Shown: in pieces, positions 1 to 64,000 of the stretch
How positions within the stretch are numbered: position 1 is the stretch's first letter
How the letters are laid out: every line of letters begins with the position of its first letter
Source of the DNA: Candidatus Latescibacterota bacterium
GTDB lineage: Bacteria; Latescibacterota; UBA2968; GCA-2709665
Direction: 5' to 3'
Assembly: GCA_965222075.1 (NCBI GenBank)
Contig: OZ244937.1
Location: forward strand, 3,072,001-3,136,000
DNA: 64,000 bases
Notes under the pieces: model-generated
Seen by the model: only the letters and a program-made list of their open reading frames with translations
Databases searched by the model: none
Told to the model about the DNA's origin: nothing
Made by a program: the position numbers and the translations under genes

Positions 1-131
1 TCCGCTTCGTCCATCCCCATCAACGGCGCCACCGCCTCCTTCAGCGCCCCGATCCGCTGCGGTGATGCTGCCAGCGGATAGACCGGATGGCCAACCTTTG
101 CCGATCCGGACTCGGTTGCTCCATTTTGCAT
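1..131 (-). CDS. 5' part of a heparinase II/III-like protein, paralog of 133..2949 (runs off window edge)
   Basis: Manual translation from ATG at 131: MQNGATESGSAKVGHPVYPLAASPQRIGALKEAVAPLMGMDEA, which aligns with VVHPVYPVKASPERIELLKRSVAPVMGMSEE of the upstream gene. Confidence 0.8.
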   Translation of the reverse strand, partial: MQNGATESGSAKVGHPVYPLAASPQRIGALKEAVAPLMGMDEA

Positions 132-132
132 G

Positions 133-2949
133 CTAAAATTTCCCTTCTGAGGGCCTTTCCTCTCCCTGCGCCACCCCTGAAAATTCCGCCTCTCCCACAG
201 CTTCGATCTCTACCTTCCAATCGCCCAGCCTCACAAACGCCGACGTCCGGATCCGATACCTCACCCCTCCCGGAACCTCCCGCAGCGGAAAAAACAGGTG
301 CCGCATCCCATCCCCCTCCACCGAAATCCCCGGGTCGTCCTCCAGCAGCACATGCGTCTCGCCCCCAGACCTCCGCACCCCCGTAACCCGGTAGCCAAGC
401 GTGGAGCCATCTCCGAAAAACACCACCGCAGTCGCCCCTTTCAGCGCGTCACCCTCCGGCAGGTCCCCGGTAACGACCAGAGCGTTGACATCGGCCCCCG
501 CCTCCAGCCGCAGGCTCCCCTTCACATCCCCCTCATAGACCCCACCTCCCGACAGCACCCGATCTCGCCACCTCAGTTCGGCACCCCCCCACAGTCCCAT
601 CTCCTCCAAAACGCCCTCCCGCTCCCGCACGAACCCCACCTCTCCCTCTATGCGGAGATTGCCCACCCGGAGCGGCCCCCTGCCCGGTTCGGCCCGATGT
701 ACAATATGATCCGTCACTTCGTGGTGCCGCACCCTCAAAACGACCGCATCCTCCCCGTTTTCCGCCGCTTCCACCGAAACCTCCTTCAGAAACGGCTCAC
801 CCTCATAAGGCTCATGCACCGCCACAAAGCAACTCGACAGCGGCGCTGGCCCCTTCCGCCTCACCAGAAAGATCGGCATCCGATAACGGTCCAGCAGCGC
901 GTCATTCTCCCCCGACCGCCGGACCGACGGCGCGTCTCCCGAGAAAACCTCGGCCCCCGCCAGGCAGGGCAGGTGCGTCCGCACGCCCGCATCCGGCTCC
1001 GATACCTTAAAGCTCACCGCTACATCGTCGACCACCGCTCCCCGTGAGACATTCTGAAAGAATGCATAGCCCGGATTGCGGCCCCTGGCATCCCCCGAAT
1101 CCCGCTCATTCTCCGGATATCGAACCTGAACGTCGGGAAGCAGATGCTCCCCGTAAAAGTCGAGGGGAACGCTCACCGCCGCGCGTCCGTCCCGGTCCGC
1201 GCTCCCGTGCATCACCCAGTCGTGCTGAGCGCCTCCCACCACACGAAAGAGATCCACGACATAGACCTCTCCGGCGCCGGCCTCCACCAGCATCACCGTT
1301 CGCCGGTACACCTGCGCCAACCCGGGATACGCCCGCTCTCCGCTCGCCTCGACCCACTGCACCGGGCCGCATCCTGCCTCAAACGCCAGCACCCGTCCGT
1401 CCGATGGCATCCCCTCAAACGCCCGACCCCGGTCCCATCGGGGTCGCCCGGTCCGCGTATACTGCCGCTGCTCGTCAATCACCACCGTATTGTGGCACAG
1501 CGTGCTGTTGCTCCAGCTTCGGTAGCGCGTATGCGTATACCCCACATCCGACAGCAACTCCTGTCCCTTCGCAAACAACGCCAGGTTCAAATTGTCCGCG
1601 TGCTCATGCCCATACCCCCCCGAGAAATGCAGGTGAACCTGCGCCTGGTCCTCTCCCTCCCCGCTTCCCAGCCAGGCGTGTCCCACCCCTGTCAAAAGCG
1701 TCGACACCGACCGCTCCGGTACAAGCAGATCCTCCGTACCGTACCAGGCATCGTGCACCGGCACCAGCCGCCCGTCCGGATAGCGGCAGATTTCCAGAAT
1801 CCGTCTTGCCCGGGCAAGATTCGGAATCTCCCGTTCCAGATCCAGATCGTCAAAGCGCCTCCCATCCTCAGGGTCAACATAGCCCGGTGGATCCGAATAG
1901 CCCTCAAGCGCGTCGAACACCCGCCCCATGCCCCGCTCCAGCGTCGCCCGGTGATACCCCGGGCTCCCCTCACACCAGAACCCATCCACAAAAAATCGGA
2001 ACTCAAACAGCCTCCGGCTTCGGCGCACCGCCTCGTGGACCAGCCCCGGGTCGCCCAGCACCCTTCCGATCACCGCGTAGCCCAGGTAAATCCGCGGACT
2101 CATATTGTCGTACGTGGCGGGATAATTCTGCTCGTGCCGGATTACACCCCGGAAAAATTCGTTCTCGATCCGCGCCCTCACATCGGCCCCCGTCTCCCCG
2201 GCCAGACGTTCCAGTTCCCCGCTCGCGCAAATCGAATCGTACGCAAACACCAGGTCTGTCGGCATCTCATCCGGATGCCACCGGCCCCACTTCCCCCCGT
2301 GGATCGGATAGGGCGGCTCCAGCACAAATCCCTTGGGCTCAAACGCCCGTTCACGGCTCACCAGGAACCTCGGATAGTACCGGGCGAACGCGTCCAGGAT
2401 CAGCACCGCCCGCCGGGCATACTGCCTCTCCCCCGTCGCCTGATAGAGCTCGCCCAGATCCTGCGCCAGGCTCGCAAAATAGACCCGCGCCTGCCGCCAG
2501 CCCTTCGCGCTGAAAAAGGTTCGGTACCCGGCCTCGTCCTCCCAGTAGGGGTACTCCACCTCCTCTCCAACCGGATTGGTCACCCGCATCACCTGATTTT
2601 CGGGATAGGTCTCATTCGGAAACACCATCCCGCAGTACCGGCACCTCACGCGGTGCGGGTGCCGGACCGACCAAGTAAGCTGTCCCTCTTGCGCGCCTCC
2701 GTCGCAGCTGGGACATCCCGCAAACCGGAACCCTGTCCTGTCCGGCACCAGCCCCACCATCTCCTCCTCGGACATCCCCATCACCGGCGCCACGCTCCGC
2801 TTCAGCAGTTCAATCCGCTCCGGAGAGGCCTTCACCGGATAGACCGGATGCACGACCTCCGCCGCTGCGCAATACCGCGCTTCAGAACAAAATAACATGG
2901 CCACAACAACCATCAGCAAGAGGCCAACCGGAACGCCCATCGTCTCCAT
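133..2949 (-). CDS. Heparinase II/III-like polysaccharide lyase family protein, probably secreted
   Basis: 938 aa; hydrophobic N-terminus; DGFWCEGSPGYH, GHEHADNLNLALF, SDVGY and HNTVVID motifs; CPSC/CRYC pair. Confidence 0.8.
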   Translation of the reverse strand: METMGVPVGLLLMVVVAMLFCSEARYCAAAEVVHPVYPVKASPERIELLKRSVAPVMGMSEEEMVGLVPDRTGFRFAGCPSCDGGAQEGQLTWSVRHPHRVRCRYCGMVFPNETYPENQVMRVTNPVGEEVEYPYWEDEAGYRTFFSAKGWRQARVYFASLAQDLGELYQATGERQYARRAVLILDAFARYYPRFLVSRERAFEPKGFVLEPPYPIHGGKWGRWHPDEMPTDLVFAYDSICASGELERLAGETGADVRARIENEFFRGVIRHEQNYPATYDNMSPRIYLGYAVIGRVLGDPGLVHEAVRRSRRLFEFRFFVDGFWCEGSPGYHRATLERGMGRVFDALEGYSDPPGYVDPEDGRRFDDLDLEREIPNLARARRILEICRYPDGRLVPVHDAWYGTEDLLVPERSVSTLLTGVGHAWLGSGEGEDQAQVHLHFSGGYGHEHADNLNLALFAKGQELLSDVGYTHTRYRSWSNSTLCHNTVVIDEQRQYTRTGRPRWDRGRAFEGMPSDGRVLAFEAGCGPVQWVEASGERAYPGLAQVYRRTVMLVEAGAGEVYVVDLFRVVGGAQHDWVMHGSADRDGRAAVSVPLDFYGEHLLPDVQVRYPENERDSGDARGRNPGYAFFQNVSRGAVVDDVAVSFKVSEPDAGVRTHLPCLAGAEVFSGDAPSVRRSGENDALLDRYRMPIFLVRRKGPAPLSSCFVAVHEPYEGEPFLKEVSVEAAENGEDAVVLRVRHHEVTDHIVHRAEPGRGPLRVGNLRIEGEVGFVREREGVLEEMGLWGGAELRWRDRVLSGGGVYEGDVKGSLRLEAGADVNALVVTGDLPEGDALKGATAVVFFGDGSTLGYRVTGVRRSGGETHVLLEDDPGISVEGDGMRHLFFPLREVPGGVRYRIRTSAFVRLGDWKVEIEAVGEAEFSGVAQGEERPSEGKF

Positions 2950-2950
2950 T

Positions 2951-3811
2951 TTACGACGCGCTCACCAGTTTCTGCGCATTCTGATACGCAATCTTGTCGA
3001 ACGCCTCCTCCGGCAGGTCCAGCTCCTTCAGATAGTCCATCAATTCCGAACCAAAGTTGTCCCGCGCAAACAGCAGCTTGTCCTGAAACTCGATCAGGAA
3101 ATTTCTCCCGAACGCCCGGTCCCTCGAAATCCCCCCCAGCGCCGACCCGGCGGACAGATCCGCATACAGATTGTCGTATGTCCGCAGCATCTCCGGCGTC
3201 TTGCCTCCCGGCAGCACCGGCCCCCTGGGGTAGGCCTCCGCCTCGGCTCTGTCGTCCCCCGAAATATGCGCCCAGAACCCCTGAGCGTGCCCGATAAAAA
3301 TCGTCTCCGGACACGCCGCAACCGCCCGCTCCAACGCCTCGATACTTCCCCCGTACCACCAGTTGGGGCGGGGATAACCCTGAGTGCCACCGCCCGGATA
3401 CTGCAGGTGGATCGTAATCGGCAGCCCCATCTCTCCACAGGCCTGGTACAGCCGGATCGCATCCGGATCGTCGAACAGCATCCGGACCTTCAACTCTCCC
3501 GCCAGGCGAACCCCGTGGATCTCCACCGCCGCCTTCAGCCGGTCGATCGCATCCGGCCGCTTTGGGTGCGGCATGTACCCCAGCACGAACCGGTCCGGCG
3601 CATGGCGGCCCACGTCTAACACATCTTCAAACGGAATCGCCACCTTCCCCAGCGGCGGCAGGTGATTGTTTGTGCCGGGGCCGTAATCCTCCTGCGGGCA
3701 CTCCCACGTCAGCAGCCACAGCTTATCGATCCCCTGCTCGTCCATATTCTTCAAGATCTTCACCGCATCGTGTCCCCACCAGTTGGGATGGTTGTGTGCA
3801 TCAATCAGCAT
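2951..3811 (-). CDS. Amidohydrolase_2 family metallohydrolase
   Basis: IDAHNH, GELK, ITIH, FIGH, YADLS and LLFARD motifs. Confidence 0.85.
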   Translation of the reverse strand: MLIDAHNHPNWWGHDAVKILKNMDEQGIDKLWLLTWECPQEDYGPGTNNHLPPLGKVAIPFEDVLDVGRHAPDRFVLGYMPHPKRPDAIDRLKAAVEIHGVRLAGELKVRMLFDDPDAIRLYQACGEMGLPITIHLQYPGGGTQGYPRPNWWYGGSIEALERAVAACPETIFIGHAQGFWAHISGDDRAEAEAYPRGPVLPGGKTPEMLRTYDNLYADLSAGSALGGISRDRAFGRNFLIEFQDKLLFARDNFGSELMDYLKELDLPEEAFDKIAYQNAQKLVSAS

Positions 3812-3850
3812 CGCTTTCCTCCTCCTGAAAAATCACGACCTCTCGTTCGT

Positions 3851-6133
3851 TCAGCCGTCCGTCCGCTTCACCCACACCGGGCTTGACCACGCGTGCGGAC
3901 CTCTCGCCACCGCCACCGTGGACGGATAGTGGGTCCAGGGCGTCGACTGCTCGACCGACAGATAATAGAAATGCTCCCCCGTCCTGCAATCCCGGTCCAC
4001 ATACGAACCTGTCGCCTGAAAATCGCCCGCCCTCCATTTGCAAATACAGACCCCGTCCCGAATAAGCCCCACCGTCGCCGGCGGCGCCGTCACCTGTACC
4101 TCCCACCGGACTTCCGGGGGCTCCGAAACGGTCGCCTCCCCTCCCATAAACGCCCCATTCACCCGGAACTTCACCACAATCCGCGATCCATCCGTCGCAA
4201 AACAGCGGTGTTTTCTCAATGCGTCTAAGATCGCGTCTCGCGTCAGCGCCTCTGCATAAACGCCCGTGAGCCCTCCGCCCATCCCCGGGTTGCGCCGGTG
4301 GTTATCGCTGCTTCCAAAAAACCCGAACCGCCGTCCCCCACTGAGCAGCTCGTGAACCTTGTACTGGTACCTGGGATCCAGCATATGCACGCACCACCCC
4401 GAGCAGACCTCCACATTCGCCTCCGCCGGAGACGCTGTCAGCTCCCAGTTCTCGTGGTGGGGGTGCAGAATCGCGCCCTCTTTTTCAGCGTGCGCCGTAA
4501 TCGCCGCCATCGGTTCCCCCGCCACCTCCGAATATCGAATCAGCGGAAGATCTTCACTCCGTCCGATCACCGTCCGGTGGTAGCGCGTCCTGTGGTTCGG
4601 CTTCTTGCAGGTCCACTCGAAAGCCGGCAGCATCACAAACGTCCCGTCCCGGTGAAAATGCCGCACATAGGTGCAATACGTTTCGTACTCCGACGATGTC
4701 AGACTCAGCAGATGCTTGTCGTTGTCCTGGAGCACCACGCAATCCAGCCCCGCCTTGTCCCGGGCGTACGCAATCAGCTCGTCCACCTCCCCCTCCGCAT
4801 CGGCCGAAAGTCCCGTATGCGAGTGAAGGTCCGCCCAGTAAAGCTGGCATAATGAACCGCTCGCCTCAACCTCCGGACGCGAATCGGGCCGCGGCTCCCG
4901 CAGCACAACCGGCCGCCAGCCCTCCCAGGGCCCTTCCTTCTCCAGCGGAGACGCCCCCTCCAGTTCATATACCATCAGGCCCACATCTTCTGTCGACGTC
5001 TCAGCGTCAACGCGGCAGGCAACCCACAATCGACCCTCCTCAATCCCCGCAGGCGCGTACCACCGGGGGCCCTTCCCTATCGCCAGCGTCGGCCCCACCG
5101 TCTCACCGTCTAACTTCCGGCCGCACAGAATCCCCGGCGTCCACTGCGTGGAACCTTCCGGGACCTCCTTGCGCTCCCACAACATCCAGACCCCGCCGGA
5201 GGGGTCCGGCACAACCTGTGGCTTTCGCCGCCGCCCCAGGAACCCCCACACCCCGGCGCCGTGCTTGTCCAACAACCCCCACGCCAGCCCTCCCAGGTCC
5301 GCACACCCCTCCCCATCCGCTACCGCCGCCCACCCGGACGCGCCCAGACGCGCGGCCCTCGCCGTCGGCCACTGGTCCACCACCCCCTCTGTATTCTCCA
5401 CATCCTGCGAACACAGCCACACCACCCACGGCGCGCCGTCCGCATCCGTACAGACACACGGCGCAAACTGCCAGGCATCGGGCGTCACCATCCCTTCCGT
5501 CGCGGGCGGCATGCTCACCCGCTGCGGCGTCGAAACCGACCCATCCTCCCCCACAAACGCCGCCCATACCGAAAACGTCAACCCGTCGTATTCGTCCCAG
5601 CACACCCAGCACCCACCCTCTGCGGGAGCAACCGCAGGCCGCTGCATCCACCCGTCCTGCGCCCTCACCCGCACCGCCCCTCCCCGGTTCCCCCCGTCGA
5701 AGGCCGCCGCCCAAATCGAAAACATTCCGGGCCTCTCTGTCCGGCACCAGGCCGCCCACAGGCGTCCTCCCCCTGCAGCGGCGTGCAGCCCCACCGCCCC
5801 TTCCCCCTCTCCGACCGATCCGGGCGCGCCCCACCCGGATTCCGACCGGGAGGAATACACCACCCGGTGCCCTTCGCCCCCCTCGATCCACACCGCGGCC
5901 GGCGCCTCCTCAACAAGCCCCACAAAGGGCGAATGCCGCAGTCCCTCCTCAGGCGTGACCGCCTCCTGCGTTCCCATCTCCTCCCGGTCGCAGAACCGCG
6001 CAAAAATCCGTTCTTCGCCCCGTCGGTACCCCTGCCACACCGTCCACAGCCCGTCCGCCCCCAGCACCGCACAGGGTGTGAAACACTCCAGACCGCCGGT
6101 CCGCTCCGACAGCACCCGCTTCACCTGACCCAC
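3851..6133 (-). CDS. PHP-fold metallohydrolase (DUF3604/CehA-McbA-like) with N-terminal beta-propeller-like region
   Basis: WADLHSHT, DND, FEWT, HPHH, GFFGSSDNH and AWSSPVW motifs. Confidence 0.75.
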   Translation of the reverse strand: MGQVKRVLSERTGGLECFTPCAVLGADGLWTVWQGYRRGEERIFARFCDREEMGTQEAVTPEEGLRHSPFVGLVEEAPAAVWIEGGEGHRVVYSSRSESGWGAPGSVGEGEGAVGLHAAAGGGRLWAAWCRTERPGMFSIWAAAFDGGNRGGAVRVRAQDGWMQRPAVAPAEGGCWVCWDEYDGLTFSVWAAFVGEDGSVSTPQRVSMPPATEGMVTPDAWQFAPCVCTDADGAPWVVWLCSQDVENTEGVVDQWPTARAARLGASGWAAVADGEGCADLGGLAWGLLDKHGAGVWGFLGRRRKPQVVPDPSGGVWMLWERKEVPEGSTQWTPGILCGRKLDGETVGPTLAIGKGPRWYAPAGIEEGRLWVACRVDAETSTEDVGLMVYELEGASPLEKEGPWEGWRPVVLREPRPDSRPEVEASGSLCQLYWADLHSHTGLSADAEGEVDELIAYARDKAGLDCVVLQDNDKHLLSLTSSEYETYCTYVRHFHRDGTFVMLPAFEWTCKKPNHRTRYHRTVIGRSEDLPLIRYSEVAGEPMAAITAHAEKEGAILHPHHENWELTASPAEANVEVCSGWCVHMLDPRYQYKVHELLSGGRRFGFFGSSDNHRRNPGMGGGLTGVYAEALTRDAILDALRKHRCFATDGSRIVVKFRVNGAFMGGEATVSEPPEVRWEVQVTAPPATVGLIRDGVCICKWRAGDFQATGSYVDRDCRTGEHFYYLSVEQSTPWTHYPSTVAVARGPHAWSSPVWVKRTDG

Positions 6134-6161
6134 TGTTGCCTTCCTTCTATTCGGTAATCGT

Positions 6162-7049
6162 CTACAGGCCCTGCGACCTGACCCACTCCAGATACCGCTT
6201 CGAGCAGAAATCCAGATTCTCTAAGCTACCGCCCCCGCGCAGTGGGGAGCACATCTCGAAGGTCGACACGCCGTCGAACCCGCCCTCCTTCAACCCTTTG
6301 AAGAACCCCGCGTAATCGATAAACCCATCGCCGAAGGCTACGGCGCGAACCATCGCCGGTTCTGCAGGCTGGTAGTTGATCAAATCCGGCTGATAATGGA
6401 ATCGAGGCAACCGTACGTAGTCGGCGCTCGTGGTAATCGCCGCGTGCGGGGCCATCTGCCTGGCCGTCTTGTACAGATCCTCCCCCCGCAGGGCCGGAGA
6501 CCACGCGTCGAACCCCAACTTGCAGTTGGGTCGGTTGATATCGTTCAACAGTTCCAGCAGCGAATCGCTGTGCACGCCGATATCGTGGTGGTTCTGAATC
6601 GCAATCGTCACCCCGTATTCGGCTGCCCGGTCGCAGCACTCCCGCAGGCTGCCCACCACCCGGTTCCACACCACCCCTACGGGATGGCCCTCCGCTTCGT
6701 AGGCCGTAAACACCCGCACAAACCCCGCGCCCAGTTCAGCCCCGATTTTGGCCAGCGCTTCTACGTATGCAATCTGCATCTCCAGCACCGGCACCTCCGC
6801 GGCCATCGCGCCCGAAAAATCCGTGTACCCGGCAATCACCTCGCACGCGATCCCCTCTTTTTCAAGGTGGGCTTTGATCTCCCCGATTCGCTCCGGCGTC
6901 GAATCCAGCGGCGACAGATGCGGCCGCTTGCCTGCAATCATCACCCCGTCGTACCCTAAGGCCGCCGCCTTGCTGATAAACTCCGTCAACGCCAGACAGT
7001 GCTGGCCCCACAGCCCGGCGTAGCTGATGGAAAACAGACAGTGTTTCAT
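6162..7049 (-). CDS. Sugar phosphate isomerase/epimerase (xylose isomerase-like TIM barrel)
   Basis: AAALGYDGV, IQNHHD, GDGFIDY and FDGVSTFE motifs; GGAGG RBS before ATG 7049. Confidence 0.8.
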   Translation of the reverse strand: MKHCLFSISYAGLWGQHCLALTEFISKAAALGYDGVMIAGKRPHLSPLDSTPERIGEIKAHLEKEGIACEVIAGYTDFSGAMAAEVPVLEMQIAYVEALAKIGAELGAGFVRVFTAYEAEGHPVGVVWNRVVGSLRECCDRAAEYGVTIAIQNHHDIGVHSDSLLELLNDINRPNCKLGFDAWSPALRGEDLYKTARQMAPHAAITTSADYVRLPRFHYQPDLINYQPAEPAMVRAVAFGDGFIDYAGFFKGLKEGGFDGVSTFEMCSPLRGGGSLENLDFCSKRYLEWVRSQGL

Positions 7050-7090
7050 AGCCAAACCTCCTCACGCAAGGAATGCGGATTGAGTGCCTT

Positions 7091-8395
7091 TTATTCCGCT
7101 TCTCTAAGCCGCCGGATGACCGATCCGGCAAGCTGCTCTCCCGCTCCGGCGGCCGTGTAGCGCCAGCCCCCCTGCGACTCGAATCCCCCGTCGCGCATCG
7201 ACTTCCACGTTGGGATATACCAGAGCGTACAGTCGTAATATCCTCCCACCAGCGTAAAAGGCGTGGGGGAACCGGCCCGGATCGCCAGGCCGAACTCCAC
7301 AAAGCTCTCCGCGGGCAAACAGGCCAGACACCAGTCGCCCCCGCTCAACAAAAACAGTTCACAGCGCCGGGCCGCGTCCGGATGCTCAATCACCTGCAGC
7401 ATCGCGCAGGGCATCCACGCCCGTCTCGGGCCCAACTCCAGCAGCTCCGCCAGCTGACAGCGCGTCTCTTCAACAGACGGGAGCTCAGGGTCCAGCTCGA
7501 CGACCTCTTTCCAGCCCTTCAACCGAAGGGGTCCCGGACCGCAGAAAACCGAATGCGCCATGGCCTCCAGCACCCCGCTGGCCAGCCGTTCCCCCAGAAC
7601 CTTCGACCCTTCAAGCGTCCCGTCCGCGTACTTGCCGGTCCCCACGTTGCCGGCGGCGCCCTGGAGGAAGAATCCGGGGGCCCCGGTCTCCCGCTCGATC
7701 ACCTCCAGCGCAAAATGCGGAAAATCCGGATGAATCACCTCACTCCGCTGGCGCAGCGCGGTCACGTGGCAGGCATAATTGAAAATACTGACAATCGGAC
7801 GCCCGTCCTCCCCGCGCAAACACAGCACCACCACATCCGGATCGACCAATCCTTCAGGTGCGGCCTGAAGCTCCGGAGGCGCCACCCCGTAGCGCGTCGC
7901 AATGCTCCCGTCCGGCTGCCGCACACTCCGGATCGCTCCCACCTGCTCCACCGGCGCCATCCCCGCCTCTACCCTCGCCGGGCGCCGCTCCGCCTTCGCC
8001 CGGCGCGCCGCATCCACAAAAGCCGCCTCCATCCGGTCCAGCCAACCGTAACTCAGAAAGTGATGCCCGAACGCATCCAAAATCTCCTGCGTCGCCAGGT
8101 CTGCCGCCGGCGCCGCGTGGTTGTGCGAGGCATTCAGCAGCACCCGCGACCGGGCAACCCCCACCGCGCGGGCAATCGCATCCCGCATCCGCCGGTCCGC
8201 CTTCCGGGTGAACCCGATGTGATCCGCCATCGCCAGCACCACCGGCCCTTCCCCCTCCGCCTCCTCCAGGTAGACCACGCGTCCCGTAAGCGGCGCGGCC
8301 ACCTCCCGCACCCGGCTCTCCAGAAACGGCCCATAAGCCTCGCCGACCTCCAGGCTGATGTCCGCACTGGCATATCCAGCCAGCAGAACCTGCAT
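7091..8395 (-). CDS. Neutral/alkaline ceramidase-like amidohydrolase
   Basis: NASHNHAAP, NYACHVT, FLQGAAGNV and PAESFVEFG motifs. Confidence 0.7.
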   Translation of the reverse strand: MQVLLAGYASADISLEVGEAYGPFLESRVREVAAPLTGRVVYLEEAEGEGPVVLAMADHIGFTRKADRRMRDAIARAVGVARSRVLLNASHNHAAPAADLATQEILDAFGHHFLSYGWLDRMEAAFVDAARRAKAERRPARVEAGMAPVEQVGAIRSVRQPDGSIATRYGVAPPELQAAPEGLVDPDVVVLCLRGEDGRPIVSIFNYACHVTALRQRSEVIHPDFPHFALEVIERETGAPGFFLQGAAGNVGTGKYADGTLEGSKVLGERLASGVLEAMAHSVFCGPGPLRLKGWKEVVELDPELPSVEETRCQLAELLELGPRRAWMPCAMLQVIEHPDAARRCELFLLSGGDWCLACLPAESFVEFGLAIRAGSPTPFTLVGGYYDCTLWYIPTWKSMRDGGFESQGGWRYTAAGAGEQLAGSVIRRLREAE

Positions 8396-8468
8396 GGACC
8401 TGACCCCTTAACCCCCTTCCCCACACGGGAAGGAGGAACAAAATCGCCTTTCGACCAACCTCCAGGTC

Positions 8469-9728
8469 CTACCGTCCCACGCGTCCAGGCAGCGCCCGCA
8501 GCACCTTGTGCAGCCCCCGCGCCACATCCTCTCCATCCTCTTCGCTCCAATCCAGGCTGAGCTGGTACTCGCCCACGCGCGTCAGCACCTCCTCCGTCTC
8601 CGGACACAGCCCGGGACCGTAATTCGCCTCCCCGTCGTACAGCTTCGGGTCCCACGGCGACGGTCCGTTGTGCCACACGCGCTTCTGGAGAACCACATCG
8701 TTCATATACACCGGCTTCCCCCCGTACGCGTGCTTGATCGACACGCCCTCCGCCTTCAGCGCCTCCTTCACCCACCCAAACGCCTCACCCGTCTTGAACA
8801 CCAGAATCACCGTCACCCCCACATCCCGCTCCTCATCCTCCAGACAGCGCACGTACACATCCGGATATTCCGCCGCCGCCTGCTTGATATGCCCTCCCAC
8901 CTTCCGCACGTGCGCCTTCAGCCGGTCCAGCTTCTTCATCTGCTCCAGCATAACCGCCGCCGAGAGTTCGGTCATCCGATAATTCTCCCCCACGAACGCG
9001 GGCAGGACCACAGCGTCGTTCCCCCGCACCGTCCCCTGGTCGTGACAGGCCACCGCCCGCGCGTGGAGGTCAGCGTCGTTCGTCGTCACCATCCCCCCCT
9101 CTCCCGCCGACAACACCTTGTTCATCTGGAAACTGAACGCGTTGATCGTTCCCATTGACCCGATATACCGCCCCTTGTAACGCGCCCCCAGCGACTGCGC
9201 GCAGTCCTCGATGACCGGAATCCCGCGCCGTTCGCCCAGCGCCAGGATCGGGTCCATCTCCGCGGCCATCCCCCGCCAGTGCACCACCGAAATCGCCTTC
9301 GTGCGCGGCGTAATCACCCGCTCGATCGCTTCCGGATAGATGTGCACATCCTCGTCCACCTCGCAGAAAATCGGCACCGCCTGACAGGACGCCACCGCCC
9401 CTGCGCATCCCACGAACGTCGCAGCCGGAACAATCACCTCGTCCCCCGGTCCGATGCCCAGAGCGCGCATCGCCACAATCAGCGCGGCCGTCCCGGAAGT
9501 CACAGCCAGCGCGTATTTCACGCCCATGGCCTCTGCAAACACCTTCTCCAGTTCGGCCGTCTTATACGCCGGGTCCGGCCCGTAATACCGGAACGGCGAC
9601 CGGTGGTCCAGCACCTCCATCACCGCCCGCTTCTCCTCCTCCCCGATCATCGACGCGCCCGGATAGGGCCTGGGCAGGGGATTCGTACGAACCGGTTTTC
9701 CTCCATCGATTGCAAGTGCATCCGACAT
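8469..9728 (-). CDS. DegT/DnrJ/EryC1/StrS family PLP aminotransferase
   Basis: LAIDGGKP start, SGTAAL, IGPGDEVIVP, EDCAQ, SFQMNK..GEGG, NYRM. Confidence 0.9.
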   Translation of the reverse strand: MSDALAIDGGKPVRTNPLPRPYPGASMIGEEEKRAVMEVLDHRSPFRYYGPDPAYKTAELEKVFAEAMGVKYALAVTSGTAALIVAMRALGIGPGDEVIVPAATFVGCAGAVASCQAVPIFCEVDEDVHIYPEAIERVITPRTKAISVVHWRGMAAEMDPILALGERRGIPVIEDCAQSLGARYKGRYIGSMGTINAFSFQMNKVLSAGEGGMVTTNDADLHARAVACHDQGTVRGNDAVVLPAFVGENYRMTELSAAVMLEQMKKLDRLKAHVRKVGGHIKQAAAEYPDVYVRCLEDEERDVGVTVILVFKTGEAFGWVKEALKAEGVSIKHAYGGKPVYMNDVVLQKRVWHNGPSPWDPKLYDGEANYGPGLCPETEEVLTRVGEYQLSLDWSEEDGEDVARGLHKVLRALPGRVGR

Positions 9729-9825
9729 GGAACCACTCCTTTGCGTTTTGGGAACTTTTCTCCCTCTTCCATGATAACCGCATCGCCCTTTGATTCCAAC
9801 TATTTTTAGATCCGCCGGCCGGCCA

Positions 9826-11361
9826 TCACATCCCGCCGATATCTTTGAGGACTTCCTGTGCGGCATTGTGCCCGGGCACGCCGCTCACCTCCCCCCCGGG
9901 GTGCTGCCCGGCCCCGCACAGGTAGAGTCCCCCAAGCGGCGCCCGGTACTCTGCCAATTCGGGCAGCGGCCGGTTCCAGAACAGGTGCTCGCCCGCGTGC
10001 TGGATGTGCCAGATACACCCGTCGGTCAGCCCGTTCTCCCGCTCCAGATCCAGGGGCGTGCGCAGCTTGTAGTCCCGGATCGACGCCCTGAAATTGGGCG
10101 CGTACTCCGTAATCTGGTCGATCAGCCCTTCGGCCACCGCCTCGCGCACATCGTCCCAGGTCCCCTTCCTGAGCTTTGCGGGCGCCGGCACGATCCAGAC
10201 CGAAGCGGTGTGGTAGCCCGGCTGCGTCACGGTAGGGTCCACAAAGGAGGGGATCGAAAAGCTGACCAGCGGGGCCTCCGGGGGACGCCCGGCCTCCAAA
10301 TCATCGTACGCAGCCGCGACTGCGGCCCGGGTGCGCGGAAACGTAACCGCGCCAAGGTGCGGCCGGTCGGGGTCCCCGTCCCAGTCCTTCCACTGCGGCA
10401 GCTCCGAAATCACGGCTAAAAACTTATAGCAACTCACGTGGGTAATCAGCCCCTCAATGCGGCTGCGGAGGCCGTCGTCCAAATGCCCGGAAGGCAGCAG
10501 GTTCAGAAAAGTGCGCTTGGGGTCTAAGTTGGAAACCACCACCCGGGCGCGCACCTCGGCGCCGTCTTCCAATCTGACCCCGATCACCTTCCCACCCTCC
10601 ACCAGGAACCTCTCCACCCCCCGGTTGAGGTGGACCTGTGCGCCCGCCTCATCTGCGGCCTCCGCCATCGCCCGGCTCACCGCGCCCACCCCGCCCTTCA
10701 CGTACCCATAAGGAGGCTTCTCCCCCGTCTCCTCCTCAGGGGCGTTGAGCGAAGCGTAGGCAATGCTGAGGGCTAAAGGATTGCGCCCGACCGCGGCCCG
10801 CTCCCCCGCGTACCGGTCCCTCAGCACGCCGGGAGGCAAAAATTCGTCCTGCAGGTCCAGCAGCCGGGCGCTCAACGCCTTTTCCAGCACCTCGGCCGCC
10901 GGCGTGCCGGCCACCGTTGCTCGCACCTCATCCAGCGGGGGCGGGGGGCGCAGCCGGTAGTGCGTAAAAATCTCCTGCAACGTGCGTTTAAACGCCCCGT
11001 AGCGCCGCTGCCCCTCGCGCTCCTCCCTGCTCAGGTGGACCGTGTGGTTGCGGGGCGAATCGTGGTCTTTGGGGCCGTAATACGTCCCGTCCCCCCGCAG
11101 AATCAACCCCCCTGGACGGGGAATCGCCTCCAGGCCCCGCTCGTAAAGCCGCAGGTCCCGGATGATCCTGGGATGAATCCCGTGGATCATGTGTGCGCAG
11201 GTGGAAAACTGAAACCCGGGCCACAGTTCTTCGGTAACTGCGGCTCCTCCTACAAAGGATCGGCGCTCAAACAGATGCACATCCAAACCGGTCCTTACAA
11301 GGTACGCAGCGGCCACCAGGCCGTTATGACCCGCGCCTACAACAGCGACATCTACGTCCAT
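9826..11361 (-). CDS. Phytoene desaturase-like NAD(P)/FAD-dependent oxidoreductase
   Basis: VVGAGHNGLVAA, GGA, TPLDLE and LYLCGAGQHPGGEVSGVPGHNAA; AGGAGG RBS before ATG 11361. Confidence 0.85.
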   Translation of the reverse strand: MDVDVAVVGAGHNGLVAAAYLVRTGLDVHLFERRSFVGGAAVTEELWPGFQFSTCAHMIHGIHPRIIRDLRLYERGLEAIPRPGGLILRGDGTYYGPKDHDSPRNHTVHLSREEREGQRRYGAFKRTLQEIFTHYRLRPPPPLDEVRATVAGTPAAEVLEKALSARLLDLQDEFLPPGVLRDRYAGERAAVGRNPLALSIAYASLNAPEEETGEKPPYGYVKGGVGAVSRAMAEAADEAGAQVHLNRGVERFLVEGGKVIGVRLEDGAEVRARVVVSNLDPKRTFLNLLPSGHLDDGLRSRIEGLITHVSCYKFLAVISELPQWKDWDGDPDRPHLGAVTFPRTRAAVAAAYDDLEAGRPPEAPLVSFSIPSFVDPTVTQPGYHTASVWIVPAPAKLRKGTWDDVREAVAEGLIDQITEYAPNFRASIRDYKLRTPLDLERENGLTDGCIWHIQHAGEHLFWNRPLPELAEYRAPLGGLYLCGAGQHPGGEVSGVPGHNAAQEVLKDIGGM

Positions 11362-11528
11362 TGAGTCCTCCTTTTTCAACGGTTGGAACGACCGTCCACT
11401 CCCCCGATCTCTCGCTCTTTGAAGATCCTGTGCGGCGTTGTGCACGGGCACGCCCAGGAAGTTTAGACCCTCAAGCGCTTTCCCAAATTGCAAATGGGTG
11501 CCTCTCTCAAGCGACTTAATGGCCCCGT

Positions 11529-13487
11529 TCATCTTTTAATAATGTCGAAGTGCGTTTCCAGCGTATCGTCGCCTGCTCCTCCAAAGTGCACATCGAACAC
11601 CCAGGGCGCGGGTTCGTTCGGGTACAGCGGGTTGTTGCGTAGCCATTTGTTGTCCCGGTAGAGCCGAGTTCTAACCTTCTCTTCCGAATCAAGGCGGATG
11701 ACCAGGCGGGCATTTCCCCGAACGGCCACAAAGCAGCCTTCCTCTTCAATTACCTCCACCCCGTACTCAAAGTGCCACCGGGCAACGTGCGGTCTTCCGG
11801 CATCCCCCTCTACCCGGTCCCGGACGGTCCAGCCCCTGCGGAATCGGAAGGTGACCTCACGGGACAAGGTTACGCCGGGATAGCCCTGATGGGCGCTTGC
11901 CACCCGGATGCAGTTGTGGATCTTCTGCCAGTGAGTTTGAACCGGTGTGGGTTTCGGCCCCCATCTGGAGATCAGCGATTCTATGGACCGGGCGGGCTGT
12001 CCGCCCACGAGGACCACATTGTGGGAGGTCATTGCGTAGAGATGGCCCCGGCTGGCCCTCTTTTTGGCCTGCCGATTCCGGTTGAAGTACGAATAAAGTT
12101 CGGATATCGGGGTGCCGACTACCGATTCGCCACAGACGACGAGCTGCAATGAGAGGGCATCATCGTGGGCATGGTTGGGGATGCCGGGGCCGGGGACCGA
12201 GAGGGACATGGCCGAGGCGCTGGGCGTCCAGGCATCCCGCGCGACGAAATATCCCGATACAGGATAATGAGCCGTGAGGGGCAGGTCTTTGGGCGGAGGG
12301 AGTTTCAGGGCCGGCCGATCTTCGGGCTGGAACTGTTTTTTTAACCGGAGGCGCTTCGCCACGTCAGCAGCGGTCCGGCTCTTGAGGAGGTTTGCGGCGG
12401 CACCCAGCAGATGAGCGCTCGACCGCTCATCGGAGCTGCCGTCTCCGATATCGGGTTGGGAGCCGTCCGGGAGCGTGAGCAGAGCGACCATTTCGGCGCA
12501 CTTCCTGAGCCGGGTCTTTCCTCTTTGATCCAGCAGGGGGATGCGGTTTAAGGCGGCGAGGCGCAGCGGGATCAGGAACATGTGGAGGGCAGAGATGGTG
12601 TAAGCGGCCGACCGCTCCTCGTAGCCGCCGTCGGCGAGGAAGCTGCGTTCGATGTGTCTGACGATGACGGGCCTGGCTTGGTCGACCAGTATGCGCACTT
12701 CCGGAAACTCGGGGAGCATGATGCCGAAGATCAGGGGCGCGGTTCCCCGCTCCCAGAGGTGGTGGTTGGCCGGCACATATTTGCTTTTGGCGTAGTTGCG
12801 GTACTGGATTGCGATAAACCAGAGCGATTTGAGAAGTCCGAAAGTCGTATCGAGTGGAACCTGGGGGGCGAAGGCGATGCCACCGTAGAGGGCGTCAACC
12901 CAGGCGAGCCACCGGTAGGCGGTGGTCATGGTATCGTGCCCGTCGGAATGGGACAATACGGCGGTACCGGGGTGGAATTCGGGACCTACGACTAAGGGCC
13001 AATCAGCCCGCCAGCGGTCGACGAATTCGGCGAATTTCTCGGCGTAGGTCGCACGGCCGGTTTCGGCGTATGCGATGGCCAGGTCGCGGAAGAAGTTGCC
13101 CCGTTTCAACCTGTACGGCGTGGAGGTGAGCTGTCGCATCTCCGCGGTGCGCCACTTAAGGTTCTTACCGAAGTCCCACACGCGTGAGGGGTCATCTTTC
13201 CTCAGAAGGAAGCGGTTTTCCAGTAGGGCCTCCGCCCGGCTCGGGTCTCCCATTTCACGGTCGGGCCAGGCGGAGGTGACCTTCCCGCGTTTCCCGGACC
13301 GGAGGTCAAAAAACCATCTGGGGCGCTGCCGCGTGCGAAAGTGGTCCACCAGCAGGCGCTTTGCCCCCTCCAGGTCTCCAGCATCGCGGGCGCGGCGTAT
13401 CTTCGCCAGATCGCGGCGCATAGGGTCGAGCGCGTTGAGGAAGTCGAGGTCGCTGACGGTGCATTCGTTTCTGGGAATTTTGGCCAT
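11529..13487 (-). CDS. Heparinase II/III family protein
   Basis: NHHLWE, DGGYEERSAAY, SGYFV.RD.W, HAHDDALS and HNVVLV motifs. Confidence 0.8.
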   Translation of the reverse strand: MAKIPRNECTVSDLDFLNALDPMRRDLAKIRRARDAGDLEGAKRLLVDHFRTRQRPRWFFDLRSGKRGKVTSAWPDREMGDPSRAEALLENRFLLRKDDPSRVWDFGKNLKWRTAEMRQLTSTPYRLKRGNFFRDLAIAYAETGRATYAEKFAEFVDRWRADWPLVVGPEFHPGTAVLSHSDGHDTMTTAYRWLAWVDALYGGIAFAPQVPLDTTFGLLKSLWFIAIQYRNYAKSKYVPANHHLWERGTAPLIFGIMLPEFPEVRILVDQARPVIVRHIERSFLADGGYEERSAAYTISALHMFLIPLRLAALNRIPLLDQRGKTRLRKCAEMVALLTLPDGSQPDIGDGSSDERSSAHLLGAAANLLKSRTAADVAKRLRLKKQFQPEDRPALKLPPPKDLPLTAHYPVSGYFVARDAWTPSASAMSLSVPGPGIPNHAHDDALSLQLVVCGESVVGTPISELYSYFNRNRQAKKRASRGHLYAMTSHNVVLVGGQPARSIESLISRWGPKPTPVQTHWQKIHNCIRVASAHQGYPGVTLSREVTFRFRRGWTVRDRVEGDAGRPHVARWHFEYGVEVIEEEGCFVAVRGNARLVIRLDSEEKVRTRLYRDNKWLRNNPLYPNEPAPWVFDVHFGGAGDDTLETHFDIIKR

Positions 13488-13608
13488 GTTTGGACCTCCA
13501 AGGTCGAGATCGCCGTCCAGTTCCCCTCATCTACAGAGCGGGCGCAAGGCCCTGCGCCCGCCTGGTCGGATAACCTGAACCGGTGTACTCTCCGCAATTC
13601 CCGATCCG

Positions 13609-14529
13609 TTATTTCCTATCCCGCACGCACTCAAGCGACTCTGCCATGCCCCGGATGAGCTCGGGCCCTGCGCCGTCGTCGCCCCCGATATAGTGGATGC
13701 CCTCCGCCTTTGCGCGCAGGGCGTAATTGCCCATCTCCACGCCCGGGATGATAACCGACTCTAAGAACGGCTCCCAGTTGTTGGGGCCGCTCGTGCGGTG
13801 CCCGGCAGGAACGAACGCAACCGGCGCGTCCACAGCCCGCCGCATCGCCCGCACATGAGGCCACATCATGCCCGGCTCCATCCCGCCGTTGATGCCCACA
13901 ACGTCGGCGCCGGCGTCGGCCAGGGTGCGTGCGCACTCCGCGGGCGAGGCGTTTTCCTTTTCCACGGGCTCGTCGGACTTGAACCGCTTCTTCAACCAGA
14001 TCTTTCCGTTCATGCAGGCCACCGTGGGAAGGCCGGCCTTTTTGCAGCACGCCAGCGCAAGGGTGGCCTCCTCCAGCCAGGGGAAAGACGCGCAAACCAG
14101 GAAGTCCACGCCCTCGTCCACGAGCACTCCGATCTGTTCCTCCCATTCGGCCTGCGCCCTCCCGTGCGAAGCGGCGTCCCCCGGTGTGTAGATCGCGCTT
14201 TCGCCCACGGTCCCGGCAATCAGAGCCTCGTCGCCCGCGACCTGCCTGGCCATCTGCACCGCAACGCGGTTGGCCTCTTCCACGCGGTCCCCCCACCCCG
14301 CTTTGCCCTTCTGCTCCAGGTGGGTGCGCGTGGCCCACCGGGTAAGGGTCTGCAGCACCCGGGAACCTGCGCGGAAGAAATCCTGGTGGAGCAGCCGCAC
14401 CACGTGGGGAAACTCTAAAATAGCCTTCGGCGTGCCGTAGCCGCGGAACCTCAGCTCCAGGATATATCCACCGTCGGCCAGAACGAAATTTTCTTTCAGC
14501 AGATTCAGGATATTTTTTTTGTCGGCCAT
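13609..14529 (-). CDS. Homocysteine S-methyltransferase (BHMT-like) homolog lacking the Zn-binding cysteines
   Basis: DGG, HQDFFRAGS and GVDF motifs; GINGG and GGDDG in place of GxNC and GGCCG. Confidence 0.8.
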   Translation of the reverse strand: MADKKNILNLLKENFVLADGGYILELRFRGYGTPKAILEFPHVVRLLHQDFFRAGSRVLQTLTRWATRTHLEQKGKAGWGDRVEEANRVAVQMARQVAGDEALIAGTVGESAIYTPGDAASHGRAQAEWEEQIGVLVDEGVDFLVCASFPWLEEATLALACCKKAGLPTVACMNGKIWLKKRFKSDEPVEKENASPAECARTLADAGADVVGINGGMEPGMMWPHVRAMRRAVDAPVAFVPAGHRTSGPNNWEPFLESVIIPGVEMGNYALRAKAEGIHYIGGDDGAGPELIRGMAESLECVRDRK

Positions 14530-14590
14530 CCTCATTTTCTTATCCGTTGTTCGCGGTTCGGTGGAGGGAACCCGTCCCGGTTCACAGTCG

Positions 14591-15511
14591 TCAGATCGGA
14601 TACCGCTCCCGGCCCAAAGCCTGTGCCATTGCGCGGATAATCTCGGGGCCCGCCCCGCAGCAACCGGCGATATATTCGATGCCCTCTTCTCTTGCCTTGA
14701 GCGCGTAGTGGGCCATCTCAGCGCCAGGGATGATCATGGACTCGTGCATCTGCCGGTACCCGGGCACCCGCCTCTGGAAGCCGCCCGGCATAAAGACCAT
14801 GGGCGCATCCACCGCGTTTCGCATCTCTAAGACGAGGGGAAACATCACGCCCGGTTCAATGCCGCAGTTCATCCCGACGATATCGGCGCCGTGGTCGACC
14901 ATGAAGCGCGCGCACTCCGCGGGAGGGGCGGTTTCCACCCGGTCCCACCTGACGGTCCGCTCCAGCCAGACCGTGCCGGTCATGCAGGCCACCACCGGCA
15001 GATCGGTCTTTTTACAGCATTCCAACACCAGCTTTATCTCCCCCAGTCGGTGGAATGCCTCGCAGATGAGGAAATCCACGCCCTCGTCGGCCATAATCTC
15101 GATCTGCTGGTCCCATTCGGCCTGCGCCCGGGCGCACGGATCCGGGTCGTCCAGGTCGATCTGATTGGGAGGATAGGCCGCCTGGCAGAGCGAGCCGGCC
15201 ACGAAAGCCTCGCCCTCGGCAGCCTCCTTCGCCATCCGAATCGCCGTGCGGTTCACCTCCTCCACGCGGGAAGCCCAGCCCTTTTTCCCTCGGGCGTCCA
15301 GGTAACTGCCCGTGGACCACCAGGTAAGCGCCTGCAGCACCTGCGCGCCCGCCCGGAAGAAGTCGGCGTGGATCTGGTTCAGAACTTCCGGAAATTCCAC
15401 CGTAATCCTTGGTGTGCTGTAGCCGCGGAACCCCGCTTCCGAGAGCATTCCGCCGTCACCTAAAACGAAGTCTTCTTTTACCCTGGCCAGAATATTTTTC
15501 TTATCCTCCAT
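14591..15511 (-). CDS. Homocysteine S-methyltransferase (BHMT-like)
   Basis: GDGG, HADFFRAGA, GMNCG and IAGCCG motifs intact. Confidence 0.85.
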   Translation of the reverse strand: MEDKKNILARVKEDFVLGDGGMLSEAGFRGYSTPRITVEFPEVLNQIHADFFRAGAQVLQALTWWSTGSYLDARGKKGWASRVEEVNRTAIRMAKEAAEGEAFVAGSLCQAAYPPNQIDLDDPDPCARAQAEWDQQIEIMADEGVDFLICEAFHRLGEIKLVLECCKKTDLPVVACMTGTVWLERTVRWDRVETAPPAECARFMVDHGADIVGMNCGIEPGVMFPLVLEMRNAVDAPMVFMPGGFQRRVPGYRQMHESMIIPGAEMAHYALKAREEGIEYIAGCCGAGPEIIRAMAQALGRERYPI

Positions 15512-15560
15512 TCCTTACCCTTCCCCTTTTGGACCGTCCACAGCGCCTATGGCCCCGCGT

Positions 15561-15605
15561 AAAAAAAGGCGATCAGCCGCGACCTTCCGTCGCGGCTGAT
15601 CGCCT
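15561..15605 (-). terminator. Rho-independent terminator after the PorV-like gene
   Basis: Perfect 17-bp stem AGGCGATCAGCCGCGAC, 5-nt loop, followed by a T-tract on the minus strand. Confidence 0.85.
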
Positions 15606-15660
15606 GTCCCCTCTTAACCCCCCCCATCCTCCAACTCCTTTATTCAATACAACAGCCGTC

Positions 15661-16665
15661 TCAGAACGTTCCCCCCAGCGTTACCCGGACCGGCGCGTTG
15701 AAATAGGCGCCCATATCCGTATAGGAAACATCTAAGGTAATCGTCCGGTCTCCGGCAACCGTGTAGTTCAGCCCCGCCCCCGCGCTGAAGCTGTCCGTAT
15801 CGTAGTTGAACTTGTAGCCCGCCCGCAGCGCAAAGATATTCTGAAACCACATCTCTGCCCCCACGTGGGCGCGAAGCTCGTAGTCCGTCGCAAACACAGA
15901 CTCCGCCGACAGCGTCAAATAACTGGGACCGCCCTTCTCTCCCATCGCCTCCATCGCCGCGGCCACATTGTAATTGATGGGCATAATAAACTTGCTGTCC
16001 CTGGACGTCTTATCCGGACCAAAGTGCTTCATGGCCATGCCCAGGCGCAGGCTCCTGAAGCCCGTGTGGAAATGTGTCCCCACGTCGATGCTGACAGAAC
16101 TCAGACTTTCGGTGAACAGCGTCTGGTTGATCCAGGACACCCGCGCGGCGAAGGAAAATTTGTCCGTCATCTTCAACGCGTAGACCAGGCCGACCGACAG
16201 ATCTCCGGCGTTCACCATCTCACCCGTGCCCTGCGGCTGAAAGATCGTCGTTTCCTCCATCTCCGGCGGCCGGTAGGCGACCACGCTGAGACCCAGCACC
16301 CCGCCCCGGGCCGTGCCCGTATTCCAGGCAGCCGCTCCGGAAAAGACGTGGGAGTCCGCCAGCCACCTCGTATACGACGCCGTCCAGGCCGTCCCCCGGA
16401 TGGCCGTCAGCCCCGCCGGGTTCCAGAAGATCGCGTTGATATCGTCCACCACGGCCGTATACGCGTCCCCCATCCCCACGGCCCGTGCGCCCTGGCTGAT
16501 TTTCAGAAATTGAAAACCCCCTAAGCCCACGAACGTGTGCGCGTCGGTCCGCCGCTCTGCAGTAGGGACGTCTTGAGCCGTTGCCGTGTATTGCGCCTCG
16601 CTCACGGACGACAGGAACAGAGCCCCCATCGCCACAGGCAGAAAGCCAAGAATCCACCGTTTCAT
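15661..16665 (-). CDS. PorV/PorQ-family outer membrane beta-barrel
   Basis: Signal peptide; FLKISQGARAVGMG, FWNPAGL and ALRAGY motifs; C-terminal Phe. Confidence 0.85.
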   Translation of the reverse strand: MKRWILGFLPVAMGALFLSSVSEAQYTATAQDVPTAERRTDAHTFVGLGGFQFLKISQGARAVGMGDAYTAVVDDINAIFWNPAGLTAIRGTAWTASYTRWLADSHVFSGAAAWNTGTARGGVLGLSVVAYRPPEMEETTIFQPQGTGEMVNAGDLSVGLVYALKMTDKFSFAARVSWINQTLFTESLSSVSIDVGTHFHTGFRSLRLGMAMKHFGPDKTSRDSKFIMPINYNVAAAMEAMGEKGGPSYLTLSAESVFATDYELRAHVGAEMWFQNIFALRAGYKFNYDTDSFSAGAGLNYTVAGDRTITLDVSYTDMGAYFNAPVRVTLGGTF

Positions 16666-16681
16666 CAGGTCTTCTCCTTAT

Positions 16682-19051
16682 CTACTTGATGACCATGAGG
16701 GCGCCCCTCTGGAGCTGGCCGAAATTGGGACCCGGAACGAGATTCTCCACCACCCAGATGTACACGCCTGTGGCAATCACGCCGTTCTGAGTCCACAGGT
16801 CCTGGCTATAATCATGCTCCGCTTTGGTCGACGCATCGTGAACCACGTCTGAAGCCAAATCTCCGGATGTGGTAAACACCCGGATGCGGCACTTCGACGG
16901 GATGCCCACAAAGCGAATCTTACTGGAGCCCGGATACGCATGCGCCTCATCCAGAATAAATGGATTGGGCACGGTGCGTATCTTGACGGCCATCGCCTCG
17001 GTCTGCGTGCTCGGCACGGCAAAGGGAGACTCATCGGCCCTCGTCCGCTGCGTCGATGCAGAATAGCCACCCTCCTGGCCTACCTGCACGTGACTTATGA
17101 CATGGCCCGGCAAGTCCGCCATCGAAAGCGGGTGCATGGCCGCATCGCTGGTGCCCGAAGACCAGGTCGAGTGGGGCTTGGCATACCCCCGAACGCTATA
17201 GTGGTAGAAGAACCCGGCTGCCGATCTTACATCGGTGAACCGGTAAAGCCCACCCTCCCGGCTCACCGTATAATTCGGCGCCTCCGTGCCCGTCGTTCCC
17301 GCCGGAATGTCCGCCACCAGCTCCCAGGGCCCCATGTCGAACCAGGTGGAGCGATACACCCGGTATCCCGCAATATCGGCCGAACCGAAGTCGGGGTGCG
17401 CCGAACGCTCGATCTCCGCAGGCCAGTCGACCGTCATCTGCGCAACGCCATTGCTGCCCGTCCGGAAATTCACGTCCGGCGGTGCGTCCGGAATGTCAAA
17501 GCCGTTGTCGTAGGCAAACTGTGCGGCCTCAAGGTTCTGCTTCATCGCATCCAGGCCCCTGGACAGTTCATTCTGATTGCCCTTCTGCGCCCACGTAAAC
17601 GCGTCCGTATTCCCCAGCATCTGTCCAGGGTGGCCGGCCAGATACGCCACCACGATCTTCGTCTTCTCGCCCGGTCCCAGATCGTACGGTCCGAACAGCA
17701 TCATGCTGAATTGCCCGCTCGGGTGGTCCGTGTCCGGCTCGAACCGCCGGCCGGTCCCCACGATCTCGGAGTGAATCGAAGCCGCCGTCCGAACGGCCAG
17801 AAAGGGATCCTCCTGCACGTTCGTATCGAACACCTCCCAGTAGTGCAGGGCGTATGGCTGATCCCCCTCCGGATCCACATATCCCTGGTCCCGGGCGTTG
17901 AAGGCATGGGGACCGGACTGGTTCGTAAACGCGATCGGCGCCACGCCCACGTGCGCCATCGACAGCAGCATATCCTCCGTCTGGCCGATCTTACCCCCCA
18001 CTGCCAGGGTTCCGGCCGCGAAGGCGTCTTTGTATGGGTCGCCCGTATCGTCCCAGGGCGCTACCAGGGGCTCGTCGCCGTCCCAGGTGTAAAGCAGCTT
18101 GAGACTCGGGTCGTACTGGTACCAGTCGTCCATGCCCCGGGCGTGCTCCCGCCACCAGTACTGATAGAGGTAGTGCTGCCCCGCGGCGCTCAGGCTGATC
18201 CGATCCATGAACCCGACAAAGAGGTCGCTCTGAGGGATTTCCGGCAGGTCCCGCTCCCCGTCCCCGTCCGTATCTCCGGTGTTCTCGATCACGTACTCGT
18301 CGATGAAAAAATCGTCGAAGTCCGGGTGGCTCCACCCTGAGATCCGCTCCGTAAAAGTCAGTCCCTGGGAAGTCGTCCACTTCGTGACAATGATCTCTTC
18401 GGGCCATTCGTCGAAGCTCTGGTACTCCCCCAGGTTGAAATTGTTGATGTGGATCGGCTGCCTGGAGAAAGCCTGCGCGTTGCGCTCATCTTCGATCAGC
18501 GTGGACCCGGGCCACCAGTTTCCGCCCAGGCTCGTCTCTACCACCCCATCGGCATCGCCCGCTCCATAGCCCATTTTCACCGTCGGTCGACGCTGCAGGT
18601 GGATCTCCTTCCCCAGCTTCGACAGGTCCGGATCGGCGCTGACGTCATACTGCATGGCCCGGATGTGCTCGGCCTGGGCGTCGAACCTGGGGCCCGTATA
18701 GACCACACCCCCGTCCCCCGACAGCGTCCATACGCCGTGCCCGTAGCGCACCATAAACCGTGAGGCCTCCCGGTTCTGGCTGCTCGCGGCCTGGAGCCGG
18801 GTATCTCCATAGCTGCCGGGTCCACGGGCACCGGACGGATATTCCATATATTGAGACGTACTCTGATCCACGAAATACCACCCGCCGTGAATCCCGGCAT
18901 TGTTTGCCCGGACCGACAGCATCGGGCGGTCCAGGTACTCCTTAAGGGCCTCCTGCTGGGCCCAGAGGCCGGGAACGCAGGCCAACAGACAAAACACAGC
19001 CCATGCAGCCTGCCATGCCCACTTCCAATGCTTAAGTCTCAGCCCATCCAT
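16682..19051 (-). CDS. Large secreted protein with FN3-like segment and T9SS-type C-terminal sorting-like domain
   Basis: GGAGG RBS and signal peptide from ATG 19051; GYRVYRS; C-terminus VPNPF..IRFVGIP..IRVFTTSGD..GVYIWVV..LMVIK. Confidence 0.75.
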   Translation of the reverse strand: MDGLRLKHWKWAWQAAWAVFCLLACVPGLWAQQEALKEYLDRPMLSVRANNAGIHGGWYFVDQSTSQYMEYPSGARGPGSYGDTRLQAASSQNREASRFMVRYGHGVWTLSGDGGVVYTGPRFDAQAEHIRAMQYDVSADPDLSKLGKEIHLQRRPTVKMGYGAGDADGVVETSLGGNWWPGSTLIEDERNAQAFSRQPIHINNFNLGEYQSFDEWPEEIIVTKWTTSQGLTFTERISGWSHPDFDDFFIDEYVIENTGDTDGDGERDLPEIPQSDLFVGFMDRISLSAAGQHYLYQYWWREHARGMDDWYQYDPSLKLLYTWDGDEPLVAPWDDTGDPYKDAFAAGTLAVGGKIGQTEDMLLSMAHVGVAPIAFTNQSGPHAFNARDQGYVDPEGDQPYALHYWEVFDTNVQEDPFLAVRTAASIHSEIVGTGRRFEPDTDHPSGQFSMMLFGPYDLGPGEKTKIVVAYLAGHPGQMLGNTDAFTWAQKGNQNELSRGLDAMKQNLEAAQFAYDNGFDIPDAPPDVNFRTGSNGVAQMTVDWPAEIERSAHPDFGSADIAGYRVYRSTWFDMGPWELVADIPAGTTGTEAPNYTVSREGGLYRFTDVRSAAGFFYHYSVRGYAKPHSTWSSGTSDAAMHPLSMADLPGHVISHVQVGQEGGYSASTQRTRADESPFAVPSTQTEAMAVKIRTVPNPFILDEAHAYPGSSKIRFVGIPSKCRIRVFTTSGDLASDVVHDASTKAEHDYSQDLWTQNGVIATGVYIWVVENLVPGPNFGQLQRGALMVIK

Positions 19052-19134
19052 ACAAACCTCCTCCTCTACTCCACGTTTGGAGGATCCTGGGAAAGAGCCG
19101 CGCAAATTGGTTAGGCGCGGCCCCGATTGCATGT

Positions 19135-22100
19135 CTAAAAGATCACCCGGATGCCGAAATGGGTCTGCCGGGGCTCATAAACCTTACTCGCCTCGGTCAG
19201 ATCACCGTAATTCAGCAGATTCTTGTCGTCCGGATTGGGGTCCGTCAGCCCGAACCGCATATAGTTTACGCCCCTGCTGTTCGTGGCATTGTCCTCGTCG
19301 TCGGCCTGGTTGAACAGGTTGCGCGCCTCAACGAAGAACGACGGGCGCACCCGACCTTTTGTGTTGAACGTCTTCTCCACACTCAGGTCCACGCGCGTGT
19401 TGATCGGTCCTTTGCCGACCTTCTGCTGGCCCCCCGTTGGCCTCCAGGTGAACCGGCGCCCCGTCCGGAGCCGCCAGAGCATATTCGCCTGCAAATCGCT
19501 AACCAGCCAGCTCGTCACCCTGGGTCCGAGCTGCACATTGGAAGGCGTATTCAGGACGAACTGTACGTTGGCCTGCCCGATACGGCCGCCCACCTTCTCC
19601 CCACCCCTCCCTCCCAGAGGGCCGCGGGCCGTACCGGCGTGGTTCCGGTAGTCCGTATAGAACTCGCGGTCTCCCACATCGCCGAACCGCCCAACGTACC
19701 AGAAGTCCCTGCCGTTGGGCGCCGGGGCTTCGTTCTTCGGCCACGACTGCGTCAAAAACCGATCCGGATCCACAGCGCTTCGTACGACCCTCGCTGCGTC
19801 TGCCGAAAACTCCACTTTCTCCGCCTCTGTCAGCGGCACCGGCGTCTCGGACCCATCCGCGTTGGGTGTGAAGGCGTACCAGAACTCGGGGCTGGTTATG
19901 AAGCTCACGCCCGGATAAAGTCTCTGGCCGGCCTGACCGAGGCCCATCCGGCCGTTGGCCGTCCACATTGACGCCCATCCCGCCCGGAACGAAAAATAGG
20001 TGCTCAACCGCTTGCCCACCGAAACCTCGAACCCCTTGGCATAACCGCCCACCCCATTGGTGGTCTCACGCACATACCGCCGGCCGCGCTTCGGGCCTTC
20101 CCAGCGCTGGTTGGACTGATAGGTGTGCTGCTGCGTCTCAGAGCGGTAGAACACCACCATTCCCGCCGTGTAGTCCGCCACGAAATTCCAGTCCGCGCCC
20201 ACCTCGAACGTCAGCGTCTCCTCCGGACGCGCCCTCGTCCAGCCGTCCAGGCCGCTGTACTTGGTCTCTGTCGCGTTGAGAAATTCCGTGCTGTCCATCT
20301 CACCATTCCCGTTCACGTCCCGCCAGGGAAGCCCGTTGGAGGCGATACTGCCGTAATTTCGGTACGACTTGGAGTAGATATTGAACAGATCCGGCCACTG
20401 GATAAATCGACCCAGCGAAAAGTGGATCTTCATCCGGTCCGTCACCGGGTGAGAAATCCCCAGCCGCGGGCTGAACACCACCTGCGTCGGGGCCTTGTCA
20501 ACCAGCCCCCCGCTCACATCCACACCGGACGCGGAGCCCTCCCCGTAGAGAAAATGACGGTTGGTGAAAGTCCGCCACATCGGCGCGTAATTGACCGCTG
20601 CGTCTATGGGCTCCTCGTGCCGGTGGATCTGGAAGTCCACCCGCACCCCCAGGTTCACGATCAACCCCTGAAACTCCATCTTGTCCTGGACATAGTAAGC
20701 TGCCCGGATCGGGTGCGCCGGGCTCTTCAGTGCCCAGGGTTTGTCTCCCCCCGAGTAGTGGTGGAGCCACACCTCCGACTTGCTCCGCATCAGCCAGAAG
20801 ATATACCACGCATCGTAACGGATCAACTCAATGCCCGTCTTGATAAAATGACCTCTGCTAATCTGGCTGGCCAGGTCGACCTTGAAACTCCAGCGCTTCC
20901 GGTCGGAGTTCACCCACGACCCGATCTGTCCGTCGAGGTTGAACCACCCGTCCCTGTCCCGCCGCGGATTCGCCGTCACCAGGTGCGCGTTGAGCGTGTC
21001 CTGAAGCGTCGCGCTGCGCCCGAAGCGGACCTCGTAGAAGGTCTTGGGTGAGAGGGTATGCGTAAAGGTCACATACCCAAGGTTGTCGGTATGCCGGTAC
21101 TGCCCCGTGTAGCTCCAGTTGGTCGGCAGGAAGATATTGCGCCCGTTACCCGACATCCCCCGGCCCGTGCCGCCCAGACGCCGGGTGGTCTCCATATTCC
21201 ACGCCGTGTACCGATGCAGGATCATGCCCGCCTTCACCTTGATATTATCCGCCGGCCTCAACGTCAGGCTCGCCGACCCCTGGATGTTGTTGGGCGCATT
21301 GATATACCCCCCCCGGTCGTCGTAAAACCCGTGGCTTTCCGGCGAGGGAATGCGTGCCGCCCGGTGCGCGTGCCTGGCCGAGACCAAAAACGATGCCTTC
21401 GGCCCGATCGGACCGGTCAGGCTGCCCTCTGCCGTATACCCGGACCAGCCCGTGTAATTCTCCCGCACGTGGATAATCCGGCCCGTCTTCGAATCCGTCT
21501 CCGCCAGCCACTCCGGGTCGTCCCATCTCATGTGGTCCAGGTGAATGGGTGAATCGTAGACATTCGACCCCCAGTGCTTCTTCCCCGCCGGCTCGAAATT
21601 GACCTCCGTCCACCCGTGGTAGTCTCGTCCCCCGTCCTGCGTCACGATGCTGATCGTGCCCGCCTGCGCGTCCCCGTACTCCGCCGGCATCACACCCGTC
21701 TCGATCGAGATCTGCTGTACCGCGCTCTTGTTCACACCGGCAAACAAGACCGCGCCGTGCCCGTCTTTGCCCGTCACCCGTACCCCGTCGATGAGCACCA
21801 CCGCGTCCGTACCTCTATCGCTGGACGTCTGCCCGCGGGGTGCCCGTCCATCCGTGATATCTCCACCCCGAATAGAGAAGGTCCCCGCCTGGTCCACGCC
21901 TGGCTGCAGGGAGATGAACTCCGTCGTCGTCTTGACCACAGGAAGCTGCTTGATCTCGTCGGCCGACACCAGGTACCGGGTCGACGTCTTGTCGATCTCC
22001 ACCGGCGGGCGCTCCGCCGTCACCACGATCTCGGCCGCCTCAATCGCCTTTTCCTTCAGCGTGAAATCAATCTTGCTTGTGTAATCGACCGCAACGGTTA

Positions 22101-22380
22101 CACTCCGCTTCGTCACATTCGTATACCCCACCAGCGACGCGGTGAGGGCATACGCCTCTGGGTCCACCGACACGATCACGTAGTAGCCGTCCGCATCGGT
22201 AATCGCGCCCCGCTGCGTGCCCTCAATCACCACGCTGGCCCCCGGCAGAGGTTCGCCGTCTGCGCCGGTCACCCGCCCGACGATCTTCCCCGTCGTGCCC
22301 GCAAAGGCGCCCGTGGTGCACACAACCAGCGCTAAAACCAATATCCCGATAAAAACAAATACACGCCTGTTTTCGTTCAT
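19135..22380 (-). CDS. TonB-dependent receptor with N-terminal carboxypeptidase-regulatory-like domain
   Basis: AGTTGKIVGRV, EIVVTAERP, IRGG, AEYG, FSPRLGISHP motifs; C-terminal Phe. Confidence 0.9.
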   Translation of the reverse strand: MNENRRVFVFIGILVLALVVCTTGAFAGTTGKIVGRVTGADGEPLPGASVVIEGTQRGAITDADGYYVIVSVDPEAYALTASLVGYTNVTKRSVTVAVDYTSKIDFTLKEKAIEAAEIVVTAERPPVEIDKTSTRYLVSADEIKQLPVVKTTTEFISLQPGVDQAGTFSIRGGDITDGRAPRGQTSSDRGTDAVVLIDGVRVTGKDGHGAVLFAGVNKSAVQQISIETGVMPAEYGDAQAGTISIVTQDGGRDYHGWTEVNFEPAGKKHWGSNVYDSPIHLDHMRWDDPEWLAETDSKTGRIIHVRENYTGWSGYTAEGSLTGPIGPKASFLVSARHAHRAARIPSPESHGFYDDRGGYINAPNNIQGSASLTLRPADNIKVKAGMILHRYTAWNMETTRRLGGTGRGMSGNGRNIFLPTNWSYTGQYRHTDNLGYVTFTHTLSPKTFYEVRFGRSATLQDTLNAHLVTANPRRDRDGWFNLDGQIGSWVNSDRKRWSFKVDLASQISRGHFIKTGIELIRYDAWYIFWLMRSKSEVWLHHYSGGDKPWALKSPAHPIRAAYYVQDKMEFQGLIVNLGVRVDFQIHRHEEPIDAAVNYAPMWRTFTNRHFLYGEGSASGVDVSGGLVDKAPTQVVFSPRLGISHPVTDRMKIHFSLGRFIQWPDLFNIYSKSYRNYGSIASNGLPWRDVNGNGEMDSTEFLNATETKYSGLDGWTRARPEETLTFEVGADWNFVADYTAGMVVFYRSETQQHTYQSNQRWEGPKRGRRYVRETTNGVGGYAKGFEVSVGKRLSTYFSFRAGWASMWTANGRMGLGQAGQRLYPGVSFITSPEFWYAFTPNADGSETPVPLTEAEKVEFSADAARVVRSAVDPDRFLTQSWPKNEAPAPNGRDFWYVGRFGDVGDREFYTDYRNHAGTARGPLGGRGGEKVGGRIGQANVQFVLNTPSNVQLGPRVTSWLVSDLQANMLWRLRTGRRFTWRPTGGQQKVGKGPINTRVDLSVEKTFNTKGRVRPSFFVEARNLFNQADDEDNATNSRGVNYMRFGLTDPNPDDKNLLNYGDLTEASKVYEPRQTHFGIRVIF

Positions 22381-22499
22381 CGCTCAGTCCTCTCTATTTA
22401 TGAGAGTATAGAACCATCCGTTTGAAGCCTCCCAACAACCACCCCATATCGCTGTTGTTCCAGGCATCCCTCCTTACAGTGGGGCGGAAATGATTGTTC

Positions 22500-23201
22500 T
22501 CAGTAGTGCCGTATCGTGGTGTCAAAATGGTCTTCAACTGCCCGCCGCATCGCGACCGGATCCCGGGCCTCCAGTGTCAGAAAGATGCGTTCGTGGCTTT
22601 TGAAAAGCGCCACATCCATCACCCGGCTGCTGTCCCACCCTTCCCGAAAAGCCCCAATGGTAATCTCGAGCAGCCCCCTCCCCAGAGCCTGCATCGACGG
22701 GTTCCCCACAACGTCGTAGATCGCAAAGTGAAACGCCCAGTCGTGTGTCAAAAAATCAACCGGCTGCTCTAACGTACGCCGCATCGCTTCAACGTGTTGC
22801 CCCAGGACCGCCAGATGGTCTTCATCAATACACTCGCTCACGATCTCCACGCATCCCAGGTCCATTGCCCGTCGCAATTCAACCATATCCAGAACGGTCT
22901 TCCGGTCCACAGTGGGATGAAAGGACAGAAATTGAAAAAACGCATCCGTATCGAAAGCCCGTACCGTAATTCCGTGCTTGGGCCGGGATTCCAGAATACC
23001 CATCGCCTCCAGAATCTTGACCGCTTCTCGCACCGAAGACCGGCTCACCCCAAACCCTTCCGCCATCTCCCGTTCCGTGGGCAGCCTGTCTCCCGGCGTC
23101 AGTCCCATCTCTGAGATATGGTTCTTAATCGCCCGGATAATCCGGTGGCTCAGGTTGACTCTCTCAATGGTCCTCAACAAAAAATGGCATCCCCGGTTCA
23201 A
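22500..23201 (-). CDS. GntR/FadR-family transcriptional regulator
   Basis: PGDRLPTERE..GVSRSSVREA HTH plus FCD-like domain (D.AFH..I); start uncertain. Confidence 0.9.
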   Translation of the reverse strand: MNRGCHFLLRTIERVNLSHRIIRAIKNHISEMGLTPGDRLPTEREMAEGFGVSRSSVREAVKILEAMGILESRPKHGITVRAFDTDAFFQFLSFHPTVDRKTVLDMVELRRAMDLGCVEIVSECIDEDHLAVLGQHVEAMRRTLEQPVDFLTHDWAFHFAIYDVVGNPSMQALGRGLLEITIGAFREGWDSSRVMDVALFKSHERIFLTLEARDPVAMRRAVEDHFDTTIRHY

Positions 23202-23277
23202 TCTGCGGAAATTATAAGTTTCTACAAAACAAATACTTTCAATCTGAATTTTAACTCATAGAAAGATTTATGGTATT

Positions 23278-23324
23278 ATGGTCCGACCAATTTTAATATA
23301 TCTCCATTTCCATCCTCCTGTCAA
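23278..23324 (-). promoter_or_regulatory. Sigma70-type promoter with overlapping FadR-type operator
   Basis: Minus strand TTGACA (23324-23319)-N18-TATATT, then palindrome TGGTCGGACCA (23289-23279). Confidence 0.7.
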
Positions 23325-23431
23325 GCCTTTTTTTGGCGTTCCTGTTGATGCCCGCAACTCAGCTTAGCGGGATCGGGGGTTCTACGCGACCTACTTTGAA
23401 GACCTGAAACTGCTTCCATAATTCGGGACGC

Positions 23432-24886
23432 TCAGGGAAAAAACGCCTTCCGGGGCACCAGCCGCTCCGGATTTTTCTCGTACCCGCGCTTCCACATCTC
23501 ATCAGCAAGCTGTCCACTCTCCATCAGCTCCCGCTTGCGTGCCCGCTGGTCCGCCTTGGCCCGCGCGTCGATCGCTTCGGGGCAGCAGATCCGGTAAAGC
23601 ATCCGCTGCATCCTTTCCTGTACCTGGGGGGCCTCTCTTCGCTCCATCACCAGATCGTGCATCTCGTGCGGGTCTTCCTCCAGGTCGAACAGCATCGGCC
23701 GCTCCCCCACACATTCGATATACTTGTACGGTCCCGAACGGATCGCGAACAGGCTGCCCGGATATCCGGCCCCGTGGTACTCGCACAGGGCGAAACCCGG
23801 CCCGGGCGCATCCTCCTCTCCCCGGATCAACCTTAGAAGGGACGTTCCCCGCATCTCCACCGGCAGATCCAGCCCCACGGCTTCGCAAAGCGTGGGAAAC
23901 ACATCCAGCATCGAAACCACTGCAGATTCGGCCTCCCCGGCCCGAACCCCGGGACCGGAGAACATCAGGGGTGGGCGGATCGACTCTTCGTACATCGCCC
24001 CGTGGTCGAAATTCCGGTGTTCTCCGCAGGTTCCCCCGTGGTCCGACGCGTACACAACCAGCGTCTCCTCCCGCAGCCCCGTCTCCTCCAGGGCCTGCAA
24101 CACCTGCCCCACATGCCGGTCCAGCATCTCGCAGGACGCGTGGTACCCCACCAGTGCCCGCCGCATCTCCTCGGGCGTTAGCAACTCCCCGACGTGGTGG
24201 CGGCCGTAGATCCGGTGGTAGGGGTGCAGGCGCGATCGGTCTTCGGTGAACCGCTCATCCAGACCCTCAAGCCTGACCAGAGGATCGTAGTGGTCCCACA
24301 GCTCCCGGGGCGGGTTCCAGGGCCGGTGGTGGTCGTTGAGATTCACCATCAGAATCCAGGGTCGGTCTGCCGGCCGGCCGTCCTTCAACCACCGGACCGC
24401 CGTCTCCGCCACTTCTCTATCCCCGGCATACGCATCCAGCGAATCCGCAGGCCCTGTCGCCCGGTGCTTGTGCAGCAGGTCGTACCGCGGCAGAATCTCC
24501 TGCGCGCGAAAAAGCGAGTGGATGTCCAGCTTATCCCGGTGCGTGGCCAGGTGCGTCTCTTCAACCCCGTGCTCGGCCCCGGGCTGAAAATCCAGCTTCC
24601 CGATCGTGGCCAGACGAACCCCCTGCTCCGCGAAATAGTGGCCCCACCCTCGAGGAACGCCCCCATACGCAAACACATTGTCCCACACCCCGGTCTCGTG
24701 CACATAACGCCCGGTCATCATCGCCGTCCGGGTGGGCGAACAAATCGGACTCAGACAGTACGCACACTCAAACCGCACCCCCCGTTCGGCCATGCTGTCG
24801 ATATGCGGCGTCCGGGTAATCGGGCTCCCATAACAACCGGCGAACTCCTTGTTGTGCTGGTCGCTCAGAATGTAGAGAACGTTCAT
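23432..24886 (-). CDS. Sulfatase (choline-sulfatase-like)
   Basis: NVLYILSDQH, CSPTR signature, SDHG, MYEES, FDLEEDPHE. Confidence 0.9.
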   Translation of the reverse strand: MNVLYILSDQHNKEFAGCYGSPITRTPHIDSMAERGVRFECAYCLSPICSPTRTAMMTGRYVHETGVWDNVFAYGGVPRGWGHYFAEQGVRLATIGKLDFQPGAEHGVEETHLATHRDKLDIHSLFRAQEILPRYDLLHKHRATGPADSLDAYAGDREVAETAVRWLKDGRPADRPWILMVNLNDHHRPWNPPRELWDHYDPLVRLEGLDERFTEDRSRLHPYHRIYGRHHVGELLTPEEMRRALVGYHASCEMLDRHVGQVLQALEETGLREETLVVYASDHGGTCGEHRNFDHGAMYEESIRPPLMFSGPGVRAGEAESAVVSMLDVFPTLCEAVGLDLPVEMRGTSLLRLIRGEEDAPGPGFALCEYHGAGYPGSLFAIRSGPYKYIECVGERPMLFDLEEDPHEMHDLVMERREAPQVQERMQRMLYRICCPEAIDARAKADQRARKRELMESGQLADEMWKRGYEKNPERLVPRKAFFP

Positions 24887-25072
24887 GTCCTCAACTCCCT
24901 CAGGCGAATGTTCCGATACGCCCACCGGCCCGTGGTCCCCCTGCAGCACCACAGAACGATATTCGGTCGCTCCGGCATAACGCGCTCCGTAAAAAAAGTG
25001 TTGCGTATTCCAAATTTTTACATAGATTTATACGTTCTGCAGATATTCAGGTATTGTTTCCAAAACCTCTAA

Positions 25073-25143
25073 ACCGCAGAAACGCGAAGATCGCAAAGAG
25101 GAATCAATCTTCAATTTCTCTGCGTCCTCTGCGTCTCTGCGGT
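25073..25143. repeat. Imperfect palindromic intergenic repeat (ACCGCAGA...TCTGCGGT with 9-bp subunits)
   Basis: ctctgcgtc-ctctgcgtc-tctgcggt arm pairs with accgcaga..; related half copy agagacgcagagaacgcggaga near 52942. Confidence 0.55.
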
Positions 25144-25160
25144 GAAAAAGGAAGTCCCGC

Positions 25161-26378
25161 ATGAACGAATCGCACGACATCAATCAACTCGACAAAAAAT
25201 ACGCCGAAGAAGCCCCCAGCGCCGAATTTGCGGCCCTCCTGGACCAGGATGCCTCCCGCAGCTGCCGGGAACTCTCCGTAGGGGAGCGGGGCATCGGCAA
25301 GATCCAGAAAATCGAGGGCACCCACGCCTTTGTCGACTACGGCGGGCGCAGCGAAGCCGTCATCGACATCCAGGAACTCCGGAACGACATGGGAGAACTC
25401 CTCTACACCCCCGGCGACACCATCGAAGCCTACGTCGCATCCGTCGAAGGCGAAGTCCGCTTCACCCTCTCCCTTCGCGCCGGCAGCTTCGAAATCCTCA
25501 GACAGGCCTACCAGAACGGCGTCCCCGTGGACGGGCGTGTGACCGGCTTCAACTCGGGCGGCCTCGTGGTAAACCTGGGCGGGAAACGCGCCTTCTGCCC
25601 CACCTCTCAGATCGACACAGGCTACTGCGAAGACCTCGCGTCCTACGCCAGCCAGACCCTCACCTTCAAAATCGTCGAACTCCGCAAAAACAACATCGTC
25701 CTCTCCCGGCGGGCCTATTTAGAGGCCGAAGCCGCCCGCCGTGCCCAGGAACTCCGCGCCAGGCTATCCAAAGGGGCCGAAATGGACGGCAAAGTGACCC
25801 GCGTCGAACGCTTCGGCGCCTTTGTGGACTTAGGCGGTGTCGAAGGCCTCATCCACGTCTCCGAACTCCAGCACAGCCGCGTGGGTCACCCCCGCGATGT
25901 CATCTCCACCGGAGACGAAGTAAGGGTCAAAATCCTCGAACTCAAAGGCCTCGGGGGAGACAAAGAACGCATCTCCCTCTCCATAAAAGCCCTCCAGCCC
26001 GATCCCTGGGACGACGCCCTGGACCGCTTCCGCGAGGGGGACATCGTCACCGGCAAGGTCGTCTCCATTCAGCAGTTCGGGGCCTTCGTCGAACTCCTCC
26101 CGGGCGTCGAGGGCCTCGTCCACATCTCTCAACTCGCAACCAATCGCGTCTCCCGTCCCGGCGAGGTCGTCTCGGTCGGCCAGGAGGTCCAGGCCCTCAT
26201 CCAGAAGGTCGACCGCGACCAGAAACGCATCTCCCTCTCCATAAAAGCCCTCCAGCAACAGGCCAAACAGACCGCCGAGACCCAGGAGATCAAGAACTTC
26301 CAGGCCAAGCAGGAGAAAGCGCCCGAAGACAGGGGCGGCCCCATGGCCGATGCCCTCCGCCGGGCCGGACTGATTTAA
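25161..26378 (+). CDS. S1 RNA-binding domain protein (short 30S ribosomal protein S1-like, about 4 S1 domains)
   Basis: Repeated FGAFV.L..GVEGL.H.S.L and RISLSIKAL motifs. Confidence 0.85.
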   Translation: MNESHDINQLDKKYAEEAPSAEFAALLDQDASRSCRELSVGERGIGKIQKIEGTHAFVDYGGRSEAVIDIQELRNDMGELLYTPGDTIEAYVASVEGEVRFTLSLRAGSFEILRQAYQNGVPVDGRVTGFNSGGLVVNLGGKRAFCPTSQIDTGYCEDLASYASQTLTFKIVELRKNNIVLSRRAYLEAEAARRAQELRARLSKGAEMDGKVTRVERFGAFVDLGGVEGLIHVSELQHSRVGHPRDVISTGDEVRVKILELKGLGGDKERISLSIKALQPDPWDDALDRFREGDIVTGKVVSIQQFGAFVELLPGVEGLVHISQLATNRVSRPGEVVSVGQEVQALIQKVDRDQKRISLSIKALQQQAKQTAETQEIKNFQAKQEKAPEDRGGPMADALRRAGLI

Positions 26379-26526
26379 AAGAAATTGTAGAATGCGGATT
26401 GCGGAATAAAAGACGTTCAATCCGCAATCCAGGGAGGGGAGACGATCCGGTGAGCCGGAGGCGGGCCTGCGCAGACAGGCGTTAGCCAATCGTCCGGAGA
26501 GGGGCAATGACTCTGCCCCCGATAAA

Positions 26527-26880
26527 ATGCCCCAATCACCCGCCTGCGGAACCGATCTGGAAACCCTCCAAAAAGAAGTCGAAGTCCACACCTTCCGGGG
26601 CAGTGGGCCAGGGGGCCAGCACCGAAACAAGGTGGAAAGCGCCGTCCGGCTGGTCCACATCCCCTCCGGCATCACCGTGGTCGCATCCGACTACCGGCTG
26701 CAGGGCCGCAACCGGGACCTGGCCTTCCAGCGGCTCCGGGAAAAGCTCATCCGACGAAACCGAAAGCCCAAGCCCCGCATCGCCACAAAACCCTCCCGGG
26801 CGGCAAGGGCCAGACGCTTAGAGCAAAAACGCCAGCAGGCTCGAAAAAAGGCCTTTCGGCGGCGCATATTTACGGAATAA
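26527..26880 (+). CDS. Peptidyl-tRNA hydrolase / release-factor-like protein (ArfB type)
   Basis: GSGPGGQHRNKVESAVRL GGQ domain plus basic C-terminal tail. Confidence 0.85.
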   Translation: MPQSPACGTDLETLQKEVEVHTFRGSGPGGQHRNKVESAVRLVHIPSGITVVASDYRLQGRNRDLAFQRLREKLIRRNRKPKPRIATKPSRAARARRLEQKRQQARKKAFRRRIFTE

Positions 26881-26886
26881 AAAAGG

Positions 26887-27924
26887 CTACAAGTCGCTGT
26901 ACCCTGCCTTAAAATGGTCGAACCCTGACATTTCCAGTTCCTTCCGCCCCCCTTCAACATCTTCTAAAAAAATCGTCGCCTCCCCCGCCTCAATCCGTCC
27001 AATCGGACAGATCGCTGGCAAGTCCTCCCACGCTTTAAGCGCCTCGACCCGCTCGGCCCGCTCGGGGTCCACCGTAAACAGCAGCTCATAGTCTTCCCCT
27101 CCCGAAAGCGCCGGGAACAGGGGGTCGGTCTCCGTAGCCTCACAGAAGGCCCGAAGAGCCGGTGAGAGCGGCACTGCGTCGGCTGCAACCACCGCCGACA
27201 CCCCGCTCTGCTTGCAGACGTGCCGCAGGTCCGAAGCGGCTCCATCCGAAAGGTCGATCATCGCCGTCACCGCGCCGGTTGCCGCAAGCGCCTGCCCCAG
27301 AGCGACCCTCGGCTTCGGCCGGTGGTGCCGGCGCAGCAGAAACGCCCTATCTTCTTCTGAAATCTCCACATCCTCTCCCAGCGTCAGCTTCAGCCCCGCC
27401 GCCGAATCCCCCAGCGTGCCCGAAACATAAACCAGGTCTCCAGGTCGCGCACCCGAACGGTAGCGCACCCGATCCCTCGCCATCTCCCCGGTCAGCGTCA
27501 GATTCAGCACCAGCGGCCCCGGGCTGCGTGTGGTATCCCCCCCGGCCACGTTCACCCCGAACCGCGAGGCGCATGCATGCAACCCGTTGTAGACCCGCTC
27601 CATATACCCCGCATCGAAATCGGCCGGAATCGCGGCCGAAACCACCGCATCGCGCGGTTCTCCCCCCATCGCGGCGACATCCGAGAGATTCACTGCCAGC
27701 AGCTTGTACCCCAACCCCTCAAGCGCCGTCGCCGCCACTAAAAAGTGGACCTCCTCCACCATCAGGTCCGCCGTTACAAGCAGCGCCCTCTCCTCCCCCA
27801 GTTCAAAAACCGCGCAGTCGTCCCCGATCCCGCACAGCACCCCCTCCTCCCGCACCAGCCCGTGACGTGCAATACGGTCGATAAACCCCAACTCGCCCAG
27901 GTCTTTAAAAGTAGGCACACACAC
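26887..27924 (-). CDS. thiL: Thiamine-monophosphate kinase
   Basis: GIGDDCAV, NLSDVAAMG, GGDTT, IDLSDG, GGEDYELLFT, GFDHF. Confidence 0.95.
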   Translation of the reverse strand: MCVPTFKDLGELGFIDRIARHGLVREEGVLCGIGDDCAVFELGEERALLVTADLMVEEVHFLVAATALEGLGYKLLAVNLSDVAAMGGEPRDAVVSAAIPADFDAGYMERVYNGLHACASRFGVNVAGGDTTRSPGPLVLNLTLTGEMARDRVRYRSGARPGDLVYVSGTLGDSAAGLKLTLGEDVEISEEDRAFLLRRHHRPKPRVALGQALAATGAVTAMIDLSDGAASDLRHVCKQSGVSAVVAADAVPLSPALRAFCEATETDPLFPALSGGEDYELLFTVDPERAERVEALKAWEDLPAICPIGRIEAGEATIFLEDVEGGRKELEMSGFDHFKAGYSDL

Positions 27925-27991
27925 CCCTTTCTCTCAGCCACCTAATCAGTCCCGAGTCTCAGGTCCCAAGGCCCGGGTCCCTCCCTTCCCC

Positions 27992-28780
27992 TCAGCTTCT
28001 GTCTTTTGACTCCTGACTTTCCTCCTTCCTCTGCCATTCCACCACCTCCCGATACGCCACATCGCCCCCGAAAATATCCAGCGCGCTCCCGATCGTCAGA
28101 TCCACCCGGCCCTTCCCCAGCGCCTTCACCCGGTCCAGATCGTCCAGACTCCGGGCGCCTCCTGCGTACGTCACGGGGATCGGCGACCAGGCCTCCAGTG
28201 CCTTCACCAGCGCCTCCTCGATCCCCACCCGCCGGCCCTCCACATCCACGCCGTGCACCAGGAATTTGTCGCAGTACCGGGCCAGCCGGGCCAGGGTCTC
28301 GCGGGTCACCTCCACCTGCGTAAACCGCTGCCACCGGTCGGTCACCACCACATAGGCCTCGCCCCGCCGCCGGCAGCTCAGGTCCAGCACCAGCCGCCTC
28401 CGCCCCACCCTCGTCGCCATCCCGTTGAGCCGGTCGGTATCGACCCGGCCCTCCCGGAAGACGTAGGACGTCACAATCACGTGGCTGGCTCCCGCATCCA
28501 GGTAGCGCCCTGCGTTCGCCGGCGTAATCCCGCCCCCCACCTGCAACCCGCCCGGATAGGCCGCCAGCGCGGCAAGCGCCTCGGCCTCATTCCCCTTCCC
28601 CAGCATAATCACGTGCCCCCCGCGCAGGCCGTCCACCCGGTACATCCGCGCGTAATCCGCAGCGGACCGCTCCGTCTCAAAATGCGTCACCGGTCCCTTC
28701 GGGTCGCCCTCCCGCAGGGAGCCCCCCACGATCTGCACGACCCGCCCCCCGCGCAGGTCGATACACGGTCTGAATCTCAT
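27992..28780 (-). CDS. hisA: ProFAR isomerase, eukaryotic (His6)-type
   Basis: FRPCIDL..G.V.QIVGG, GGHVIMLG, LQVGGGI, LVLDLSCR, LTIGSALDIFGG. Confidence 0.9.
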   Translation of the reverse strand: MRFRPCIDLRGGRVVQIVGGSLREGDPKGPVTHFETERSAADYARMYRVDGLRGGHVIMLGKGNEAEALAALAAYPGGLQVGGGITPANAGRYLDAGASHVIVTSYVFREGRVDTDRLNGMATRVGRRRLVLDLSCRRRGEAYVVVTDRWQRFTQVEVTRETLARLARYCDKFLVHGVDVEGRRVGIEEALVKALEAWSPIPVTYAGGARSLDDLDRVKALGKGRVDLTIGSALDIFGGDVAYREVVEWQRKEESQESKDRS

Positions 28781-28875
28781 GGGTCTCCTTTGCTGAGTGG
28801 AAACGTACTCCTCTATGGAAAAGGCCAGAGGATCTCACCCCTGGCCTTTCTGTTCGAAAGCCTCTGCCCTCCTGC

Positions 28876-31800
28876 TCAACCGTCGGCCTGAGCGCCTCTG
28901 TAAGAAACCGCCTCAGACCGGGAAAACACGGCCACAATAATTCGGCGTAGGATCATCCGGAGGTCGTCCAGATACGTATAGAAGAGCGGCACCACAAACA
29001 GGGTGAGGAACGTGGAGCAGAGCAATCCCCCCATCATCGTGCGGCCCAACGGCGCGTAGGGAATGCCGATCAGGTTGCTGTTTCCTATGGACATCGGCAA
29101 CAGCCCGAAGACCGTCGTAAAAGTGGTCATCAGGATCGGCCGGAAGCGGTTGTGCCCGGCCTCCCGGATCGCCTCTGTCCGGTCCATGCCATCGGCCCGC
29201 AGCCGGTTGACCATATCCACCAGTACAATCGCGTTGTTCACCACCACCCCAATCAGCACAATAAGTCCGATAGTGGCCATCATGCCAAACGGTGTATTCG
29301 TCAAAAAAAGGGTCCAGTAGACGCCTAAGAAGGCGAAAGGGATGGAAAAGAGCACCGAAAAGGGCAAAACGAACGACTCGAAGAGCACGCCCATCAGCAG
29401 GAACACACTCACAATCGCCATCGCCAGGGCGAACCCCATCTCGTTGTCCGATTCCTTGAACTTCGCATAACGTTCCCCCTTGTTCCAGGAGTAGCCCCGG
29501 GGCATCGCAAACCCCTCCATAGCCTGGTCGATCTCCCCGTAGAGCCCCTTCAGGTCGTCCTTGGTGGTAAACGCAAACACCCGCAGCCGGGTCTTCCCGT
29601 CTTCCCGCCGGATGGTCCCGCTGCCCTTGGCAACCGTTAAACTCGCAAACTCGGCCAGCGGGATCTCCTCTCCCGATCTGGACCGGAAGCTAAAATTCTT
29701 GAGCTGGTGCAGCGTCTGCCGGTCCACCTTTTCCAGGTAAAGCCGCGTACGGACCTCCCGCTCCCCGGACTGGTATGGGGGCAGGTTGACCCCCCCCAAT
29801 CCGTAGGCGAGGCTGCGCCCCACCAGCTGCGGCGAGATCCCGTACCTCTGCGCCCGCTCCCGGTCGATGCGCACCTGCACCTCGTCGTTCGCCCGCTCTA
29901 AGTCGGTGTCTACGCTGATCACCGACGGGATCGCCCGCAACCGCCGCTCCACCTCTTCGGTCATCCCGGCCAGCACCTCCGTATCGTTTCCGTAGAGGTA
30001 GATCGACACCGACGGATCGCCCGATCCCCTGCCCCGGCTCTGCACACCAACGCGCACCCCCACAAACTTTGGGACATGCTTTTTCAGGTCTTTGATCACC
30101 GCCTTCCGGTCCATCCGAGCGTCAACCGGATAGCCCAGCTTCGCCTGCAGATCCTTGTAGGCCACATACCACCACGCCTCGTCCGGGTTCGCCTTCAAAA
30201 AGATGGTGAACCGCCCGTAAGTCCGCCTGAACCAGAGCCGTATTGTCCGGATGCCGTAGGCCTCCCGTTTGGTGTTCAGAAAGTCCTCCATCTCCATCAA
30301 GACATCGTAGGTTTCCAACATTGAGAAATTCCTTGGCGGATAAACCCGGATGTGGATGTCGTTGATGTTTCCCCGCGCCGAGTCCGTCCGCTTGAGCTTG
30401 CCGGACGGATAAAGGATGGTGGCGAACACCGCCAACACGATCAGAAGGGTGTCCCTCCGGTGCCTCAGCGTCCACCCCAGCGCCTGGCCGTACACCCTCC
30501 GGGCCCACCCGATCGACTTCGGGTCCTGTTTGACCCGATGCCCGCCAAACCGCACCCCGGCCAGCGGGATAAAGAGCAGGGCCACAAACAGCGATCCGAC
30601 CAGCATAATCATCACCGGCACCCCGATCCTGGACAACTGAAACGCCATCCACGCGTTGCGGCCCATCAGCATCAGAGGCAGGAACACCACCACCGTCGTC
30701 AGCGTAGCCATGATAATCGCCAGCGCCACCTCGCTCGCCCCCCGAATCGACGCCTCCCGGGGCGCCTCTCCTTTTTCCCGCATCCGATAGATATTCTCTA
30801 AGATCACAATCGCGTTGTCCACCACCATTCCCACCCCCACCATCAACCCCATCATCGTGACCATATTCAGGGACCAGTCCACAAAGTAAAGCACCATCAT
30901 CGTGATCATAACACACAGCGGGATGGCCAGGGTGATAATCGCCGTCATCCGCACCGTCCGCAGGAAAAACAGCAGCACCATCGCCGCGAAGAACCCGCCC
31001 CACAGCGCCGTATTCTGCAGATTCCGGATCGATTGCCGGATGAACTGCCCATCGTTGAAAAAGACGTTGAACGCCAGCCCGGCCGTAGCCGGCTGTGCCT
31101 CGATCCGCTCCAGCGCCTCCACCACCCGGTCGCAGATCGCCACGATGTTGCCCCCGGACTCCCGCTTGACCTCAAGCGACGCCGCCATCCGCCCGTCGAT
31201 CCGCTGGTACCCCCAGCGCGCCGGCGACACATCGTAGACCACGTCGGCGACCTCCTTCAGCCGCACCTGGCCGTTGCGGCCGCGGATTGGAATGTTCCCG
31301 ATCTCTTCCAGGGTGCGGTACTTCGCCACGGACCTCACGTAGAACCGCTTCCCGTCCTCGTGCACGTACCCCCCGGCAATCGCAAAGTTGTCCGACCGCA
31401 GCGCCTGCACCAGTTCATAGGTGTTTACGCCCCGTGAGCGCAGCCGCTCCTGATCGACTTCGACCATCACCTCCTTCTCGTTAACGCCCCAGAAGTCGAC
31501 TTTGGCCACCCCGTCGATCCGCTCTAAGGGACGCTGCACGTGGGTCTCTAAGAAACGGTACGGGTCCACAATAGAAGAATCGATCGCCACCCCGACCCAC
31601 ATAATCTCCGCGTCCCCCTCCTCATTGCGCTTCCAGACAAAGGTCTTGTCCCGGGCCTCCTCCGGCAGCTGCGGCTTGAGCCGCTCCAGCCGGTCCATGA
31701 CCTGGTTGTAGGCCAGCTCCATATCCGCATCTTGCCGAAACCGCAACGGCGCGCCAACGCCCCAGGTGCCGCTGTACGTCCGGATTTGCTCGATCCCCTT

Positions 31801-32040
31801 TACCGTCCGGAGGGTCTCCTCCAGGGGCCGAGCAATCTGCTGCTCCACCTCCTGAGGCGTGGCCCCCGGATACCCGATGCGCATCCAGAGAAATCGGGGC
31901 ATAAACCCGGACGGGAAGAGCTGTACCGAAATGCGGGTATAGGCCATCGCGCCCACCACCAGCAGGGCCACCAGACACATCGTCACCGTCACCGGACGGG
32001 TCACAGACAGGCGCGGCAAAAGAGACGGCTTCTCTTCCAT
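28876..32040 (-). CDS. RND efflux permease (AcrB/MdtC family)
   Basis: RPVTV, YPGA.PQEVE, GMVVDNAIV..ENI, GVVVNNAIVLVD, RFRPILMT. Confidence 0.92.
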   Translation of the reverse strand: MEEKPSLLPRLSVTRPVTVTMCLVALLVVGAMAYTRISVQLFPSGFMPRFLWMRIGYPGATPQEVEQQIARPLEETLRTVKGIEQIRTYSGTWGVGAPLRFRQDADMELAYNQVMDRLERLKPQLPEEARDKTFVWKRNEEGDAEIMWVGVAIDSSIVDPYRFLETHVQRPLERIDGVAKVDFWGVNEKEVMVEVDQERLRSRGVNTYELVQALRSDNFAIAGGYVHEDGKRFYVRSVAKYRTLEEIGNIPIRGRNGQVRLKEVADVVYDVSPARWGYQRIDGRMAASLEVKRESGGNIVAICDRVVEALERIEAQPATAGLAFNVFFNDGQFIRQSIRNLQNTALWGGFFAAMVLLFFLRTVRMTAIITLAIPLCVMITMMVLYFVDWSLNMVTMMGLMVGVGMVVDNAIVILENIYRMREKGEAPREASIRGASEVALAIIMATLTTVVVFLPLMLMGRNAWMAFQLSRIGVPVMIMLVGSLFVALLFIPLAGVRFGGHRVKQDPKSIGWARRVYGQALGWTLRHRRDTLLIVLAVFATILYPSGKLKRTDSARGNINDIHIRVYPPRNFSMLETYDVLMEMEDFLNTKREAYGIRTIRLWFRRTYGRFTIFLKANPDEAWWYVAYKDLQAKLGYPVDARMDRKAVIKDLKKHVPKFVGVRVGVQSRGRGSGDPSVSIYLYGNDTEVLAGMTEEVERRLRAIPSVISVDTDLERANDEVQVRIDRERAQRYGISPQLVGRSLAYGLGGVNLPPYQSGEREVRTRLYLEKVDRQTLHQLKNFSFRSRSGEEIPLAEFASLTVAKGSGTIRREDGKTRLRVFAFTTKDDLKGLYGEIDQAMEGFAMPRGYSWNKGERYAKFKESDNEMGFALAMAIVSVFLLMGVLFESFVLPFSVLFSIPFAFLGVYWTLFLTNTPFGMMATIGLIVLIGVVVNNAIVLVDMVNRLRADGMDRTEAIREAGHNRFRPILMTTFTTVFGLLPMSIGNSNLIGIPYAPLGRTMMGGLLCSTFLTLFVVPLFYTYLDDLRMILRRIIVAVFSRSEAVSYRGAQADG

Positions 32041-32123
32041 TCATCCTTCCTTTCCAGTTCCTCATCGGTCTGTTTTAAATTCAGACGCATGAGATCCTGG
32101 ATAAGATGCATCGGTGGTTGCTT

Positions 32124-33806
32124 TCACCTGTCAAAGTACGGATGCTTCGCCACCGGCGGATGGGGGACCTCGCCCCTCGGCTTCTGAAGGGTCACATCCT
32201 CAAAGAGCAACGACGGCACAACAAAAGAAACAACGCCACTGTGTATCCCCGAGGCGCTTCGTGCCCTGAACGGCGCGGTGTAGACCGTCTGATTCTTAGA
32301 CGCGGCCACGATCTCTTTGAATGTCGACTCGGTGATATCCGACAGCCCCGCATTCCGGATCAGCTCCTCGCGCCCGTCCGGGAAGACCTTGTAAGCAAGG
32401 ATAAGGTTCCCCACCCGTGCTCCTCTCCGGCTGAGGCCGCGCACCCTCAAGGCCGGGTTGCCGATGCGCCGTACGACGATTCCATACTTCTTCTTACGCT
32501 TCTTGACCAGTTTGAGGAACGCCTTCACCATCTTCTTGTCGCTGTATCCTTTTTTTGCGGTCACAAAAAGATTGCTCGGCACGGCGTTCGGCCCGCGCCG
32601 GCTCCCCGTGCTCTTCACAATCCCGGAGACCGGGTTACGCGTTGTAAGCAACGTGTTCAGTATCCCGTTCTCTACAAGCGCCGTCCTGCGCGCACGCACG
32701 CCTTCATCGTCCACCCTGGCCCCTCCGACAAGCCGGCTCTTTTTGTACTCGCTCACTGTGGGTGCGTCCACAACGCTTAGAAACTCCGGCAGCACCCGTG
32801 CGCCGATCTTGTCTAAGAAGGGATTCCTGCCCTGCGAGGGGCCCCGGCCGCCCCCCGAGATCGGTGCGCGCGAAGCCAGCAGCCTCGGCGCAAAAATCCG
32901 GCCAAACAGCGCCGCTGCCGCCTGCCTCTCGAAAAGCACCGGGCCGTTGTACGAATCCACAACCGGCGCAGCCCGGAGGCTGGCCAGCCGCGCCCCCATC
33001 TCCTCAATACGGGCCCTGAGCGCCTCCCTGTTGGGAAGGTCGTCCATCGAGCGCCCGTAGGCCGCCACGAAGTCCTCCAGCGGCATCCCATCCGGCGCCT
33101 GTGTGCCCGCAAGCGCTGTGAAAGTGACAGAAGGCCTGATGCGGGTAAAGGATGTGCCCTCACTATTCAGATAGCGGGTATGGACGTTATCCACACTCAA
33201 ACGAACCGTAGACGTAAAAACATCCGGCATCTCTTTGAAAAGCGCAGAAAGGTCGCGCACCAGCGCCTCCGCTTCGGCTATGTCCACCTCCACGGGCGCA
33301 GCCTCGTCGGTAATCGACGTGGGGGCCTCCCGGCTGAAGTCGGAGATCTCCTCGATGCGCGTCCGGTGCTGTAACTCGGCCTGTTTCCTGGACAGGTCTT
33401 CCACCGCCTGTTTGTACGCGCCGTCGGTGGCCAGCCAGATCTGTCTCCTCAGCTCCTTGTAGTCATCGTCCAAAGGAAGCCGGGCCCTTCCTCCAAATCT
33501 CCTGACACGGAAGTTGGTATTGTCAAAGTCGTAGTCTCCCACCCGCACCTCCACATTCAGGGAACGCCCCCTGCCTTTGCTGCTGCCCAGCAGCGAACCG
33601 AAACTGGCCGACGCGCTTGCGCCCCAGCTCTCCTCCACGCGGTAGGCCATAAAATAGGGCCTCTCCAGCTGCTCGAGCTGGAGTTTGTCCATCGAACGCG
33701 CAAGCTCGTCGCGCATCGCCTTCATCACGACATCCTCTTCGGCGTATACGTATATCGACGTAAAAAGGGCCAGAACGCCCATCAAAGCACAAATCGCGGA
33801 TCGCAT
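32124..33806 (-). CDS. TldE/PmbA-like subunit with signal peptide
   Basis: VRVGDYDFDN, YNGPVLF, DDEGV, PSNL motifs; no HExxH. Confidence 0.75.
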   Translation of the reverse strand: MRSAICALMGVLALFTSIYVYAEEDVVMKAMRDELARSMDKLQLEQLERPYFMAYRVEESWGASASASFGSLLGSSKGRGRSLNVEVRVGDYDFDNTNFRVRRFGGRARLPLDDDYKELRRQIWLATDGAYKQAVEDLSRKQAELQHRTRIEEISDFSREAPTSITDEAAPVEVDIAEAEALVRDLSALFKEMPDVFTSTVRLSVDNVHTRYLNSEGTSFTRIRPSVTFTALAGTQAPDGMPLEDFVAAYGRSMDDLPNREALRARIEEMGARLASLRAAPVVDSYNGPVLFERQAAAALFGRIFAPRLLASRAPISGGGRGPSQGRNPFLDKIGARVLPEFLSVVDAPTVSEYKKSRLVGGARVDDEGVRARRTALVENGILNTLLTTRNPVSGIVKSTGSRRGPNAVPSNLFVTAKKGYSDKKMVKAFLKLVKKRKKKYGIVVRRIGNPALRVRGLSRRGARVGNLILAYKVFPDGREELIRNAGLSDITESTFKEIVAASKNQTVYTAPFRARSASGIHSGVVSFVVPSLLFEDVTLQKPRGEVPHPPVAKHPYFDR

Positions 33807-33828
33807 CACATCTCTCTTCATCCCGGGG

Positions 33829-35523
33829 TTATTGTTGATCCTCAAAGGGCGGGGGAAGCACCGGCGGCCGCGCCTGGGACTTCTCCTTCTTCTGCACCTC
33901 GATCTGAGAGATGAGAATACCGGGCGACACCGCCGAAACCGGGACACCCCCCGATTCCGCGCCGCAGATCCCGTTGAAAACCTCGGCCTCATTGTCTGCC
34001 GTAGCAATCTGACTGAAGGCAGTAAGAGGCGTCCCAATCAGGTCCACGCCGCGCACCAGTTCCTCCTGCCCATCGGGGGTGATGCGATAGACCATGATCG
34101 GCAGCACATTGAAGGCGTTTGGAATCGTTCGCCCTGTAATCGTGAACCCCCCCTGGATGTCTTCAAAGAGAAGCCCGAACGGCTTGTTCTCACGCTTCAA
34201 CTGCGCAGTGAGCATCTCCTTCAGGTCCGCCCGCGACACCGATTCAGACACCTCCACAACCAGGTTCGACTGGCGCGCCACCGGCGCATACCCCGGCTGT
34301 CTTCGGCCGTGGCCGTTCGAGTTGGGGAATCCCTCGATGGGTGACCGGGACATCAAAAAGCGTTTGAACACGCCCGCCTCGATCACATCCACCCGCCTCG
34401 CCTTGACCCCCTGGTTGTCGTACCGGTATGCCCCAACCAGATCCGTCGTACCCAACCGATCCAGGGTCGGATCGAAAGAGACCGAAAAGGCCTCGGGCAG
34501 GACCTTCTCGTTCACCTTTTTCTTGAACGTCTGCCCCTCTTCCTCGCTCTTCTGCCGGTGCCCCTCGATGCGGTGTCCGAAGACCTCGTGGAAAAAGACC
34601 CCGCTGGCCCTGCCCGAAAGAATCGCCGGCCCGGTGGAGGGCTCAACAATCGGCGCGCTGCGGAGGGCCTGCAGGTCCCCAATCATCCGCTCCACCGCCT
34701 CAAGCACCGCCTCATCCCCTGGAAGGCCTTCGGGTGTTAAAGCAAAAAACGACTCGTAGCGCGGAAGCTCCATACCGTCATCCGCCTTTGTGATGGCGGA
34801 GAGGATGAGGCGATAGTGCGTTTGCGACGTCTGGATCTCCGCCCCTTCACTGTCCACAAACCACCGCATCTCCGCCGTCGCGCTGATCGATGCGCTGGCA
34901 TGGTAGATATCGCCGTACCCGGCAAAAGGCGTCGTGTACTTCCTGACCTTCTCCTCCCACGCACCGCGGTCCACGGCGATCTGCAGGGGCGCCTCCACGT
35001 AGGTTTCGGGCGCCTCCCGGGAAAAATCGTCCGACCGGTCTTCCTGCTCAACGGTCACCTGCACATTGGTCTTCACCCGGGTCAGCTGCTCCACCGCGCG
35101 CTTGTATCTCTGGTCGGTGTGAAACCAGAGGACGCCCCGGATCGCGTCGGAATCGTCACCTAAGGGAATCTGAACAAAGGCGTACCGCCTGCCAAAGCGG
35201 CGAGACCGGCCGCGCACGGGATGGGTATTGTCCATGGCATAGGCGCCCACCCTTATGTCGATGTCCAGCTGGCGGCGGCGGTTCTCACCGCTGTAGATGA
35301 GCGTGCCAAAAGACCCGGAAGCCCCCGCCGAGTGAAGTTCCGTGACTTCATAGCTGAGATAATAGGGCGGCGTCGGCTGCTCTCCCAGAACCCCGAGCGA
35401 CCGGGAGAGCTCCTGCTTCATCGCCTGGAGCACCGGCGAACGGTCTGCATCCTGCGCCCTCGCAGCGCCGACCGGGGCGACAAGCAGGGCTGTGCAGATC
35501 CCGAATACACGATATAATCGCAT
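33829..35523 (-). CDS. TldD-family metalloprotease with signal peptide
   Basis: FFHEVFGHRIEG, SNGHGR, RQSNL and CGAESG motifs; ARA-QD cleavage site. Confidence 0.85.
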   Translation of the reverse strand: MRLYRVFGICTALLVAPVGAARAQDADRSPVLQAMKQELSRSLGVLGEQPTPPYYLSYEVTELHSAGASGSFGTLIYSGENRRRQLDIDIRVGAYAMDNTHPVRGRSRRFGRRYAFVQIPLGDDSDAIRGVLWFHTDQRYKRAVEQLTRVKTNVQVTVEQEDRSDDFSREAPETYVEAPLQIAVDRGAWEEKVRKYTTPFAGYGDIYHASASISATAEMRWFVDSEGAEIQTSQTHYRLILSAITKADDGMELPRYESFFALTPEGLPGDEAVLEAVERMIGDLQALRSAPIVEPSTGPAILSGRASGVFFHEVFGHRIEGHRQKSEEEGQTFKKKVNEKVLPEAFSVSFDPTLDRLGTTDLVGAYRYDNQGVKARRVDVIEAGVFKRFLMSRSPIEGFPNSNGHGRRQPGYAPVARQSNLVVEVSESVSRADLKEMLTAQLKRENKPFGLLFEDIQGGFTITGRTIPNAFNVLPIMVYRITPDGQEELVRGVDLIGTPLTAFSQIATADNEAEVFNGICGAESGGVPVSAVSPGILISQIEVQKKEKSQARPPVLPPPFEDQQ

Positions 35524-35843
35524 CAAACATCCTCCATCGCTTAGCCCGAACAATCAACACAGTGGAATTGAAGAAATATACGACATGGCAACCCTTCTCC
35601 AAAGGGAATTTTTGTGCCCACCTTCTTGCCTGCGCGCAGCGCGCAAGCAGGTCCCCCGGCCCCTACCTGCCGCATCCACAGGATGCCCCGTAATTTTTAG
35701 TTGACCTTCTGAAATTCCCAAACTATGTTATGGGGTCAACACCCAGGCGCACAGACGCGCCAGGGCGCCCGATAGAGACCCCGAAAGCCGCGAAAGGCCT
35801 ACGAATACGACGCCCTCTGCACGCAAAGGCCAAAAGACGACAG

Positions 35844-38306
35844 ATGTCCGAAACCGCTGAAAAGCCCAAAACCGTCCGCCTCAGCCTCCCCATCTCCGGC
35901 ATGTCCTGCGCCGCATGCGCCTCCCGCATCGAAAAGGGCCTGCAGGAGGTCCCCGGCGTGGCCGAGGCAGTCGTCAACTTCGGCGTGGAGCAGGCCACAG
36001 TCGCCTACGATCCGAAGCGGGTCGGCGTCGAACAGCTCGCCGAAAAGATCGGCGTCCTCGGCTACGATGTCCGGGGGGATGAGGTCACCCTCTCGGTGAA
36101 AGGCATGTCCTGCGCCGCATGCGTCTCCCGTGTGGAATATGCCCTAAGAGCGATCCCCGGCGTCATCAAGGCGAATGTTAACTTTGCCACCCACCAGGCA
36201 ACCGTCCGCTACCTCAACATCGACGTGGACGCCCTGAAGCAGTCCGTGGCCGACGCCGGCTATGAGGCATCGATGGTTGAGGAAGAGCAGGTATCGGAAG
36301 ATCGGGAACGGGCCGACCGCCGGGCCGAATACCGGGCCGTTCGCCTCCGCTTCGTCGTGGGCGGCGTCCTCTCTGCCCTCATCATGGGTGTCGGCATGGT
36401 CCATACCCTCCTGGGCGTTGACCTCCCCACGCGGGAGATCCACCTCCTCCTCTTCCTGCTTGCAACCCCCGTCCAGTTCTGGTGCGGATGGCGGTTCCTG
36501 AAAGGCTTCCAGACCGCGCTTTGGCATGCCACGGCCGACATGAACAGCCTCATCGCCGTGGGCACCCTCGCCGCCTACGGCTACAGCACAGCCCTCACCT
36601 TTGCGCCCCGCGCCGTTGCCGAAGTCGGCCAGGCCCTGCACGTCTACTTCGACACCTCGGCCATGATAATCACCCTCATTCTCCTTGGCCGGATGCTGGA
36701 GGCCAGGGCTAAGGGGCGCACCTCCGACGCCATCCGCAAACTGATGGACCTCCGCCCCCAGACCGCCCGCCTCATCCGGGATGACCAGACCCTTGTGGTC
36801 CCCGTTGAAGAAGTCGCCGTGGGAGACCTCCTCCGCGTCCGCCCGGGAGAAAAAATTCCCGTGGACGGCGCCCTCTACCAGGGCCGTTCCACAGTGGACG
36901 AATCGATGGTCACCGGCGAGAGCATCCCCGTGAAAAAAGGCCCCAACAGCCAGGTCACCGGCGGCACCCTTAACAAAACCGGAACCTTCACCTTTCGGGC
37001 CACCCAGGTCGGGTCGGAAACCGTCCTGGCCCGCATCGTCCAGATGGTCCGGCAGGCCCAGGGGTCCCGTGCCCCCATCCAGCGCCTCGCCGACCGGGTT
37101 GCGGGCATCTTCGTGCCCATCGTCTTCGGCATCGCCCTCCTCACCTTCCTTCTCTGGTACACCCTCGGCCCGCAGCCCCCGCTTGCTGCGGGCCTCCTCA
37201 ACGCCGTCGCCGTCCTCATCATCGCCTGCCCCTGCGCAATGGGCCTGGCCACCCCCACCGCCATCATGGTCGGCACCGGCCGGGGCGCCGAATTCGGCGT
37301 CCTCATTAAAGGGGGCGACGTCCTGGAAACCGCCTGCCGGCTCGACACGGTCGTCTTAGACAAAACCGGCACCCTCACCACCGGCGCGCCCGCCGTCACC
37401 GACCTCATCCCCGCCGACGGCTTCAGCGAAAAGGACCTGCTTGTGCTGGCCGCCTCGGCCGAACAGGCCTCGGAGCACCCCCTCGGTGAGGCCATCCTCA
37501 AAGCGGCGGGCGAACAAAACCTCTCCCTGCGGGAGGCGCAGGCATTCGAAGCCTTCCCCGGAGAGGGCATCGCCGCAGAAATCGCAGGGGTCACCCTACT
37601 CCTGGGCAACCGGCGGCTGATGGAAAATCAGGAAGTTCTTCTGGACGGATGGGCAGGACAGGCAAAGCGGCTTGAAAGAGAAGGAAAAACCACCGTATTC
37701 ATCGCAGCCGACGGCCGGCCGGCGGGGCTTATCGGCATCGCCGACACCCTCAAGCCGGGGGCCGCAGACGCAGTGGCCGACCTCCACGGCCTGGGCCTGA
37801 AAGTCGCCCTGGTCACCGGCGACAACGCCCGAACCGCAGAGGCGGTCGCCCGGATCGTCGGCATCGACCGGGTGCTGTCCGAAGTCATGCCGGAAGGGAA
37901 AGCCGACCGGATCGCGGAGCTTCAGGCCGGGCGAAAAGGGGTCGGCATGGTAGGCGATGGCATCAACGACGCCCCCGCCTTAGCCCGGGCCGACGTCGGC
38001 ATCGCCATCGGCACCGGCGCAGACATCGCCAAAGAAAGCGCAGACATCACCCTCATCTCCGGAGATCTGAGCGGCATCGGCGCGGCGGTGCGGCTCTCTA
38101 AGAAGACCATGCGAGTCATTCGCCAGAACCTCTTCTGGGCATTTGCCTACAACACCCTCCTCATCCCCATCGCCGCTGTGGGCCTTCTCAACCCCCTTGG
38201 CGGCCCCATGCTCGCAGCGGCGGCCATGGCCTTCAGCTCCGTCTCCGTCCTCTCCAACTCCCTCCGGCTGCGGCGGTTCGATCCAACTCAGCGCCGGTTC
38301 GCATAA
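35844..38306 (+). CDS. copA: Copper-translocating P1B-type ATPase
   Basis: Two GMSCAAC domains, [26 protein letters not shown] and MAFSS. Confidence 0.92.
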
Positions 38307-39409
38307 TTCAAAATCCCCTTCACAATCCGTTCGGCGCTCCGCTGCCGGTTCTTGTGAAACCGCAGCCTGTAGGCCTCGCCCCTGTCGTGCATATTGTGGA
38401 CCTCAACCAAGATCTCGGCATACGCCCGGTTGTTCCGGAGCACCCCCAAGTTGCGCCCCATGATCTGTGCGGGGAGATCGGGATGGTGCAGGGCCTTCTG
38501 CATCACCTGCGCGAACTTTCGGGAACGTTTATCGACCTTCCCCCTCCGGTTCAAATAGATCGCCAGCGGTCCCTTGGGCCGCCCCGGGCTGTTGTCTGCA
38601 TGCAGCGAAACAAAAAGGCTCTTCCCCTTCCGGGCGCCCTTGAAATGCCGGTTGGCAATCCTGACCCGTTGTAAGAGATTGTTCCCGCCGGGACGGACGG
38701 AGCCCGAACGCCTCTGGTTCCTCTTCGCGTCGTTGTAAACCTCGTTCTGCTCGTGCACGAAGGTCACGCTCGCCCGGAAGTTGTCGCGTATGAGGTGGTT
38801 GGGGCTGATCACCGTCAGCTCCACCTCCGCGCCCTTCAGCCGCAGAAGTTCGTATACCCGCAGCGCAATATCGTAGACATACTCGTCCTCAACCACGTAG
38901 ACCGAACGCTCCACCCCGTCCTTATTCGATACAATCGCCCCCGGATCGATGCCCCCATGCCCGGGATCAACCACCACCTTCCAGCCCTTCAGCGGCAGCC
39001 GCCTGCCCCGGTTTTGGGCCAGCCTGGCACGGATCTCTGCGTCGAACGCCTGCAATAGCGCACGGGCGTTCTGGTAATCCTTGATCGGTCGAAACCGGGA
39101 AGGCTCGATATACTTCCGGCTCTGCTGTGCAGCCACCCTCGGTTTATAAAAATAATAAGGACCGTTCTCGGCCTTTATCTCCTTGAGCCTGGGCCCCAAA
39201 CGCAGCACCTGTCCCGGATAGACCCGGTCGCTCCGGAGCCGGTTGAGCCGCTTGATCTCCTTTACGCTCACCTGGAACAGGCGGGCAATCGACCAGAGGG
39301 AATCCCCCTTCCGGACCTCGTACGTCAGAGAAAGCCCAAGCGGCTCCCCCAGGGTAAACAGGACCAGAAAAAGCCCGACACAGACCTGGAAAATGCGGTG
39401 TAAGGTCAT
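38288..39409 (-). CDS. LysM-domain N-acetylmuramoyl-L-alanine amidase
   Basis: [13 protein letters not shown] LysM; [17 protein letters not shown] and ILVE motifs; start approximate. Confidence 0.85.
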
Positions 39410-39664
39410 AGATTTAAAAACTGAAGGAGGATAAATTTTGGGGGGATTTGGCCTTGTGGTTGACCACAGCCGCGGAACCCCGGGTACAAACGGTGCAGCA
39501 CCCGAACGCATGATGCCTCTGAGTTCGCAGTCGTGGCCAATCGTCTTCAGGCGGCACCGAAGGGGCACGGTGCAAAGCCGGAAAAGACCCTTGAACATGC
39601 CAAAACATAGGGACTTTGGGGGAAAAAGGCAAGAGAAAGCGGCCAGACCGTATCCTGAACCGGT

Positions 39665-39701
39665 TGGTCCTTTTCACCGCTCAAGTTGGTGTTTTCCACC
39701 A
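39665..39701. promoter_or_regulatory. Paired enhancer (UAS) sites for a PspF-like activator
   Basis: TGGTCCTTTTCACCG and TGGTGTTTTCCACCA, starts 22 bp apart, about 100-135 bp upstream of the -24 box. Confidence 0.6.
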
Positions 39702-39800
39702 ACTCTCTCATTTAAACGAGCTTGAACGAGCCCAATTTTCTTCTACATAAGTCTTATAAGAACAATTTCTTATATAAATATCTCCTGTTCATCAAAAACC

Positions 39801-39816
39801 CGGCACGCCCCTTGCA
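39801..39816 (+). promoter_or_regulatory. Sigma54 -24/-12 promoter of the pspA operon
   Basis: CGGCACGCCCCTTGCA with GG-N10-GC spacing, preceded by an AT-rich tract. Confidence 0.8.
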
Positions 39817-39874
39817 GAGAAGACGGCTGGAAGCTGCCGTTTCACGTTTCACAAAAAAGAGAGGAGCCACACCG

Positions 39875-40552
39875 ATGGCCAAAGGAATCTTTTCAAGAAT
39901 GGCGGACATCATCAAAGCCAACATCAACGACCTCCTGAATCGGGCGGAAGACCCGGAAAAGATGATCCGCCAGATGATCCTCGAAATGGAGGAGGCCGTC
40001 AACAAGGCGACCGCGTCCGTCGGCACCGCCGTGGCCAACGAGAAGCGGCTGGAGCGCCAGTGCCTCGAGAAAAAGGACCAGATCAAGGCCTGGCAGAAAA
40101 AGGCCGAACTCGCCGTCCAGGACGGAGAAGACGACCTGGCCCGGCGGGCGCTGGAACGGAAAGCGGCCCTGGAAGAGGCCGCCAAAGACTTGAGCGCCGC
40201 CCTCGACGAAAGCCAGCGGACCTCCAAACAGCTCAAACAGCAGCTCATGCAGCTCAAGGCCAAACTGGACGAAGCCCGCACCCGCCAGGGCGCCCTCATC
40301 GCCCGGCGCAAAGCCGCAGAAGCCCGCAAGCAGATCGCCAAAGGCCTCTCCGGCGTGGGTGACGATGCCTTCTCCAGCTTCGAGCGGTTCCGCCAGCGGG
40401 TTGAAACCGAAGAGGCCGAAGCCGAAGCCCACCAGGAAATCGCCGGTTCCGAGCCTTCGCTGGAAGACGCCTTCACCAAACTCGAACGGAAGAGCACGGT
40501 GGAAGAGGAACTTGAAGTCCTCAAGAAAAAACTGGGCCGGACCGATGCGTGA
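39875..40552 (+). CDS. pspA: PspA/IM30 family protein
   Basis: GIFSRMADIIKANINDLL..AEDPEKMIRQ, W..KAELA...GEDDLAR.AL; GAGGAG RBS. Confidence 0.95.
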   Translation: MAKGIFSRMADIIKANINDLLNRAEDPEKMIRQMILEMEEAVNKATASVGTAVANEKRLERQCLEKKDQIKAWQKKAELAVQDGEDDLARRALERKAALEEAAKDLSAALDESQRTSKQLKQQLMQLKAKLDEARTRQGALIARRKAAEARKQIAKGLSGVGDDAFSSFERFRQRVETEEAEAEAHQEIAGSEPSLEDAFTKLERKSTVEEELEVLKKKLGRTDA

Positions 40553-40762
40553 CGTCCAGAAAATCTTAGACGAAATCGCCTGCTCAAACTCGCCCGGGAA
40601 AAGGGCGGCAGCCTCACCGTCCTCGAAGCCGCCACCGATGCCCGCATGACCGTAGAAAAGGCCGAGGAGATCCTCCGAGAACTGGCCGCCCGGGGCCACG
40701 CCGAGGTCCGCGTCTCCGAGTCGGGCCTCATCGTCTACTACTTCCCGGTGCACGAACTCTGA
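40545..40762 (+). CDS. Small winged-helix protein, frameshifted near 40573 (absent from ORF track)
   Basis: ATG overlaps the pspA stop (MRDVQKILDE); one extra A joins it to NRLLKLAREKGGSLTVLEAATDARMTVEKAEEILRELAARGHAEVRVSESGLIVYYFPVHEL*. Confidence 0.7.
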
Positions 40763-40781
40763 AACCTCAGGGAGGGCTGTC

Positions 40782-40991
40782 ATGATCGAAGTCGGATTTG
40801 GAGTTGCGCTGATCATCCTCGCTGTTGCGATCCTCAAATACGTGGAGCGACGCTACAAAGGCGCCATCCCCAGCGATGCCGAAGAACGGCTCATGGCCCG
40901 AATGGCCGAACTCGAACGACGCCTCACAGACATCCAGGACGTCATGATCACCATCGACGAAAAAATGAGCAGGAGCAATCCGGAGGAATGA
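40782..40991 (+). CDS. Small single-TM coiled-coil protein, PspB-like
   Basis: GGAGG RBS; N-terminal TM; RMAELERRLTDIQDVMITIDEK. Confidence 0.75.
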   Translation: MIEVGFGVALIILAVAILKYVERRYKGAIPSDAEERLMARMAELERRLTDIQDVMITIDEKMSRSNPEE

Positions 40992-41117
40992 TCTTCAGTG
41001 ACGCCGAAAAACGGCTCATTGGCCTGGATAGACGAACTCGAACGCATGCTCACAGACATCCAGGACGTCATGATCACCATCGACAATAAAATGAGCAGGC
41101 CCAAAGTGGAAATTTAA
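40988..41117 (+). pseudogene. Degenerate tandem duplicate of the 3' half of the PspB-like gene
   Basis: Near-identical DNA (ctcacagacatccaggacgtcatgatcaccatcgac); 1-nt insertion at cattggcc; no TM segment. Confidence 0.7.
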
Positions 41118-41150
41118 ACCGTTCACCCAAACCCACAGGGAGGAAAATAA

Positions 41151-41408
41151 ATGATAGGCTGGATCCTGGAACTGATGATCGGCTTCTCTCTGATCATCGT
41201 CGTAAGCGGAACAGTAAGCTACGTTCACCTGAGGCTGAAACGCGCCTCGAAGGGAGTGAATCCGGACCGGGCCAAGCGGATGGAAGCCCGGCTGGACACC
41301 CTGGAACAGAGGTTGACCGATATTCAGGACATTATCATCGCCATCGACGAGAAGCTGAACCGGGCAGACTACCGACCGCCATCTCCGGTCCAAACAGACA
41401 AAGGATAA
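41151..41408 (+). CDS. Second single-TM coiled-coil protein, PspB-like
   Basis: GGAGG RBS; TM; RLDTLEQRLTDIQDIIIAIDEK. Confidence 0.75.
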   Translation: MIGWILELMIGFSLIIVVSGTVSYVHLRLKRASKGVNPDRAKRMEARLDTLEQRLTDIQDIIIAIDEKLNRADYRPPSPVQTDKG

Positions 41409-41412
41409 CGCC

Positions 41413-41592
41413 ATGCTCTCCAAAATCCTCGGCATCATCTTGATCGTCATCGGGGGTTCCCTGGCCCTCGGTGTCCTGTTTCAACTGATCGGCTCAATTG
41501 TCGGACTGCTCTGGGCCATGATCAAACTGGCCATACCGCTGGTCCTCCTCTACGTCGGCTACCGGCTGCTCACACGGGAACCGGATTATTAA
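41413..41592 (+). CDS. 59-aa two-TM membrane protein, PspG/LiaI-like (absent from ORF track)
   Basis: MLSKILGIILIVIGGSLALGVLFQLIGSIVGLLWAMIKLAIPLVLLYVGYRLLTREPDY; AAGGA RBS; fills the operon gap exactly. Confidence 0.75.
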   Translation: MLSKILGIILIVIGGSLALGVLFQLIGSIVGLLWAMIKLAIPLVLLYVGYRLLTREPDY

Positions 41593-41604
41593 AGGGGTTG
41601 AAAA

Positions 41605-42186
41605 ATGCCACAAACAGAAGACCGCGTCCTGATCCGTCGGGTGCTGGCGGGAGATCACTCAGCTTTTGACACCCTCTACAAGACCCACCATCCACAGGTC
41701 TACGCCATGATCGCCCGTCGCGTCTCCGACAGAGACCTCACAGAAGACCTGGTCCAGACCACCTTCCTGCGCGCCTTCCGTTCCCTTAACACCTACCGGG
41801 GCGACGCGGCCTTCTCCACCTGGCTGACTCAGATCGCCTTAAACGTCTTCAAATCTCACCTCCGGGCGCAGCGGGTGCGGCAGACCTGGGTACACGAAAC
41901 CGAAGACCCCGAACGGGCGACCGGAATCGACCGGGAGCCGGCCCCCTGTGAAAATCCCGAACAGGTGATGCAGCAGAAAGAACGCCGAAAACTCGTCATA
42001 CAGGGCATCCGGTCTCTGCCTGCGCGTTACCGCAAAGCGGTCTGGCTGCGCTACATCAAGGACTGGTCCTACGAAGAAATCACGCAGGCGCTCCAGGTGC
42101 CGATGGGCACGGTCAAAACCCGGCTCTGCCGGGGGCGCCGGCAGTTGAAAGGGGAATTTCGCAAACTGGGCCTCCAGGCAGTATAG
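41605..42186 (+). CDS. ECF RNA polymerase sigma factor
   Basis: EDLVQTTFLRAF, FSTWL..IA.N, SYEEI...L.VPMGTVKTRL.RGR. Confidence 0.92.
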   Translation: MPQTEDRVLIRRVLAGDHSAFDTLYKTHHPQVYAMIARRVSDRDLTEDLVQTTFLRAFRSLNTYRGDAAFSTWLTQIALNVFKSHLRAQRVRQTWVHETEDPERATGIDREPAPCENPEQVMQQKERRKLVIQGIRSLPARYRKAVWLRYIKDWSYEEITQALQVPMGTVKTRLCRGRRQLKGEFRKLGLQAV

Positions 42187-42199
42187 CGGTAGATAGACC

Positions 42200-42229
42200 T
42201 TGACAATCGGGCGGTATTATACATATCAT
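42200..42229 (+). promoter_or_regulatory. Possible internal sigma70 promoter for nfeD-flotillin
   Basis: TTGACA-N18-TATCAT upstream of the AAGGAGG RBS. Confidence 0.5.
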
Positions 42230-42255
42230 GTCGGCCCGGACGAAAGGAGGCAGCC

Positions 42256-42861
42256 ATGGAAGCCTGGTGGACAAACCTGACCACGTTGAACCAGATCCTC
42301 TACCTCGTGGCGATCTTTTTCAGCACGCTCTTCGCCTGGCAGTTTGCGGCGGCCCTGCTCGGCCTGGGAGGGGGCGCCGATGTGGGCGGGGGCGACGCGA
42401 CCGCAGGGGATGCCGGACCGGAGATCGACGACATGGTCCAGGACGCAAGCGTGGCCGCCTTCAAACTCCTGTCGGTCCGTTCCATCATCGCATTTGGCAT
42501 GCTCTTCGGCTGGGCCGGCGCGCTCTACCTCCAGTCGGGCACCGAGGTGGAAAGCGCGCTCCTCTACAGCCTGGTCTGGGGGGCCGCCGCGATGGTCGCC
42601 GTGGCCTATTTTTACCACGGCATTCAGCAGCTCACCGAGACCGGCAACCCCAAGCTGGAGACCTGCGTCGGCGCGTCGGGTGAGGTCTACATCGACATCC
42701 CCGAAAACGGGATCGGGCAGATCCGCGTGGTGGAAAGCGGCGCGGTCTCCTACGTATCCGCCCGGGGGAAAAACGGCGCCCCGATCCCGAACAAGACTCC
42801 GGTATGGGTACGGCGGGTAATCGATGGGACCACGCTCGAGGTCGAACAAATCGAACCCTGA
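42256..42861 (+). CDS. NfeD/YqiJ-like membrane protein with C-terminal OB fold
   Basis: Three TM segments, then VGASGEVYIDIP...GQIRV; directly upstream of flotillin. Confidence 0.85.
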   Translation: MEAWWTNLTTLNQILYLVAIFFSTLFAWQFAAALLGLGGGADVGGGDATAGDAGPEIDDMVQDASVAAFKLLSVRSIIAFGMLFGWAGALYLQSGTEVESALLYSLVWGAAAMVAVAYFYHGIQQLTETGNPKLETCVGASGEVYIDIPENGIGQIRVVESGAVSYVSARGKNGAPIPNKTPVWVRRVIDGTTLEVEQIEP

Positions 42862-42897
42862 ACCCGAAAGCCAACCCACCCCTCAAAGGAGGCTCAT

Positions 42898-44442
42898 ATG
42901 CCAAATCCGATGATCCTGACGATGATTTTAGTCGCGGTCGTGTTTCTGCTGTTCCTGACCTTCATCTCCAGGTACAAGCGCTGCCCGTCCAACAATATCC
43001 TGGTGATCTACGGCAAAACAGGGAGTGGTGCGGCCAAGTGCGTGCACGGAGGCGCGGCCTTCGTCCTGCCCCTGTTGCAGGACTACAAATACCTGGACTT
43101 GGAGCCGTTCGTCGTGCCCATCGACTTAGACAATGCGCTCTCCCAGGAAAACATCCGGGTGTCCGTGCCCACAACGGTCACTGCCGCCGTCTCGAACCAG
43201 CAGGGCATCATGCAAAACGCCGCGGTCCGCCTCCTGGGCCTGTCGCACGACCAGATCCAGAGCCAGGCGCAGGACATCATCCTGGGCCAGATGCGGGCCG
43301 TGATTGCAACAATGGAGATCGAAGAGATCAACCAGGACCGGCAGGCCTTTATGGGCAAGGTCAACGAGGCGGTCTCCACCGAGATGGAAAAAATCGGTCT
43401 GGCCGTGATCAACGTGAACATCAAAGACATCGAGGACGAAAGCGGATATATCAAAGCCCTCGGCCAGAAAGCGGCGGCCGAAGCAATCAACCAGGCGGCC
43501 ATCGACGTGGCCGAGCAGGAGAAAATGGGCAAGGTGGGGGTGGCCGAGCGGGAAAGGGACCAGCGCACGGATGTGGCCGCTGCGAACGCGGCCGCTGAAA
43601 TCGGTGAATCCCAGGCCGCCCGGGACCGGCGTCAGAGGGTCGCCGCCCTCGAATCCGAAGCCGAAATCGGTGAATCCCAGGCCGCCCGGGACCGGCGCCA
43701 GAGTGTCTCCTCTCTGGATGCGGAAGCGGTCCAGGCCGAGGCCGAGGCCGAATCCAAGAAGGCCGGCTACATGGCCCAGCAGAGGGTGGCCGAGGAGGTT
43801 GCCCGGCAAAAAGGGCAGGAGGCCGCAAAGGCCGCAGACGGCGCCATCCGGGTCGCGCAGGAACGGGCGGAGAAAGAGGCCGAGGAAGCCCGGGCGCTGC
43901 GCGAAGAAGCGCGTCTGAAAGCCGAAATCGTCGTACACGCCGAAGCGGAAAAACAGAAGCTGGTGGTACAGTCCGAGGCCGAGAAAACGCAGAAAACCCT
44001 GGTGGCAGAAGGGGAGGCCGCCGCCATCCTGGCCCAGAAGCAAGCCGAAGCCCAGGGCACGCAGGCCATCCTGGATGCGAAGGCCGAAGGTTACAGAGAG
44101 CTGGTGGCCGCATGCGGCGGAAAAGATCAGGCTGCCGCAGCCTTCCTCATCATCGAGCGGCTCACCGAGGTGGCGGGCATCCAGGCCGAGGCCATTCAGA
44201 ACCTGCCTTTGGAGAAGGTGATGGTCTGGGACGGCGGCAATGAACAGGGCGGCCTGTCCAACCTGGGCCAGCGCCTGATGGGCACCATCCCCCCGATGCA
44301 CGATCTGGCCCGGCTGGCCGGCCTGGAGCTCCCTGAATTCCTCGGCAGAATGACGGGAAGCAGCGAGCAGCAGACGCACACGTCCGACAGCGGCGGTGGC
44401 GGTACAGCGGAGGCGGGGGGCCAGACCGGGCCGTCCACTTAA
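42898..44442 (+). CDS. Flotillin (SPFH/Band 7) family protein
   Basis: RYKRCPSN.ILVIYG, GGAAFV.P, GQMR.VIA.M.IEEIN.DR; AE-rich coiled coil. Confidence 0.92.
   Translation: MPNPMILTMILVAVVFLLFLTFISRYKRCPSNNILVIYGKTGSGAAKCVHGGAAFVLPLLQDYKYLDLEPFVVPIDLDNALSQENIRVSVPTTVTAAVSNQQGIMQNAAVRLLGLSHDQIQSQAQDIILGQMRAVIATMEIEEINQDRQAFMGKVNEAVSTEMEKIGLAVINVNIKDIEDESGYIKALGQKAAAEAINQAAIDVAEQEKMGKVGVAERERDQRTDVAAANAAAEIGESQAARDRRQRVAALESEAEIGESQAARDRRQSVSSLDAEAVQAEAEAESKKAGYMAQQRVAEEVARQKGQEAAKAADGAIRVAQERAEKEAEEARALREEARLKAEIVVHAEAEKQKLVVQSEAEKTQKTLVAEGEAAAILAQKQAEAQGTQAILDAKAEGYRELVAACGGKDQAAAAFLIIERLTEVAGIQAEAIQNLPLEKVMVWDGGNEQGGLSNLGQRLMGTIPPMHDLARLAGLELPEFLGRMTGSSEQQTHTSDSGGGGTAEAGGQTGPST
43597..43697 (+). 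repeat. In-frame 35-bp perfect direct repeat, 66-bp period
   Basis: gaaatcggtgaatcccaggccgcccgggaccggcg at 43597 and 43663. Confidence 0.85.
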
Positions 44443-44447
44443 AAGGG

Positions 44448-45815
44448 GTGATTCCTTTGGAAAAAACCCGGGTCCAGGACGCCGACCTCTGCTTCAAAAC
44501 CGGCCTGCGTGCCCTCAAACAGGATAAAAGGGCGGAGGCCCGGCAGGCCTTCGAGGGCGCTGTCGAGCTGCACCCGGACCATCTCAACGCCCGGTTCCAA
44601 CTCGCCCTCCTCTACGCCCGGGGCGGCGCGCCCGGTTCTGCGGGCCGGCAGAAAGCCGTAGCGGCCCTGCAGCACATCCTCGGCGTTGCCGGCCGGGGCG
44701 TGCCCTGTGCGAACCTGGACCGGGTCTGCTTCCTGTTGGGCAGCTTTCTGGACGACACACCCGAAAACCGGGGGAAGGCCATCGCAATCTACCGTCGGGG
44801 GCTCGACGCAGACCCCCTCTTTGCCCCGGGGCACAACAACCTGGGTGTCCTGCTGATGCAATCGGGCCAGACCATCCCGGCCCTGGGCGCCTTTAAAATC
44901 GCCCTCCACTTGGAGCCCGATTACACCCTCCCCTACCAGAACCTGGCCCGCCTCCTCTTCGACCACATGAGCCCTGCCCAGATGGAGCGGGAATACACCT
45001 CCATCATCGAAGAATTTGGCGTTCAGGCACCCCTGGTCCTCTCCAGGCTCTCCCTCGAACTCATCGATCTGGGCCGGGCGCAGGTCTATGAGAGCCTCTA
45101 CACCCGGGGCCACCAGATCAAGAACCTCATGGGCGTGGTCGGCAGCCGGATGCGCCGGCTGATCCGAGAATCGTCGCCCGATGAGAAAGGCCTCGACGAC
45201 CTCAAAGACATTGCCCGCGAACAGGAACGGGTCTACGACCAGTGGGTCGCCTACCTCCGCTCTATGAAACAGCACCCCATGAACCCCACGCTGGTGGAGA
45301 TCCCCCAGCTGGTCCGGAAAGCAAGCGAAAAGGTCGTCACCCGGAAAGGAAGAAAGACCCTCCGCTTCGCATCAGAAGCCCATGTTCCCCAGGTCAAGGC
45401 AGACCCCGGCATGCTCCGCGAGGCTGTCACCAACCTCATCCTCAACGCCCTCGAAGCCGTCGGAGAGGATGGAAAGGTCACCCTTCAGACCGGCTACGAT
45501 CCCAAACGCGCCTCGGTCTACGTCGAAGTGGAGGACAACGGCCCGGGTATCTCCAAACCCCTCCAGGTCCGGATCTTCGACCCCGGATACTCCACCAAAG
45601 AAAAGGGGAACGGCTACGGCCTCAGCATCTGCGCCCGGATCGTCTCGGCCCACCGCGGTAACCTCCGGGTAATGAGCCGGCCCGGCGCCGGCGCCGTCTT
45701 TCGGATTGACCTGCCGGTCGACTTCGAACTCGCCTCCGAAGAGGAGAGCATCGGCCTCCAGGGCGCCCCGCTGCAAACCGCGCGTCACCCCCTCGCCGAG
45801 GAGTTCATCAAGTGA
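44448..45815 (+). CDS. Soluble TPR-repeat histidine kinase
   Basis: TPRs (HNNLGVL, YQNLARL), H-box HQIKNL, NLILNALEA, DNGPG and G.G.GL; no TM. Confidence 0.88.
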   Translation: MIPLEKTRVQDADLCFKTGLRALKQDKRAEARQAFEGAVELHPDHLNARFQLALLYARGGAPGSAGRQKAVAALQHILGVAGRGVPCANLDRVCFLLGSFLDDTPENRGKAIAIYRRGLDADPLFAPGHNNLGVLLMQSGQTIPALGAFKIALHLEPDYTLPYQNLARLLFDHMSPAQMEREYTSIIEEFGVQAPLVLSRLSLELIDLGRAQVYESLYTRGHQIKNLMGVVGSRMRRLIRESSPDEKGLDDLKDIAREQERVYDQWVAYLRSMKQHPMNPTLVEIPQLVRKASEKVVTRKGRKTLRFASEAHVPQVKADPGMLREAVTNLILNALEAVGEDGKVTLQTGYDPKRASVYVEVEDNGPGISKPLQVRIFDPGYSTKEKGNGYGLSICARIVSAHRGNLRVMSRPGAGAVFRIDLPVDFELASEEESIGLQGAPLQTARHPLAEEFIK

Positions 45816-47218
45816 AGGCGCACATCCTCATCGCCGACGACCAGCCCGAAATCCTGGACATGCTCACCCGCAGCCTCCAGGCCGACGGCCGGACCGTTCA
45901 GGCCTTTCCCTCCAGCGCCAACGCGCTTGGCTATCTGCAAAAACACGCCCCGGCAGTCGACATGGCCATCCTCGACCTCGACTTTGGCCCCGGCGAACCC
46001 GACGGCCTGGAAACCCTCCGGCAGATGCGGCAAGAAGCGCCCGACCTGCCCGTAATCATCCTTACCGGCAAAGGCACCGTGGAAACCGCCGTAGCTGCCC
46101 TGCGCCTGGGCGCGGCCGACTTCATTGAAAAAGACTTCTACATCGAAGACAGGCTTGAACTCAGCCTGGAAAAACTCGACCGGATGCTCTCTGTCCTCCG
46201 GGAAAATGCCCGGCTGCGGGCCGAAGTGGACGACCTCGACCGGGAAAACCGGTTCTACCGGGCCGAATTCGGAAAGCGCTACCAGGTCATCAGCGTCAGT
46301 CCCCAGATGCAGCAGATCATGCAGCAGGCCGAGCGCATCGCCTCCATCCCCCGCCCCGTCCTCATCCTGGGCGAACGGGGCACCGGCAAAGAACTGGTGG
46401 CCGCCGCGGTCCACTACGGGGGCGTGCGCAAAGACCGCCCCTTTGTCAAAGTCAACTGCGCGGCCCTCTCCGCCACCCTCTTGGAAAGCGAACTCTTCGG
46501 GCACGAAAAAGGGGCCTTCACCGGTGCGGTCGAGGCCCGCCCGGGCCGGTTCGAGGCCGCCAACGGGGGCACCCTCTTCTTAGACGAAATCGCCAGCACC
46601 ACCCCCGAGTTTCAGCAGAACATCCTGCGCGCCATCGAATACCAGGAAGTACAGCGGGTCGGCGCTGCCGCGCCGGTACCGGTGGACGTGCGCATCATCG
46701 CCGCTACGAATGCCGACCTCGAACGGGAAATGGCCGAAGGCCGCTTCCGGGAGGACCTCTACGACCGCCTCCGGTTCGAAATCATCCGCATCCCCCCCCT
46801 CCGGCAGCGCCGGGAAGACATCCAGCCCTTAGCAGAGTTTTTCGCCGAACAGATCCTCCAGGAAGTCCCCGGCCTTGTACGCCGTCCCTTTTCAAACGCC
46901 GCCACAAAACGGCTGCTCGCTTACGGCTGGCCGGGCAACGTGCGCGACCTCAAATTCGCCGTGGAGCGGGCCGCCTGCATGGTCGCCGGCCCCGCCATCG
47001 AACCCGACGACCTGCCTCCCGAAATCGCCTCGGGCGCATTCGAACCCTCCGGTGAGGGATTTGAAGCGCAGACGAGGGCCTTTGAACTGGGCTTGCTCCG
47101 CCAGGCCCTGCACGCCACCGCCTGGAACCAGCGGCAGGCCGCCGCCCAATTGAAACTCAGCTACGACCAGTTCCGCCACCGCTACCGGAAATACGACCTG
47201 GACCGGGAAAAGCCGTAG
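45812..47218 (+). CDS. Sigma54-dependent response regulator, REC plus PspF-like AAA+/HTH
   Basis: IADD/ILD receiver; [28 protein letters not shown]; HTH NQRQAA..L.LSYDQFR. Confidence 0.9.
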
Positions 47219-47247
47219 CGACACCCAAACGGCCACCACCTTCCACA

Positions 47248-47279
47248 GGCCCGAGCATTCGGGCCATTTTATTGTTTTT
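47248..47279 (+). terminator. Probable terminator of the psp cluster
   Basis: GGCCCGA-gcat-TCGGGCC followed by ATTTTATTGTTTTT. Confidence 0.6.
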
Positions 47280-47316
47280 CGGTAAACACGGGGGGGCGAC
47301 CCGAACGCGGCGCATC

Positions 47317-47355
47317 CTGCCTGCCTGCGCCGGGCTGTGCTCGGCAGGCAGGCAG
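47317..47355. repeat. REP-like palindrome
   Basis: CTGCCTGCCTGC ... GCAGGCAGGCAG 12-bp inverted repeat. Confidence 0.55.
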
Positions 47356-47504
47356 AACCGATTCGATCAACTCCGATAAGGTCTTGTCGTCCGCTTTGGT
47401 CTCGACTGCGGCAAAACGCGCCATCTGCGCACCAGAACCTGACCAACCCATCCGGTTTTATTCGCATTGGAGATGAAGAACAGGCGAAACAACAAGGAGG
47501 CCCC

Positions 47505-48257
47505 ATGAACATCGTCGTATTCGGCGCAGCCGGCTGGACGGGACGGGCCGTGCTGGCCAACCTGGCCGGCAGGCACCATGTCCGCGCATTCGACCGCGGC
47601 CCCGAGGCCTGGGAATCGTGGAAAGATATCGAGGGAGCGTGGGAAGGCGAAATCGTCCACGGCGACATTGCCGACTTCAACGCCGTCCACAACGCCATCG
47701 AAGGAATGGACGCCGTCATTCATACGGCCGTCTACTACAGCGGCGATATCGAAGATAAAAACCCCTTCCTCATCAACCTCAAAGGCCTGTGGAACGTCCT
47801 GGAATCCGCCCACCGGCACGGCCTCAACCGGGCCGTTCACATCGGCTCCTGCCAGACCGTGCACCCCAAAGGCATCTTCTTTACCGCCGACGTCAGACGC
47901 CCGGACGGCGGACTCTACGCCGTCTGCAAGCGCCTGCAGGAGGAGATGTGCCGCCAATTCCACGATGCCTTCGACATGCGCATCGTCGTCCTCCGCCCCC
48001 AGTACATCGTAGACAGCCGCCTGGGAATCGACAAGTACAGGAAAAAAATGGGGTCGGAGGAAATGCCGCTCCGTGAAGGCTGGGTCTGCCGGCACGACTT
48101 AGCCGAAGCCTGCCGGCTCGCGGTCGAGTCTGAAACCGTCGACTTCGACATCTTTCACATCGTCGGCACGCCCGAGTCCGACAGAACCTGCAACGCCGCC
48201 CACTCGCGGGAGGCGCTGGGGCTGACATACAGAGGCAACCTGGAACAGTATCGATAG
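47505..48257 (+). CDS. NAD-dependent epimerase/dehydratase
   Basis: FGAAGWTG, GDIAD and YAVCK motifs; AAGGAGG RBS. Confidence 0.85.
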   Translation: MNIVVFGAAGWTGRAVLANLAGRHHVRAFDRGPEAWESWKDIEGAWEGEIVHGDIADFNAVHNAIEGMDAVIHTAVYYSGDIEDKNPFLINLKGLWNVLESAHRHGLNRAVHIGSCQTVHPKGIFFTADVRRPDGGLYAVCKRLQEEMCRQFHDAFDMRIVVLRPQYIVDSRLGIDKYRKKMGSEEMPLREGWVCRHDLAEACRLAVESETVDFDIFHIVGTPESDRTCNAAHSREALGLTYRGNLEQYR

Positions 48258-48328
48258 CCATGATGGGTAGATTTCAAGCTTGAGCGTAGAACCGAACGCT
48301 CTGTTGGCCACGCTTAATGAGGTCCGCC

Positions 48329-49438
48329 ATGGCCTACGAACAGATTGATCATCGTCGCATCGCCCTCAAACCCCTGTCGGACAGACAGAGTAAGTTCTCC
48401 GTCGACGAAATTCTCGTCGACCCGGACGCTCCTGCCCCCGATCCGGGACCGCTGGCGGACAGTCTTCAGCGCATTGCCGAACAAATACGCATTGCCCGTC
48501 AGCGAGGCGCCGCTGTGATGCTGGCCTACGGAGCCCACCTGATCAAGAACGGCCTGGGACCTACGGTGAGCCGCATGCTGGAGGCAGGCTGGATCACCCA
48601 CCTGGCCACCAATGGAGCCGGTACCATTCACGACTGGGAATACGCCTTCCAGGGACGCTCCGAAGAAGACGTCCGGGCCAATGTGGCCCAGGGGTGTTTC
48701 GGCACCTGGGACGAGACCGGCCGCTACATCCACCTGGCCGTGCTCACCGGCGCTTTGCAGGGCATGGGCTACGGCGAGGCCCTGGGCAAATTCATCTGCG
48801 AGGACGGCTGCGACATCCCCCAGAACAACGAACTGACGTCCGCCCTGAGCGCCTGGGTCCGCAACCCGGCCGATGCCCCGACCATGCCGGCCTACGCCGA
48901 GCTGCTCCAGGCCATGGCGCGCTTTGCCATCCCCCCCGGCCGCTGCCGGGTCGAGCACCCCTACAAGGACGCTTCGCTCACAGCACAGGCCTACCGTCTG
49001 CGCGTTCCCCTCACCGTACATCCGGGCATTGGCTACGACATTATCCACAACCACCACCTGGCCAACGGAGCGGTCACAGGCCGTGGAGCCGACATCGACT
49101 ATCGCGTCTTCGCAGAGGGCGTGCTCAATTTGGATGGGGGGGTTTTTCTCTCGGTAGGCTCGGCCATCATGGCGCCCCAGGTCTTCGAAAAGGCCATGTC
49201 GCTGGCCAACAATCTGCGCCTGCAGCAAGGTGAGAACATCGTGCGGCCTTTCATCGTCGTCAACGACCTCTCACAGGTAGACTGGGACTGGTCCAAAGGC
49301 GAACCGCCCAAAGACGATCCGGCCTACTACCTCAGATTCTGCAAGTCGTTCAGCCGCATGGGCGGAGAAATGACCTATATAGGTGGGGACAACCGTATCT
49401 TCCTTCACAACCTGTACCATATCTTGAAAAATACATAA
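48329..49438 (+). CDS. Deoxyhypusine-synthase-like protein of unknown function
   Basis: GAHLIKNG, LATNGAG.IHD.E, TVH.GIG.DIIH, GSA.MAP.VF.KA. Confidence 0.6.
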   Translation: MAYEQIDHRRIALKPLSDRQSKFSVDEILVDPDAPAPDPGPLADSLQRIAEQIRIARQRGAAVMLAYGAHLIKNGLGPTVSRMLEAGWITHLATNGAGTIHDWEYAFQGRSEEDVRANVAQGCFGTWDETGRYIHLAVLTGALQGMGYGEALGKFICEDGCDIPQNNELTSALSAWVRNPADAPTMPAYAELLQAMARFAIPPGRCRVEHPYKDASLTAQAYRLRVPLTVHPGIGYDIIHNHHLANGAVTGRGADIDYRVFAEGVLNLDGGVFLSVGSAIMAPQVFEKAMSLANNLRLQQGENIVRPFIVVNDLSQVDWDWSKGEPPKDDPAYYLRFCKSFSRMGGEMTYIGGDNRIFLHNLYHILKNT

Positions 49439-49440
49439 AG

Positions 49441-49611
49441 ATGAGCAACGAAAATCCCAACAGCGCTGCCGGGAACCACATCGCACGCTACGACCTGCAC
49501 CTCCACGCTCCGCCCTATCCGCACGTCACAGACGTGGTCGTCGTGAAGGCCAACGCGTTGGTGCGGGTAATGGCCTATCGTCTGGAACACGGCGAGGGAA
49601 TACCTATCTAA
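49441..49611 (+). other. 56-codon ORF, possible remnant of a PHP-domain gene
   Basis: MSNENPNSAAGNHIARYDLHLHAPPYPHVTD...; fills the gap exactly. Confidence 0.3.
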
Positions 49612-49621
49612 CGAGGCTCTC

Positions 49622-50794
49622 ATGGACGCCGCTCTGGAACGGCTCTTCCTCATCCACTACCATGAAATCGGCCTGAAAGGCAAGAACCGGAGCCGGTTTG
49701 AGAACCAGCTCCTGCGCAACATCGAGCACGCCCTCAAAGGCGTTTCCTGTGGAGCCGCGCGCCGCATCACCGGTCGCCTCCTCCTGGAACTCGCCCCCGA
49801 CACCCCTCTCGGCATCGTTCAGGAGCGCCTGGCCGGGGTCTTTGGCATCGCCAACTTCTCGGAGGCTGTCCGCGTCCCCTCTACCATCGAAGCCATCCGG
49901 GAGGCCGCCTGGGCAGTTGTCCGGAAAGCCCGCTTCGCCTCCTTCAAAATCGCCACGAAACGCGCCGACAAATCCTTTCCACTGAACTCGAACGAAATCA
50001 ACTGCGACGTGGGCGCCTACATCGAGACCCGCTCGCAGGCCCAGGTCAAAATGGAGCGTCCCGACCTCACCTGCTTCATCGAACTCTCCCACCAGGGGAC
50101 TTTCATCTACACCCAAAAAACCCCGGGGCCGGGCGGCCTGCCCGTGGGCGTCAACGAACGGGCCGTCAGCCTCCTCTCCTCCGGCATTGACTCCCCGGTG
50201 GCCTCCTACCGGATCATGAAGCGGGGCGTGCGGCTCGCCTTCGTCCACTTCCACAGCCAGCCCTACACGAACCGCAACTCCCAGCGAAACACGGAAGAAC
50301 TCGTCCGCCTCCTCACCCGCTACCAGTTCAAGTCCACCCTCTACCTGGTCCCCTTCGTCGAAACCCAGCGGCGCATCATGACCGGCGCCCTCCCCGGCTA
50401 CCGTGTTATCCTCTACCGCCGCGCCATGTTCCGCATCGCCGAGGCGGTCGCCCTCAGGGAAGGCGCCCAGGCCCTGGTTACCGGCGAAAACGTGGGCCAG
50501 GTCGCCTCCCAGACCCTCTCCAACCTCCGGGCCATCGAAGCGGTCACCGCCCTCCCGGTCCTGCGACCCCTATCCGGCGACAACAAAGAGGAGATCATCG
50601 CCGAAGCCAGGCGCATCGGCACCTACGAAACCTCCACCGAACCCTACGAAGACTGCTGCACCGCCTTTGTCCCCAAACACCCCGAAACCCGCGCCGACCT
50701 GGAAACCGCGCAGGACATCGAGTCCCACCTCGACCTGGGTGCCCTCATCGAACAGACCCTGAACGCGACGGAGGTGAAGCGGTTCAAGCTGTAG
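49622..50794 (+). CDS. thiI: tRNA 4-thiouridine(8) synthase (no rhodanese domain)
   Basis: YHEIGLKGKNR, THUMP domain, GPGGLPVG, SSGIDSPVA, GQVASQT, EDCC. Confidence 0.95.
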   Translation: MDAALERLFLIHYHEIGLKGKNRSRFENQLLRNIEHALKGVSCGAARRITGRLLLELAPDTPLGIVQERLAGVFGIANFSEAVRVPSTIEAIREAAWAVVRKARFASFKIATKRADKSFPLNSNEINCDVGAYIETRSQAQVKMERPDLTCFIELSHQGTFIYTQKTPGPGGLPVGVNERAVSLLSSGIDSPVASYRIMKRGVRLAFVHFHSQPYTNRNSQRNTEELVRLLTRYQFKSTLYLVPFVETQRRIMTGALPGYRVILYRRAMFRIAEAVALREGAQALVTGENVGQVASQTLSNLRAIEAVTALPVLRPLSGDNKEEIIAEARRIGTYETSTEPYEDCCTAFVPKHPETRADLETAQDIESHLDLGALIEQTLNATEVKRFKL

Positions 50795-51695
50795 CCTGAT
50801 TCCCCCCGCCGTACCGCTCAAATATCGCATCCAACAAATGCCGGATCGCCGGCCCGAAGTAGCGCCCCCCTCGCCACGCCACGCCGACCTCCCGGGAAAA
50901 GGCCACCCCCTCCACCCTCACCGCTCGCAGCGCCCCCGACGCAAGCGACTCCCTCACCGTCAGCGCGGGCAGAAAGGAGATTCCCACCCCCACCTCCACC
51001 AGCTTCCGCATCGCCTCCGGGCTGCGCATCTCCATCACCACCCCGGGTGACACCCCCGCCTCTGCGAACCGCTCGTCCACAATCTTCCGGGAGACCGAAT
51101 CGGCGTGGAAAAGGATCAGCGGCTCCTGCACCACCTCCGCCAGCGTCACCGATGCGCAATCGGCAAACCGGTGCGCTGCTCCCACCACCAGCGGCATCGA
51201 ATCCCTGTAGATCGAAACCGTCTGCACCTTGGGGTGGCTGAACGGCAGCGAAATCACCGCAAACTCCGACCGGTTCAGCAGCAAATCCTCCACCAGGTAC
51301 CGGGAAGGCGCCACCTGCACCGAAAGCGCCACCTCGGGATACGCCCGCATATAAGCCTTCAAAATATCGGGCAAAAGATAGGTCACCGCCGCATCGATCG
51401 CCCCAAACTGGAAACCCTCTCCCGGCAGCACATCTCTCCGTTTCAGCTTCTCCTCCGCCTCCTCCACAAGGTCCTGGATCTGCATGCCGTAGCTCACCAG
51501 CGCCCGCCCCTCCATCGTCAGCGAAACGTGCCGGCTCCCCCGGTTGAACAGCCGCACCCCCAGCGTCCGTTCCAACCCCCCGACCCCGCTGCTCACCGTC
51601 GGCTGGGTCACGTGCATCTCCCGCGCGGCCCTGCTGAAACTCCCCGTGCGGGCCACCGCTAAGAAATAGCGAAGATGGTGCAGATTCATCCCCAT
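50784..51695 (-). CDS. LysR-family transcriptional regulator
   Basis: LRYFLAVARTGSFSRAA...VTQPTVS..LE..LGVRLF.R. Confidence 0.92.
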   Translation of the reverse strand: MGMNLHHLRYFLAVARTGSFSRAAREMHVTQPTVSSGVGGLERTLGVRLFNRGSRHVSLTMEGRALVSYGMQIQDLVEEAEEKLKRRDVLPGEGFQFGAIDAAVTYLLPDILKAYMRAYPEVALSVQVAPSRYLVEDLLLNRSEFAVISLPFSHPKVQTVSIYRDSMPLVVGAAHRFADCASVTLAEVVQEPLILFHADSVSRKIVDERFAEAGVSPGVVMEMRSPEAMRKLVEVGVGISFLPALTVRESLASGALRAVRVEGVAFSREVGVAWRGGRYFGPAIRHLLDAIFERYGGGNQATA

Positions 51696-51705
51696 CACCC
51701 CCTTT

Positions 51706-51722
51706 TATAGATAATTTCTATA
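51706..51722. promoter_or_regulatory. LysR box in the divergent promoter
   Basis: TATAG-ATAATTT-CTATA (T-N11-A) in an AT-rich intergenic region. Confidence 0.65.
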
Positions 51723-51825
51723 TATAATATAATAAATATTTACTTGATTAATACATAAATTCTTCTATTTTTATCCCTGCAAATCGGCAAAAGCGCAAAT
51801 CCGCCATTTTTCACAGGAGATTCGC

Positions 51826-52923
51826 ATGAGCAGGAGAAAAAAAGTTCGGGTCGCCATCATCGGCGTGGGCAACTGCGCCTCCTCTCTCGTCCAGGGCGTG
51901 CACTACTACAAAGACGCGGACAAGGACGCCTTTGTGCCGGGCCTGATGCACGTCGACCTGGGCGGCTATCACGTCAGCGACATCGAGTTTTCTGCCGCAT
52001 TCGACGTCGGTAAAGAAAAGGTGGGCAAAGACCTCGGCGAAGCCATCTTTGCCCACCCGAACAACACCGTCAAATTCGCAGACGTCCCCCACTTAGACGT
52101 TTCCGTCCAGCGCGGCATGACCCACGACGGCCTGGGCAAATACCTCTCCGAAGTGATCGAAAAGGCCGAACCGCCCACCGTCGACGTGGCCGAAATCCTC
52201 AAAGCCACGAAGACCGACGTGGTGGTCAGCTACCTCCCTGTGGGCAGCGAAGAGGCCACCAAATGGTACGTCGAACAGATCCTGCAGGCCGGGTGTGGTT
52301 TTATCAACTGCATCCCCGTCTTCATCGCCAGCGCCGGCTACTGGCCCGAACGCTTCGAAAAGCGGGGCCTGCCCATCATCGGCGACGACATCAAATCCCA
52401 GGTCGGCGCCACCATCGCACACCGCGTGCTCACCCGGCTCTTCCGCGAGCGGGGCGTTAAACTCCTGCGCACCTACCAGCTCAACTTCGGCGGCAACACC
52501 GACTTCTACAACATGCTGGAGCGCTCCCGGCTCGAATCAAAAAAGATCAGCAAGACCAACGCCGTCACCTCCCAACTCGACCACGACCTGGGCGAGGGCA
52601 ATGTCCACGTGGGCCCTTCCGACCACGTCCCCTGGCTGGAAGACCGGAAATGGTGCCACATCCGCATGGAAGGGGAGACCTTTGGCGGCGTGCCCCTCAA
52701 CCTCGAACTCAAACTCGAAGTCTGGGACTCGCCCAACTCCGCCGGCGTGGTCATCGATGCGGTCCGCTGCTGCAAGCTCGCCCTCAACCACGGCCTCAAA
52801 GGCCCGCTGCTGGCCCCCTCCTCCTACTTCATGAAAACCCCGCCGCAGCAGTTCAGCGACGACCAGGCCCGGGAAATGGTGGAAGACTTCATCCTCCAGT
52901 ATGGCCGGAACGGCAGGGCGTGA
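51826..52923 (+). CDS. ino1: myo-Inositol-3-phosphate synthase
   Basis: [46 protein letters not shown]. Confidence 0.95.
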
Positions 52924-52986
52924 TAAAAAGCATGCACCGAAAGAGACGCAGAGAACGCGGAGAAAGACCAAAAACGCGGACAACAC

Positions 52987-53027
52987 AAAAACGGACGGTC
53001 GACCGTGGTCAACCGTCCGTTTGGTTT
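52987..53027. terminator. Hairpin between convergent genes, probable bidirectional terminator
   Basis: AAACGGACGGT..GACC..GGTC..ACCGTCCGTTT with A/T tracts on both sides. Confidence 0.7.
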
Positions 53028-53042
53028 CGTAAGCTTCACGAT

Positions 53043-54305
53043 CTACTTCAGCTCTCCCGCCTGTGTCACCACCTTCCGGAACGCTTCGGCGTGCTCTTTG
53101 ATAATCTCCGGGCGGTAGTGCTTGAACCATGGGATGGAATACACCTGCTCCGTCATCCGCTCCGTCACCGGCAGGCTGCCCTCTCCCTGCCGCACGTCCT
53201 GATCCGAATGGGCGATACGCGTCGGCTTGCCGTCGCCGTATACATCCGCGTCGTTTAAAACCGGATGCAGGTGCAGCAGCAGGTTCGCCCCCGGGCCGGT
53301 CGACGTCCCTTCCGCCCGAACCGCCTCGCAGAACTTCTGCACGCTCAGCCCGTCCAGTTCTTCTGGAACGTAGAGCCCGTGCGCCGCGTACCACCCCCCC
53401 ATCGTACTCCCCGAATCCTTCGGGGGCCGGTGCGCCTTGATCCCCGGCGCGCCCTCCAGCAGATCCCAGAAATAGTTCATCGCCTTCTGGATCTCCTCCA
53501 TCCGCTCCTGATAGTGCCTAAGCTGAACCCGACCGACTGCGGATGAAAGCTGGTGCATCCGGTACTTGAATCCCCCCAGCGGCAGCCCGGAAAATTTCTT
53601 CAGCTCCGGATCTTCGATCTGCCCTGTGCGCTCGTAGTGCCCAAACGCCGCCGCACGCTCGTAAATCTTTTTATCATTTGTAATCAGCATCCCCGCTTCG
53701 CCGATCGCCAGAGACTTGCCCGACATACAGGACATCGCACCCACATGCCCGATCGTGCCCACCAGCCGGCCCTTGTAGAGCGCCCCGTGCGCGTGCGACA
53801 CATCCTCGATCACCTTGATCCCGCGCGCATTGGCGATCTCCATAATCGGGTCCATATCGGTTGGATGCCCCAGATAGTGCACCACCATAATCGCCTTGGT
53901 CCTGTCCGTAATCTTGCGCTCCATATCCTCGGCATCCAGCGTCAGCGTATCCGGGTCCATATCCGCGAAAACGATCGTAGCCCCCAGGTTCATTGCCTGT
54001 AGCACGGACGCCCAGAAGGTCATGCTCTGGCAGATAATCTCGTCTCCCACGCCTATCCCGCACCCGAACATCGCCGTATGCAGCGAAGCCGTACCCGTAT
54101 TGTGCGCCAGCGCGTACTTCATATCGTGCCACTCTGCATATTCCTTCTCAAACGCCACCGTTACATCCGTCCCGGACATCGCCCCCCGGCGCAGCACCTC
54201 TAACGCGGCCTCTTCGTCCTCCTGGGTGATAATCGGCCACTTGAACATATCCCCCGGATCGGTCTTCACCGCCTTGGGCCCACCCAGAATCGCCAGCTTA
54301 TCCAT
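53043..54305 (-). CDS. DegT/DnrJ/EryC1/StrS family PLP aminotransferase
   Basis: LAILGGPK, GTASL, GVGDEII, EDVSHAHG, K.L..GEAG. Confidence 0.9.
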   Translation of the reverse strand: MDKLAILGGPKAVKTDPGDMFKWPIITQEDEEAALEVLRRGAMSGTDVTVAFEKEYAEWHDMKYALAHNTGTASLHTAMFGCGIGVGDEIICQSMTFWASVLQAMNLGATIVFADMDPDTLTLDAEDMERKITDRTKAIMVVHYLGHPTDMDPIMEIANARGIKVIEDVSHAHGALYKGRLVGTIGHVGAMSCMSGKSLAIGEAGMLITNDKKIYERAAAFGHYERTGQIEDPELKKFSGLPLGGFKYRMHQLSSAVGRVQLRHYQERMEEIQKAMNYFWDLLEGAPGIKAHRPPKDSGSTMGGWYAAHGLYVPEELDGLSVQKFCEAVRAEGTSTGPGANLLLHLHPVLNDADVYGDGKPTRIAHSDQDVRQGEGSLPVTERMTEQVYSIPWFKHYRPEIIKEHAEAFRKVVTQAGELK

Positions 54306-54482
54306 CCTCCTGACCTCCTTCGGAATCAGCCATACTTCTATGTCGGGTTGTGCGCAAAGAATCTCCTCGCGCCGATCAGAAACGCCATCTTTTTTTAATA
54401 TACCTCATTTCAAAGCCCGTACGCCAGCAAAAAGGCCCCGGAGGGTGATCTTCCGGAGCCTCGACCGATCTCTGCGCTGCGC

Positions 54483-55751
54483 TCACGCATCAAAATACGA
54501 CTTCCGGCTCGCGTGCGGCGGGGTGCGGTCCCGTTCAGCACGGCCTGCAATCGTCATCGCAACGCCCATCGGCGCCGGCTCTACATCCTCCCGGCGGTTG
54601 TTAAACGTCGTTGCCCCCCACCGTGACCCCACCGCAACCAGGTCGAACCGCGAAAACCGCTCTGCCTGCGGGTCGAACGAAAGATATCCCAGCAGCTTCG
54701 CGTCAAATCCCCGCTCGCGGATAATACAGCACATCTCCCCCCGTTTGTAAACCGACTCACGGGGCGGAAACGTACACCAGTCCTTCTCCTCGCACAAAAA
54801 CGCGTGTCCGGAAACCTTCAGATCCACCCCCTCCGGCGTCACACCGGTCACCGTCAACCACATCTCCACATCACAAAGCGCCTCAGGAGGCCAGGGGGCC
54901 GTCTCCCCCCGCACGCTGTCGACCAGGTGAAACCGGACCAGCCGCCGGGTGACCTCTCCCGGCATTGGAAAGGAATCGCCCACCGCCGCATCGGGCGGTA
55001 CAATCAAGCGCATCTCCTCCCGCGTGAGCCAGACGTAATCCTGGTTGTGGGAATCCAGAAAGATCTCCGGCCGAAAATCCACCTGCCGGGACAGGTCCCG
55101 AACGCCCAGGTGGAGCACCAGACCGTCCTCCGGATACGCCCAGGCAAACCGGGTATCCGGCCCTTCCACCTCTCCGATCCGGAAGCACCCGTGCTGCGTC
55201 CCTCGACGCTCCCAGTTCTCCAGCGCCTGTTCCATCATCTCCAAAAGCTGATCCGGGTCGCGCACGTGGCGGGAGCCCAGCAGCTCTCCCTCCGTCGTCG
55301 TCACAAACTGCCCCTGGTGGCACTCCCCGTGCTCCGTATCGGCCATCCGGGCGCTGGCCTCCTCAAACGAGAGGCCAAATCGGCCCTGCCAGGAGACCAG
55401 GCGTAAAAACCTCCCCTCCTCGTCGTCCTGTCGCTGCAGGTGGCTGATATTGGCCGCAACGGGAACAAACTTCTCGTTTAAAAGCCCGATCACGCGCGGA
55501 TCGGAAAATGTGAGCGCACGGCCCACAACCCCGTTGTTTCAGACACACCCAAGCGGGTGCCCGTTCATCGCCCAGATGAACAGCGGCTTCTCCAGCTCGG
55601 CCGCCTGCTGACGCCCCTCCCAGAGATGGCCGATCCAGGGCACCTCCGTCCACCGCTCCTTGTCTGCGCGGGGCCGGCAGGCCTCGAACAGCTCCTCAAA
55701 CGTCTCCGCCCTCAGCGCGGGCGGGGGATTCACTATCTCTTCGGTAACCAT
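54483..55751 (-). CDS. Probable selenoprotein with thioredoxin-like N-terminal domain (C-V-U), about 422 aa; Sec at TGA 55541-55539
   Basis: The two track ORFs are in one frame: KPLFIWAMNGHPLGCV-TGA-NNGVVGRALTFSDPRVIGLLNEKFVPV; SECIS-like hairpin follows. Confidence 0.8.
55509..55527 (-). promoter_or_regulatory. Bacterial SECIS-like element
   Basis: UGUGGGC-CGUGC-GCUCACA, a 7-bp stem starting 11 nt after UGA, with GU in the loop. Confidence 0.75.
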
Positions 55752-56035
55752 ACACATCTCTCCCTTGTTGAGAGTGGGATAAAGCCTCCAGGGTGTGGTT
55801 TTCAAATATAACCCCGAACTCTTTCAAGAGGTTAGAAAGGTTTTGCAGAGTGGGTTACACCCTATTGATAAGAAAAAAAGGGGCCGATAGCAAGAAAAAT
55901 TTCTTCAAAGCGGCGATCCTCTCCGGCCCCCTCCCTTTGGGCTTGATTTCACAGGAAAGTTTGCGTATTCATTGGGGGTTTTAACGACAGCTTCTAAAAC
56001 GCAACGGGGCAAAAGCCACCTTCCGAGGTCCGGAT

Positions 56036-57604
56036 ATGACATCTGAAACTCCGCTGTCCAAACAACAGATCGCCGATGGCCTGAAAGCCCTCGGCCTCTC
56101 CCGGGGGGCCATCCTGATGGTCCATGCGTCTCTCAGCAGCCTGGGGGAAGTCGATGGCGGGGCCGGCGCCCTCATCGACGCCCTGCTGGAGGCCCTCGGA
56201 CCGGAAGGCACCCTCCTGATGCCCACCCATCCGGCCCGTGACGGGCGCACCTTCCACCCCGACGCGATCCCCTCCGACATGGGGACCATCACCGAAACCT
56301 TCCGCCTGCGTCCCGGCGTGCTGCGCAGCCGCCACCCCTACCATCCGGTAGCAGCGATCGGTGCCCGGGCCGAGGAGATGCTGCGCGACCACGAGCAGAG
56401 CGCGGTCCCCGACGGCCCGGAAACCCCCTACGGCCGCCTCATTGCCCTGGACGGCCGGGTGCTGCACATCGGCTGCGACCTGAACACGCTCACCCTGCTC
56501 CACACCGTGGAAGCGGAACTGGACCTGCCCTACCTGCGGGAGTTGGAGATGAAATACGTGGATGCCCAGGGAAAGGTCCGCACCCTGCAGATCAAACGCT
56601 GTCCCGGCGGGCACCGGGGCGGCGTCTGGAAATTCGACCGCTTATTCCGAGAAGAGGGCGCCATGTCCCTCGGACGGATCGAACGCGCGGTCTGCCGGTT
56701 GATCTCTGCGCCGGAAGCAGCGGCGGTCATGCGCCGGGAAATGGCCCGGGACCCCGCCTTTGCCTTAGACGACAACCCCCACTGCGCCGACTGCGTCCGC
56801 TTCCGGAGCAAAATCGGGCCCCGTTCCCAAACCAGGCGAAAACCGCGTGTGCAGATCAACAACAAGGCCGGCCGCCTGGCCCGTGAGGACTTCCGGCTCA
56901 CCGCCCCCCTCTGGGCCGTCGCCCGGAATCCTGAGCAGGCCCTGGACCTGATTCGGGAGGAAGGCATCGCGCACGTAGAGCTGCACACAGAACATCTACC
57001 CGAACCGGACGGCCTTAACAGGCAGCTCACGGACCGGGGGATGGACATCGCCGTCCTGCGCACCGACCTCGGCCCGCCCGATGTAATCGCCGAACAAGCA
57101 GCCCGGCTAAAGGTCGCCTGTCTGCACGTCGGCGCCCCAAACCGAACCGAAATGAACCATCCCCAACTCGTAGACGCACTCTGCGCCCTGGCCCAAGCGG
57201 CTGGCGGCCGGGGAATCACCGCGCTTTTGGGCAACCGGCCGGACAGCCTCGCAGAAACCGCGGAGGAACTGGCTGCGCTCGTAAAAGAGGTCGGCTCGCC
57301 AAACCTGAAGGCGAGCTACAACCCGGCCCATATCGCGTGGTCCGGAGGCAGTCCTTTCTACGGTGGACTCTACAAAGGACCGCTGCGCCGCAACCTGCGC
57401 CACGTGGATCTACAAGATGTGGTCGTCGCCGACAGAAGGGGGGTCACACCCGGCATGGGCAATGCCGAAATCATAGAAATCATCTCCAATCTGCGCTGCC
57501 GAAGCTTTGATGGATTCCTGTGTCTCTGGCCGCTGCCAAAGCAGGGGGATGAGGGATTTCGGGAAGCGGCGAGAGGCTTCCGGGAGATCATGGAGCGCAT
57601 CTGA
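56036..57604 (+). CDS. AAC(3)-family acetyltransferase fused to a xylose-isomerase-like TIM barrel
   Basis: VHASLSSLG.V.GG, GTLLMPT, RSRHP, TLLH..E; C-terminal YNPAH, PGMG, FDGFL. Confidence 0.8.
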   Translation: MTSETPLSKQQIADGLKALGLSRGAILMVHASLSSLGEVDGGAGALIDALLEALGPEGTLLMPTHPARDGRTFHPDAIPSDMGTITETFRLRPGVLRSRHPYHPVAAIGARAEEMLRDHEQSAVPDGPETPYGRLIALDGRVLHIGCDLNTLTLLHTVEAELDLPYLRELEMKYVDAQGKVRTLQIKRCPGGHRGGVWKFDRLFREEGAMSLGRIERAVCRLISAPEAAAVMRREMARDPAFALDDNPHCADCVRFRSKIGPRSQTRRKPRVQINNKAGRLAREDFRLTAPLWAVARNPEQALDLIREEGIAHVELHTEHLPEPDGLNRQLTDRGMDIAVLRTDLGPPDVIAEQAARLKVACLHVGAPNRTEMNHPQLVDALCALAQAAGGRGITALLGNRPDSLAETAEELAALVKEVGSPNLKASYNPAHIAWSGGSPFYGGLYKGPLRRNLRHVDLQDVVVADRRGVTPGMGNAEIIEIISNLRCRSFDGFLCLWPLPKQGDEGFREAARGFREIMERI

Positions 57605-57694
57605 TTCCACCGCAGAATACAGACAACCGGGGTCAAAGTGCTGTTGACACAGGTCTCGCTCCGCCCTAACTTGGGTGGAAAAAGGAGATCGATC

Positions 57695-58753
57695 ATGACC
57701 AAAAGGCTCGAAGCGCCTGTCAGATGCGCCGTCATCGGGTACGGCGCCGCCCACATCTTTGGCAGGGCGCACGGCAGATGGATCGATGCAACGCCCAACC
57801 TGGAATGGGTCGCGGTATGCGACATAGACTCCGAGCGGCTCAGGGTCGCAACAGACGAGTTTCCGCACCTGAAAACCTGCTCCAGCGTTACGGATCTGCT
57901 TGAAAGGGCCGAGGTCGACATGGTCTCGGTGATCACGCCGCACCACACACACGCGCCTATTGCGCTTGAATGTATCCGCGCAGGCAAGCACGTCATCGTA
58001 GACAAGGCCATGTGTCTGAGCGTGGCCGAAGCCACCGCGATGATCGAAGAGGCCGAGAAACAAAACGCCATGCTGGCCGTCTTTCACGGCCGCCGGCACG
58101 ACGGCAACTACCGCGCCATCCAGGAAACCGTCCGCAGCGGCCTCATCGGCGACCTGTTTCACATCGAACTCACCGCCGGAGGATATCGGAAGCCCCGGGA
58201 CTGGTGGTACAGCAAGAAGGCCCTCGGCGGAGGCGCCTTTTATTACTGGGGGCCCCACGCCGTCGACTGGGTGCTCAACCTCGTCCAGGACAGCGTAAGC
58301 GGTGTAACCGGCTTTTACCACAAACTCGTCTGGGACGACGTGGACATCGAAGACCAGACCCGGGCGATCCTGCGCTTTGAAAACGGCGCCGTGGCCGACA
58401 TCACCTATTCGCACATCGCCGCGGCCGGCAAACCGGCGTGGAGAATTCTGGGCACGAAGGGCGCGATTGTCGATACCGGAACCGACGGAGCCAAGGGCTA
58501 CCAGGAGCAAATCGTCGGCCCGCCGGGTGGAAGCTTTCAGGCAATCACAATCGAAAACGACAAACGCCGTGAAACGACCGTACCCTACAAGGATTCCGAC
58601 TGGCTCACCTACTATATCGAAATTGCAGAGCACCTTCTAAACGGCGGCCCCATACCCGTCACCGGAGAAGAGGGCCGGAGAACCATCGCAGTATTCGAAG
58701 CCGCCGAACGGTCCTCCCGGACCGGCAAAACCGAACCTGTGGAATATGAGTGA
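57695..58753 (+). CDS. Gfo/Idh/MocA family oxidoreductase
   Basis: AVIGYG, TPHHTH, AGKHVIVDK, GGGA....GPH.VD. Confidence 0.9.
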   Translation: MTKRLEAPVRCAVIGYGAAHIFGRAHGRWIDATPNLEWVAVCDIDSERLRVATDEFPHLKTCSSVTDLLERAEVDMVSVITPHHTHAPIALECIRAGKHVIVDKAMCLSVAEATAMIEEAEKQNAMLAVFHGRRHDGNYRAIQETVRSGLIGDLFHIELTAGGYRKPRDWWYSKKALGGGAFYYWGPHAVDWVLNLVQDSVSGVTGFYHKLVWDDVDIEDQTRAILRFENGAVADITYSHIAAAGKPAWRILGTKGAIVDTGTDGAKGYQEQIVGPPGGSFQAITIENDKRRETTVPYKDSDWLTYYIEIAEHLLNGGPIPVTGEEGRRTIAVFEAAERSSRTGKTEPVEYE

Positions 58754-58790
58754 ATCGCCTCACCTCTGCTCCTTGAAAGTGAACAGCGCC

Positions 58791-60179
58791 ATGCCTGAAC
58801 ATCTCGATACCGAAGAACTTATAGAAGCCTCCCGACACCTCTGGCAGAACTATTTCCCAGGCAAGCAACCGGCCAAACACCCCGGCGTGCTGGTCCGCGG
58901 CGAAGGCCTCTATGTCTACGACGCCGATGGCAACCGCTATCTCGACACCTTCGCGTCCCTCCTCACCACCCTGTGCGGGCACGGCCGGCCCGAGGTGGTC
59001 AAAGCCGTCAAAGATCAGATGGAGAAACTGTCCTACTTCCCGGGGGGCCAGAACTTCATCATGGAACCTACGGTGAGACTGGCGAAGGTGCTCGCCGAAA
59101 TCACCCCCGGGGACCTCTCCGTCACGTTCTTCGTAAACGACGGTTCGGAGGCCTGCGAAGCGGCCATCAAAATGGCCCGCCAGTACTTCTGGACAAAGGG
59201 GGAAAAGACCCGCCAGAAAATCATCTTCCGCCGCTACTCCTACCACGGCGCAACCCTCGGCGCCCTCTCCGCTACCGGCCTGCCCGCCATGCGGGAGCCC
59301 TTCGAGCCGCTCCTGCCCGGCTTCACGCACGTCATGCCCGCGTGGTGCTACCGGTGTGAACTCGACCTGCACCCTGCTTCGTGCGGTGTGGCCTGTCTGA
59401 AGAACCTGGAAGCTACGGTCCAGTGGGAAGGTCCGGATTCTGTCGCAGCCATCATCATGGACCCCATCCCAGGCTCGAACACCGGCTTCCCGCTGCCCCC
59501 GGACGGCTACATCGAGGGCGTGCGTGAGCTGTGCGACCGGTACGGCATCCTCTTAATCTTCGACGAGATCCAGGTCGGCTTCGGCCGCACCGGCAAGATG
59601 TTCTGCTGCGAAAACTGGGGCGTAACGCCCGACATCATGGCCGTCGCAAAAGGCTTCTCCGGCGGCTACCTCCCCCTGGGCGCCGCCATTGCCACAGACC
59701 GGATCGCGGAAGCCTTCCGCGCGTCCGGCTCCGGATTCCGGCACGTCCATACCTACTCAGGCCACGCCGTGGCCTGCGCCGCCGCCCTGGCCAACATCGA
59801 AATCATCCGGAAGGAAGGCCTGGTCCAAAAGGCGGCCGCGTTGGGAGCCTATCTGAAGCCGAAACTGGAGGAGCTTTACAAATACCCGATCGTGGGCGAC
59901 GTACGCGGCATCGGCACCCTCTGGGCGGTCGAACTGGTGGCGAACCGTGAGACCCGCGCGCCCTTCTCTCCGCCGGGCCGCGCAGGTTCATTCATCGGCA
60001 GCGCCTGCTGGGAATCCGGCATCATCCTCCGCAACAACGGCGACATCCTCGTCATAGCGCCCGCGCTCATCATGACGGACGAGCAGGCGGATGAAATGAC
60101 CGGCATGCTGGACAGCGCTATTGCGGAAGCCATGAAACGTTGTACGGCCGATAACGGCACACTGCAGTGGTCTGAATAG
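58791..60179 (+). CDS. Class III PLP aminotransferase (omega-transaminase-like)
   Basis: GSEA.E.A.K, YHG.T, FDEIQVGFGRTG, PDI...AKG, HTYSGH; alternative start at 58746. Confidence 0.92.
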   Translation: MPEHLDTEELIEASRHLWQNYFPGKQPAKHPGVLVRGEGLYVYDADGNRYLDTFASLLTTLCGHGRPEVVKAVKDQMEKLSYFPGGQNFIMEPTVRLAKVLAEITPGDLSVTFFVNDGSEACEAAIKMARQYFWTKGEKTRQKIIFRRYSYHGATLGALSATGLPAMREPFEPLLPGFTHVMPAWCYRCELDLHPASCGVACLKNLEATVQWEGPDSVAAIIMDPIPGSNTGFPLPPDGYIEGVRELCDRYGILLIFDEIQVGFGRTGKMFCCENWGVTPDIMAVAKGFSGGYLPLGAAIATDRIAEAFRASGSGFRHVHTYSGHAVACAAALANIEIIRKEGLVQKAAALGAYLKPKLEELYKYPIVGDVRGIGTLWAVELVANRETRAPFSPPGRAGSFIGSACWESGIILRNNGDILVIAPALIMTDEQADEMTGMLDSAIAEAMKRCTADNGTLQWSE

Positions 60180-60221
60180 CGGACGCTGAATTGCGCCAGA
60201 GGGCGAGGAGGGCGTGTTCGC

Positions 60222-60938
60222 ATGCAACAGGATTTTGAATCGAAGGTCCACCTGCTCAAAGATTCCACATATCCCGGCAGGGGGATCATTATCGGTCAGA
60301 CGCCCGGTTCAAGGCAATTTGTCCAGGTTTACTGGATTATGGGGAGAAGTGAGAAGAGCAGGAACAGGGTTTTTGTCGCGGAGGGTGCGTCTGTAAAGAC
60401 GGACCTGGTTGATCGATCGAAGGCAGAAGATGCATCGTTGATTCTTTACTATCCGGTCAAAGTGATCAACAGCTGTCATATTGTGACCAACGGCGACCAA
60501 ACGGATACGATCTACGAATCGATTCGGGATGAAAGCTTGTTTGAAGCGGCTTTAAATACCCGGTCGTTCGAACCGGATGCGCCGAATTTTACGCCGAGGA
60601 TATCGGGTCTGGTTGACCTGGACGACGATCAGAACGCATATCAACTTTGTGTCATCAAAACGATTTCAAACAGACCGGATTATTGCACACGGCAATATTT
60701 CAATTACGAGACAGCAGTTCCGGGAATCGGTCACTGTATCACGACATACAAAGACGATGGAAGCCCCCTTCCCTCGTTTTGCGGAGAGCCATTTACCGTG
60801 GAGCTGTTTGACGATATTGGGGCTACGGCCGATTTTTATTGGGACGTTTTGAATGAGGACAACAGGGTGTCACTGCTTGTCAAATTTATAGATGCTGAGA
60901 CAGGAGAGCAGGAACTCAAGATCGTCAATAAATATTGA
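60222..60938 (+). CDS. IMP cyclohydrolase, PurO-like
   Basis: YPGRGI, GRS..SRNR, IVTNGDQTD, FEPDAPNFTPRISG. Confidence 0.85.
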   Translation: MQQDFESKVHLLKDSTYPGRGIIIGQTPGSRQFVQVYWIMGRSEKSRNRVFVAEGASVKTDLVDRSKAEDASLILYYPVKVINSCHIVTNGDQTDTIYESIRDESLFEAALNTRSFEPDAPNFTPRISGLVDLDDDQNAYQLCVIKTISNRPDYCTRQYFNYETAVPGIGHCITTYKDDGSPLPSFCGEPFTVELFDDIGATADFYWDVLNEDNRVSLLVKFIDAETGEQELKIVNKY

Positions 60939-60970
60939 GTTCTGTCCTATTGGGAAGACGGAGATTGTGT

Positions 60971-61753
60971 ATGGCCATCGTGATTAAGTCTGAATCCGAA
61001 GTCGAGGCGATGCGGCAGAGCGGGAAGGCGGCGTCGGTTTTACTGCAAAGGGTCGGGGAGGCCGTCGGGCCCGGTGTTTCGACTTACGATCTGGATCGGA
61101 TTTCACGCAGGACGATCAAGGAGCTGGGGGGTGTTTCTTCGTTTTTGGGCTATCGACCTGCAGGGCACGATTCGTATCCGGCTACGGTATGCGCTTCGAT
61201 CAACGAGGAGGTCGTTCACGGTATCCCGAGCAGAAAACGGGTTCTGAACGAGGGGGATATTGTGGGGATTGATGTGGCGATTCGCCTGGGGGGGTATCAC
61301 GGGGACAATGCGTTCACGTTTCCCATCGGCAAGATCTCACCGGAAGCACAGAAGCTGGTGGATGTGACCCGGGCATCGCTCTACAAAGCGATTGAGGCGG
61401 CAAAGCCGGGCAACCGGCTGGGGGACATTGGCTTTGCGGTGCAGAGCTACGTGGAGACGCATGGGTTTTCGGTCGTTCGGGAGCTCTGCGGCCACGGGAT
61501 TGGACAGAAGATGTGGGAGCAGCCCCAGGTTGTGAACTACGGAACGTCCGGTAAAGGCACCCGGTTAAAACCCGGGATGGTACTTGCGATTGAACCCATG
61601 GTCTGCGTGGACACTCACGAGGTGATCTTCTTGGATGATGGCTGGACGTCCATTTCGGCGGACCGGAGTTTGTCCGCACATTTTGAACACACCGTTGCGA
61701 TTCTCTCCGACGGACCGGAGATTCTGACTTACAGCGACCTCTGGGAGGGGTAG
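60971..61753 (+). CDS. map: Type I methionine aminopeptidase
   Basis: CASINEEVVHGIP, D..D, GHGIG, AIEPM, SAHFEHT. Confidence 0.95.
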   Translation: MAIVIKSESEVEAMRQSGKAASVLLQRVGEAVGPGVSTYDLDRISRRTIKELGGVSSFLGYRPAGHDSYPATVCASINEEVVHGIPSRKRVLNEGDIVGIDVAIRLGGYHGDNAFTFPIGKISPEAQKLVDVTRASLYKAIEAAKPGNRLGDIGFAVQSYVETHGFSVVRELCGHGIGQKMWEQPQVVNYGTSGKGTRLKPGMVLAIEPMVCVDTHEVIFLDDGWTSISADRSLSAHFEHTVAILSDGPEILTYSDLWEG

Positions 61754-61767
61754 AGGCGGTCTGAGAC

Positions 61768-62493
61768 ATGGGTGGAACATTCAAACGGTTCTGGCCCCAT
61801 ATAGTGTGCGCGGCAATTGCGCTGGGGCTGTGGGGTACGCCGGTGGTGAAGCCGTTCCGGGTATACATGGTGATGATCCACGAGATGGGCCATGCCGGGG
61901 CCACGATTTTGACGGGGGGAGAGGTCCTGGAGATGCGGACCAACTGGAACGAGTCGGGGCATACGACGAGCCGGGGGGGATCTTTCACGGTGACCAGTTC
62001 GGCAGGCTACGTGGGATCGGCGTTCCTGGGGGCGTTTGTGATTTATGCGGGGAACTGGGCGCTGCTGCAGCGCATCCTGCTGGCGGGAATTGGGGGCCTG
62101 AGTCTGGGGATGACGCTTCTTTATACCCCTGCGGTGGGGGTGGATTTCGTTGTCGGTGTTTTAAGCGGGGGGTTGCTGCTGCTTGTTGCGGGTCGATATC
62201 CGAGGATAGCGGAGGTGGCTGCGACCTGGATGGGGGTGATGCTCTGTCTGTACAGTCTGCACGATTTTCGGACGGATCTGTGGATGTATCCGGAGAAGAC
62301 GGATGCGGGCATACTCGCCCGGCACTGGGGGCTGCCGGTTCTGGCCTATCCGATTGCGTTTTTCTGGGCGGCCATTTCGATTGCCGCCATGTACCTGGCC
62401 ATGCGGGCTGTGGAACGACGGGGTAGACGGCTGGAGACGCAAGCAGAACAGGGGGACGCTGTTGAGGAGGGGGAAGGGCTCGGTTTAGAGTAG
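61768..62493 (+). CDS. M50B-like membrane metallopeptidase
   Basis: HEMGH, SAGY.G and TDA motifs; multiple TM segments. Confidence 0.8.
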   Translation: MGGTFKRFWPHIVCAAIALGLWGTPVVKPFRVYMVMIHEMGHAGATILTGGEVLEMRTNWNESGHTTSRGGSFTVTSSAGYVGSAFLGAFVIYAGNWALLQRILLAGIGGLSLGMTLLYTPAVGVDFVVGVLSGGLLLLVAGRYPRIAEVAATWMGVMLCLYSLHDFRTDLWMYPEKTDAGILARHWGLPVLAYPIAFFWAAISIAAMYLAMRAVERRGRRLETQAEQGDAVEEGEGLGLE

Positions 62494-62513
62494 GGGCGAC
62501 CGGCCGGTCGCCC
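62490..62513. repeat. GTAG-type REP-like palindrome
   Basis: GTAG-GGGCGACCGGCCGGTCGCCC, perfect palindrome. Confidence 0.65.
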
Positions 62514-62631
62514 GGGCGCTGTATTATCCGATGATTCCGTACGGCAACGACCTGGAGTAAAGATCCAATCTTCAGTTTACCTCGGGACAACCGGGCAACG
62601 GTCCTGCCCTGTTATCCGGTAGGGATAATCC

Positions 62632-64000
62632 GTGTCAACCACACCCAGCGCACCAGACGCACTCATTGTTTCCGGCGACGACCGTGTTCAGAAAATTCTG
62701 GCGCAGGAAGATGCCGTTGTTGTGCCCGCCTATGCGTTTTTCCTGGATGGTTTCGTGAAAGATACGTTTACCGAATATGCCAATCCCTCGATCTACCGTC
62801 CGCCATCGGTTTGCAGCGCCCGCCTGGTGAGTACCCTGCGGGATATGTACCAGTTTAAAGAGACCGGCACATACTATTTCGGCTTTACGATGTATGCCGA
62901 CGCCGGATATGACGAGCCGGTTGAGGTCTGGGTCGGCCACGAACAGGTTGCGCTGGCCCGGCATCCCGACCCGGATAATCGGGTGCATCTTTTTGTGGCG
63001 CCCAAACCAATTGGTTTTCAGGGCGGTGAGCTCAAACGCCTGATCACCGGGAAAACAGACGGTCCGTGTCGGATTGAAAATGTGGTTCTTCTCAAGAAAC
63101 GACCCCGGCCGACGCCGCCCGAATTGACCGTTCTTTCCCCCCATGTGGACGTCCGCCACGATAACGGCAAAGCCTGTGCCTATATTACGTGGATGACCAG
63201 CCGGCCCGCGTCGGGACGGTTGCGCTGGGGCAGCGGCAAGAGGCTGTCCAGGACCGTTGAGATGGCCGGTCCGCTGGCCAACCACGAAGTGGTTCTGGAA
63301 GGTCTGGACCTGAACAAGTCGTACCGGTTTGAGCTGGATCTGACCGGGCGTGTGGAGGGGCTCAAAGCTGCATATGCCGGAGTGTTCAAGACGGATCTTA
63401 CAGCGCCTTCAAGCCGGGTGAAAAAGGGGCGCGTTCCGATTCGGCTGCGTCGACCCGGCAATGGGCTGTGGCCGGTTTCTGTGGGTGTGCCCTTTCCAAA
63501 AGGTGCGCTGGGCAGCGAGGATGAGATTCGGCTGGTGGATAAGCGTGGGGCAGAGGTGGGACTTCAGGCGCGCAGTCTTGCGCGGTGGGAGGATGGCTCG
63601 GTGCGCTGGGCGCTGCTGGATTTTCAGGCGGACGGAAAGCATGAGTATACCGCTGAATACGGCAGTGAGGTTTCCCGTTCTGTGCCTGGTGATAGGCTGG
63701 AGGTGTCGGAGTCGGAGACGTCGGTTGTGGTGACGACCGGGCCGCTGCGCGTGGAATTTCCGAAGGGCCGGGTGGTATTTCCGGGTGTGGTGTGGGTGAA
63801 ACGGACAGACGGGTCGTATCGCAAGCTATCGGGACCCTCTGCCGGGGTGCGTCTGACCGGGGCCGATGGATCGGTGTATGGATCGGGCAAGCCGGAGGCG
63901 GTGGTGGTGGAAGAGGCCGGTTCTGAGCGGGTGTGCGTGCGTGTGGAGGCGGTCCACCGGCTGCGCAGCCGGTCGTTGTTCCACTCGATTTTGCGCGTGC
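62632..64000 (+). CDS. Partial large protein: FN3-like domain plus exo-rhamnogalacturonan lyase/YetA-like N-terminal domain (absent from ORF track, runs off edge)
   Basis: Open frame from GTG 62632; ITWMTSRPASG..HEVVLEGL; WPVSVGVPFPKGAL..RWEDGSVRWALLDF. Confidence 0.7.
   Translation, partial: MSTTPSAPDALIVSGDDRVQKILAQEDAVVVPAYAFFLDGFVKDTFTEYANPSIYRPPSVCSARLVSTLRDMYQFKETGTYYFGFTMYADAGYDEPVEVWVGHEQVALARHPDPDNRVHLFVAPKPIGFQGGELKRLITGKTDGPCRIENVVLLKKRPRPTPPELTVLSPHVDVRHDNGKACAYITWMTSRPASGRLRWGSGKRLSRTVEMAGPLANHEVVLEGLDLNKSYRFELDLTGRVEGLKAAYAGVFKTDLTAPSSRVKKGRVPIRLRRPGNGLWPVSVGVPFPKGALGSEDEIRLVDKRGAEVGLQARSLARWEDGSVRWALLDFQADGKHEYTAEYGSEVSRSVPGDRLEVSESETSVVVTTGPLRVEFPKGRVVFPGVVWVKRTDGSYRKLSGPSAGVRLTGADGSVYGSGKPEAVVVEEAGSERVCVRVEAVHRLRSRSLFHSILRV

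Follow-up and report, generated by a model that had tools for sequence, protein, structure and literature searches.

A start-less winged-helix frame behind pspA in a Latescibacterota genome as the probable remnant of a conserved, pspA-coupled membrane protein gene

Immediately behind the pspA gene in a 64,000-nucleotide stretch of a Candidatus Latescibacterota bacterium genome (contig OZ244937.1, positions 3,072,001 to 3,136,000; the whole stretch is hereafter called the window), there is a clean open frame with no start codon at its beginning, and the question raised by this locus is what such a frame represents. The pspA gene itself (39875-40552, on the + strand, as are all features described here) is intact and encodes a 225-aa protein that matches both Pfam PspA_IM30 (PF04012, residues 4-219, E 2e-46, 158.8 bits against a cut-off of 33.9) and NCBIfam TIGR02977 (E 7e-55), and that is 76-95% identical to the PspA proteins of 39 relatives. 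The next gene begins before pspA ends and overlaps its TGA stop (40550-40552), and this stop is followed at once, in the pspA frame, by 69 codons without a stop (40553-40762), in which the earliest in-frame ATG, GTG or TTG is an ATG at 40646. Another ATG, at 40545, overlaps the pspA stop as ATGcgTGA and opens a frame of 34 codons that ends at 40649. An earlier sequence-only reading of this DNA had already pointed out the start-less frame, the overlapping ATG and the fact that one A added at GAAAT (40572-40576) joins the ATG frame to the winged-helix frame, and direct reading confirmed all three. It took the frame for a hidden stand-alone winged-helix gene coupled to pspA and possibly ESCRT-II-like, and named an assembly error, a frameshift mutation or recoding as possible reasons for its state.

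The 69-residue translation was used as a query against the window's own genome and 40 others of its order, and 40 of these 41 were matched, once each. The matches in the relatives all lie within open frames of 175-230 codons. Since the same gene was matched in 39 other genomes at E-values from 2e-12 to 4e-30, the remnant frame is not a product of chance. At all of the relatives' loci (39/39; a script was run over the loci and ORF listings were made for two) the gene after pspA is on the same strand and encodes 168-223 aa, and its ATG lies in the 8 nt, ATGnnTGA or ATGnnTAA, by which it overlaps the pspA stop. The coupling to pspA suggested earlier is thus well borne out, and the partner gene, as it is called here, is by its ATGnnTGA overlap predicted to be translated in strict coupling with pspA. 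Partner protein identity across the two families that hold these 39 loci is 51-80%. Aligned from the N-terminus, the proteins consist of a helix, a variable linker, a conserved motif with an invariant cysteine, two hydrophobic segments, the stretch that is retained in the window and a conserved charged tail.

Compared with an intact 201-aa relative (P0006), the first 12 and the last 60 codons in the window match the two ends of one and the same protein. The partner gene's native start and codons 1-12 are located at 40545-40580, as placed by the match to P0006 residues 1-12 and by the relatives' alignment; after codon 12 the ATG frame runs out of register until the TGA at 40647-40649, giving a product of 34 codons. 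The winged-helix remnant with the end of the tail occupies 40577-40762 in the pspA frame, is 92% identical to its counterpart in a same-genus relative and has neither a start codon nor a ribosome-binding site of its own. The start-less frame is therefore best read, with a probability of about 0.85, as what is left of the 3' part of a conserved gene located behind pspA, and the stand-alone hidden gene gives way to the decayed gene of a protein with two transmembrane helices that has lost a net 349 nt. The CTG at 40580, the sole in-frame candidate seen for a non-canonical start of the remnant, was rejected, as no purine-rich ribosome-binding site precedes it. A second partner copy was not found in the window's own genome, where the next match had an E-value of 0.33. 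On the remnant itself Pfam SelB-wing_1 reached 21.3 bits, under its 25-bit cut-off, and the NCBIfam scan gave nothing meaningful.

The extent of the loss can be read from two close relatives. The junction of the large internal deletion lies at 40577-40581, according to a hand-read DNA alignment to the same-genus relative and to the X1 contig, which comes from a relative of about 96% identity. In place of the 11 nt at 40566-40576 of the window the X1 contig carries 360 nt, a net difference of 349 nt, or 3 x 116 + 1. About 116 codons and 1 nt are gone (codons 13 to about 128). They encoded the remainder of the N-terminal helix, the linker with the conserved motif behind it, the two membrane helices and the juxtamembrane stretch. 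The hand-read DNA alignment shows a gap of 247 nt when the same-genus relative is taken as the reference, and this relative in turn lacks 33 codons that the 201-aa P0006 has in its N-terminal region. Up to 4 nt (CGCC) are common to the flanks of the large deletion, a microhomology judged from the relative's right flank. A second deletion, with its junction at 40744-40748, is in frame and took 39 nt, or 13 codons of the conserved C-terminal tail; both of its flanks share CCCG. Here, at 40748, 38 additional letters stand in the X1 contig, and the window shows a gap against the same-genus relative. The account closes exactly: the 218 nt present, the 349 nt and the 39 nt add up to 606 nt, that is 201 codons and a stop, which is the length of P0006.

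The comparison thus shows that a microhomology-flanked deletion of net 349 nt removed codons 13 to about 128 and, being of the form 3n+1, shifted the winged helix out of frame, and that the 39-nt deletion clipped the tail, leaving a 34-residue peptide as the remaining product. The rival explanation offered by the sequence-only reading was an assembly or sequencing error, with one A missing at GAAAT and a 72-aa stand-alone winged-helix protein as the true gene. A single added base does join the two frames, as noted above, but a 72-aa form was found in none of the relatives, 39 of 39 having 168-223 aa, and the X1 relative holds the net 349 nt more at the very same spot, so that the frame break is that of a 3n+1 deletion and not a one-base slip. 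The "missing A" is thus only the frame consequence of a large deletion, since the relatives carry some 116 more codons between the two pieces. In addition, contigs of three further data sets from three studies (X19, X21 and X23) cover 40200-40952 with 0, 0 and 1 mismatch and with no indel; these are assembled contigs, not raw reads, and possibly represent one strain, 1 SNP apart. The three assemblies are independent of one another, each from a run of a different study, which makes a slip in the window's assembly very unlikely, and the one-A explanation as a whole is extremely improbable. A minority intact allele may exist beside the broken form, the comparison having been made on contigs rather than on raw reads.

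A further possibility is recoding, either by a programmed -1 frameshift or by read-through of the pspA TGA to give a PspA-winged-helix fusion, with a functional product in either case. The winged helix does lie in the pspA frame directly behind the TGA, which is followed by C, and TGA followed by C is a weak termination context in E. coli. Precedents for such fusions are given in the sections used here of PMC11237479, which describe fusions of PspA with PspAA and, in archaea, ESCRT-III proteins that carry a winged helix at the C-terminus. Several observations nevertheless stand against recoding. No slippery heptamer of the form X XXY YYZ was found by eye in the ATG frame between 40553 and 40646. 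The TGA-C context is also simply part of the conserved M-R-D start of the partner in the relatives, and the intact relatives read the partner in another frame, so that no fusion is made there. Moreover, the arrangement arose by deletion, and a 3n+1 deletion leaves the winged helix out of frame with only two frames possible, one of which is the pspA frame; the position of the remnant in that frame therefore needs no special explanation. Recoding is accordingly regarded as highly improbable, and the remnant reading is retained.

Lacking a start, the remnant winged helix is most likely silent, which makes the locus a recent pseudogene, with low-level read-through from the pspA TGA-C stop into the remnant being conceivable. 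Four differences between the window and the X1 relative were found in the winged helix by hand reading and all four are synonymous, which fits a recent deletion and has no power to show relaxed selection. The absence of further decay in the remnant may also be compatible with continued use.

Decay is also seen elsewhere in the same cluster, in a second broken gene at 40988-41117, and loss of the partner is not confined to the window genome. In G003, a 97%-complete genome of the same family, the same locus has an amidase gene beside pspA and the partner is present as a 61-codon remnant only, and in G085 (84% complete) an unrelated gene lies directly after pspA and no partner was found there. 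Given the decay in these three genomes, the partner gene is conserved but has been lost several times. As separate observations, G151 has in-frame stops in both its pspA match and its partner match, and in G005, an 80%-complete draft, the partner copy stops inside the winged helix.

The structure of the intact protein was modelled with AlphaFold2 on a 213-aa relative from an alignment of 31 sequences (mean pLDDT 74.8). The model has an N-terminal helix at residues 3-31 that is followed by a low-confidence linker, and two long helices (55-95 and 101-147) that enclose the hydrophobic segments. Behind these, a strand (151-153), helices at 154-161 and 165-177 and a hairpin (182-185/191-194) make up a canonical winged helix, the only one in the protein (residues ~135-195), and the helix-helix-helix-hairpin fold that had been proposed from the letters alone is thereby borne out. 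According to the model, the partner forms a membrane hairpin of two helices whose ends lie on the same side, and its winged helix is in the cytoplasm. Within the clade alignment R184 and E156/E182 are invariant, and no Asp is invariant inside the domain.

The earlier suggestion that this winged helix might resemble those of ESCRT-II survives in part. A Foldseek search against the PDB returned no match at E <= 1e-3; the best weak match was the extended winged helix of TFIIIC tau138 (E 5e-3), and the human ESCRT-II chain A was among the weak matches (E 1.3e-2, 60 columns, rmsd 1.5, 28% identity), as were MarR, Z-alpha, TFE and IclR. ESCRT-II Vps22 was tied within 1 Z unit by the winged helices of Z-alpha, ArsR, Fur, MarR, TFE and SelB. 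The ESCRT-II likeness is thus real at the level of the common fold and not specific, because other winged helices tie with it, and on the modelled structure the partner domain is a generic winged helix. ESCRT-II is a soluble, Y-shaped heterotetramer of Vps22/Snf8, Vps25 and Vps36 with tandem winged helices, whereas the partner has one winged helix and a membrane anchor and so fails two of the defining features of ESCRT-II.

Most of these structural neighbours bind DNA or Z-DNA, which brings in the possibility that the intact family is a membrane-tethered DNA-binding regulator under PspA or membrane-stress control, with a role like that of PspF or ClgR. The genomic setting lends some support to this, as the cluster ends with an ECF sigma factor and as pspA genes often adjoin HTH regulators in the parts of PMC9239133 drawn on here. 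Against it, every one of the 31 clade members has a net charge of -1 to -3 in helix 3 and of -1 to 0 in the wing, used here as a sequence proxy for DNA binding, and the net charge of the domain averages -3.5 in the wider alignment. Furthermore, no DNA-binding HTH family of Pfam (MarR, ArsR, IclR, Fur and others) was matched at E <= 0.01 by any of the 31 members, and the two helices would hold the domain at the membrane. A role as DNA-binding regulator is therefore considered quite unlikely for this family.

The tie between the partner and pspA extends over the phylum. Among 168 phylum genomes from 14 families, the partner profile matched 103 and the PspA profile 104, and the two are distributed over the families in a nearly coinciding manner. 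In family f1 the partner was found in 20 and PspA in all 21 of 21 genomes, in f2 in 30 and 31 of 31, in f4 in 52 and 49 of 76, and in f9 in 0 and 2 of 2, with neither being found in the ten other families. With the window's own genome and two weak matches (E 9e-5) set aside, a strong match remains in 100 genomes. In 99 of these the partner lies directly downstream of pspA, on the same strand of one contig, as seen by comparing coordinates by eye and, for 56 of them, by checking at ORF level, while in the hundredth genome the partner lies at the very start of a contig. The partner also adjoins pspA at all 17 loci checked in the third family. For the outgroup member P0132, pspA is directly upstream in five of six metagenome loci, the sixth beginning at a contig end. 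Departures from this pattern are few: four extra partner copies were found in four genomes, none of them beside pspA (4/4), and G049 and G050 have a PspA of the same type without a partner.

Outside the phylum the module of two membrane helices and a winged helix has a wider occurrence. A profile search of 1.84 billion representative sequences gave 1329 proteins at E <= 1e-3, 137 of them at E <= 1e-10, and the best 150 of the 1329 are mostly proteins of about 150 aa made up of the membrane-helix pair, the winged helix and the tail. A Pfam scan of 18 of these best 150 found the module fused to TMEM43 (three proteins), RDD (one) and a cyclase (one), and stand-alone forms of 77-80 aa also occur. 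Only one column, a Gly, is invariant in the wider alignment. At seven loci of the 150-aa form in Longimicrobiaceae MAGs, some of which are cut by contig ends, no pspA was found nearby (0/7), and in the three with enough flank the gene has an 8-nt overlap with a Zn_ribbon_TFIIB-domain gene. As the module reaches beyond the Psp system, the pspA-coupled clade is one branch of it. The sources name the proteins only "hypothetical protein", from MAGs labelled Gemmatimonadota or Latescibacterota. No convincing Pfam family was found among the 31 members, SelB-wing_1 matching one member and SHOCT-like_DUF2089-C matching 5 of 31 weakly (best E 0.002), and a search of the ESM Atlas with the domain returned only unnamed clusters with scores below 0.9.

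It could be argued from these forms that the intact family is a general tethered winged-helix module with no bearing on PspA function, its linkage to pspA being inherited gene order. In keeping with this, the module stands apart from pspA and overlaps a Zn-ribbon gene in Longimicrobiaceae, it is found fused to TMEM43, RDD and cyclase domains, and three lineages have lost the partner yet kept pspA. On the other side, the 8-nt overlap has persisted at 39 of 39 loci in two families whose partner proteins are only 51-80% identical, the adjacency recurs at all 17 loci checked in a third family, and the presence of the two genes nearly coincides over 14 families (103 and 104 of 168 genomes). Mere inheritance of gene order is on this evidence unlikely, and a functional tie between the partner and PspA is preferred.

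How the intact partner would act on PspA can be outlined conditionally. A protein of about 200 aa would be made in step with PspA through translational coupling and would sit in the inner membrane, where its cytoplasmic parts may hold or regulate PspA; the winged helix, which would not bind DNA, may together with the tail recruit or regulate PspA polymers at the inner membrane face. A physical interaction between the intact protein and PspA has slightly better than even odds. That the winged helix would be the site of this interaction, as it is in Vps25-Vps20 or VIA1-VIPP1, is less likely than not. A complex prediction for PspA with the winged helix plus tail only (residues 128-213) scored 0.11 against a mark of 0.32, which counts neither for nor against binding. 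The earlier idea of a stand-alone winged-helix partner for PspA thus survives as a partner in the intact family, though as a membrane-anchored rather than a stand-alone one.

In this role the intact partner might be likened to LiaI, to PspB/C, to PspM and, for VIPP1, to VIA1. A further precedent is that genes for winged-helix or HTH proteins stand beside PspA genes in the parts used of PMC10936438 and PMC9239133. VIA1 (CPLD50), a protein associated with VIPP1 in cyanobacteria and chloroplasts, is, in the sections used here of PMC13505992 and bioRxiv 10.1101/2023.10.10.561251, a membrane protein that has two winged helices and binds helix alpha-1 of VIPP1 through a winged-helix loop. Both are membrane-embedded winged-helix proteins tied to a protein of the PspA/VIPP1 family, the tie of the partner being genomic only. 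By its published description, as far as drawn on here, VIA1 carries a pair of winged helices, is predicted to have three membrane helices and is reported from oxygenic phototrophs, whereas the partner family combines a single winged helix with two membrane helices and a conserved tail, is translationally coupled to pspA and occurs in a non-cyanobacterial phylum. It is possible, if doubtful, that the intact family represents a counterpart of VIA1 and ESCRT-II in non-photosynthetic bacteria. It would then be a membrane winged-helix receptor, produced in a fixed ratio to PspA owing to the translational coupling, that docks or nucleates the ESCRT-III-like PspA polymers at the membrane.

Other Psp partners offer more distant parallels. 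PspAA is described in the consulted portions of PMC11237479 (Ravi et al. 2024) as a small trihelical PspA-associated domain, either stand-alone or fused to the C-terminus of PspA, with an absolutely conserved R and D. Like the partner family it makes up a cluster of two genes together with pspA; the partner differs from it, PspAA being compared by description, in being membrane-anchored and in having an invariant position only at a Gly in the wider alignment. PspB and PspC of E. coli, LiaI of B. subtilis and PspM of M. tuberculosis, the last with two membrane helices, are small inner-membrane proteins from pspA operons that tether PspA or signal to it, according to the portions used of PMC7619361 and PMC11237479. 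None of these has a winged helix, unlike the partner family, and the partner has no sequence similarity to PspB, the only match to TIGR02976 being that of the neighbouring 85-aa gene (E 0.21). A PspA partner with two membrane helices and a winged helix was not found described in the sections drawn on of PMC11237479 (main text and supplement), PMC9239133, PMC10936438, PMC7619361, PMC13505992 and bioRxiv 10.1101/2023.10.10.561251.

The feature in the window is in itself an ordinary decayed gene, and its value lies in pointing to an unnamed family without a Pfam entry that combines a membrane anchor with a winged helix and whose tie to pspA is no looser than that of any known Psp partner. There is current interest in winged-helix partners of ESCRT-III-type proteins, with regard both to VIA1-VIPP1 and to the origin of ESCRT-II. 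A second such membrane partner, independent and from another phylum, would provide a useful test case. Should the receptor reading be true, the pairing of winged helices with ESCRT-III-type proteins would no longer be limited to archaea, eukaryotes and oxygenic phototrophs. Natural comparisons are offered by the three genomes that have kept pspA and lost the partner, namely the window's own, G003 and G085, and these would be natural knock-outs if that reading is right.

The remainder of the cluster consists of small genes. The first (40782-40991), for which no family was found, encodes 69 aa with one membrane helix and a coiled coil, and is also located behind the partner gene in L002 and L003. 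It is followed by a second broken gene (40988-41117), a copy of the 69-aa gene without the membrane-helix part and with a 1-nt frame change: repeats D2 and D1 recur here at offsets of 125 and 126 (79% and 86% identity), and two frames are needed to read them. The next gene (41151-41408) encodes an 85-aa paralog of the small membrane/coiled-coil protein and holds a third D1 copy (64% identity); TIGR02976 of NCBIfam matched it with an E-value of 0.21. A 59-aa protein with two hydrophobic stretches and no family (41413-41592) has a counterpart at the same locus of G003. The cluster ends with the gene of the ECF-type sigma factor (41605-42186), which matches Sigma70_r2 (E 5e-17) and Sigma70_r4_2 (E 2e-15) in Pfam.

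The partner gene, a membrane winged-helix gene located directly behind pspA in relatives of the window genome, was found to have been lost or shortened more than once within the phylum. A member of the same family (G003) retains only a 61-codon remnant of it behind pspA at the syntenic locus (L101, 1320-1505, minus strand), and in G085 the gene directly after pspA (L100) is unrelated to the partner; these two losses are independent. In a third genome, in-frame stop codons interrupt both the pspA match (two TAG) and the partner match (two TAG and one TAA) at G151:C35:17430-18597, which may reflect decay of the operon or a problem of the draft assembly. The partner of the same-genus relative G001 (L002, 717-1223) is 168 aa long compared with 201 aa for the intact protein P0006, 33 codons having been removed in frame from the N-terminal helix and linker. 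This part of the protein seems to be either dispensable or prone to deletion.

A second broken gene of the pspA cluster was recognized in the window at 40988-41117. The sequence duplicates the 69-aa membrane/coiled-coil gene at 40782-40991, except that the membrane-helix part is missing and the reading frame shifts by one base, the repeat offset passing from 125 to 126. The intact gene belongs to a tandem-duplicated family whose small products combine a single membrane helix with a coiled coil; it is represented in the window at 40782-40991 and 41151-41408 and in the relative's locus L003 at 338-1438. Copy number differs among relatives: L002 has a single gene, L003 three ORFs. These proteins have in common a conserved helix motif at the C-terminus, and in one of the three L003 ORFs this motif lies at the C-terminal end behind an extra N-terminal part. 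Their layout is similar to that of PspB; no family match was obtained for them, the best being TIGR02976 (E 0.21).

Further 3', at 41413-44442, the cluster encodes a 59-aa protein containing two hydrophobic stretches, followed by an ECF sigma factor (41605-42186). Next come a protein of 201 aa whose sole match, to NfeD, stays below threshold (42256-42861; E 0.062), and a Band_7/SPFH protein of the flotillin type, 514 aa long (42898-44442). These genes and pspA make up an envelope-stress island. Upstream, on the opposite strand, lies an amidase with a LysM domain (38288-39598). Two more PspA-like genes occur in the window genome, at G000:C1:2702272-2702940 and 3897124-3897813 (56% and 32% identity, respectively); judging from the ORF listing, no partner-like gene was evident around the former (L102).

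SHOCT-like_DUF2089-C, a domain type that has been tied to Psp systems by others, was matched weakly by five of the 31 partner proteins aligned (best E 0.002). In Longimicrobiaceae MAGs (L095-L097, about 3446-4160), a 150-aa two-helix winged-helix homologue overlaps by 8 nt a gene whose product of ~237 aa contains two Zn_ribbon_TFIIB stretches (E 8e-17), with no pspA near the homologue in these loci. The module of winged helix and tail is also present at the C-terminal end of membrane proteins of the TMEM43 (PF07787) and RDD families and of the adenylate-cyclase type (P0158, P0165, P0226, P0149 and P0269), and in the form of stand-alone proteins of 77-80 aa (P0156 and P0172).
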